From NCBI GenBank assembly GCA_030698695.1, contig JAUYMR010000017.1, positions 1-40,323 on the forward strand: 40,323 nt of DNA. The letters run 5' to 3'. The translations under genes were made by a program, and so were the position numbers. This DNA is from a bacterium (lineage in GTDB: Bacteria > Patescibacteriota > Minisyncoccia > UBA6257 > WO2-44-18). Shown piece after piece: positions 1 to 40,323 of the stretch. How positions within the stretch are numbered: the stretch's first letter is position 1; each line of letters starts with the position of its first letter. The notes beneath the pieces are model-generated. The model was not told the DNA's origin. It searched no databases and was given only the letters and a program-made list of their open reading frames with translations.

Positions 1-84
1 AATTCGGGAATTTTTGGCGGGAATGCGTTTGTGTCGCGCCTTCGGCGCGACCCCATTTCGGCTTCCAATTGCGATTTCCAATTT

Positions 85-172
85 TGGCGGAGGGGGAGGG
101 ATTCGAACCCTCGATACCTTGCGGTATGCGTCGTTTCCAACGACGTGCACTAGGCCACTATGCGACCCCTCC
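85..172 (-). tRNA. tRNA-Ser (anticodon GGA)
   Basis: Reverse complement GGAGGGGTCGCATAGTGGCCTAGTGCA-CGTCG-TTGGAAA-CGACG-long variable arm-GAGGGTTCGAATCCCTC-CCCCTCCGCCA; cloverleaf with encoded CCA. Confidence 0.96.
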
Positions 173-186
173 ATATTTCTTTTTAT

Positions 187-405
187 TTACTCGCGTTTAT
201 AACCCTTCTTGTATTCTAACTCGAGCTTGATAGATTCTTGTTCTGTGGCCATCATTATCTTCTCAAGAAGCATGAATGGTCTCCTAGATTTAGTTGATTG
301 AATCTTGCCGGAATTATGTTCTTTAAATCGTCGATCGAGATTATTAGTTCGACCAGTGTATAAATTTCCATCCTTCGTACTTCTAAGAATATAAACTAAA
401 AACAT
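187..405 (-). CDS. Small stand-alone GIY-YIG nuclease family protein (72 aa)
   Basis: VYIL...LYTGRT.NL.RR..EHNSG....TK.RRP motifs typical of small GIY-YIG proteins; the C-terminus looks slightly short. Confidence 0.88.
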   Translation of the reverse strand: MFLVYILRSTKDGNLYTGRTNNLDRRFKEHNSGKIQSTKSRRPFMLLEKIMMATEQESIKLELEYKKGYKRE

Positions 406-411
406 AATGTA

Positions 412-461
412 TGCACTAGGCCCCTGCCTGCCGGCAGGCAGGACTATGCGACCCCTCCATA
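412..461 (-). repeat. Duplicated 5' fragment of tRNA-Ser, interrupted by a 20-bp palindrome
   Basis: 412-422 plus 443-461 is identical to 146-175 (TGCACTAGGCC|ACTATGCGACCCCTCCATA); 423-442 is CCTGCCTGCCGGCAGGCAGG. Confidence 0.95.
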
Positions 462-471
462 AGCTGAATAT

Positions 472-500
472 ATAATAACTCAGGTATTATTGTTAATCAA
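472..500 (-). promoter_or_regulatory. Putative sigma70 promoter for the tRNA fragment/GIY-YIG/tRNA-Ser unit
   Basis: Minus strand TTGATT-17 nt-TATTAT just upstream of the duplicated tRNA 5' end. Confidence 0.55.
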
Positions 501-643
501 TTTAAAAATCATGATTTTGCAATTATCTCATTGATGTTGAATATAACGCCGCGCTATATATAAACTCCGAGTAGCCAGTAGCTTTTTAAAGAGTTAAACT
601 TGAGTAACTGTGATTAGAATGATTATAATCAATTTAATAACCA

Positions 644-1285
644 ATGAATGAATTTTTAATAATAATTTTTCAATTAGTGGTTTTCCTTTTTTCAGTCATG
701 ATTCACGAAGTGGCTCATGGCGCGGTGGCTTTGAAGCTAGGAGATACGACAGCTAAGGATGCCGGGCGTCTCACTTTGAATCCGCTTAAACATCTGGATT
801 TTTTCGGGTCTATTTTGTTGCCGCTGTCATTATATATAATATCTCAAGGAAGTTTTATCTTGGGGTGGGCTAAGCCGGTTCCTTATAATCCTTATAATTT
901 AAAAAATCCCAAAAAAGGCGCCGGATTGATAGCCGCCGCCGGACCCTTAACCAATATTACAATAGCTGTTATTTTCGGAATTTTGATTAGAATCGCGGGC
1001 ATATTTCCAATTAACGAGTTCGTGGGAATGTTGTTGCTAATGTTTAATATAGTTGTTTTCGTGAATGTGCTATTGGCTATATTTAATTTATTGCCATTGC
1101 CGCCCCTAGACGGATCGGGTATCTTATTTTCGTTATTGCCAGAGAAGTGGTCAATGGTTCGGCAGTGGTTGCAGCGCTACGGGTTTTATCTGTTATTTTT
1201 CTTTATTTTTTTCGGTTTTCAATTAATCATTCCCGTAATTATGTTTTTATATAGATTGATAGTCGGATCAGCCAGTGTTTTGTAG
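644..1285 (+). CDS. Site-2 protease family (M50) membrane metalloprotease
   Basis: HEVAH zinc motif, NLLPLPPLDG motif, multiple hydrophobic segments. Confidence 0.93.
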   Translation: MNEFLIIIFQLVVFLFSVMIHEVAHGAVALKLGDTTAKDAGRLTLNPLKHLDFFGSILLPLSLYIISQGSFILGWAKPVPYNPYNLKNPKKGAGLIAAAGPLTNITIAVIFGILIRIAGIFPINEFVGMLLLMFNIVVFVNVLLAIFNLLPLPPLDGSGILFSLLPEKWSMVRQWLQRYGFYLLFFFIFFGFQLIIPVIMFLYRLIVGSASVL

Positions 1286-1298
1286 CGAACGTTAATCG

Positions 1299-1328
1299 TT
1301 GACACTTACTATTAATATTTGATAGAAT
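1299..1328 (+). promoter_or_regulatory. sigma70 promoter of rpsL operon (probably leaderless)
   Basis: TTGACA-18 nt-TAGAAT; ATG lies 7 nt after the -10. Confidence 0.75.
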
Positions 1329-1335
1329 CTTTGTT

Positions 1336-1743
1336 ATGCCGACCATCAGGCAATTAGTTAAAAAAGGTAGAAAGAATATTGTGGGCAAATCTAAAGCTCC
1401 GGCTTTGTTGCGTTATTTTAATACGATTCAAAACAAACCAGTCAGATCGCCGTCGCCATTTAAGCGTGGAGTATGTGTTAAGGTTTTCACCACTACACCC
1501 AAAAAACCGAACTCAGCTTTGCGCAAAGTAGCTAGAGTGAGATTAACCAACGGCATGGAGGTTACCGCTTATATTCCGGGTGAGGGTCATAATTTACAAG
1601 AACATTCGGTAGTTGTTATCCGTGGCGGTCGCGTCAAAGATCTCCCGGGTGTTCGTTATCATATTGTTAGAGGTGTTTTAGATACAGCCGGAGTTGAAAG
1701 AAGGCAACAGAGAAGTAAGTATGGCGCCAAGACGCCTAAATAG
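1336..1743 (+). CDS. rpsL: 30S ribosomal protein S12
   Basis: MPTIRQLV..., [37 protein letters not shown]. Confidence 0.99.
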
Positions 1744-1790
1744 TTGATTAGTTACTCAGTTAAATGGTTAATTAGAAAAACAAAAAAGCA

Positions 1791-2258
1791 ATGCGTAAAA
1801 AACGTAATTATAAAAGAGATCATAAACCAGATTTTAAATTCGGCAGTGTCGCCGCCGGTCGTTTTATTAGTTATTTGATGTATGACGGCAAAAAATTGAC
1901 AGCTCAGAAAGTTTTTAACGATGCCATGGAAACGGTTCATAAAATTGCCAAACAAGAACCCTTAGCGGTTTTTGAGAAAGCTCTAGAGAATGCTTCGCCA
2001 TTGGTTGAGGTGTCCACTCGTCGCGTTGGCGGCGCCAATTATCAAGTTCCCAGAGAAGTCAGGCCCGAAAGAAAATTTATGTTGGCGACTCGTTGGATTA
2101 TCCAGGCCGCTAGAACTAAAAAAGGCAAACCTATGGCCGATAGATTGGCTGAGGAAATTTTGGCCGCCTCTAAAAATGAAGGCGCGGCTATTAAGAAAAA
2201 ACAAGATACTCATCGCATCGCCGAAGCTAACAGGGCGTTTGCTCACTTCGCCAGATAA
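1791..2258 (+). CDS. rpsG: 30S ribosomal protein S7
   Basis: RRVGGANYQVP, AEANRAFAHF; follows rpsL. Confidence 0.99.
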   Translation: MRKKRNYKRDHKPDFKFGSVAAGRFISYLMYDGKKLTAQKVFNDAMETVHKIAKQEPLAVFEKALENASPLVEVSTRRVGGANYQVPREVRPERKFMLATRWIIQAARTKKGKPMADRLAEEILAASKNEGAAIKKKQDTHRIAEANRAFAHFAR

Positions 2259-2312
2259 TAAACAGCGAAGTGTCTGGTTTTAAGATTTAAGACACGTAAT
2301 ACATGAAACATC

Positions 2313-4451
2313 ATGGCTAGATTATATCCCATAGAAAAAGTCAGAGACATCGGCGTCATTGCTCATATTGATGCTGGCAAAACCACTGTTACCGAGCGCA
2401 TTCTTTTTTATACTGGCGTTTCTCACAAAATTGGCGAAGTGCATACCGGTGATACGGTTATGGATTGGATGGAACAAGAGCGTGAACGCGGCATTACTAT
2501 TACGGCCGCCGCCACGACTTGTTTTTGGGTGCCAACTTATCGTCGCGCCGAAGGTTTAACTAGCGGTTTAAACGAGGACGAAGTTAAAAAGCAATACGAG
2601 CATCGTTTTAATATCATTGATACGCCGGGACACATTGATTTTACTGTTGAGGTTAAACGTTCTATGCGCGTGCTTGATGGCGCGGTAGTGGTTTTTGATG
2701 GCGTCGCTGGAGTAGAGCCACAATCAGAAACAAATTGGCGCTATGCCGATGAATATAAAGTTCCACGACTTTGTTTTATTAATAAACTGGACCGCATGGG
2801 GGCCAACTTTGAATCGGATATCAAATCCATCAAAGAAAGATTAACTCCTAACGCCATACCTATTCAGATTCCGATCGGTGTCGAGGGCGATTTTGAGGGC
2901 GTGGTGGATCTTATCAAGATGAAGGCCTATTATTTTGAAGGAGAAAGGGGCGCCAGTATTATTGAGAAAGATATCCCCAGCGAGTCGCAAGAAGCGGCCA
3001 AAAAATATAGACAAGAATTAATAGAGAAGATTGTTGAACAGGATGACCAACTGATGGCGTCATATTTAGATGGCAAAGAGCCGAGCGTGGAAGACCTCAA
3101 GAGGGTATTGCGTCAGGCTACTTTAAAAATTACTATAATTCCTATTTTATGCGGATCAGCTTTAAAAAATAAAGGGGTGCAATTGGTATTGGACGCGGTT
3201 ATAGATTTTCTACCTTCACCTGCCGATTTGCCACCAGTTAAGGGCTTAGATGTTAAAACCGGAGCAGAATTAGAACGCCATCCCAACGATGACGATCCGA
3301 CCGCGGCTCTGGCTTTCAAAATTGCCAATGATCCATTCGTGGGATCGTTGGGTTATTTCCGGGTTTATTCCGGAGTTGTTAAAAAGGGCAGTTATATTTT
3401 TAATTCCACTAAAAACGTCCAAGAGAGAATCGGGCGCATTGTTCGTTTACATGCTGATAAGCGCGAAGAAGTTGATGAAGTGCCATCGGGCGATATCGCG
3501 GCCATAGTCGGTTTGAAGAGTACTACTACCGGTGATACTTTATGTGATCCGGATCACCCGATTATCTTAGAAAAAATTGATTTTCCAGAGCCGGTTATTT
3601 CCATTCGTGTTGAGCCAAAAACCAAAGCTGATCAGGAAAAGATGGGCATTGCTTTGCGTCGTCTAGCCGAAGAAGATCCGACTTTTCGGGTTGCCGGCGA
3701 TATGGAGACCGGCGAAACTATTATTTCCGGCATGGGAGAGTTGCATTTGGAAATTATCGTTGATCGTATGAAGAGAGAATTTAAGGTAGAGGCCAGTACC
3801 GGCCGACCACAGGTCGCCTACAAGGAAACCATTAAAGGGACTGCCGATGCCGAGGGTAAATATATCAGACAATCTGGCGGACGCGGTCAATATGGTCATG
3901 TTCGGATTAAGCTACAACCGAATGAGCGCGGCAAGGGTTTTGAATTTATAAATGAGATTAAAGGAGGGGCCATTCCGCAAGAATTTATTCCGGCGATTGA
4001 AAAGGGTATTAAAGAAGCTATGGATAGGGGCGTGGTGGCTGGCTATCCTTTTGTAGATACGATAGTTAGCTTGTATGACGGATCTTATCACGACGTGGAT
4101 TCATCTGAGGCGGCTTTTAAAATAGCCGGTTCTATGGCCTTTCAAGAGGGCGCCAAAAGGGCTAAGGCGATTTTGTTGGAGCCCATTATGAAAGTTCAAG
4201 CTATTGCTCCTGCGGAATTTTTGGGTGATATAACTGGAGATCTTAGTTCCAAACGCGGCAAGATTGAAGCCATGAATGATCGTGGCAATCTTAAAGTGGT
4301 AGATGTTAACGTGCCTTTGTCAGAAATGTTCGGCTACGCGACTAAATTGCGCTCCATGACGCAGGGCCGAGGTTCTTTCAGTATGGAATTTAATAGTTAT
4401 GAAGAAGTTCCGGCTAGCGTGGCTCAGTTGATTATAGAAGGGAAGAAATAA
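2313..4451 (+). CDS. fusA: Elongation factor G
   Basis: [37 protein letters not shown]. Confidence 0.99.
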
Positions 4452-4498
4452 TAAGTTTTAGGTGTTGGGTATCAAGTGTCAGGTGTTATAATATAATA

Positions 4499-4969
4499 AT
4501 GGATCGGTCTAGCGGAGTTACTTTAATTGAGGTCGTGATATATACCGGCATCGTGGCGATTTTTTTGGCTCTATCTTTTTTGGTGGTGGGGCAATTTTTA
4601 GAATATGGCGATCGTTTGCAGATAAGTAGGAATCTTAACGAGACTCAGAGATTCATTGTTCAAAAGTTTAATTGGGCCATGAGCGGAGCTCAAAATATAA
4701 ATGAGCCGTCGTTGGGCAGTAGCGGTGTCGTGTTATCTATTGATAAGACTGGTTTTGCCGAGAATCCTTTGGTGTTGGATTCTTTTGATGGGGTTTTGAG
4801 ACTGACGTCGGGCATAAATCAACCGGTAGAATTGAATCACAACGCGGTCATCTCGGATTTGTTGTTTGAACATTTGGATTTTTCCGGTCAGTCAGCTATT
4901 AGAATGACTGCCACGTTGACCAATGATTTCGCCAGCACGACTATTGATACGACTGTGATTTACGAATGA
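4499..4969 (+). CDS. Type IV minor pilin-like protein (prepilin N-terminal cleavage/methylation motif)
   Basis: G|VTLIEVVIY followed by a hydrophobic helix. Confidence 0.8.
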   Translation: MDRSSGVTLIEVVIYTGIVAIFLALSFLVVGQFLEYGDRLQISRNLNETQRFIVQKFNWAMSGAQNINEPSLGSSGVVLSIDKTGFAENPLVLDSFDGVLRLTSGINQPVELNHNAVISDLLFEHLDFSGQSAIRMTATLTNDFASTTIDTTVIYE

Positions 4970-5367
4970 AAAAAATTTTTGAACAAAAAAATAGCGGCTA
5001 TATTGCCGTGGTAACATCAGTCATTTTGGGAATGCTGATGCTGATGATCGCTGTTACATTAAGTTTGTCATCTTTCGGTTCTCGTTTGAATAATCTGGAT
5101 TTCTACAATAAACAAACCAGCTATTTTGTAGCCCTTTCTTGTTTGGATAAGACATTGTTGGAGCTTTCTAAAGACAGCAATTACGGCGGCGATGCCACTA
5201 CTACCGTAGATAGTTTTGAATGTTTCGCGTTTCCCATTGAGATTGACGGCAATAATAAAATTATTAAGTCCAGATCGCGGGTAAACGGCGCGACTACGAA
5301 TTTACTATTGACTATTGAGTCCGAGACCTTATCCACAATATCATTAGAAGAGGTGGGAAAATTCTGA
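4966..5367 (+). CDS. PilX/GspK-like minor pilin
   Basis: SG|YIAVVTSVILGMLML N-terminus lacking Glu5; translationally coupled to the preceding pilin gene. Confidence 0.65.
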   Translation: MKKIFEQKNSGYIAVVTSVILGMLMLMIAVTLSLSSFGSRLNNLDFYNKQTSYFVALSCLDKTLLELSKDSNYGGDATTTVDSFECFAFPIEIDGNNKIIKSRSRVNGATTNLLLTIESETLSTISLEEVGKF

Positions 5368-5515
5368 TATACTAAAAATGATCTTGAAAGGTCGAGAAAA
5401 AATATTACGGATAGACGTTGATAATATGCGGATAGACGCCGATCACCGATCTGTGATCCGTGCCGATCAGCTCTCAATCTGTGTCCATCTGTAAACATAT
5501 ATGAAGAAAGGCTTT

Positions 5516-5622
5516 ACCCCGTTAGAAATCTAACAAGCGGAGTAAATCGTTTTTTCAAGATTAGAATTAATAAGATATCAACGTTAAGAAAATCTATGAT
5601 TAATAAAATTTCTAAACGAGGT
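5516..5622. mobile_element. ~107-bp MITE-like insertion with terminal inverted repeats in the pilin signal sequence
   Basis: ACCCCGTTAGAAAT (5516-5529) vs ATTTCTAAACGAGGT (5608-5622); GG(C/T)TTTAC occurs on both sides. Confidence 0.55.
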
Positions 5623-6045
5623 TTTACTTTAATTGAATTATTGGTTGTGTTGGGCATTATCGCTGTCTTAGCCGCTATAGTTATTGTGGCTCTAAATCCA
5701 GCCAGACAATTTGCTCAAGCTCGTAATACGCAACGCGCTTCCAATGTTCGCACTTTATTGGATGCCACACAGCAAAGAATGGCTGACAATAGAGGAGTTT
5801 GGGATACTACTTGCGGATCCGCTACCGTGTCTTTGCCGACTTCTGCTACTGATATCGGTTCCGATACTGGTTTGATTGATTTGGAATCCTGCTTGGTTCC
5901 GACATACATTTCTACTATGGTTTTTGATCCAAGTACCGGCGATGCCGCTGATACTGATTATCAAATCGTTCAAGATGCTAATGGCCGTTTGACTGTAAGC
6001 GCTCCGGGCGCTGAATTGGGAGATGCGATTTCCGTTACTAGATAG
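5596..6045 (+). CDS. Type IV pilin (major pilin-like)
   Basis: KRG|FTLIELLVVLGIIAVLAAIV, NPARQFAQARNTQR, paired Cys. Confidence 0.92.
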   Translation: MINKISKRGFTLIELLVVLGIIAVLAAIVIVALNPARQFAQARNTQRASNVRTLLDATQQRMADNRGVWDTTCGSATVSLPTSATDIGSDTGLIDLESCLVPTYISTMVFDPSTGDAADTDYQIVQDANGRLTVSAPGAELGDAISVTR

Positions 6046-6068
6046 TTCGTCGCATTGCAAATCGTCAC

Positions 6069-6098
6069 AAAATTCTCCGCTATTAAGCGGGGAATTTT
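6069..6098. terminator. Bidirectional intrinsic terminator between pilin and fmt
   Basis: AAAATTCTCCGC-TATTAA-GCGGGGAATTTT between convergent genes. Confidence 0.75.
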
Positions 6099-6101
6099 AA
6101 T

Positions 6102-6917
6102 TTAGATGTTGTTTATAAACTCTATCGCGCTATCAACTCGGCGCGGTTTTTTACTTTCATATTGAATAGTTTTTAGATCAAGTATTTTTATGCGTACGCC
6201 GTTTTTTATAACATAAGTCCCGGGATTGGGATTTAGAGCTTTGATTTTGCGGATTGTTTTTTCCAATGGCCCATTTTCCAAATCTAATAATCCATCCTCG
6301 GTGATAAATTTTTTGGTGTAGGTAGCTTCAGTCTCGTTTTGTGGTTGTGGAGTTAAAGAGTTGCTAATAAATTTAGGCAAATTTTCTATAAGTAGATTAG
6401 CGCTCAAATCGGCCAATTTCTTACTCAGTGTTTCGTAGTTATCATCATCAGCTATTGTTAGTGGCGATTTTGCCAAAACTGGCCCGTGGTCAACTTGGGC
6501 GTCCATAAGGATTAAAGCCGTACCAGTTTTTGTTTCGCCATTGAGTAAGGCGGTTTGTATCGGCGTGGCACCGCGATATTTTGGCAGCAATGATGGATGA
6601 ACTACAATAATTCCCATTTTGAAAGAGTCTATTATTTCTTGGGGCAATATTTTGGCGTAAGCGGCCAATATAGCGAAATCAAAATCGCCGAATTTCTTAA
6701 CCTCTAATCTGAAACTATCAACGTCCAGTGTTTTTGGTTGCCAAACAGGAATATTATTTCTTTCGGCAATGACTTTGGTTGGCGGGGGAGTGATTATTTT
6801 TTTTCGTCCGACTGGCTTATCGGGATTGCAAATTACCAGATCTGGTTTTAGAGTGTTTTGTATAAGTTTTTCCAAGATTGTGGCGGCAAAGTCGGGTGTG
6901 CCGAAAAATACAAACAT
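6102..6917 (-). CDS. fmt: Methionyl-tRNA formyltransferase
   Basis: FFGTPDFA, PDKPVGR, HPSLLPKYRGATPIQ, DHGP. Confidence 0.97.
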   Translation of the reverse strand: MFVFFGTPDFAATILEKLIQNTLKPDLVICNPDKPVGRKKIITPPPTKVIAERNNIPVWQPKTLDVDSFRLEVKKFGDFDFAILAAYAKILPQEIIDSFKMGIIVVHPSLLPKYRGATPIQTALLNGETKTGTALILMDAQVDHGPVLAKSPLTIADDDNYETLSKKLADLSANLLIENLPKFISNSLTPQPQNETEATYTKKFITEDGLLDLENGPLEKTIRKIKALNPNPGTYVIKNGVRIKILDLKTIQYESKKPRRVDSAIEFINNI

Positions 6918-6935
6918 ATGAGTTATAATAATATT

Positions 6936-7199
6936 ATGCAGTCGTTAGAAGAATACGGCAACAATTACCTAGCCGAACTTAAGAAAAGATCATCGCAATC
7001 CCGCGTTTCTAAATCATATCAGTTGGTGGGGTTAGAGATAGCGGGCATGCTGGGCGATTTTAAAAATAAATCGCTTTATATTAAGTTAGCTAAACAGCAT
7101 GGAGAGGACAAGATGAGGCGATTGGCTAAAAGCGTGCTTGATAGAAAGAATCTTAAAAATCCAGCGGCTTATTTTATGAAGGTATTGCATAGTGAATAG
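6936..7199 (+). CDS. Hypothetical small basic helical protein (alternative start 6918)
   Basis: Open frame between fmt and def; TATAAT lies 6 nt before ATG 6936; C-terminal NPAAYFM motif. Confidence 0.7.
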   Translation: MQSLEEYGNNYLAELKKRSSQSRVSKSYQLVGLEIAGMLGDFKNKSLYIKLAKQHGEDKMRRLAKSVLDRKNLKNPAAYFMKVLHSE

Positions 7200-7211
7200 A
7201 GTTGTAAATTT

Positions 7212-7703
7212 ATGAAAATTGTAACATTAGATGATAAAAAACGGGTCAAGATATTGCGTCGCAGAATGGCGGATTTTGATTTTGCTAAACATAATAAAAA
7301 AGAATTGCGTGAATTAATGGGGCAGATGAAGCAAACGATGCGCGATGCCCAGGGGATAGGGTTGAGCGCCAATCAAGTTGGCATAGGTTCGGATTTTTTT
7401 GTCGCCGAAGTAGAGAACAAGTTTTATACCATTTTTAATCCTCGGATAGAGAAGTTATCAAAAGAAACGATTTCTTTGGAAGAGGGTTGTTTGAGCGTGC
7501 CCGGTGTTTATGGACAAGTTGAGAGACCGACTAAAGTAACGTTGATTGGTTATGATATCAACGGTAAAAAAATAAAAATCAAAGCTTGGGGTTTGTTGGC
7601 TAGAGTTTTTCAACATGAAGTAGATCATTTAAATGGCAAGCTGTTTATAGATAAATGCAAGGAATTATATAAGATAGAAAAGCTAACCGATAATAATAGT
7701 TAA
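7212..7703 (+). CDS. def: Peptide deformylase
   Basis: GIGLSANQVG, EGCLS, QHEVDHLNG. Confidence 0.98.
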   Translation: MKIVTLDDKKRVKILRRRMADFDFAKHNKKELRELMGQMKQTMRDAQGIGLSANQVGIGSDFFVAEVENKFYTIFNPRIEKLSKETISLEEGCLSVPGVYGQVERPTKVTLIGYDINGKKIKIKAWGLLARVFQHEVDHLNGKLFIDKCKELYKIEKLTDNNS

Positions 7704-7714
7704 CAGATTATTTT

Positions 7715-8278
7715 ATGAGGAAGCGTTTGTTTGTTGCAGTTAATTTGCCCGATGACATTAAATCCGCGATAAGCCGTCAAATAGATGATTGGCGTCCGCT
7801 TTTTAGCAATGAAATTAGATTTATGCCAGCTGATAATTGGCATTTGACCATAACTTTTCTTGATTACCAAGAAGATGAATATATCCCTGCTATCGTGGGA
7901 GCCATGGAGGAGGTGGCTGAGACATCGTTGAGCGCAGATATAAATTTTACAAGCTTTGCTTATGGACCAACCGAAAAGAGGCCGAGAATGATTTGGTTGA
8001 TGGGCGATGAGATGGCCGATAGATGGCTTGGCGATATTAAAAATAAATTGGAAGTCGCTCTTATCGGTAGGGGAGTTATGTTTAACCAAGAACGCAAGCC
8101 GCCAAAAACACATATTACCTTAGCCAGATTCCAAGATGGGACGCGAAACAATTTACCCAAGATCGCGGGGGTGGCCAATATAAATTTCTTGGCTACCGGC
8201 TTAGATTTAATGGAATCAACATTAAAACGTTCGGGGGCGGAATATGATGAGTTGTTTAGCGTGGATTTTAATGATTAG
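7715..8278 (+). CDS. thpR: RNA 2',3'-cyclic phosphodiesterase (2H phosphoesterase, LigT-like)
   Basis: RLFVAV N-terminus; two HxT motifs (HLTI, HITL). Confidence 0.9.
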   Translation: MRKRLFVAVNLPDDIKSAISRQIDDWRPLFSNEIRFMPADNWHLTITFLDYQEDEYIPAIVGAMEEVAETSLSADINFTSFAYGPTEKRPRMIWLMGDEMADRWLGDIKNKLEVALIGRGVMFNQERKPPKTHITLARFQDGTRNNLPKIAGVANINFLATGLDLMESTLKRSGAEYDELFSVDFND

Positions 8279-8366
8279 GCAGATAAAGGAATCGTTTTGG
8301 TTAGGATAAACTTGCGAGATTATTTGCGTACTGGATTTTATAACCTCCAGAGATTAAAATATATCT

Positions 8367-9596
8367 ATGTCTATAAGAAAAATATTACCGATTTTTTTGG
8401 TCATCTTGATTTTAATCAGTGGCGGTTCTTATTATTTTGGCTACCATCAAGGAACTCAGAATCCCGAACAATTTATTGTTAGAGGAATTACCAACATCGG
8501 TGATGATGATGTTACCGCTGATTTTGGTATTTTTTGGGAAGTCTGGAAAAAGATTAAGGATAGCTATATTAACGGCACCGAAGTAACTGATGAAGATTTG
8601 GTTTATGGCGCCACCAATGGTTTGGTTGATTCTTTGGGAGATCATAATAGCGTATTCTTTCCGCCAGATGATTCACAAAAATTTAACGAAGATATCAGTG
8701 GTAGTTTTGGCGGCATAGGGGCGGAGATAGGAGCTCGCAATGGCCGACTGGTTATCGTGGCGCCGCTAAAAAATTCTCCAGCAGAGGCGGCTGGCCTGCA
8801 GAGTGGGGATATTATTCTTAAAGTAGATGATAATATTACCGGTGATTTAGATGTGATGGAGGTTGTGAAGTTGATTAGGGGTTCGGTTGGCGAACGAGTG
8901 ACGTTAACCATTGCTCGCGATTCTTGGACTACGCCTAGGGATGTTGTGATTGTCAGAGAGATTATTATGGTGCCGACACTTGATCTCAACATTGAAGACG
9001 GCATTGCTCACATAAAATTATATGCCTTCAACGAAAGCGCGCCCTATGAATTTTATAAAGCAATTTTAAAAGCGGCTGGAGAAGACGCTCAGGGTATAGT
9101 GTTGGATTTAAGAAATAATCCCGGTGGATTCTTGGAAGTTGCCGTAAATATAGCCGGTTGGTTTTTGGATAGGGGAGATATAATAGTTTCCGAAAAATTT
9201 CGTTCCGGCGATGAGGAGGTTTTTCGGGCCAGTGGCAATGTATCTTTAGAGGACGCTCCTTTGGTAATTTTGGTTAATAAAGGTTCGGCATCGGCTTCGG
9301 AGATACTGGCTGGCGCTTTGCGCGATCAGAATGGCACAAAATTAGTTGGAGAAAATACTTTTGGCAAGGGTACTGTGCAACAAGTGTTTGATTTGCGCGA
9401 CGGATCGTCGGTTAAACTGACTATTGCCCATTGGTTATTGCCGAGTGGCAAAGAAATTGACAAAGAGGGAATCATGCCAGACTTTGAAGTTAATCTGACT
9501 GAAGATGATATTATGGCCGGCAGAGATCCTCAATTGGATAAGGCCAAAGAAGTGTTGCGAGAAGAAATAGCCAAAAAACTGAACCCCGACAGTTAA
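8367..9596 (+). CDS. Carboxyl-terminal processing protease (S41 family) with PDZ domain
   Basis: N-terminal TM; GIGAEI PDZ entry; DLRNNPGG, SASASE, GKGTVQ. Confidence 0.95.
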   Translation: MSIRKILPIFLVILILISGGSYYFGYHQGTQNPEQFIVRGITNIGDDDVTADFGIFWEVWKKIKDSYINGTEVTDEDLVYGATNGLVDSLGDHNSVFFPPDDSQKFNEDISGSFGGIGAEIGARNGRLVIVAPLKNSPAEAAGLQSGDIILKVDDNITGDLDVMEVVKLIRGSVGERVTLTIARDSWTTPRDVVIVREIIMVPTLDLNIEDGIAHIKLYAFNESAPYEFYKAILKAAGEDAQGIVLDLRNNPGGFLEVAVNIAGWFLDRGDIIVSEKFRSGDEEVFRASGNVSLEDAPLVILVNKGSASASEILAGALRDQNGTKLVGENTFGKGTVQQVFDLRDGSSVKLTIAHWLLPSGKEIDKEGIMPDFEVNLTEDDIMAGRDPQLDKAKEVLREEIAKKLNPDS

Positions 9597-9617
9597 GCGC
9601 GTCGGTTATTTAAAGAT

Positions 9618-10049
9618 ATGAAAATTTTATTACTTCAAGATATTAAAGGCATCGGACGCAAGTATGATGTCAAAGAGGTTAAAGAAGGTTACGCCAGAAA
9701 TTTTTTACTACCCAGAAAATTAGCAGTCGTAGCCGATGAAAGAGCTTTGAGTATGAAGGCAGAATCAGAGATTTATGAGCGAACGCTATTGGATAAGAAT
9801 CGCGCCCTAGCTAAGGATATAGAAAATCAAGCGATTGTCTTTAAAGTTAAAACTGGAGACAAAAAGGAAGTTTTTGGATCTATTAAAAAAGAGGACATCA
9901 AGAAAGTTTTGATTGATAGGGGTTTTGATATAGTGGATGTGATATTGCCGCACCCATTGAAAAAAATAGGCGACCATTCAGTTGAGATCGCTTTTGGCAG
10001 GGGAATAAAAGGAAGGGCGATGGTTACTTTGCAGTCGATTGAGGAATAA
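9618..10049 (+). CDS. rplI: 50S ribosomal protein L9
   Basis: [13 protein letters not shown]...[13 protein letters not shown]; FGSI. Confidence 0.96.
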
Positions 10050-10314
10050 CGTTAACTACCTTTACATAGCGATGATTGCCGTCAAACCGTGTTTTTTTGG
10101 CGCTGGAGAACATTACTTTGCCGGTTACGCCAGCGTATAAAGTATCGTCGCCTCCACGACGAACGTTTTTGCCGGCTAAGTATTTAGAGCCTCTTTGGCG
10201 AATAATAATGCCGCCGATTTTAACGGTTTCATCATGATTGACCTTGACTCCAAGTCTTTTACTGATAGAGTCTCGTCCTAATTTAGTAGAGCCACCTGAT
10301 TTAGTATGTGCCAT
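10024..10314 (-). CDS. rpmA: 50S ribosomal protein L27
   Basis: [35 protein letters not shown]. Confidence 0.98.
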
Positions 10315-10401
10315 ATTAGTTGATTAATTTCGTGGTTGAGTAGTTTCTTAGCGGCGGACGCGCCGGATGAGACACTAGCCAACTTATAAAAGTATGATAA
10401 G

Positions 10402-10431
10402 ATTTTAGCACCATAGCTTTTATTAAGTCAA
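10402..10431 (-). promoter_or_regulatory. Promoter of rpmA
   Basis: Minus strand TTGACT-18 nt (ending TGC)-TAAAAT. Confidence 0.65.
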
Positions 10432-10442
10432 CTCTTCGCATT

Positions 10443-10580
10443 ATGAATTTTTGGCAAGAAAATAAAGTTAAAATATTCAATATAGTTTTATGGCTACTTC
10501 TGGTGGTGGCCAGTTTTGGCGTGGGATATTTGGTTGCCAAAGATAATAATCGAGCCCCGATAATTATTGAACAGCATTAG
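10443..10580 (+). CDS. Small single-pass membrane protein (45 aa), absent from the ORF track
   Basis: MNFWQENKVKIFNIVLWLLLVVASFGVGYLVAKDNNRAPIIIEQH*; fills the intergenic gap and ends next to the ndh stop. Confidence 0.65.
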   Translation: MNFWQENKVKIFNIVLWLLLVVASFGVGYLVAKDNNRAPIIIEQH

Positions 10581-10581
10581 C

Positions 10582-11871
10582 TTATCCCAGCCGGTCGTTT
10601 TTGATAAATATCCTTAACCCCTTAGACCAAAGTTTAACAGCTTGCCATGGATTGGTTATAGATAAAAGATAATTTAGTTCAACAAGTATTTTAAATATCC
10701 AACCCCAAAATCCGGATATGATTATTGATCCTAATTTAGCTATCGCATATTTGCCGCCGATGGGTATGACATAGGGATAGGTGATAGGTTGATAGATTCT
10801 ATGCTTTGTCTTGCTAGTTATTTCCTCTCTGGCTTTTATATCCTCAATAATATTGTTAGCTACAACGTCGGCCTGTACGAGCGCCGCTCGAGCGACTTTG
10901 GGAATGGTTTTTTCAGTAATCGGGTCGTAAAAACAAATAGCATCTCCTAAGGCATAAATTTTGCCGTATAGTTTTAAGTCTGGAGTGGCCGGCAAACATT
11001 CCATACCCGGAACGGTGACGATTTGTTTTCTTTTTTCCTCTCTTTTTAGGGGCAGGGTTTGCATAAGACTAGACGCCTTGACGCCGCCGGTCCAGATGAA
11101 TATATCATAATGAATTTCTCGGCCGCTTTTTAATAAAATCTTATTGGGTTTTATGCTATCAATAACTTCATTAAATGAAGTGTTGACGCCTATTTTTTTC
11201 AATCTGATAGAAGCTGATTCAATTATTTTTTCTTCAAATCCCGGCAAAATATTGGGAGCGGCTTCAATAATAGTGGTTTTGACATCGCAGCTATTCTTGG
11301 TTTCGGTCCTAAGCTCGCGAAGCCAGCCCTGTATTTCACCAGCCAGTTCCACGCCGGTAGAGCCACCGCCACCAATAACAATTTTTAAATCTTTTTTGCC
11401 ATCGCTGATATAATTGAGAATGCGATTACGTATCGCCAGAGCATCTATGAATGTTTTTAAAGACAGAGAATTTTCTTTTAGGCCCGGTATGTCAAAGTAG
11501 TTAACCTCTGACCCGATAGCTAATATTAAATAGTCATATTTAAGTCTGCCATTATCATAATGAATATCGCCCCCAATCAAATCCAAAGTGGTTATAGCGG
11601 CCCGTATAAAATTGATTTTGTATTTTCTAATAAGATTTCCAATTGGGATAGCGACAATTTCTTGCAGTTCTGGATAATTAGCCGTGGTTTTGGAAGTAGT
11701 GGCGGCTTCGTAAAGTGTGGGTGTGTAGGTATGGTAACTATTTTTATCCAACAAAATAACATCGTATTTTTTTTGAAGATGTAATTTCTTAATTTTTTTA
11801 GCTATGGCGATGGCGGTTCGTAAACCGCCGAATCCGGCGCCGAGAATAACAATAGACTGCTTTCGTTCCAT
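10582..11871 (-). CDS. ndh: Type II NADH dehydrogenase-like FAD-dependent oxidoreductase
   Basis: ILGAGFGG FAD motif, IGGGGSTGVELAGE NAD motif, WTGG, ALGD. Confidence 0.88.
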   Translation of the reverse strand: MERKQSIVILGAGFGGLRTAIAIAKKIKKLHLQKKYDVILLDKNSYHTYTPTLYEAATTSKTTANYPELQEIVAIPIGNLIRKYKINFIRAAITTLDLIGGDIHYDNGRLKYDYLILAIGSEVNYFDIPGLKENSLSLKTFIDALAIRNRILNYISDGKKDLKIVIGGGGSTGVELAGEIQGWLRELRTETKNSCDVKTTIIEAAPNILPGFEEKIIESASIRLKKIGVNTSFNEVIDSIKPNKILLKSGREIHYDIFIWTGGVKASSLMQTLPLKREEKRKQIVTVPGMECLPATPDLKLYGKIYALGDAICFYDPITEKTIPKVARAALVQADVVANNIIEDIKAREEITSKTKHRIYQPITYPYVIPIGGKYAIAKLGSIIISGFWGWIFKILVELNYLLSITNPWQAVKLWSKGLRIFIKNDRLG

Positions 11872-11908
11872 TGATATAAGTTTAGCAGATTTATGCTAAA
11901 ATTTAGAC

Positions 11909-12919
11909 ATGAAGTTTTTGAGTAAATTAAAGGGCGGCTTGCGTGGCCAAACTGTATTGTTGCGAGTAGATTTCAATGTTGAGGGAGTGCATGATGCGCT
12001 AAGACTTTGCGCCGTTTTGCCGACCATAAAATTTTTGTTAAACAGAAAGGCTAAAATCATAATTTTGAGTCATCGTGGTAGGCCAACTCGCAAAACTCCA
12101 TCTTTGAGTTTAAAATTTTGTTTAAAATTTTTAGAAAAGAATGTCGGTCGGAAAATAACATTTCTGTCCACCATACCAGATAAACTTCCTATGGGAGAAT
12201 TGTTTGTGTTGGAGAATTTGCGTTTTTGGCCAGGAGAGGACGATAACGATATAGTTTTTGCTAGAAAACTGGCTGAGCTGGGAAATGTTTATGTAAATGA
12301 CGCTTTCGGCGTTTCTCATAGGGCCAATGCCTCGGTTACTAGATTGCCTAAATTATTGCCAGCTTATGCCGGCTTGCTATTAGAAAAAGAGATCAAGACC
12401 TTATCTAGTGTTATGAGATCGCCTCGTCAGCCGTTGGTTTTGATTTTCGGCGGAGCGAAGGTGGGAGATAAAATACCGGTTGTTAAGAAATTATTACCCA
12501 AGACGTCGGTGGTTTTACTAGGTTCATCAGTAATTGGTGATCGTAGTTTATTGCCCAAATCCAACAAGATACTTTGGCCGATAGATTGGTTGGCCGAAAA
12601 AGATCGGGCTTTTGACATAGGTCCGCTGACCGTTGATGTCTACGGTCAAATTATTAAAAAAGCCGGGACGATTATTTGGAATGGCCCCGTTGGCAGGTTT
12701 GAAGATAAAAAGTTTGCCGCCGGATCTATGTCAATTGCCAATTTAATAGCCAGAAGTAACGCTAATGTTATTATTGGCGGTGGCGAGACGACAACTGTAT
12801 TCCAAATGTCTCAAAGAAATCATAGCATTAGAAAAAATATATTTTTATCTACTGGCGGTGGGGCTATGTTGGCTCTGCTAAGCGGCAAAAAATTGCCGGG
12901 AATAGAAGCTCTTAAATAG
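11909..12919 (+). CDS. pgk: Phosphoglycerate kinase (compact, 336 aa)
   Basis: LRVDFNV, SHRGRP, LENLRF, NDAFG..HR, GGAKV, WNGPVG, STGGGA. Confidence 0.96.
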   Translation: MKFLSKLKGGLRGQTVLLRVDFNVEGVHDALRLCAVLPTIKFLLNRKAKIIILSHRGRPTRKTPSLSLKFCLKFLEKNVGRKITFLSTIPDKLPMGELFVLENLRFWPGEDDNDIVFARKLAELGNVYVNDAFGVSHRANASVTRLPKLLPAYAGLLLEKEIKTLSSVMRSPRQPLVLIFGGAKVGDKIPVVKKLLPKTSVVLLGSSVIGDRSLLPKSNKILWPIDWLAEKDRAFDIGPLTVDVYGQIIKKAGTIIWNGPVGRFEDKKFAAGSMSIANLIARSNANVIIGGGETTTVFQMSQRNHSIRKNIFLSTGGGAMLALLSGKKLPGIEALK

Positions 12920-12970
12920 TCATTAAGCGATTCAATAATTTAATAACTCAATTATTACTAATAAAAAACC

Positions 12971-13807
12971 ATGCGTGATATAATCGTTATTTTTCATGGA
13001 GATTGTCCAGATGGGTTTAGTGGCGGTTGGGCGGCCTGGAAGAGGTTCGGCAATAGAGCTACCTATATTGCCGCCAAACATCATTTTCCACCCGTGACCA
13101 ATCTTAAAAACAAAGAAATTTACTTTGTAGATTTTATTTATCCCACAGAGATCACTAAAAAACTTATAAAAAACAACAAGCGGGTAGTTTTGATAGACCA
13201 TCATATTTCAGCCAAGCCCATAGCTAAACTTATCAAAGAAAAGCTATATCGTACCACTAATTCCGGCGCGGTGTTGGCTTGGCAATATTTTCATCCAGGT
13301 AAAAAAGTTCCTAAAATGTTGCTACACGTAGAGGATGTTGATCGTTGGCAATTCAAATTGCCGCATACTAGAGAAATTTCAGCTTACATCAACTTGTTTG
13401 ATTATAGTTTTAAAAATTGGAGCAAAATAGTGACTGACATAGATAACAAGAAAAAACTTAAAGAAATTATTAGTCATGGTAAGTGGGTATTAAAATATGA
13501 AGATCAATGGATAAACAAATTAATAAACAATGCTCAACTAGTAAAATTTTGTGGCTATAAAACGTTGATTGTTAATTCGCCCGTTTTGAATTCTGATATC
13601 GGCAATCGGCTTACAAAGATGCTACCGCCCGTAGGCATCGTTTGGAGTCAGAAAAGCGATGGGAAAATAGCAGTCTCTTTAAGATCAAGCGGCAGAGTTG
13701 ATGTTTCCAAATTGGCGGCAAAGTTTGGCGGTGGCGGACACAAGAGGGCGGCGGGTTTTGCCATAGATTCAAAAGAAAAATTTCCTTGGAAAGCTATCAA
13801 GAGTTAG
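12971..13807 (+). CDS. DHH/DHHA1 family phosphoesterase (NrnA-like)
   Basis: HGDCPDG, IDHH, SLRS, GGGGHKRAAG. Confidence 0.92.
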   Translation: MRDIIVIFHGDCPDGFSGGWAAWKRFGNRATYIAAKHHFPPVTNLKNKEIYFVDFIYPTEITKKLIKNNKRVVLIDHHISAKPIAKLIKEKLYRTTNSGAVLAWQYFHPGKKVPKMLLHVEDVDRWQFKLPHTREISAYINLFDYSFKNWSKIVTDIDNKKKLKEIISHGKWVLKYEDQWINKLINNAQLVKFCGYKTLIVNSPVLNSDIGNRLTKMLPPVGIVWSQKSDGKIAVSLRSSGRVDVSKLAAKFGGGGHKRAAGFAIDSKEKFPWKAIKS

Positions 13808-13872
13808 TCGGTGAGTTGTTTAATTGGTACGAAAAAGTTATCTGATCGGTTTAGTAGTTTAATCAATAAAAA

Positions 13873-14292
13873 ATGAACACGCTTTTTGATGATAAAAGAT
13901 TAGTGATTTATACCGATGGGGGAGCTAGGGGCAACCCCGGCCCAGCGGCTATCGGCGTAGTGGTTGGAAGTAAAAAATATGGTGAATACATTGGTGAAGC
14001 TACTAATAATGTCGCTGAATACAAAGCCGTTATTTTTGCTTTAAAAAAAGCCAAGGCGTTAATCGGCAAAAAAAAGGCGGCCGACGTAGAATTAGAAGTT
14101 AATATGGACAGTGAGTTAGTAGTTAGGCAATTAAACGGTGACTATAAGATTTTAGATGAAAATTTACAGCCGCTTTTTGTTGAGGTTTGGAATTTAAGAT
14201 TGGATTTTGGGGGGATTATTTTTAGACATGTTCCGCGCGAAAAAAATAAAGAGGCCGATGGATTGGTTAATGAAGCTCTTGACAATCAATAG
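13873..14292 (+). CDS. rnhA: Ribonuclease HI family protein
   Basis: YTDGGARGNPG, TNNVAEY, DSELV, HVPREKNKEAD. Confidence 0.93.
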   Translation: MNTLFDDKRLVIYTDGGARGNPGPAAIGVVVGSKKYGEYIGEATNNVAEYKAVIFALKKAKALIGKKKAADVELEVNMDSELVVRQLNGDYKILDENLQPLFVEVWNLRLDFGGIIFRHVPREKNKEADGLVNEALDNQ

Positions 14293-14306
14293 CTATCTGC
14301 CATAAT
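14279..14306 (+). promoter_or_regulatory. sigma70 promoter for the candidate ncRNA
   Basis: TTGACA (14279-84), 16 nt spacer ending TGC, CATAAT (14301-06). Confidence 0.65.
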
Positions 14307-14312
14307 GGTCAT

Positions 14313-14606
14313 ATCGCACATTGATTGAAGGTTTATATCGAGGTTAGGACTGAAATTGGCCCGCGATGTCGCAGTTATGACGCCGCGGCGCGGCTGCGAA
14401 TCTTGTCTGGAGTCAGATTCATAGTTTTCTGGTTGTGGGAACTCTGTCTCTAGACAAAAAGCGGGATCCTCTCGGTCCAACCTCGATACTAATTTTTACC
14501 GGGATTAGGCACCGGCCTGTCTAGTCGGAATGCTTGGTCCCAATGGTGACGTGCGCCCCGTGAGGCAGCCCCCGTACGATATTTTCATCGTACGGGGGCC
14601 TTTTTT
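14313..14606 (+). ncRNA. Unidentified structured non-coding RNA (possibly 6S-like)
   Basis: GC-rich, no credible ORF, nested helices with G-U pairs that favour the + strand, flanked by promoter and terminator. Confidence 0.7.
14568..14606 (+). terminator. Intrinsic terminator
   Basis: GCCCCCGTACGAT-ATTTTC-ATCGTACGGGGGC followed by CTTTTTT. Confidence 0.9.
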
Positions 14607-14748
14607 ATTAATAAGATTATTAATTTAAAATGAATTCGAAAACGATGAAAATAAATTCAAAGAATCATAATTAGAGAGCGGCAAAGCGGGGCGAGGGGGC
14701 GTGTTGCTGCTATTGACTTATATAGTAGTATCTGATATAATTAATAAC

Positions 14749-15969
14749 ATGATTAATATGAATAAATATATCGCGATTGTTACAATTTTATTGTCTTTGG
14801 GATTGATTCTTCAGGTTGCCCAAGCTAAAAACAATAGTTTCCCTGTCTGGGATCAGATATCAGATAAATCTGTTATAGCGGGACAAACTATTCAATTTAC
14901 TGTTAATGCTTCAGATCCGGATGGAGATGCTTTGTCGTATCAAATCGTGAATTTGCCCAAAGGCGCTACTTTTAATAGTTCTAGCAGAATATTTAATTGG
15001 AATCCCAACGAAGGTCAAGTTGGCGGTTGGTTGGTATGGTTTAAAGTTTCAGATGGCCAGCATTTATCTGAAATGATGATTTATGTCAGCGTGATTAGTT
15101 CTCAACAAACGGGCTCAGCTAATACCTCTACTAATGTAACCAATGATGATGCGATTTATTACACTAATTATACTGCTTCGCCGACATTTCTTAGTTTCAA
15201 TCCCTCTCTGACAGCTACCGAGGGCGTGCTTTACAATTATCAAATTCAAGCGGCTAGCAATAACGGCAGTATGACCAAATATCGTTTAACCGATTATCCT
15301 GGTGGTATGTTTATCAATGAAACAGCTGGTCTGATAGCTTGGGTGCCGAATGAGAATCAAGGACGCGCTGAACCATATCAAGTTACTGTGGTTGCTACTA
15401 ATGGTCAGTGGGAATCGAGCAGAACTTTTTATATTACAGTTAATGATGTTCAGACTTCTGAAACTATAACTAATAATACTTCTGGTAACAAAAACGCGTC
15501 AGTGCCTACATCCGGTAAATCGGCCAAAGAAGTTATAGAGGTGAGCGATGTCGTGATTGAAGCTAAAGATAATGGCGATATCGTTGTTAGTTGGAATACC
15601 AATCTGCCGACAAGGGACAGAATAATTTATGACATTGTTTCCGAAGCTGATCGCACTAGCGACTATGAATATGCTTATGCCAGTTCGGAAAGCGATGAGT
15701 TGTCTAAAAATCACGAAGTTAATTTAGGCAAATTAGACGTCGGTCAGACATATTATTTTCGCATAGTTTCCAAAACCGATAAAACCGTTAAGATCGGCCA
15801 AGAGAGGATTTTTGTTCGTTTGGCTGATGGGGCTATAAATGATTTGGGTCTAGCTTCCGCTTTCACTGCGTTGGGCAGTCTCTTATTCAGTCCAGGTATT
15901 TTGTTTATAGTTATTATTATACTAGGATTTATGCTATATCGTGCTAGAAAGAAATCAGATTTGATATAA
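14749..15969 (+). CDS. Cell-surface protein with cadherin/He_PIG Ig-like repeats, an FN3-like domain and a C-terminal TM anchor
   Basis: Signal peptide (AQA); ASDPDGDALSY..NLPKGA.F, WNP...VSDG; a second Ig repeat; VSWNT...TYYFRI; C-terminal TM plus basic tail; start set by TTGACT-17-TATAAT 7 nt upstream. Confidence 0.85.
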   Translation: MINMNKYIAIVTILLSLGLILQVAQAKNNSFPVWDQISDKSVIAGQTIQFTVNASDPDGDALSYQIVNLPKGATFNSSSRIFNWNPNEGQVGGWLVWFKVSDGQHLSEMMIYVSVISSQQTGSANTSTNVTNDDAIYYTNYTASPTFLSFNPSLTATEGVLYNYQIQAASNNGSMTKYRLTDYPGGMFINETAGLIAWVPNENQGRAEPYQVTVVATNGQWESSRTFYITVNDVQTSETITNNTSGNKNASVPTSGKSAKEVIEVSDVVIEAKDNGDIVVSWNTNLPTRDRIIYDIVSEADRTSDYEYAYASSESDELSKNHEVNLGKLDVGQTYYFRIVSKTDKTVKIGQERIFVRLADGAINDLGLASAFTALGSLLFSPGILFIVIIILGFMLYRARKKSDLI

Positions 15970-16005
15970 AATTTTCTTGGGTTTAGAGATCGTCGATCAA
16001 AAACT

Positions 16006-16035
16006 AAAAACCCCCGCCTTGCGGCGGGGATTTTT
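16006..16035. terminator. Bidirectional terminator
   Basis: AAAAACCCCCGCC-TTGC-GGCGGGGATTTTT between the surface-protein gene and rnpB. Confidence 0.8.
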
Positions 16036-16040
16036 AATAG

Positions 16041-16068
16041 TCCGCCTCAGCTTAAAGCTTCGGCGGGA
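16041..16068. repeat. Short palindromic element abutting the rnpB 3' end
   Basis: TCCGCC-TC-AGCTT-A-AAGCT-TC-GGCGGGA. Confidence 0.55.
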
Positions 16069-16070
16069 CA

Positions 16071-16428
16071 AGCTGGTAATTCATAAGCCGGATTCTGTAT
16101 CAAGCAATCATTTATCTGGGATCAATATTACTATTGACCTCTAGCGGCACTCCCGCCTCAATGGCGGGCGCGGCCTTGCGCCCAGTAAGGATTTAGCCGT
16201 TTCATTCCAGTCTTTTAATCTCTATAACTGGACTAGACCAACTAGCTTGAGATTGGGTCTTCCGATTCCTTTCGAAACCGGACGTTTCTGCTCGCACCTC
16301 TGTATCACTACTGATGGATGTTATCCATTACTATTTTATCCCGATAAACATCGGGAGAGCGTCCGGACTTTCCTCCCAGTTCTTTTGACATTCGTCATGG
16401 GTCTGGGCGATTGCCCGAATTACCAGCT
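16071..16428 (-). ncRNA. rnpB: RNase P RNA
   Basis: Minus strand carries GAGGAAAGTCCGG and ACAGAATCCGGCTTAT (P4 halves); ends pair through AGCTGGTAATTC/GAATTACCAGCT (P1). Confidence 0.95.
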
Positions 16429-16471
16429 AGTTTTAAGATAACATAAAATACTATATTTTGCAATAGATAGA

Positions 16472-16501
16472 TTGACTTATCCAAATAATGTGTGCTATAA
16501 T
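16472..16501 (+). promoter_or_regulatory. Promoter of orphan gene 16549
   Basis: TTGACT-18 nt ending TGC-TATAAT. Confidence 0.75.
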
Positions 16502-16548
16502 TAACTTTAGTAACTTGAACATATTAACTCTATTTCCTGGAGGAAATA

Positions 16549-16875
16549 ATGGAGATTGGGAAGCCAGAAGTGATTAGGGTTGTGCGTGATGAGAGCGGCC
16601 AAGTTTTACTAGTAGAGATACAACAGGAGGATGAGAGTGGCCTTATCCACAAGGCCACTTATCGTCGCATTAACGGGAAGATGATCCCCACAGATAAGAC
16701 GGTGACGGGTGGGCGGCTTGTCCAGAGTGATATTCCGTACTTCGTTTTGAAGTCCATGCGTAGGATAGCTATGGCCATATTTAATAAAAAAAATCCACCC
16801 AATGATCCGGAGGGACAAGCCGCCCTAGCCCAAAAGGTAGGGGAAGGAACGATGCTTCAACCGGAGTTGTTTTAA
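16549..16875 (+). CDS. Hypothetical protein (108 aa)
   Basis: GGAGG SD, own promoter and terminator; no recognisable family. Confidence 0.8.
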   Translation: MEIGKPEVIRVVRDESGQVLLVEIQQEDESGLIHKATYRRINGKMIPTDKTVTGGRLVQSDIPYFVLKSMRRIAMAIFNKKNPPNDPEGQAALAQKVGEGTMLQPELF

Positions 16876-16885
16876 ATAAAAAAAC

Positions 16886-16915
16886 ATCCCCCAACGGTAA
16901 CCGTTGGGGGATTTT
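16886..16915 (+). terminator. Intrinsic terminator
   Basis: ATCCCCCAACGG-TAA-CCGTTGGGGGAT-TTT. Confidence 0.8.
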
Positions 16916-16919
16916 CATA

Positions 16920-16959
16920 GCATAACATTATAATAGAATATTCTGTTATAATGTTATGC
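16920..16959. repeat. 40-bp near-perfect palindrome
   Basis: GCATAACATTATAATAGAAT|ATTCTGTTATAATGTTATGC with one mismatched pair. Confidence 0.85.
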
Positions 16960-17040
16960 CTTTGAGGATGTGGGCAATAATAAAAGATAAAGACAATGAC
17001 AAAAAATGAGACTTAGCGCCGCCCGGCGCGGTTTTACTAA

Positions 17041-17067
17041 TTAGCACTCTTGACATGAGAGTGCTAA
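17041..17067. promoter_or_regulatory. CIRCE operator (HrcA binding site)
   Basis: Exact TTAGCACTC-N9-GAGTGCTAA; the spacer contains TTGACA (-35). Confidence 0.97.
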
Positions 17068-17093
17068 TAGCTAATAATAATTTTAATTGCTTA

Positions 17094-17780
17094 ATGACTA
17101 TTAATTCAAGAACACAATCAATTTTAGAAACAGCCATTCGTGATTATATAAGAACTGGCAAACCTGTTAGTTCTGAACAATTATGTTGCGATCATGATTT
17201 TGGCGTCAGGCCGGCGACTATTAGATCCGAATTGAATTGTTTAATTGACGGAGGGTTTTTAATGCAACCGCATACTTCGGCCGGACGCGTGCCAACTGAT
17301 AAGGGTTATAGGTTTTTAGTGGATAATATCTTAGAAAATATAGCCGATGACATTATTCTAACAAGATCGCGTCTTAGAAATTTATTTGCCGAGGAGGCAA
17401 GTAAATTGGTGCAAGATTTGGCGGCGGAATTAAATTTATTAGGCGTTGGCTATGAGGCCAACGATGGTGATTTACACAAAGAAGGATTGGGCGGTCTTTT
17501 TGCTAAACTTGACTTAGCTGACAAAAAAGATATTTTTGAGATTATTAGTGATTTTGAAATGATAGATGATCGCATTGATAATATTATGAATCATATTTCG
17601 GGGCAAAAACCCAATGTTTTTATTGGCAAGAGCCCGATTACTAAAAGTCGTCATCTTTCAGTGGTGGCTGATATTTACAATAGGAATGGCGAACAATTAG
17701 TGTTGTTGGCAATTGGGCCCAAAAGAATGAATTACCCCAAAGTTATACAAACATTTACGATATTACATCAATATGAATGA
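17094..17780 (+). CDS. hrcA: Heat-inducible transcription repressor HrcA (short form)
   Basis: YIRTGKPVSS, ATIRSEL, QPHTSAGRVPTDKGYR, IGPKRMNY; start moved downstream of CIRCE. Confidence 0.93.
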   Translation: MTINSRTQSILETAIRDYIRTGKPVSSEQLCCDHDFGVRPATIRSELNCLIDGGFLMQPHTSAGRVPTDKGYRFLVDNILENIADDIILTRSRLRNLFAEEASKLVQDLAAELNLLGVGYEANDGDLHKEGLGGLFAKLDLADKKDIFEIISDFEMIDDRIDNIMNHISGQKPNVFIGKSPITKSRHLSVVADIYNRNGEQLVLLAIGPKRMNYPKVIQTFTILHQYE

Positions 17781-18273
17781 TTATAAAGAAAAAAATAATA
17801 TGGGAGATGCCCAAGATGATTCCCAAACTGATTTACAAAAATGCGAACAGGCCAGAGACGAGAATCTCAATGGCTGGAAGAGGGCTAAGGCGGACCTGAT
17901 CAATTATCAGAAGGATGAGGTTAAGCGATTAGAAGAAATGGCGAAATTTAGCAATTGGGATTTAATAAGAGAATTAGTCGCTGTTTTAGATAGTTTTGCC
18001 GCCATGGAGGCCAGCGGCAACAACGATGGGGGCGATGCGTCCGATTTGAAAGGACTTTTGATGATCGGGCGTCAGTTGGAAGATGTTTTGAAAAAACGTG
18101 GTTTAGAAAGAATAAAAGCCGAAGTTGGCCAACAATTGGATACATCATTGCACGAGGCAGTGGAAGAGATGGCGGCTAACGGACCGCCCGGTAGCATTGT
18201 TGAAGAGGTCGGAAGAGGATATGTATTTAATGGCCGTGTCGTTAGGCCGGCAAGAGTTAAGATTAATAAATAA
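17773..18273 (+). CDS. grpE: Nucleotide exchange factor GrpE
   Basis: RAKADLINY, LHEAV, GY...GRVVRPARV. Confidence 0.96.
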   Translation: MNDYKEKNNMGDAQDDSQTDLQKCEQARDENLNGWKRAKADLINYQKDEVKRLEEMAKFSNWDLIRELVAVLDSFAAMEASGNNDGGDASDLKGLLMIGRQLEDVLKKRGLERIKAEVGQQLDTSLHEAVEEMAANGPPGSIVEEVGRGYVFNGRVVRPARVKINK

Positions 18274-18360
18274 AAATATAAAGTATCAAGTATCAAGTAT
18301 CGGGCTTCAGATATCAAGCTTTATGATATATGACGCGCGACACATGATATATTAAACAAT

Positions 18361-20295
18361 ATGTCTAAAATAATCGGTATTGATTTAGGAACAACTAATT
18401 CGGCGATGGCCGTTGTTGAGGGTGGTTCGCCAAAAATATTAGAAAATACAGAGGGCAATCGCACTACGCCATCAATTGTGGCAGTTACTAAGGCCAATGA
18501 AAGAGCGGCCGGTCTTTTGGCTAAGCGTCAGGCCGTGGTCAATCCTAAAAATACAATTTTTTCCGTAAAACGTTTAATTGGACGAAAATTTTCTGATTCA
18601 GAAGTGCAACAAGACAAAAAGTGGCTACCTTTTGATATTAAAGAATCTTCTACTGGCGGAGTGGAAATAAAAATGGCTGATAAGTGGCATAGACCAGAAG
18701 AAATCTCAGCTATGGTTCTCGCTAAACTAAAAGCAGACGCCGAGGCCAGATTGGGTGAAAAAATCATAGAAGCAGTGATAACGGTACCGGCTTATTTTGA
18801 TGACAGCCAAAGACAAGCCACTAAAAATGCCGGCGAGATTGCCGGTTTGAAAGTAAGGCGCATTATCAATGAGCCAACGGCAGCGGCTTTGGCCTATGGT
18901 TTGAATCGTAAAAAAGACGAACAGATCGTAGTTTACGATTTTGGCGGTGGAACATTTGACGTGTCTGTTTTAGAGATTGCTGAAAATACCATAGAAGTTA
19001 AGTCCACCGGCGGCGATACTCATTTGGGCGGAGACGATTTTGATAAGAGGATTAATGAATATCTAGTCAGTGAATATAAAAAGCAAGAAGGTATAGATGT
19101 CGCTAAGGATCCATTGGCCTTGCAAAGGTTGAAAGAGGCAGCTGAACGAGCCAAACATGAGCTTTCTACGTCCATGGAAACGGAAATAAATTTGCCATAT
19201 ATTAGCTCGGACGCCTCTGGACCAAAGCATTTTTTAATGAAATTTACTCGCGCCAAATTAGAATCATTGGTAGCCGATGAAATAACGCGATCTATCAAAC
19301 TTACTGAACAAACAATCAAAGAGGCCGGTTTTGCAGTGAAAGATATTGATGAAATTATATTGGTTGGCGGTCAAACGCGCATGCCTGCCATAGTTGACGC
19401 TGTTAAAAAGTTTTTTGGTAAGGATCCTCACCAGGGAGTCAATCCTGACGAAGTGGTGGCCATAGGCGCGGCGATACAGGGAGAGATTTTATCCGCTAAA
19501 GATGAGGGGCGCCGTCCAGAGGGCGAAGTTAAAGATGTTTTGCTTTTGGATGTTGCGCCGTTGTCATTAGGTATTGAGACCCTAGGGGGCGTCTTTACCA
19601 AATTAATTGAGAAGAATACAACCATTCCTACTGCCAAGACGCAAGTATTTTCCACCGCCGCCGACAATCAGACTTCAGTTGAGATCCATGTTCTGCAAGG
19701 TGAGCGCGAGATGGCGGCAGATAATAAAACTCTGGCTAGATTTATTTTAGATGGTATTCCCACAGCTCCAAGGGGCGTGCCACAGGTAGAGGTGAGTTTT
19801 GATATTGATGCTAACGGCATACTCAATGTCTCTGCCAAAGATAAAGCTAGCGGCAAAACTCAATCAGTTAAAGTTGAGGCCACAACTAGCATTTCTAAAG
19901 AGGAGGTTGAACGATTGAAACAAGAGGCGGCTAAGCATGCTGAAGAGGATAAAGCCAAGAAAGAATTAGTGGAAACTCACAATCAAGCCGAAAATTTAAT
20001 CTACGTTTCGGAAAAATCATTAACTGACGCCGGAGATAAAATACCAACTGATGTTAAAGAAGGGGTTACTAAAAAAATTGAAGCGCTCAAATCAGTAAAA
20101 GATGGCCAAGATGTTAATGCCGTTAAAACTGCCATCGCTGAACTTTCTACTGAAATTCAAAAGGTTGGTCAGCATATGTATAAAGATCAAAACCAAACCA
20201 AGCCGCAAGACCAAACTGGCGAGCAGGTGAAAGACCAGGATGAAAATCAAGACCAAGGCGGCAATGCCGAGCAGACCGATGGCGAGCAAAAATAA
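18361..20295 (+). CDS. dnaK: Chaperone DnaK
   Basis: [36 protein letters not shown]. Confidence 0.99.
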
Positions 20296-20356
20296 TGATG
20301 TCGCCCAGCCGCTGGCGGGATACTCACGTTTGTAGTTAAATTTTCTACGCATGAGC

Positions 20357-20376
20357 CCCGTCTGCCGGTAGACAGG
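20357..20376. repeat. Variant copy of the 20-bp palindrome at 423-442
   Basis: CCCGTCTGCCGGTAGACAGG, 16/20 identical, including one compensatory C-G to T-A change. Confidence 0.65.
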
Positions 20377-20394
20377 TTAAAGATTAAAACAAAC

Positions 20395-21498
20395 ATGGCA
20401 GATTACTACAAAGTTTTAGGAATTGATAGGGGGGCTAGCGATGACGATATTAAAAAGGCCTACAGAAAGTTAGCTCACCAATATCATCCGGATAAGCATA
20501 GTGGCGATGATAAGAAATTCAAAGAGATAAACGAAGCTTATCAAATTTTATCAAACAAAGAAAAGAAAGCTCAATACGATAAATTCGGACGTGTTTTTTC
20601 CGCCGGAGATGGATTCTCCGCCGGAGGCGGGCCATCTTCTGGTTGGGATTTTCAAGGTTTTGCCGATGGCTTTGGCTTTGGTTTTGATGCCAACAACATG
20701 GGGGACGTCGGTGATATTTTTGACGCTTTTTTTGGAGGATTGGGTGGTAGGAAACGTAAAACTTATCAACGTGGTTCCGATTTGGAATTGGGGCAAGAAA
20801 TAACATTAGAGGAGTCATTCACTGGCGTACAAAAAATTTTAAAATATAAAACTTTCGTAGCCTGCCAGAGTTGTTCCGGTTTGGGACATTTTCCCGATGA
20901 TGGATTTAAATCTTGTGCTATTTGTGATGGTCGTGGAGAGATAAAGGAAACACGCAATACTTTTTTTGGCGGTTTCGCTCAAGTTAAGCCCTGTAAACAA
21001 TGTCATGGCGCTGGCAAAATTCCTAACAAATCATGCAAGGATTGCTCCGGCTCTGGGCGGATTAGCGGCCAAAAAGAAATTAGCGTAAGTATCGTTCCTG
21101 GAGTTGCCGATGGCCAGATGATTAAAATATCCAAAGCTGGAGAAAAGGGAGTTCATGGAGCCGAGGCGGGTGATCTTTATGTTAGGTTACGAGTTAGGCC
21201 GCACCCGATTTTTAAGAGGATTGGCGATGACTTACTGGTAAAAAAAGAGATTAGCTTGATTGATGTTTTATCGGACAAAAAAATCTTACTGGATTCTATT
21301 TCTGGCAAGAAATTGGGAATCGGCATCCCACATGGATTTAATTTAAAAGATAAGATCGTAGTTGAGGGAGAGGGCATGCCTAAGTTGGGTAGTTATGGGA
21401 AAGGAAATCTTCTTGTAGATATTGATATTAGAACACCCAAGAAATTAAGTTCCAAAGCCAAAAAACTTTTGGAAGATTTGGATAAAGAAGTTGAATAA
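20395..21498 (+). CDS. dnaJ: Chaperone DnaJ
   Basis: J domain with HPD, G/F linker, four CxxCxGxG motifs. Confidence 0.98.
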   Translation: MADYYKVLGIDRGASDDDIKKAYRKLAHQYHPDKHSGDDKKFKEINEAYQILSNKEKKAQYDKFGRVFSAGDGFSAGGGPSSGWDFQGFADGFGFGFDANNMGDVGDIFDAFFGGLGGRKRKTYQRGSDLELGQEITLEESFTGVQKILKYKTFVACQSCSGLGHFPDDGFKSCAICDGRGEIKETRNTFFGGFAQVKPCKQCHGAGKIPNKSCKDCSGSGRISGQKEISVSIVPGVADGQMIKISKAGEKGVHGAEAGDLYVRLRVRPHPIFKRIGDDLLVKKEISLIDVLSDKKILLDSISGKKLGIGIPHGFNLKDKIVVEGEGMPKLGSYGKGNLLVDIDIRTPKKLSSKAKKLLEDLDKEVE

Positions 21499-21545
21499 AT
21501 TTTTATAACGCGATTTTATATGATCCGTTAGTTGATGTAATAAAT

Positions 21546-21568
21546 AAAAACCCCCGCTATAGCGGGGG
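21546..21568. terminator. Terminator between dnaJ and the kinase gene
   Basis: AAAAA-CCCCCGC-TATA-GCGGGGG. Confidence 0.8.
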
Positions 21569-21576
21569 ATGTGTTT

Positions 21577-23973
21577 TTAACATGGTTTATGGCAAATGCG
21601 GAAACCTAACGTGCCACAAGTTTTTTCCGTTTTATCGGCGACCGTGCGCACTTTAGTGGCGGCAATATCTGAATCATAGCGCCAACAACCGCCTCTGGTA
21701 ATTACCTTGTCAGTCGCGCCATTAGCAAAGCTATTGGTGAATTCTCTAACTCCGCCGGCACAGCCACGCACTCCATAGATAGACGTATCTTGTCTAGGAA
21801 TTTTATCAATGGGCAGCAGCTTGGCGTTTCCTGGTGGGCAAGAGTCCCAGAGGTTGGCGAAAGTTGGCTCGTCGGCGTTACCCCAAGGTTGACGACGTCC
21901 GTCTACGCCGGTCGCCGCCTTTTCCCACGACCATTCATCGGGCAACGAAAATTGTATGCCGATTAATTGAGATAACCACTTACAGTAAGCGTTGGCATTA
22001 TGCCACGAGATGCCCGTGACTGGGAGTAAGTCATGATCTGGCATCGGCATCATAAATTTTTTAGAATCTTCATCAAACAACCATAGGGGATCGCCATCTT
22101 CATCGTGTGGCAATAGTTCGTTGATATTATCGGAATATTTTATGGTTAGCGTGCTGTTAATAAATGCTAGATATTCTTTACAGGTGACTGGATAGCGAGC
22201 TATGAAGAAATCATCAGCTTTCAGGGTGGTTAGTTCTTTGCAGCCCGGAGAGTGGGAATCGCCGCCCGATATAAATTGTCCCGCGGGAATATAGGCAAAA
22301 TAATTGGAAGGTATTCTGTCAGGATTGATTTGATTGTCGGCATAGAAATTAATCAAGCCTTCCCATTTTTGCAAGCGAGTAATGTTGATTGGATAGCGTA
22401 TGATGCGATGGCCGGAGGCCTTAACTAGAATCAAATACGATCCTATGGGCAATGAAAAGCGCGTTGGGATAATATTATCGGCATATGATGGTAGCGGATA
22501 AAATAACGGCGCCAATCTTCTATTATATTCAATGAATCTATAAATTTTGATTCTGGCGTTGGGGGAGGGAGAATTCAAATCCAGTATGCTGTTGCCGGCC
22601 AAAAAAGCGGTAAAGCGATTACAATGGTCATGCTCGCGCATAAATTTCTCGGCCAGCGCCATTTTGTCTTTATTGCCAGATTGCTCCGCTTCAATAAATT
22701 CTATTTTATAATGATCGGCCAATAGTAGATGTGCTTTATCATTTTCAGCGTCATCCAAGAGTACTTGAGTAAGAGTCGCGATATAATCGGCGTTTAGAGC
22801 GGCGATAACCTGTTTGAAGGCTCTACAAAAATTTTCTAGACGGATGATTTTTGATTTTTCTTTAAGAGGTTTCCATGGCGGAATCGTCGTTCGCAATTTA
22901 TTAAGCCGGATTCTGTATTGTCCGTGTTGTTGTTGTAATTTTTTTAAGAGTTTTTTTAGACAAGAAGCCTCTACTAATTTTTCTTTAGCGCGCTCTTTAG
23001 CAGTTTCCCCGTTAAGCATCTTCTCAATTACGTCTATCATTTCAGCGATATTCTGATAACGATTATCTGGATTTTTGGTCATTGCTTTTTGTATGACAGC
23101 TCTAAGCTCAAGCGGTTTTATTTTATTCATCAACGCCGGCTCTTCATTAAGAATTTTGTGTTTATATGTTTCGTAGTTATTATCTGAGAAGAAGAATGGC
23201 GATAAGCCGGTCAATAATTCATAAAGAATCGTTCCCAGAGAATAGATATCGGAACGATGATCAATTTCACGACCAGTGACTTGTTCTGGCGACATATAAG
23301 CGGGCGTACCAGCAATGGTTCCTTCATTCAAATGGTCGGCGAAACTTTTAATTTTTGACAGGCCCCAGTCCAGAACAAAAACGTTGCCGGTTTTGTTCTC
23401 AATCATAATATTGCCAGGCTTAAGATCGCGGTGAATCACATTGCAGTTGTTGGCAAAACTTATGGCGTGACATATTTCTAAGAATAAACGCAGACGCTGG
23501 AAAGTATTGGCTTGATGAGGTTTTTTATTGTCGGCGATATATGATCCGAGAGTTTTGCCCTCAACCAGCTTCATAACAACAAATAATTGTCCTTCTGGAA
23601 TTTCATGAGCAGACCATTCAGCCGGCGTTTCTCCATAATCATAAATGGGAATTATATTCTGGTGTTCTAATCTGGCTTGAATGATGCCTTCGCGCAACAT
23701 TTGCGATGCGGCAGATGGCGATGAAGAGATGTTCAAAATCTTAATAGCGACAGATCGTCCCAGTCCACCTTCTCTAGCTCTAAAAACTTGCCCAAACCCG
23801 CCGGAGCCGATTCGCTCTTCAATTTGATAACGTTTAGCTCCGATTGGGAGATTTTTGGGATTGGGGATGACTAATTCCGGCAATCTACCGTGCGAGGTTG
23901 TTAATTCTGGAAATAGGATACTAGGTTCCGCAATGAGCATATTGGTTTCTATTTCAATCTGGGTGTGAGTCAT
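21577..23973 (-). CDS. Hanks-type Ser/Thr protein kinase fused to a C-terminal FGE/SUMF1 (formylglycine-generating enzyme-like) domain
   Basis: GSGGFGQV, VAIK, HRDLKPGN, DWG, GTPAYMSPEQ, SDIYSLG; C-terminal YPVT..EY..F, PVTGISW..A..YC.W, LPDE..WEKAA.G, RGG.W, GFR. Confidence 0.93.
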   Translation of the reverse strand: MTHTQIEIETNMLIAEPSILFPELTTSHGRLPELVIPNPKNLPIGAKRYQIEERIGSGGFGQVFRAREGGLGRSVAIKILNISSSPSAASQMLREGIIQARLEHQNIIPIYDYGETPAEWSAHEIPEGQLFVVMKLVEGKTLGSYIADNKKPHQANTFQRLRLFLEICHAISFANNCNVIHRDLKPGNIMIENKTGNVFVLDWGLSKIKSFADHLNEGTIAGTPAYMSPEQVTGREIDHRSDIYSLGTILYELLTGLSPFFFSDNNYETYKHKILNEEPALMNKIKPLELRAVIQKAMTKNPDNRYQNIAEMIDVIEKMLNGETAKERAKEKLVEASCLKKLLKKLQQQHGQYRIRLNKLRTTIPPWKPLKEKSKIIRLENFCRAFKQVIAALNADYIATLTQVLLDDAENDKAHLLLADHYKIEFIEAEQSGNKDKMALAEKFMREHDHCNRFTAFLAGNSILDLNSPSPNARIKIYRFIEYNRRLAPLFYPLPSYADNIIPTRFSLPIGSYLILVKASGHRIIRYPINITRLQKWEGLINFYADNQINPDRIPSNYFAYIPAGQFISGGDSHSPGCKELTTLKADDFFIARYPVTCKEYLAFINSTLTIKYSDNINELLPHDEDGDPLWLFDEDSKKFMMPMPDHDLLPVTGISWHNANAYCKWLSQLIGIQFSLPDEWSWEKAATGVDGRRQPWGNADEPTFANLWDSCPPGNAKLLPIDKIPRQDTSIYGVRGCAGGVREFTNSFANGATDKVITRGGCWRYDSDIAATKVRTVADKTEKTCGTLGFRICHKPC

Positions 23974-24071
23974 GATTGCTCCTGTTTCAAGGGGGTGGCG
24001 GATAAAATTGTAAAAGAACTGATTCAGGTTCAGTGGATATACTAATACTTGTTTAGGGCCAAGTCTAGGGG

Positions 24072-24497
24072 CTAGTCCTTCTTCTTCAGGGATTCCAGGT
24101 CGGTGATTATTTTTTGCACATTTTTAGCCAGAGTTTCCAATGTCTCAATAGTGTGTTGGCTTCTGACATCATCTAGCTTGTCATCTTCGGTTATATCTTC
24201 AACATCTTCGCTAATTTCCTCAATTTCTTCTTGAATATCTTCAACATCCTCTTCAACTTCTTGCAAACTAGCCGTATGTTTATTAACTGTCATTTGTATG
24301 AAAATCGCTAAATAGATAGCTTCCAACGAAACAGCGGTTGTCAGTGCGATCAATACGAAATTCCAACTGGTTATTTCTAACATTCCTATAATCAAGAAAA
24401 AGATGAAAACAAAAGTATGCAAAACAAGAGAAGATGTTGAGCCAATCCATATAATGAGGCGGTCCATTATATTTTTTTGACCAGTTTTATTATCCAT
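24072..24497 (-). CDS. DUF1003-like membrane protein with acidic coiled-coil tail
   Basis: WIGS...HT, LTTAVSLEAIYLAIFIQM, repeated EDVEDI. Confidence 0.75.
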   Translation of the reverse strand: MDNKTGQKNIMDRLIIWIGSTSSLVLHTFVFIFFLIIGMLEITSWNFVLIALTTAVSLEAIYLAIFIQMTVNKHTASLQEVEEDVEDIQEEIEEISEDVEDITEDDKLDDVRSQHTIETLETLAKNVQKIITDLESLKKKD

Positions 24498-24537
24498 AGG
24501 TAAAATATATTAATTAGATTTGAGACAAGTTAGATAT

Positions 24538-24611
24538 TGGTGCCCCCACATGGAATCGAACCATGATCAACTGCTTAAAAGGCAGCTGCTCTACCACTGA
24601 GCTATGGGGGC
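24538..24611 (-). tRNA. tRNA-Lys (anticodon TTT)
   Basis: Reverse complement GCCCCCATAGCTCAGTGGTAGAGCA-GCTGC-CTTTTAA-GCAGT-TGATCATGGTTCGATTCCATGTGGGGGCACCA. Confidence 0.96.
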
Positions 24612-24687
24612 AAGTTTGGCGTACTATTAAATGCTATTCACATCAACGAGCATGAAGACGATTGCTTTTTGTAGTATAATAAATTTT

Positions 24688-25455
24688 ATGAGCAACAACA
24701 AGACTAAACTAATCTCTTTGTCGGTGGTTATTATTATCAGCGCCCTGGTTCTTGGTTACACGCTTTTTATTTTTAAGGGTGGCTTTAGTATAAATTCGGG
24801 CATTAATTTATTGATAGCGTTAGTTATTTTCTTGGCGCTATTTGCTTTTCAGGCTTTATTAATCCAAAGAAGTTTTTTAGTCGTAGGATTGTGTTTATTG
24901 GAAACGTTAGCTCTGCTAGCGCCGTTTTATAAATCATTTTCATTAATTTTTGCTGGCGCCGGAGTTGCCTCTTTTTTCTTGCTTTGGAATGCTTCTTGGT
25001 CTGGCAATAAAGATGTAATCAATACGCTCAAAATTGATTTTCTAAAAATATCAGCTCGTATTAATGTTAGAGTCTCGGTGGCTATTGTTTTAATCGGAGT
25101 GGTGTCATATGTTAGCGCCCTGACTTTTCAAGATGTTACCGAATCAGTATTATCCTCCACAGACGTCGTTGTGGGCCAAGTAGCCAATCAGTTTTTACCA
25201 GCTTCTTTATCGGGTGATCTTATAGGTCAAGCTCAGAAATTAATTTCAGATCAATTAAATACCGTTCCCGATGCGATCAAAAGGGGGATTGTAGTCGGTT
25301 TCGGCGTATTGCTGTTTTTCGGCATAAAAGGGATTATGTTCATTGTTAATTGGTTGGCGGCTTTGGTGGCGCTGTTGATTTATAAACTATTATTAGCCGT
25401 CAAATTCATTAAACTTACAACTGAAGAGGTTAGCAAAGAAAATATAAGTTTTTAA
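24688..25455 (+). CDS. Hypothetical multi-pass membrane protein
   Basis: About 6-7 hydrophobic segments; TATAAT 7 nt before ATG 24688. Confidence 0.8.
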   Translation: MSNNKTKLISLSVVIIISALVLGYTLFIFKGGFSINSGINLLIALVIFLALFAFQALLIQRSFLVVGLCLLETLALLAPFYKSFSLIFAGAGVASFFLLWNASWSGNKDVINTLKIDFLKISARINVRVSVAIVLIGVVSYVSALTFQDVTESVLSSTDVVVGQVANQFLPASLSGDLIGQAQKLISDQLNTVPDAIKRGIVVGFGVLLFFGIKGIMFIVNWLAALVALLIYKLLLAVKFIKLTTEEVSKENISF

Positions 25456-25473
25456 TTATTTCCACATATAGCA

Positions 25474-25497
25474 AGCCCTCGACCTATATCGAGGGCT
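25474..25497. terminator. Hairpin between convergent genes
   Basis: AGCCCTCGA-CCTATA-TCGAGGGCT. Confidence 0.6.
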
Positions 25498-25500
25498 GTT

Positions 25501-25788
25501 TTAGTCCATTTTTACTATTTTAAGTTTTCCAGTTTTGTTGTGGCGTAGAATTTTTAACATATCGCCTTTGCCAAATTTGTATTGGCCATCGGCCGTAAAA
25601 GACTCTACTTTTTTACCCAATCTAACGGTAGTGGAGGCCCTGCCGCCGCCAACGCAACAAGTAAGAATCTGCTGACATTCACCCGAAGTAATTTCTTCAT
25701 AATCATCGTCCACAACTCTTTTTTTATAAAAGTAGTAAGCAACTAATCCGGCGGGAATCAGTAGTGACAACCACAGCATCCAGGACAT
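25501..25788 (-). CDS. Hypothetical protein with N-terminal TM and a small beta-rich (OB-like?) domain
   Basis: GAGGTGG SD; TM helix followed by KKR; alternating beta-strand pattern. Confidence 0.75.
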   Translation of the reverse strand: MSWMLWLSLLIPAGLVAYYFYKKRVVDDDYEEITSGECQQILTCCVGGGRASTTVRLGKKVESFTADGQYKFGKGDMLKILRHNKTGKLKIVKMD

Positions 25789-25943
25789 TTTCCACCTCTT
25801 TCTTGTGTGGATTTAAAAGTGCTTTATACGTTTATTATATAACGATATTTAATAATCAGCCACAGCTCAGAAGTTGGTTGATTTTTATTATTAACTCTTG
25901 AATTTTTAGTGCCGCCTTGATAAAATACATTTACATATTTACC

Positions 25944-27182
25944 ATGTCTAAGAATCCTGGACTTATTTTATTTCTAGTCATATTACTAACGGCTGTTTCC
26001 GCTTTTTTCGTTTGGCCGAACGGCTGGGGCGGCAATTTTTTACCGTGGCGTTTGGGTTTGGATTTGGTCGGTGGTAGCCATCTTCTTTATGAGGTTGATG
26101 TGTCAGCGGTAGACGCGGGTGATCGCGAGTCGGTGTTCGGCGGTTTGAGAGATATAATGGAGCGACGCGTTAATGTTTTCGGTGTCAGCGAGCCGCAAGT
26201 TTATACTTCCAAAGTTGCTGATTCATATCGTATTATCGTAGATTTGGCTGGTATTAAGGATACTCAAGAAGCTGTTAGGCAGATTGGTCGTACGGCTCAG
26301 TTAGATTTCAGGGAGGTCGCGCCGGCGGCTGACGATCAAGAAGGGGCGAGCTTTATAGCCACTGGCTTGGATGGCAGATATCTTAAAAAAGCCCAAGTTA
26401 CTTTAAATTCTCAATTGGGACAGCCGGAAATTCTTATTGAATTCAATTCCGAGGGCGCTAGTTTATTTGAAGAGATAACCGGACGTAACATAGGTAAGCC
26501 ATTGGCCATCTTTTTGGACGGCGAATTGATATCGGCGCCGACTGTTAACGATAAGATTATCGGCGGTACAGCGGTTATAAGCGGGCAATTTACTCCGGAT
26601 GAGGGCAAGAATTTGGCAGGCCTGCTTAACGCCGGCGCTTTGCCAGCGCCAGTACAGCTAGTTAGTCAGCAAGTTATTGGAGCGTCTTTGGGCGTAGATT
26701 CGCTTCAAAAAACGTTAGTAGCCGGTTTGATAGGGACTGTTTTAGTAATGTTGTTCATGCTGGTCTATTATAGGAAGTTGGGCATTTTTTCTGTTTTGGC
26801 GCTTTTTATATATATAGTGCTTACTATGGCCGTTTTTAAAGTCTTTAATATAACTATGACACTTTCTGGTATCGCGGGTTTTATATTATCTATCGGCATG
26901 GCCGTAGATGCTAATATTTTAATATTTGAGCGCACTAAAGAGGGTGTTAAATCGGGCTTATCCATGGTTACTGCTATTGAAGATGGATTTAAGAGAGCGT
27001 GGTTATCTATAAGAGATTCTAATGTCAGCACGATTATTACATCTATTATTTTGTATTATTTCACTACTGGTTTTGTAAAAGGTTTTGCGCTGACTTTGTT
27101 GATAGGAGTCGTGGTCAGTATGTTTAGCGCTATTACAATCACCAGAACGCTTCTTAGGGTATTTATGGAGGATCGTAGATAA
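25944..27182 (+). CDS. secD: Protein translocase subunit SecD
   Basis: LGLDLVGG, RRVNVFGVSEP, LNAGALP, IGMAVDANILIFER, GFALTL. Confidence 0.97.
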   Translation: MSKNPGLILFLVILLTAVSAFFVWPNGWGGNFLPWRLGLDLVGGSHLLYEVDVSAVDAGDRESVFGGLRDIMERRVNVFGVSEPQVYTSKVADSYRIIVDLAGIKDTQEAVRQIGRTAQLDFREVAPAADDQEGASFIATGLDGRYLKKAQVTLNSQLGQPEILIEFNSEGASLFEEITGRNIGKPLAIFLDGELISAPTVNDKIIGGTAVISGQFTPDEGKNLAGLLNAGALPAPVQLVSQQVIGASLGVDSLQKTLVAGLIGTVLVMLFMLVYYRKLGIFSVLALFIYIVLTMAVFKVFNITMTLSGIAGFILSIGMAVDANILIFERTKEGVKSGLSMVTAIEDGFKRAWLSIRDSNVSTIITSIILYYFTTGFVKGFALTLLIGVVVSMFSAITITRTLLRVFMEDRR

Positions 27183-27188
27183 AACAAT

Positions 27189-28049
27189 ATGAACATTATT
27201 GTAAACAAAAAAATATTTTTGATCATCTCTAGTTTATTGGTGTTGGCCAGTATAGTGTCTATGATGGTTTTTGGATTTAGGCAGGGGATAGATTTTGTTG
27301 GCGGAACATTGTGGCAAATAGAAATCCAAGCAAGCAAGGAAGCTCTGCTGGATGTTTTCCCAGAAGCTATTATTACTCAACAATCTGCCAGCGAATCCTA
27401 TTTGATTCGTTTGAATACTATATCCGAAGAAGAGCATCAAGCTCTATTACAGCAGTTAAATTCTCAGTTCGGAGAGATAAACGAACTTAGTTTTGAAAGC
27501 ATTGGTCCGGCTATTGGCAATGAATTGCGCAGTAAGGCCTTGACCGCGTTAGTCTTGGTATTAATAGGAATTTCTTTATATATCGCTTTCGTGTTTAGAA
27601 AAGTATCTAGGCCGGTTAGTTCTTGGAAATATGGCTTGATAACATTAGTTACCCTGTTTCATGACGCCATCATTCCCACTGGTTTGTTGGCCGTGCTGGG
27701 CCACTTTTTCAATGTAACTATGGACACATCATTTATTGTGGCCGTACTGGTGGTAATGGGCTTTTCAGTCCATGATACGATTGTGGTGTTTGATAGAATC
27801 AGAGAAAATCTACTCAGACAAAAAACACCGAAGTTTGATTTCAATTTATTAGTTAACGATAGTATTAATCAGACCATAGCTCGCTCCATCAATACATCTT
27901 TAACTTTAGTGCTAGTATTGATCGCTCTTTATTTCTTGGGAGCCGCCTCGTTACAATATTTTGTATTAACTATTATAGTTGGCACCATAGTGGGTACTTA
28001 TTCGTCAATATTTGTAGCGAGTCCTTTATTGACTGTCTGGAAAAGATAG
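27189..28049 (+). CDS. secF: Protein translocase subunit SecF
   Basis: GIDFVGG, IGPAIG.EL, GFSVHDTIVVFDRIRE, GTYSSIFVA. Confidence 0.97.
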   Translation: MNIIVNKKIFLIISSLLVLASIVSMMVFGFRQGIDFVGGTLWQIEIQASKEALLDVFPEAIITQQSASESYLIRLNTISEEEHQALLQQLNSQFGEINELSFESIGPAIGNELRSKALTALVLVLIGISLYIAFVFRKVSRPVSSWKYGLITLVTLFHDAIIPTGLLAVLGHFFNVTMDTSFIVAVLVVMGFSVHDTIVVFDRIRENLLRQKTPKFDFNLLVNDSINQTIARSINTSLTLVLVLIALYFLGAASLQYFVLTIIVGTIVGTYSSIFVASPLLTVWKR

Positions 28050-28095
28050 GGGGTTGCATTCAAAATCATAGTGTGTTATTATATACATATTCAAT

Positions 28096-29082
28096 ATGAA
28101 TAGTGGATTTATCAAAAAATTAGTAAAGGAATTGATTTCCGACCTTAGTCCGCGACAACGTGAGGTTATTGAGGGTCGTTATGGCTTAAAAGGGGGAGAA
28201 GAATTAACTTTGGCGGCTGTCGGTGATCGTTATGGGTTGACTCGTGAGCGTATTAGGCAGATAGAGAGGGCGGCCCTTAACTCCATTGAGTCTAAGTTTG
28301 CCAATGGATCTGGCGTCAAATTTGTAAGCGCTGTTAACGATATTTTTAAAAAATTTCGCGGTGTTCGTGAAGAAGCTTTGTTAGTCGGGGATTTGCGTTG
28401 TGCCTCCGCGGATTTAAATAATATTAGATTTGCTCTTGAAGCATCTAGTAAATTCAACCATCAACCAGAAGATGATGATTTTTATAGTTTTTGGTATGTT
28501 GATAATATAGCCAAGAAACAAGCCAACGATTTTATTTCCAAGTTAAAAGCTCAGTTAAAGAATGTTCGCGCCGCCAACAATGATTATAAGCCGGGCGATG
28601 AATGGGAATCTAACTGCGTCGCTGTTTCCAAGCATTTCGCCACAAGTCCATTCGGACAATTTGGTTTAAGAGAGTGGCCTGAAATAGTTCCCCAGAATTC
28701 ACGCGAATGGGCTTATTTGATTCTTAAAAAGAATAAGCAACCTATGCATTTTACTGAATTAGCCAAGGTTATTGATGATTATCGTCAGACTCATAGAAAA
28801 ACAAACGCTCAAACAGTTCATAATGAATTGATTAAAGACGAGAGATTTGTATTGGTCGGTCGCGGGACATATGGCTTGAGGGAGCTTGGGCTTTTACCCG
28901 GTACGGCCAAAGAGGTCATGGCTCATTTTATTAAAAAAAATGGTCCGTTACATTCGCGTGATTTAATAAAATTAGTTTTGAAAGAAAGAATGTTCAAAGA
29001 AAATACTTTATTGATTAATCTGCAGAACAGAGAAAGTTTTCAAAGATTGCAGGATGGACGTTACGATGTTCGCGAAGTATAA
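28096..29082 (+). CDS. Sigma70 region-4 HTH protein with C-terminal winged-HTH (HARE-HTH/RNAP delta-like) domains
   Basis: LSPRQREVI..RYGL....TLA.VG..YGLTRERIRQIE; PMHFTEL, TVHNELIKDERFVLVGRGTYGL. Confidence 0.8.
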   Translation: MNSGFIKKLVKELISDLSPRQREVIEGRYGLKGGEELTLAAVGDRYGLTRERIRQIERAALNSIESKFANGSGVKFVSAVNDIFKKFRGVREEALLVGDLRCASADLNNIRFALEASSKFNHQPEDDDFYSFWYVDNIAKKQANDFISKLKAQLKNVRAANNDYKPGDEWESNCVAVSKHFATSPFGQFGLREWPEIVPQNSREWAYLILKKNKQPMHFTELAKVIDDYRQTHRKTNAQTVHNELIKDERFVLVGRGTYGLRELGLLPGTAKEVMAHFIKKNGPLHSRDLIKLVLKERMFKENTLLINLQNRESFQRLQDGRYDVREV

Positions 29083-29088
29083 AACCTT

Positions 29089-29120
29089 ACATAGCCCCGC
29101 GTGTCGCGGGCTATGTTTTT
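29089..29120 (+). terminator. Intrinsic terminator
   Basis: ACATAGCCCCGCG-TGT-CGCGGGCTATGT-TTTT. Confidence 0.8.
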
Positions 29121-29195
29121 AGTGGCCATATCGCCGTCAAAAGATAGATGGTTGAGTCTTAGCTCGGTGAGCATTATAATTATAAGAAGATCACT

Positions 29196-30494
29196 ATGTC
29201 AGATATTTTAGTCGTGGTTTTTAATTTGTTGTCAGATTTTTGGGGTATATTTAAAGTTTTTATTGCTGAAACTTGGTGGTTTTGGTTTTTTTTGATTTTG
29301 TTTCCGACTACAAGAGGAGTGTGGCTTTATTGGCGACAACTTCTATATGAGAAATCAGAAAAATATATTTTATTGGAAATTAGAATGCCTAGAGAAATTG
29401 ACAAGGGTCCGCGTGTTATGGAACAGGTCCTAAAGTCTATTCATGCTATGGCAAACGCGCCAGCCAATATTTCAGATAAATATTGGGAAGGAGAAACTCC
29501 AAGAACTTTTTCATTTGAAATAGTCAGTTTCGGCGGAGAAGTGCGTTTTTATATACGAGTTTATCATAAATATAAGACTTTGGTTTCAGCCGCCTTCTTT
29601 TCTTATTACAAGGACGTAGAAATGGTTGAAGTAGATGATTATATGAAAAAATTGCCGGCCGACATGATTGAGGTGGCCAAGATGGATTATGATATATGGG
29701 GCACGGAAATGGTTTTGACAAAGCCCTCAGTTTATCCGGTTAAGACCTATGTTGATTTTGAAACTCCAGATGAAGAATTACAATTAGATCCAATTTCATC
29801 TTTTTTGGAAGTTTTGAGTAAAGTCAAAAAGCGTGAAGTGGTTGTTATTCAAATTGTAACCACTTCAGCTAGCGCTAACTGGTATGCTAAATATCAGTCA
29901 ATAATAGACGATCTGCGCAAGCCACGAACTAAGTCGCTAGATCTTGATAGTGGATTTCCATCTATGAGGACTCCTGGAGAAACTGACATTCTTAAAGCAG
30001 TAGAGGAAAATATTAGCAAATCGGCGTTCAATGCCGTTATTAGATTTATCTATTTGTCGCCTAAGAATATCTTCTATGACAGCTTTGCTCGTCGTGGCAT
30101 AATAGGGTCCTTTAATCAGTACAGTACCCTAAACCTTAATTCTTTCAGACAGAATTTCGACATGAGTACGATGACTATGATTTGGTATTGGCCGCATTTA
30201 TTTACAAAAACCAGAGCGCAATTACGCAAACAGAGATTGTTTTATCTTCTTCGTAGGCGTATGATGCCACCCGAAACTAGTATGGGGAAATTTTTAAGTT
30301 CACATTTATTAAATTGGAATAAGCATTCGCAAACCGTTGAATTAAACACTCAAGTGTTAGCAACTTTATTTCATCCACCCGCTAAAACAGTTTTAACTGC
30401 CCCGCATATCAAGCGAGTGGAAAGCCGCAAAGCTGGTCCGCCGGCCGGATTGGAAATTTTTGGAGATGAAAAAGCTTTAGAAAAATTTGAATAA
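29196..30494 (+). CDS. Conserved hypothetical membrane-anchored protein associated with VirD4-like ATPases
   Basis: N-terminal TM; LLEI..P.E....P..MEQV, FSFEI, EV.DY, LATLFHPP, ES.KA.PP motifs that I associate with such loci. Confidence 0.75.
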   Translation: MSDILVVVFNLLSDFWGIFKVFIAETWWFWFFLILFPTTRGVWLYWRQLLYEKSEKYILLEIRMPREIDKGPRVMEQVLKSIHAMANAPANISDKYWEGETPRTFSFEIVSFGGEVRFYIRVYHKYKTLVSAAFFSYYKDVEMVEVDDYMKKLPADMIEVAKMDYDIWGTEMVLTKPSVYPVKTYVDFETPDEELQLDPISSFLEVLSKVKKREVVVIQIVTTSASANWYAKYQSIIDDLRKPRTKSLDLDSGFPSMRTPGETDILKAVEENISKSAFNAVIRFIYLSPKNIFYDSFARRGIIGSFNQYSTLNLNSFRQNFDMSTMTMIWYWPHLFTKTRAQLRKQRLFYLLRRRMMPPETSMGKFLSSHLLNWNKHSQTVELNTQVLATLFHPPAKTVLTAPHIKRVESRKAGPPAGLEIFGDEKALEKFE

Positions 30495-30499
30495 AAATT

Positions 30500-31153
30500 A
30501 TGGCTGATCAAAAAGGCGGCAAAAAACCGGTAGGCAATAAAAAGGGCGGCAACGAGGCGTCGTGGCTTTATATTATTTCAGCGCCGTTAATATTGGCCAT
30601 TTTAGTCGCGTTGCCGTTTATTCCTAAATTATTAGGTGGCGATTATCTAGCTGTTAAACTTTGGTCGGGATATGTTTTGAAAATATGGCGATTATTAGCT
30701 CCATTTTTTATTGTTGTAGACGTGGCGCTCGTAGTTACGGCGGTATATTTACTATTTGTTATTTGGCCGATTAATCCGCGCGTGAGTATGGCTGGTATTT
30801 TTAAGAAGAGGCATAAAAAAGCTATGGATAAAAATCCGAAACTTATTCAGCGCTGGAAAGAAATACAACAAAAAATAGCTACAGGAAATCCGGAAAATTT
30901 GCGCTTGGCGGTAGTCGCTAGTGATGCTTTGGTAGATGCTTGGTTAAAAAAATCCGGCTATCAAGGCGATAGTTTTGCCGAGAGGGTTTCGGTCATAAGA
31001 TCGGATCAAGTTAAGAGTTTTAATGCCATGTGGCAAGCGCATAGATTGCGCAATGACTTAGTTCATAATCCGGAATTTACTCTGAGCGCCAATCAAGCTA
31101 AAGACGCCATAACCGCTTATGAAAATTTCTTAAAAGAAATGGGCGCGCTTTAA
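30500..31153 (+). CDS. Hypothetical membrane protein with a helical C-terminal domain (AH..RN..VH motif)
   Basis: Two TM segments; WQAHRLRNDLVH resembles a HEPN-like RxxxxH motif. Confidence 0.75.
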   Translation: MADQKGGKKPVGNKKGGNEASWLYIISAPLILAILVALPFIPKLLGGDYLAVKLWSGYVLKIWRLLAPFFIVVDVALVVTAVYLLFVIWPINPRVSMAGIFKKRHKKAMDKNPKLIQRWKEIQQKIATGNPENLRLAVVASDALVDAWLKKSGYQGDSFAERVSVIRSDQVKSFNAMWQAHRLRNDLVHNPEFTLSANQAKDAITAYENFLKEMGAL

Positions 31154-31165
31154 CGATAAATTGAA

Positions 31166-32605
31166 ATGGCTCAAGAAAATAAAATTCAAATAATTAAATA
31201 TGCTCCGCCGCCACCGGAATTGCCCGTGCTTGGAAAGGTTGATCCAGATCAGGCCTCTTTTATTGGGCGTACTAATTATGTGTCAGCGCTGGAAGAAAAG
31301 AAATTTGTTTTCGGCATTAAAAGAGAAGACCGCAAGCGTCATTTGTATATAGTCGGGAAGGGCGGCGTTGGTAAATCTAAGTTGTTGGAGTTATTGATTA
31401 GACAAGATATAGCCAGTGGCCGGGGTCTATGCCTTATGGATCCCCACGGTGATGTGATTGAAGATATGTTGGCCTTTATTCCCGAAGATCGTATGGAAGA
31501 CGTGGTGATAATTGATCCGTCAGATAGCGACTATCCGGTGTCTTTTAATCCATTAGCCGATACTGATCCATCTTTAAAACATCAGCTTGCGCAAGGTCTT
31601 ATAGGGGTTATGGAGAAACAATTTGGAGCTAATTGGACCCCTCGTTTGGAGCATGTGTTTCGTTTTACAACTCTGGCGTTGTTGGATTATCCACACGCCA
31701 CTATGAGAGGCATGATTTTTATGTTGACCGATCATAATTATCGCCAAAAAGTTATTGAATATATTGAAGACGATATGGTTAAGCGTTTTTGGGCTATTGA
31801 GTTTGCCGATTGGTCAGAAAAATTTGATACCGATGCCATTATTCCATTAGTAAATAAATTGGGGCAATTTTTGTTTGACCCAATGTTGCGCAATATCTTT
31901 GGACAAAAAGAAAATAAGATAGATCTTTATAAGCTAATGAATGAACATAAAATAGTGTTTATTAACTTATCCAAGGGCAAATTGGGAGAGGAAAATTCTA
32001 GTTTCTTTGGAGCCATGTTTATTACCAAAATTAAGCAAGCGGGCATGCAACGAGCGCGCATGACAGAAAAACAACGCCCTGATTTTTATCTTTATATTGA
32101 TGAGTTCCACAATGTGGTTACGGAAACTTTTGAAAACTTACTTTCCGAAGCCAGAAAATACAGTTTATGCATCACGTTGGCTCATCAATATATGGGACAG
32201 TTATTGCCGAGAGTGCAGGCGGCTGTTTTGGGCAATGTCGGTTCTATGATTGTTTTTCGTGTTGGTGGCGCTGACGCGACAATCTTGGAATCAGAAATGG
32301 CGCCCTTATTTAAGATTAAAGATATGATAAATTTGGGCAAACAACAATTTTATATAAAATTAATGATTGATGGGGAATCTTATGACCCGTTTTCAGCCAT
32401 GACACTTAAAGTGTTAGAGTCTAACCATTCATCTTATCGTGATAAGATCATGGAAATTTCGCGGCGTAAATATTCTATCCCAGCCGATGCCGCTAAGAAA
32501 TTAATTGATGAGGATGAGTCTAGTGTTTTGCATAGCGCGCAGGACGAGGCCATTATCGCTGGCAATAAGAATTTTTCAACAGATCAAATAAAACATCATT
32601 TTTAA
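31166..32605 (+). CDS. VirD4/TraD/HerA-like (type IV coupling protein-like) ATPase
   Basis: Walker A GKGGVGKS, DPHGD, Walker B LYIDEF, SEARKY, AHQY. Confidence 0.9.
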   Translation: MAQENKIQIIKYAPPPPELPVLGKVDPDQASFIGRTNYVSALEEKKFVFGIKREDRKRHLYIVGKGGVGKSKLLELLIRQDIASGRGLCLMDPHGDVIEDMLAFIPEDRMEDVVIIDPSDSDYPVSFNPLADTDPSLKHQLAQGLIGVMEKQFGANWTPRLEHVFRFTTLALLDYPHATMRGMIFMLTDHNYRQKVIEYIEDDMVKRFWAIEFADWSEKFDTDAIIPLVNKLGQFLFDPMLRNIFGQKENKIDLYKLMNEHKIVFINLSKGKLGEENSSFFGAMFITKIKQAGMQRARMTEKQRPDFYLYIDEFHNVVTETFENLLSEARKYSLCITLAHQYMGQLLPRVQAAVLGNVGSMIVFRVGGADATILESEMAPLFKIKDMINLGKQQFYIKLMIDGESYDPFSAMTLKVLESNHSSYRDKIMEISRRKYSIPADAAKKLIDEDESSVLHSAQDEAIIAGNKNFSTDQIKHHF

Positions 32606-32641
32606 TGACTAACAAAATTTATTTGGCAATTTTACAAGTCA

Positions 32642-33046
32642 ATGGTTAAAGTAATGGTTTTTGGTGTTTTTGACGGTCTGCACGAAGGGCACAGATTTTT
32701 TATTAACGAAGCCAAAAAGCAGGGGAACAAATTAGTGATTGTGGTTGCTCGGGATTCAATTGTTGAATTGCTTAAAAACAAAAAACCATCACACAATGAG
32801 GTAGAGCGACAGCGGCAATTGGCTGATTGCGAGAGGGGCGCGATGGTTATATTGGGCGATAGAGAAATGGGCGCATATGAGGTAATTAAACAATACGAAC
32901 CGGACGTTATTTGTTTGGGATACGATCAGGAAGCGTTAGCAACTGACTTGCGTCATAAAATGAAAGCGGGGGCTATTCCAGATGTTAAATTAATAGAAAT
33001 AGGTTCACATAAATCAGATAAATATCATAGCTCACTACTTCTTTAG
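32642..33046 (+). CDS. Cytidylyltransferase-like nucleotidyltransferase (archaeal FAD synthase RibL-like)
   Basis: GVFDGLHEGH (HxGH), VVARD, PDVICLGYDQ, HSS. Confidence 0.85.
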   Translation: MVKVMVFGVFDGLHEGHRFFINEAKKQGNKLVIVVARDSIVELLKNKKPSHNEVERQRQLADCERGAMVILGDREMGAYEVIKQYEPDVICLGYDQEALATDLRHKMKAGAIPDVKLIEIGSHKSDKYHSSLLL

Positions 33047-33121
33047 TTCGCGCGTTCATTTGCCGAAATTTTGTTAAAGGAGGGGCAAATTACAAAATAG
33101 ACATCTAATTACAGATTTATT

Positions 33122-34243
33122 ATGAGCATGTATTGGGAGTTCAAAGCCGATTTTCAATCTTTGGATGAGAATAAAATTGAAGAGATATTAAATTGGTTGA
33201 CCGTGTATGCCAATGTCGCAAGCAGCGACAAGGAATTTATTTTTTTGTTCTGTCATGGCAAAAGAAATTATCTACTTTCGTCAGTTTTTTTACATCGCGG
33301 AAATAAGATGGAAGGTCAGTTACGGGAAATAAATATGCGAGATTGGTCAGATTGGAAAGATGGCGACAGCATAACTATTGGATTCGCACTTCCTTTCGCG
33401 GACAATCCGGAAAATTTAGATATTTTAAAAAAATCTTCAGTATGGGCTGATTTCGGAACGGTTGTCCGCAAAAATCAAGAAAAAGAATTTAATGATTGGA
33501 TCGGCCAACTTCGGCTTAACAGAAAAGACGGGAAAATTAGTTTTGGGGTTTTCTATCTATGTTTTTTAAAGGGTAGTAAATCTCTTACTATTAGACCCCC
33601 ATCTTCGGACTTATCGGAATTTTTATTCAAAAGCAGAGAATTTCACGAACTTTTAAAAGAATTTTCACTCTTCATAAAGCCGATAAGCGCGGGCATTCAT
33701 TTTGAGGGCGGTGAGATGGGGTATAGCAAGGCATTCGTTTCTAAAACAAGATCAATTTGCGCTTACGATGGAAGACTGGAAACAATCCCCGCTATAGAAG
33801 TAACTTCTGCTGGAGTGACGCGTGGGCCGTGTTTTTATCCTTTTACTGATCGCTGGGGATCGATCATCGCCGATGTTATGGAAAAACATCTTGGTTGGAA
33901 GCGCGACGCTAACCGATTGCGTGAGCTTTTGGATCTAAATATCAACTGCAAGGAATTGATTTTGAACGAAAAAGAAACTCGAGAATTAAAGGAATTGCTT
34001 TCGTGGGATGGCGAGAGCGAAAAAGCTAGGCGCGCTGAATTTTGGAACATAGTAAATGGTCCCTTTGATGAAAAAGTTATGACCGCCTTTTTGTCTTCGG
34101 CAGATCATGCTAAGCAACTTAGAGAACTTGGATCCAAACTTCCTTATGAAGAGGTGCTTATTGTTGAAAATATTCAAGAAATTGCCGATTTTATTGAGGA
34201 CGTGGAAAAACAAGGGTTTGTTATAAAAATCGGTGGCCAATAA
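33122..34243 (+). CDS. Hypothetical protein (373 aa)
   Basis: Long open frame; no recognisable motif. Confidence 0.75.
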   Translation: MSMYWEFKADFQSLDENKIEEILNWLTVYANVASSDKEFIFLFCHGKRNYLLSSVFLHRGNKMEGQLREINMRDWSDWKDGDSITIGFALPFADNPENLDILKKSSVWADFGTVVRKNQEKEFNDWIGQLRLNRKDGKISFGVFYLCFLKGSKSLTIRPPSSDLSEFLFKSREFHELLKEFSLFIKPISAGIHFEGGEMGYSKAFVSKTRSICAYDGRLETIPAIEVTSAGVTRGPCFYPFTDRWGSIIADVMEKHLGWKRDANRLRELLDLNINCKELILNEKETRELKELLSWDGESEKARRAEFWNIVNGPFDEKVMTAFLSSADHAKQLRELGSKLPYEEVLIVENIQEIADFIEDVEKQGFVIKIGGQ

Positions 34244-34300
34244 TATGGTGGCAGTGTGTTATTATAAACATTTTAGCTAATTTTTTGCTATAATATCAAT

Positions 34301-36151
34301 ATGGCTGAAGCTTGGGAAAGTCAACAACCAGAATTGGGCAAGAATGTGGTTTATTTCGGTAAAACCGATTTCCGAAATGATGAGCGTCTTTTTGGCATTA
34401 AAAGAAAGGATCGTCGACAGCATATGTATATTGTTGGCAAAACCGGTACCGGTAAGTCGGTTTTAATAAATAACTTAATAATACAGGATATATCCAACGG
34501 CGATGGCGTTTGCGTAGTTGATCCTCATGGCGAATTAGTGGAGGGTGTTTTGTCTAGCATTCCCAAATCTCGCGAGAAGGATATTATTTATTTTAATCCC
34601 GCTGATACAGAATTTCCTATCGGCTTCAATGTTTTAGAATTGCCAGATCCTAAATACAAACATTTGGTCGCTTCTGGGTTGATGGGTATTTTTACTAAGA
34701 TTTGGTCTAATGTTTGGTCGGCTAGAATGGAATATATTTTGAATAATGCCATTTTGGCCTTATTAGATACGCCAAATACTACACTCTTGGGCATACCGCG
34801 ATTGTTGGTTGACAAAGAGTATCGTCAAAAAATCATCAATAATCTTAAAGATCCGGTAGTTAAGGCTTTTTGGGTCAACGAATACGAGGAATGGCAAGAT
34901 AAATTTAGAAACGAAGCTATCGCGCCTATTCAAAACAAAGTAGGTCAGTTTTTATCTACGGCTATCGTGCGCAATGTGGTGGGGCAGAGCAGAAGTACTA
35001 TCAATATTTTTGATTTGATGAATTCGCAAAAGATTTTTTTGGTTAATGTTTCTAAGGGGCGTATCGGTGAGGATAATGCGGCTTTATTGGGCGCCATGAT
35101 TATTACCAAAATTCAACTCTCGGCCATGGAGAGGGTCCGCATCCCAGAAGAAAACCGTAAAGATTTTTATCTTTACGTTGATGAGTTTCAGAACTTTGCC
35201 ACCGATTCTTTCGCCAACGTTCTTTCGGAAGCTAGAAAGTATCGTCTGGATTTAATTATTGCCCATCAATATGTCGGCCAGTTGGTAACCGATGTTTCTA
35301 CCAAGGTTCGCGATGCTGTTTTTGGAAACGTTGGCACCATGGTTGTCTTTAGAGTGGGAGCGGCGGACGCAGAATTCTTAGAAAGCGAATTTGAGCCAGA
35401 GTTCACTATACAAGATATCGTGAATCTGCCCAATTATCGCATTTATCTAAAATTGATGGTGGACGGAGTTACTTCGCGGCCGTTTTCGGCAGCGACATTG
35501 CCGCCGTTGAAAATGAAGACAGATGTGGTTTCGGCGAATGAGGTTGTTGATGGTTCTAGGCGAAGATATGCCAAATCTCGTCAAGAGGTGGAAGATGAGG
35601 TGTATAGTTGGAGTACCGGTTCTCCGATGGGCGTATCAGAAGAGGGCGCTAGCGCTGGCGGCAGTAGTGGGGCTGGCAGTAAGAAAATCGCGGCAGGTTT
35701 ACATTCGGCAGTATGTTCTAGTTGCGGCAAGGAAACCAAAGTTCCTTTTAAGCCAATCGCAGGCCGACCGGTTTTTTGTTCAGAATGTTACGCTAAAGCA
35801 AAAGCGGGCGAAATATCTTTAGGTGGCTCTGAGCGTGGAAGTAGGCCCGCTAAGGAATCATCATCCTCGGTATCTAATCTAGCAGATATAGGCATTGAAT
35901 TTGAAAGTCTCAAGTCGTTTGATCGGCCGCAAAAGCGTGAAGGGCCCAGTCCATCCCTTCCCAGAGGAACTCGTGAGATGCCACCCAGACCTAGGGCACA
36001 CCAAACACTTACTCTTAGCGATTTAAAAGCAACCCAATCGCCGATTAACAAAGAAGTTAAATTAAAAACATTGAAACCATCAAAAACATCGCCGGATGTT
36101 GGTAGTATCAAAGAGGCATTAAAGGAAGCCTTGAAGAAAAAAAATAACTGA
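34301..36151 (+). CDS. VirD4/TraD-like ATPase with C-terminal CxxC-x17-CxxC zinc-ribbon domain
   Basis: GKTGTGKS, DPHGE, LYVDEFQNF, SEARKY; CSSCGKETKVPFKPIAGRPVFCSEC. Confidence 0.92.
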   Translation: MAEAWESQQPELGKNVVYFGKTDFRNDERLFGIKRKDRRQHMYIVGKTGTGKSVLINNLIIQDISNGDGVCVVDPHGELVEGVLSSIPKSREKDIIYFNPADTEFPIGFNVLELPDPKYKHLVASGLMGIFTKIWSNVWSARMEYILNNAILALLDTPNTTLLGIPRLLVDKEYRQKIINNLKDPVVKAFWVNEYEEWQDKFRNEAIAPIQNKVGQFLSTAIVRNVVGQSRSTINIFDLMNSQKIFLVNVSKGRIGEDNAALLGAMIITKIQLSAMERVRIPEENRKDFYLYVDEFQNFATDSFANVLSEARKYRLDLIIAHQYVGQLVTDVSTKVRDAVFGNVGTMVVFRVGAADAEFLESEFEPEFTIQDIVNLPNYRIYLKLMVDGVTSRPFSAATLPPLKMKTDVVSANEVVDGSRRRYAKSRQEVEDEVYSWSTGSPMGVSEEGASAGGSSGAGSKKIAAGLHSAVCSSCGKETKVPFKPIAGRPVFCSECYAKAKAGEISLGGSERGSRPAKESSSSVSNLADIGIEFESLKSFDRPQKREGPSPSLPRGTREMPPRPRAHQTLTLSDLKATQSPINKEVKLKTLKPSKTSPDVGSIKEALKEALKKKNN

Positions 36152-36223
36152 TTATTATATAAACTCTAATAAAAATGATTTAAGATTCATGATTTATGAA
36201 TTGAACGTCATACGTTAAAGACG

Positions 36224-36796
36224 ATGCTTACTTATAACGATTTAAAAACAGGCACGGTTTTTGTTTTAGACGGAGAGCCCTATGAGGTTTTGAGCTACGA
36301 ATTCTTACGCATGCAACAACGAAAGCCGGTGGCTAAAACTAAAATTAGAAACTTGATTAATGGCAAGATTGTTGAGCGCAATTTCCATCAAAGTGAAAGT
36401 TTTGAAGAAGCCGAGATTGATAAAGTGCCTATCAAATATCTTTATAATCATAGAGACGAATATTGGTTTTGTGACAAAGATAATCCCGCTCATAGGTTTT
36501 CCTTAAGCAGAGAATCATTGGGCTCTCAGATAGATTTTGTTAAACCCAACAGCGAAGTTTTATCATTAAAATTCGGTGAGAAATTTATCGGCATCAAGCC
36601 GCCGATTAAGGTTGATCTTGAAGTTAAGGAGACCCCGCCAGGAGAAAGGGGAGATACGGCTACGGGCGGGAAAAAAGCGGCCATTTTGGAAACTGGGGCC
36701 GTGGTGCAGGTGCCGTTGTTTATAAATATTGGAGATGTTATCAGGGTCAATTCTGAAAGTGGAGAGTACGTGGAGAGGGCGGAAAAATCTAAATAA
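36224..36796 (+). CDS. efp: Elongation factor P
   Basis: TPPGERGDTATGGKKA.LETGA.VQVPLFI..GD. Confidence 0.96.
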   Translation: MLTYNDLKTGTVFVLDGEPYEVLSYEFLRMQQRKPVAKTKIRNLINGKIVERNFHQSESFEEAEIDKVPIKYLYNHRDEYWFCDKDNPAHRFSLSRESLGSQIDFVKPNSEVLSLKFGEKFIGIKPPIKVDLEVKETPPGERGDTATGGKKAAILETGAVVQVPLFINIGDVIRVNSESGEYVERAEKSK

Positions 36797-36797
36797 T

Positions 36798-36825
36798 AAA
36801 AACCCGGGCGTGAAGCTCGGGTCTT
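36798..36825. terminator. Terminator between efp and the convergent orphan gene
   Basis: AAAAACCCGGGC-GTGAA-GCTCGGGTCTT. Confidence 0.7.
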
Positions 36826-36844
36826 GAATTGGTTGCGATATTTC

Positions 36845-37390
36845 TTATTTTTTTCCTTGGCGAATCATTGCTCGCAATTTTTTTAGTCCAATGATTCTTT
36901 GAGCCAGACTTCTAACGTCTCTCACGAACGCCCTCTCTTTATCAGCTCTTTTTTGAGCTAGAGTTCGCCGGACATATTTTTTATAAAATTCCCGCAGATC
37001 ATCTTGCCACTTTCTAGATTTATTACACACCGTGTTGCATATCCTCGGATAGCGGTTGCCCTTGTCATATGTTATGCCACAACTAAACAAAATGATTTCG
37101 TCACCATCTTTACCATCATCAGTGGCAGTTAATTTTAATCTATATATTTTAAAACTAGATTCATATTCTTCCAGACAAGCAGTTAATTTAAAGCGTTTCA
37201 GTCGTAGCGATCTTTCGGTTTGAGTCATGACTCCTGTGGAGATTTTTTTATTACTATTTGATTCGGCATCAATAAGATTTGCTATCATATTCCATATTTT
37301 TTTATGGTTTGACGCGATGTCTCTGCGACGGACGGGTATTCCGATCGCGGGATTTGTTGGGAAATCCAACAAGATTGTGTTACGCCCCAT
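36845..37390 (-). CDS. Hypothetical basic protein (~181 aa)
   Basis: AGGAGGTG SD upstream of ATG 37390 (GTG 37393 is an alternative); Arg/Lys-rich. Confidence 0.75.
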   Translation of the reverse strand: MGRNTILLDFPTNPAIGIPVRRRDIASNHKKIWNMIANLIDAESNSNKKISTGVMTQTERSLRLKRFKLTACLEEYESSFKIYRLKLTATDDGKDGDEIILFSCGITYDKGNRYPRICNTVCNKSRKWQDDLREFYKKYVRRTLAQKRADKERAFVRDVRSLAQRIIGLKKLRAMIRQGKK

Positions 37391-37482
37391 CACAACACCT
37401 CCTTTTTAAAGGTACCTCTAATATATTTTCACGTTTCTACCATCTCTGTCAATTTTTTAAAACTTATCATAAGATTATAAAC

Positions 37483-38760
37483 ATGAAAGTCCATTTTATA
37501 GGTATCGGCGGCATAGGTGTTTCTGCTATCGCGCGTATGATGCTGTTTGGGGGGCATGAAGTAACTGGTTCCGATGTGTCAACTTCAATAATCACCGACC
37601 AATTAATCAAATTGGGCGCCAAAGTCGCCATTGGTCAAAATCGCGATAATATAAAAAAACCGGATTTGGTAATCTATACTTCGGCTATTGGAAATAAAAA
37701 TGAGGAATTAGCCGAAGTTAGACGTTTAAAAATTCCGATTTATTCTTATCCAGAGATTTTAGGGAAGATGTCGGTTGATAAATATACTATTGCTATTGCT
37801 GGCACGCACGGTAAAACCACCACTACGGCTATGATCGGTAAAATTTTAATGGACGCCAAACTATCGCCCACGGTTATCGTGGGTAGCTTGTTGAAAGATA
37901 AAAAATCGAATTTCGTTAGTGGTCGGAGCAACTATCTAGTAGTGGAAGCGTGTGAATACAAAAGATCGTTTCTAAATATCAATCCGATCATTGCCGTCAT
38001 TACTAATATTGATAATGACCATCTGGATTATTATGGCAACATCTCCGGAGTAATTAAGGGCTTTAGTGAATTTGCGGCCAAGTTGCCTAAAGATGGTTAT
38101 TTAGTTTGCGATTCTCATCAGCCGCATATCGTTAAGGCCATCAAACATGCCAAATGTAAGGTTGTTGATTATACTAAGTTATCGCGCAATTTTAGATTAA
38201 AAATTCCCGGTGATCATAATTTGAATAATGCACAAGCGGCCTCCGCGGTGGCTAAAATACTTAAAGTTTCTCAAGCCACGATTAAAAAATCTTTAGAAGG
38301 TTATTTAGGTACTTGGCGACGCTTTGAATACAAAGGTAAAACCAAAAATGGCGCGTTGGTTTATGATGACTACGCTCATCATCCGACGGAAATAAAGGCC
38401 ACCCTAACTGCCGCGCGTCAAAAATTTGGCTCACAAAAGATAATATGCGTTTTTCAGCCCCACTTGTTTAGTCGCACCAAATTATTACTTAATGATTTTG
38501 CTAGGAGTTTTGGTGATGCCGATGAAGTTATAGTAGGAGATATATATGCGGCGCGCGAATATGCCAATGATAATAGGACTGGCGTTATTAAATTAGTCCA
38601 AAAAATAAGCAAGTATCATCCACGTATTGTTTATGGTAATAGTCCTAGAAAAATACTTTCTCTATTGACCGATAATGTGGAACGTGGTAATGTAGTGTTT
38701 ACTATGGGGGCCGGAGATGTTTATAAGATAGGAGAGAGATTATTACGCAGTAAGTCATAA
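37483..38760 (+). CDS. murC: UDP-N-acetylmuramate--L-alanine ligase
   Basis: HFIGIGGIGVS, AGTHGKTTT, EACEY, DDYAHHPTEI, FQPH; start MKVHF. Confidence 0.97.
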   Translation: MKVHFIGIGGIGVSAIARMMLFGGHEVTGSDVSTSIITDQLIKLGAKVAIGQNRDNIKKPDLVIYTSAIGNKNEELAEVRRLKIPIYSYPEILGKMSVDKYTIAIAGTHGKTTTTAMIGKILMDAKLSPTVIVGSLLKDKKSNFVSGRSNYLVVEACEYKRSFLNINPIIAVITNIDNDHLDYYGNISGVIKGFSEFAAKLPKDGYLVCDSHQPHIVKAIKHAKCKVVDYTKLSRNFRLKIPGDHNLNNAQAASAVAKILKVSQATIKKSLEGYLGTWRRFEYKGKTKNGALVYDDYAHHPTEIKATLTAARQKFGSQKIICVFQPHLFSRTKLLLNDFARSFGDADEVIVGDIYAAREYANDNRTGVIKLVQKISKYHPRIVYGNSPRKILSLLTDNVERGNVVFTMGAGDVYKIGERLLRSKS

Positions 38761-38768
38761 TAAAAATA

Positions 38769-39479
38769 ATGAAAGCAATAATTTTAGCGGCGGGAGAGGG
38801 TATCCGTATGCGCCCGCTGACCTTAGAAAAACCGAAACCATTATTGGAGGTAACGGGCAAACCATTATTGCGACATATTTATGAATCTTTGCCCGATGTT
38901 ATTGATGAGGTTGTTTTAGTCGTGGGCTATAAAGGGGATCTTATTAAAAAACATTTTGGATCAGAATTCGCCGGTAAAAAAATAAGTTATGTTGAACAGT
39001 TGGAAAAGCTGGGCACAGCTCATGCCTTGGGGTTGTGTCGACCCCATTTATCAGAGGGCGAGAAATTTTTATTGCTTTATGCCGATGATTTACAGCATAA
39101 GGAATCTATGACGAGATTATTGCGCCATGACAACGCTTTATTGGTTCACAAAGTTGAAGATCCGCGCCGTTTTGGAGTGGTTGTAACTAATGATGGGGGT
39201 AAGATATTGGATATAGAAGAGAAGCCGAAAAATCCTAAAACTAATTTAGTTGCCATCGGGGTGTATGTTTTAAATTATAATATCTTCAAATACGAATTGC
39301 ATGAAAAGAAAAACGGAGAGTATTTTTTAACCGATATGATAAAGTCTATGATCAAAGATCAAGACGTGTTTGCCGAAGAGACAAGTTTTTGGCATCCGAT
39401 TGGTTATCCCGAAGATTTAAAAAAGGCCGAGATAATCTTGAGCCAACGTTTTCAAGGCGATGTCGCTGATCCGAAATGA
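38769..39479 (+). CDS. Sugar-phosphate nucleotidyltransferase (NTP_transferase family)
   Basis: ILAAGEGIRMRPLT..KPKPL, LGTAHA, FGVV, EEKP. Confidence 0.92.
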   Translation: MKAIILAAGEGIRMRPLTLEKPKPLLEVTGKPLLRHIYESLPDVIDEVVLVVGYKGDLIKKHFGSEFAGKKISYVEQLEKLGTAHALGLCRPHLSEGEKFLLLYADDLQHKESMTRLLRHDNALLVHKVEDPRRFGVVVTNDGGKILDIEEKPKNPKTNLVAIGVYVLNYNIFKYELHEKKNGEYFLTDMIKSMIKDQDVFAEETSFWHPIGYPEDLKKAEIILSQRFQGDVADPK

Positions 39480-39531
39480 GCATGGCAGAAAATGTATTTA
39501 TTAAAAAATGAATTTTTGCTAAAATAAGGTA

Positions 39532-40323
39532 ATGGAAAAGCATCCTCTCCACCTCAAAAACCCCGAATTGCAGACATCTCCCGAAGTGCAACGGGCGGTT
39601 GAGCGTGAGGAGCAGAAAACTGGGGAAAAAGTGCCCAATGACCCGGCTGAGCGCATAGAGGCCTATATGGATCGCCTTGAGAACATCTTTCTCAATCCGG
39701 ACGAGCGAAAACGCGACCGCAACCTTGAAATGTTCAGAGATAAGATATATGACGCGCTCATCATAAAGCGCGAGAATTTTCCCGACAGCTACTTTGAACT
39801 CCAAAAACGCATTGCGCGAGAACGCGGACAAGCAGTCGAAGAAATTCCGGACAACGTCCGAGAGCAGATGATGGATGTGGCCATCGAGGATCAAAGAGCG
39901 TCGCTTGACGCATGGATGGACTATCTTACTTCGGACGACGCAGTTTATCCGGCGTGGTTCAAATATTTCGTTTGGAGAAACGTCACCAAGCTTTCGCAGT
40001 TTGATAAGGAGCGAGGCGAATTCAAAAAGCGCACCGACAGCACGGTCGCTCCGTATCCGGACATTTACCGCGAACCGCTCGCGCAGATCGCTGACATCTA
40101 CGAAAAAATAAAAGCTGACAATAAGAATCTCAAAGAGCCGGAGATCAGAGAAGCCTTTTCAAAGAAATTTCCGAATCTTTATGCCGAGCTCATCTCCAAG
40201 TCTCTCGCCGCTTCGATGGAGAACCGCGAAGAAATTCGCGGAGAATGGGTGAAGTACGAACAAGGGAGAGACGGCGATGCGGAGAAACTTTTTCAATCGC
40301 TAGAAGGCAAGGGCACCGGCTGG
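39532..40323 (+). CDS. Large hypothetical protein, N-terminal 264 aa, truncated by the window end
   Basis: Stop-free frame MEKHPLHLKNPELQ...YLTSDDAVYPAWFKY...WVKYEQG...SLEGKGTGW; TGC-TAAAAT 6 nt upstream; absent from the ORF track because it has no stop. Confidence 0.88.
   Translation, partial: MEKHPLHLKNPELQTSPEVQRAVEREEQKTGEKVPNDPAERIEAYMDRLENIFLNPDERKRDRNLEMFRDKIYDALIIKRENFPDSYFELQKRIARERGQAVEEIPDNVREQMMDVAIEDQRASLDAWMDYLTSDDAVYPAWFKYFVWRNVTKLSQFDKERGEFKKRTDSTVAPYPDIYREPLAQIADIYEKIKADNKNLKEPEIREAFSKKFPNLYAELISKSLAASMENREEIRGEWVKYEQGRDGDAEKLFQSLEGKGTGW

Follow-up and report, generated by a model that had tools for sequence, protein, structure and literature searches.

A candidate lineage-specific small RNA downstream of rnhA in a Patescibacteria genome, possibly transcribed from a former rnpB promoter slot

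Directly downstream of rnhA, the 40,323-nt window (the whole stretch of DNA that we have analysed) carries at 14279-14606 a plus-strand feature that is real, well formed and non-coding. We have tentatively interpreted this unit, with a confidence somewhat short of even, as a young, lineage-specific sRNA that has its own promoter, ends at a terminator in common with rnhA and derives from a former rnpB promoter slot. The features of the region are the following:

13873-14292, plus strand: rnhA, encoding an RNase H-like protein of 139 aa (Pfam RVT_3, 3e-14; RNase_H, 3e-10)
14279-14306, plus strand: sigma-70-type promoter, TTGACA (14279-84), 16-nt spacer, TG-n-CATAAT (14301-06)
14287-14368, no strand assigned: strain-variable tract, with 13 substitutions and 1 inserted base in the contig from run X1
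14313-14606, plus strand: predicted transcript of ~294 nt, with its inferred start 7 nt past the -10 and its end in the T-run
14316-14319, plus strand: 5' strand of the closing stem (GCAC), paired with GUGC at 14551-14554
14336-14488, plus strand: Y-shaped long hairpin of 153 nt, agreed by all three folds
14501-14541, plus strand: 3' hairpin of 41 nt, stem of 11 + 5 bp with an AA bulge (2 nt), loop of 7 nt
14558-14567, plus strand: C-rich linker CCGUGAGGCA, joining body and terminator and predicted to be largely unpaired
14568-14606, plus strand: intrinsic terminator, a stem-loop (14568-14599) with a 13-bp stem and a 6-nt loop, followed by a T-run
14713-14741, plus strand: promoter of the Ig-like gene, TTGACT, 17 nt, TG-n-TATAAT, separate from that of the unit
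14749-15969, plus strand: gene for an Ig-like/He_PIG/fn3 secreted surface protein with a C-terminal membrane anchor
16069-16426, minus strand: RNase P RNA gene, rnpB (RF00010, 107 bits, E 6e-32), convergent with the Ig-like gene

A TTGACA/extended CATAAT promoter had been proposed at 14279-14306 in the preliminary description, and we could confirm it. The site is near-consensus for sigma-70, with 11 of 12 matches and the TG of an extended -10, and its -35 TTGACA lies inside the last rnhA codons (..A L D N Q *). Promoter sites of equal quality are rare, with six in the 40-kb window on both strands (vs. 1.43 ± 1.15 in 100 shuffles). Of the remaining five, three are found immediately 5' of ORFs (1299/rpsL, 14713/Ig-like gene and 16472/ORF 16549), and hence near-consensus promoters of this kind seem to be in use in the organism.

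The 13-bp terminator with a T-run was likewise found as described. Nine of the 13 stem pairs are G-C and the 3' tail reads CTTTTTTATT. This is the sole terminator 3' of rnhA, the final gene of a co-directional pgk/DHH-DHHA1/rnhA run, and it is therefore common to the unit and the upstream pgk/DHH/rnhA operon. As judged from these signals, the unit would be transcribed as a stable RNA of ~290 nt. It has the own promoter, the intrinsic terminator and the lack of an ORF that generally characterize an independently transcribed bacterial sRNA. The surroundings are purely housekeeping (rpsL, rpsG, fusA, fmt, def, pgk, rnhA, rnpB, hrcA, grpE, dnaK, dnaJ and secDF), with no mobile-element genes (transposase, integrase) near the unit. 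The assembly amounts to 568 kb and is 94% complete, and the 14279-14606 sequence was found only in DNA runs and contigs, all from one groundwater study.

Between the promoter and the terminator, the GC-rich stretch devoid of a credible ORF was also corroborated. The GC content of the unit is 0.475-0.525, vs. 0.28-0.40 in the flanks, 0.28 in the next spacer and 0.40 genome-wide; that of the RNase P RNA gene, 0.51, is comparable to the 0.48-0.53 of the unit. The longest ORF in the sense direction encodes 42 aa (14325-14453), starts with TTG and lacks a Shine-Dalgarno sequence. Neither this ORF nor a 64-aa antisense ORF gave Pfam matches.

The minimum free energy (MFE) computed for the plus strand of 14307-14606 was -138.5 kcal/mol, vs. 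-96.6 ± 5.4 kcal/mol for 200 dinucleotide shuffles (z -7.78), none of which folded as well. When the inferred start was used (14313-14606), the values were -136.4 kcal/mol and z -8.56. The minus strand of 14307-14606 also folds well (-115.6 kcal/mol, z -6.82). The imperfections in the helices had been described as mostly G-U wobbles valid on the plus strand only. Such a bias exists, as the plus-strand fold contains 16 G-U pairs vs. 3 A.C oppositions (10 G-U pairs in the fold of the minus strand); yet, given how well the minus strand folds, the plus-strand preference is real but modest.

The overall architecture comprises three branches over ~255 nt, followed by the terminator; it has about 110 base pairs, and the largest internal loop in the MFE and centroid folds measures 6x6 nt. 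All the helices listed in the preliminary description are present in the sequence and in the MFE or centroid folds. The closing stem 14316-14319/14551-14554 is weak and its register varies between folds. The base of the Y-shaped hairpin is made of two helices (14336-45/14479-88, 10 bp; 14347-53/14472-78, 7 bp), above which lie the 6x6 internal loop, a CCCGC/GCGGG helix and two top arms (14365-14402 and 14403-14457). The apical loops are GGCG, UGGUUGU and CUGUCUA. The one exception to the unpaired state of the linker is the closing half of a weak 3-bp hairpin in the fold computed from 14313. Based on these models, the linker and the AUCCUC side of the internal loop (14466-71) may be regarded as candidate interaction sites.

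Strong folding is not peculiar to this unit. It ranks eighth for GC among the 74 intergenic stretches of at least 200 nt, and several other GC-rich spacers without an Rfam match at E ≤ 0.01 fold as strongly. Two of these spacers are copies of a ~470-nt hairpin-rich repeat, whose 30-50-nt modules recur in 15 of 60 relatives; the unit shares nothing with these other spacers. Since strong folding recurs in the spacers of the genome, folding alone is weak evidence of function, and in this genome strong folding and raised GC are by themselves no mark of a conserved RNA class.

We have compared the unit with the Rfam 15 covariance models, at the gathering score and then in a relaxed scan of 14200-14720 at E ≤ 10. 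This was the cmscan search suggested in the preliminary description, and no family matched the unit at the gathering score. The best matches at E ≤ 10, Spot 42 (22 bits vs. a cut-off of 80) and Srn266 (25 vs. 63), are terminator-driven noise, and no riboswitch, T-box or leader family rose above noise. The unit belongs to no described RNA family. Of the proposal that it might represent an undescribed RNA class, the lack of a matching family stands, whereas class membership is not established by what is a singleton.

The exclusion of tmRNA, SRP RNA, RNase P RNA and group II introns was upheld by the absence of Rfam matches and by the location of tmRNA and RNase P RNA elsewhere. The tmRNA (RF00023) was found at C13:32116-32426 with 105 bits, and ARAGORN detected no tmRNA in the 40-kb window. 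For RNase P RNA, which is recognized by its conserved regions CR-I and CR-V together with a model match, no family matched the unit at E ≤ 10, and a local alignment to the genome's own rnpB, with a z of 0.2, led us to reject an rnpB relic. SRP RNA (RF00169/RF01854) was found neither on the unit at E ≤ 10 nor in the genome. We have rejected the unit as an SRP RNA on the grounds of the model and of the domain IV/GNRA tetraloop motif, together with the failure to find Ffh. Neither Ffh (PF02978, PF00448, TIGR00959) nor FtsY was found in this 94%-complete genome, and the DT[AS]GR motif occurs in none of its ORFs; SRP proteins were likewise not found in 151 Patescibacteria genomes, a blank that may reflect the search prefilter. 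A Y RNA and a CsrB-type sponge were dropped as candidates, with no gene for Ro60 (TROVE) or for CsrA, respectively, found in the genome.

The search for homologues was negative at every level. The unit gave no blastn match in 60 relatives. A single-sequence covariance model of the unit (R1; 256 positions, 95 pairs) matched none of 100 relatives and none of 150 genomes of the class; such a model behind speed filters has limited reach, so that the result reads as "not found" rather than "absent." No homologue was detected by nhmmer, blastn or R1 at 80 rnhA loci of species genomes, nor by nhmmer and blastn at 83 further loci, including 80 metagenome-contig rnhA loci that were also searched with R1. 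With the filters off, R1 produced on 14 loci only noise of at most 12.5 bits, away from the syntenic site. The collection of homologues 3' of rnhA in related Patescibacteria that had been envisaged thus yielded none, over 160 rnhA loci and 250 related genomes. Phages and plasmids contained no match to the unit, viral contigs none to three of its 19-20-mers, and a 16-mer scan of the species genomes returned 77 loci, all attributable to chance, with extensions of at most 29 nt. Within its own genome the unit has no paralogue, the only similarity being a terminator look-alike at C13:37603-37641. The unit is a single-copy, lineage-restricted singleton.

The synteny of the locus was more informative. 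RNase P RNA motifs occur within 700 nt past rnhA at 42 of 74 species-genome loci (21 each on the same and on the opposite strand) and at 40 of 65 metagenome loci (9 and 31, respectively), counts that leave out loci with less than 450 nt downstream (6 species-genome, 15 metagenome). In a genome of the same family (G003), rnpB begins 12 nt past the rnhA stop. The promoter there is TTGATA, 17 nt, TACAGT, 5 nt ahead of the rnpB 5' end, and its -35 falls on the very A-L-D codons of rnhA that supply the TTGACA of the unit. The position, strand and promoter placement of the unit match those of rnpB in G003 and at many other loci. The unit does not resemble RNase P RNA in sequence or by model. In this genus, rnpB is found 1.8 kb downstream on the opposite strand, behind the Ig-like gene. 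We infer that an inversion of a convergent rnpB/Ig-like pair may have left the rnpB promoter facing the Ig-like gene. The occurrence of rnpB right after rnhA in many relatives, together with the shared -35 codons in G003, is suggestive of a recent origin, in which the old rnpB promoter slot would now drive a new, fast-evolving transcript.

The gene order rnhA (+), small unit (+), Ig-like gene (+), rnpB (-) is common to the genus, being also found in a sister species (G001). The unit of the latter (locus L017, about 2930-3075) is ~120 nt long and consists of a promoter, a 51-nt hairpin and a terminator. Its promoter, TTGACA..TAATAT, has a perfect TTGACA and lies wholly past the rnhA stop codon. 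The two species share 72% identity in RnhA and 48% in the Ig-like protein; hence, a transcribed unit appears to have been kept over considerable divergence. The strong promoter, hairpin and terminator in both species of the genus favour a transcribed, possibly useful unit.

The two units share synteny and the three-part promoter/hairpin/terminator layout, and possibly a common core, as 14341-14362 is identical to the 5' arm of the G001 hairpin at 17 of 23 positions, with one gap. Their overall similarity is at chance level (local score 18 vs. 16.6 ± 2.6, 36% of 500 shuffles being as good), and neither BLAST nor R1 links them. Three parts of the unit have no equivalent in its G001 counterpart: the two-arm insert of 105 nt, the 3' hairpin and the closing stem. 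We had considered the G001 hairpin as a homologue of the base of the long hairpin, with three compensatory pairs, and dropped it since the alignment was not above shuffles. Used as a query, the G001 unit gave only chance matches in 60 relatives and none in the source genome.

Variation between strains was examined with two contigs. That of run X2 is identical to the reference over 13700-14508. That of run X1 (2790 nt, covering 13832-15200) carries all its differences within 14287-14368 and none in the other ~1290 nt, so that both strains have exactly the same 240 nt past 14368. Transitions account for ten of the 13 substitutions. At 14309, 14310, 14315 and 14351 the predicted pair is retained, with a C/U change facing a G. 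One AG-to-GA swap shifts a bulge, the weak helix 14326-33/14491-98 is disrupted by three changes, terminal pairs are broken at 14336 and 14360, and one change falls on the unpaired 14368. One change in the promoter spacer makes the last rnhA codon a stop. The inserted base lies inside the 42-aa ORF and breaks its frame, and the substitutions show no third-position bias.

The Y-shaped hairpin 14336-14488 is retained in the fold of the variant. Of 300 sequences mutated at random in this tract, 15% folded at least as well as the variant (MFE -105.1 kcal/mol), and 63% did at least as well as the variant when the reference structure was scored (-93.5 for the variant). The fold is preserved in this single variant no better than by random mutation. 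Thus, the variant lends no support to selection on the 5' helices, even though the central domain is retained. The clustering of the changes is suggestive of local hypermutation or of a short patch recombined from an unsampled relative.

Several observations bear on the sRNA reading. In its favour count the quality and rarity of the promoter, the terminator, the fold (z -7.8/-8.6), the raised GC and the G-U excess, as well as the lack of an ORF, the housekeeping surroundings, the G001 layout, the rnpB promoter codons of G003 and the frequency of rnpB after rnhA. Against it count the lack of a homologue of the body, the mere ~120 nt of the G001 unit and the chance-level structure of the variant. 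Long perfect stems and a well-folding minus strand would also fit young inverted repeats at the DNA level, and the genome has other strongly folding GC-rich spacers.

The main rival reading, less likely than the sRNA but well ahead of the others, is that the unit is a functionless by-product of rearrangement. The rnpB promoter would have been orphaned, with its -35 held in place by the coding constraint on rnhA, the terminator would insulate the Ig-like gene and end the rnhA operon, and the hairpins would be neutral, recent inverted repeats of fast turnover. The lack of conservation of the body and the chance-level variant favour this explanation. Within the genus, the unit is ~120 vs. 290 nt long with chance similarity, and between strains its 5' tract is hypervariable, with a structure kept no better than random. 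It would also account for the long, perfect stems, the folding of the minus strand, the hairpin-rich, GC-rich repeats elsewhere in the genome and in relatives, and the match of the promoter slot to the G003 rnpB promoter. However, 300 nt of junk would rarely persist in a genome of 568 kb, the GC is well above that of the adjoining AT-rich spacers, and the plus strand has 16 G-U pairs vs. 3 A.C oppositions. Moreover, G001 has retained a perfect TTGACA and a good -10 outside any coding constraint, and the 240 nt past 14368 are identical in both strains. A mobile origin, as a remnant or insertion of a non-autonomous, MITE-like hairpin element or as imported foreign DNA, seems very improbable. The atypical GC, the perfect inverted repeats flanked by TA and the dispersed hairpin repeats of the genome are compatible with it; yet the unit is single-copy, has no transposase or integrase nearby and matched nothing in phages, plasmids, viral contigs or relatives, the 16-mer scan giving chance matches only.

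The remaining explanations assign the unit a different function. As it lies directly 5' of the Ig-like gene and is co-directional with it, in a promoter/structure/terminator/gene layout repeated in G001, it could be a cis-acting leader or attenuator, in which transcripts from 14279 would stop at the terminator or read into the Ig-like gene depending on a signal sensed by the body. We regard this as quite improbable. The Ig-like gene, probably leaderless, has its own near-consensus promoter 107 nt past the terminator, no alternative anti-terminator pairing was seen, and Rfam gave no riboswitch or leader match. In addition, an orthologue of the Ig-like gene was found in 16 of the 20 genomes of the family, and the 12 regions examined 5' of such orthologues have other neighbours, are mostly short and contain no comparable element; in one genome (G020), a GC-rich stretch 5' of the orthologue had no meaningful Rfam match. 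The divergent 6S RNA put forward in the preliminary description, which would bind the RNA polymerase holoenzyme, is very unlikely. The unit resembles a 6S RNA in being stand-alone and highly paired, with closed ends and its own promoter and terminator, and the 6S slot may be regarded as unfilled, since no RF00013 match above the cut-off (46.4 bits) was found in the whole genome or in 40 relatives. It differs in having a branched fold with no large central promoter-like bubble (the largest internal loop being 6x6 nt), in being 60-100 nt longer than a typical 6S RNA and in failing to match RF00013 on 14200-14720 even with E values up to 10. Conservation would be expected of a housekeeping RNA, whereas no counterpart of the body was found in the sister species or in any relative searched. 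Finally, the unit would, with extremely low probability, be a small-protein mRNA, for instance the heavily folded message of a type I toxin. Hok-type mRNAs are folded RNAs with paired ends, which the unit resembles, and its 42-aa ORF (14325-14453) ends partly hydrophobic; this ORF has, however, a TTG start, no Shine-Dalgarno sequence and no Pfam match, and in the co-occurring strain a 1-nt insertion with no third-position bias in the substitutions.

Should the unit function as the sRNA that we tentatively propose, our guess is that it would most likely act in trans, either through pairing via the C/U-rich segments AUCCUC (14466-71) and CCGUGAGGCA (14558-67), predicted to be mostly unpaired, or through protein binding. 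A more specific and unlikely version of its history is an RNA gene caught soon after birth. According to it, rnpB was moved off by a rearrangement, and the vacated slot of this ultra-small genome gained a body that grew from a ~50-nt hairpin, the state seen in G001, to a three-domain RNA of ~255 nt. In co-occurring strains the 5' 60 nt of this RNA would be diversifying, the 3' 240 nt being fixed. Such a combination would be expected of an RNA with a recognition region that varies and a scaffold that stays constant. Regulatory RNAs of Patescibacteria (CPR) are very poorly known, and our search of the literature on 6S RNA or non-coding RNA in these bacteria found no papers. If confirmed as abundant, the 290-nt RNA would be among the first lineage-specific sRNAs described in Patescibacteria and a clean example of a freed housekeeping promoter put to new use. 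At present, the unit is of practical value mainly as a target when metatranscriptomes of the source groundwater community are analysed.

The layout of the unit is, we presume, that of type-I 3'-UTR-derived sRNAs such as MicL and DapZ. In these Hfq-dependent sRNAs of enterobacteria, MicL lies inside cutC and DapZ after dapB. The likeness resides in the overlap of the promoter with the 3' end of the preceding coding sequence, in the terminator common with the upstream mRNA and in the predicted independent small transcript. The unit differs in lacking conservation and in being far larger and more structured (~290 nt, some 110 bp) than MicL or DapZ.

The RNase P RNA gene, rnpB, is a neighbour of rnhA across Patescibacteria (regions downstream of rnhA at loci L010-L089 and L094-L173, from species genomes and metagenome contigs, and 13873-16426 in the window). 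Counting the loci with enough downstream sequence, RNase P motifs were detected within 700 nt 3' of rnhA, on either strand, at 42/74 species-genome loci and 40/65 metagenome loci. In the same-family genome G003, the last rnhA codons contain the rnpB promoter.

A strain comparison revealed 13 substitutions and 1 insertion tightly clustered in the 82 nt at window 14287-14368, with zero differences in the flanking ~1290 nt. The cluster reaches from the stop codon of rnhA through the promoter spacer into the 5' part of the RNA, with the C>T change at 14287 making RnhA one residue shorter.

Strong folding was found in other intergenic stretches of the same genome (z-scores from -5.7 to -10), none of which gave an Rfam match at E<=0.01:

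C44:5181-5491, strongly folding intergenic stretch
C28:6398-6998, strongly folding intergenic stretch
C6:8297-8703, strongly folding intergenic stretch
C27:3523-4519, strongly folding intergenic stretch

The genome also carries, outside the window, a GC-rich repeat of ~470 nt that folds very strongly (z-scores of -9 to -12) and likewise had no Rfam match at E<=0.01. It is present as two full copies, 84% identical to each other, and as further partial copies at contig ends, located as follows:

C32:2100-2570, GC-rich repeat
C29:6564-7018, GC-rich repeat
C41:4775-4930, GC-rich repeat
C43:2820-2936, GC-rich repeat
C22:8570-8669, GC-rich repeat

Hairpin modules of 30-50 nt from this repeat were found again in 15 of 60 relatives, often in multiple copies.

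We have also searched for components of the signal recognition particle (SRP). The Ffh M domain (PF02978) was detected in 0/151 Patescibacteria genomes and 0/26 relatives, and the small SRP RNA in 0/26 relatives. The genome under study had no PF00448 match and no ORF with a DT[AS]GR motif; TIGR00959, sought there and in four other genomes, gave a sole match, weak and sub-threshold, in one of the others (G103). The Ffh blank may be a prefilter artefact, since the Ffh-related sequences listed in a published paper include ones from Adlerbacteria and from one other Patescibacteria bacterium.

Immediately 5' of the -35 element of the Ig-like gene promoter, at window 14683-14712, lies a G-rich element, GCGGGGCGAGGGGGCG, inside a small GCGGCAA...UUGCUGC hairpin; this element is a possible operator or UP-like site. 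Elsewhere in the genome, at C13:37240-37645, a promoter-like site (TTGACA..TATCCT) precedes a putative small ORF (~70 aa) that has a good Shine-Dalgarno sequence. Over 41 nt, the terminator there shares 83% identity with that at window 14568-14606. The short RNase P CR-V-like pattern had a second match in the window, at 22916 on the minus strand within the Ser/Thr kinase / FGE-sulfatase gene; this match is presumably due to chance.
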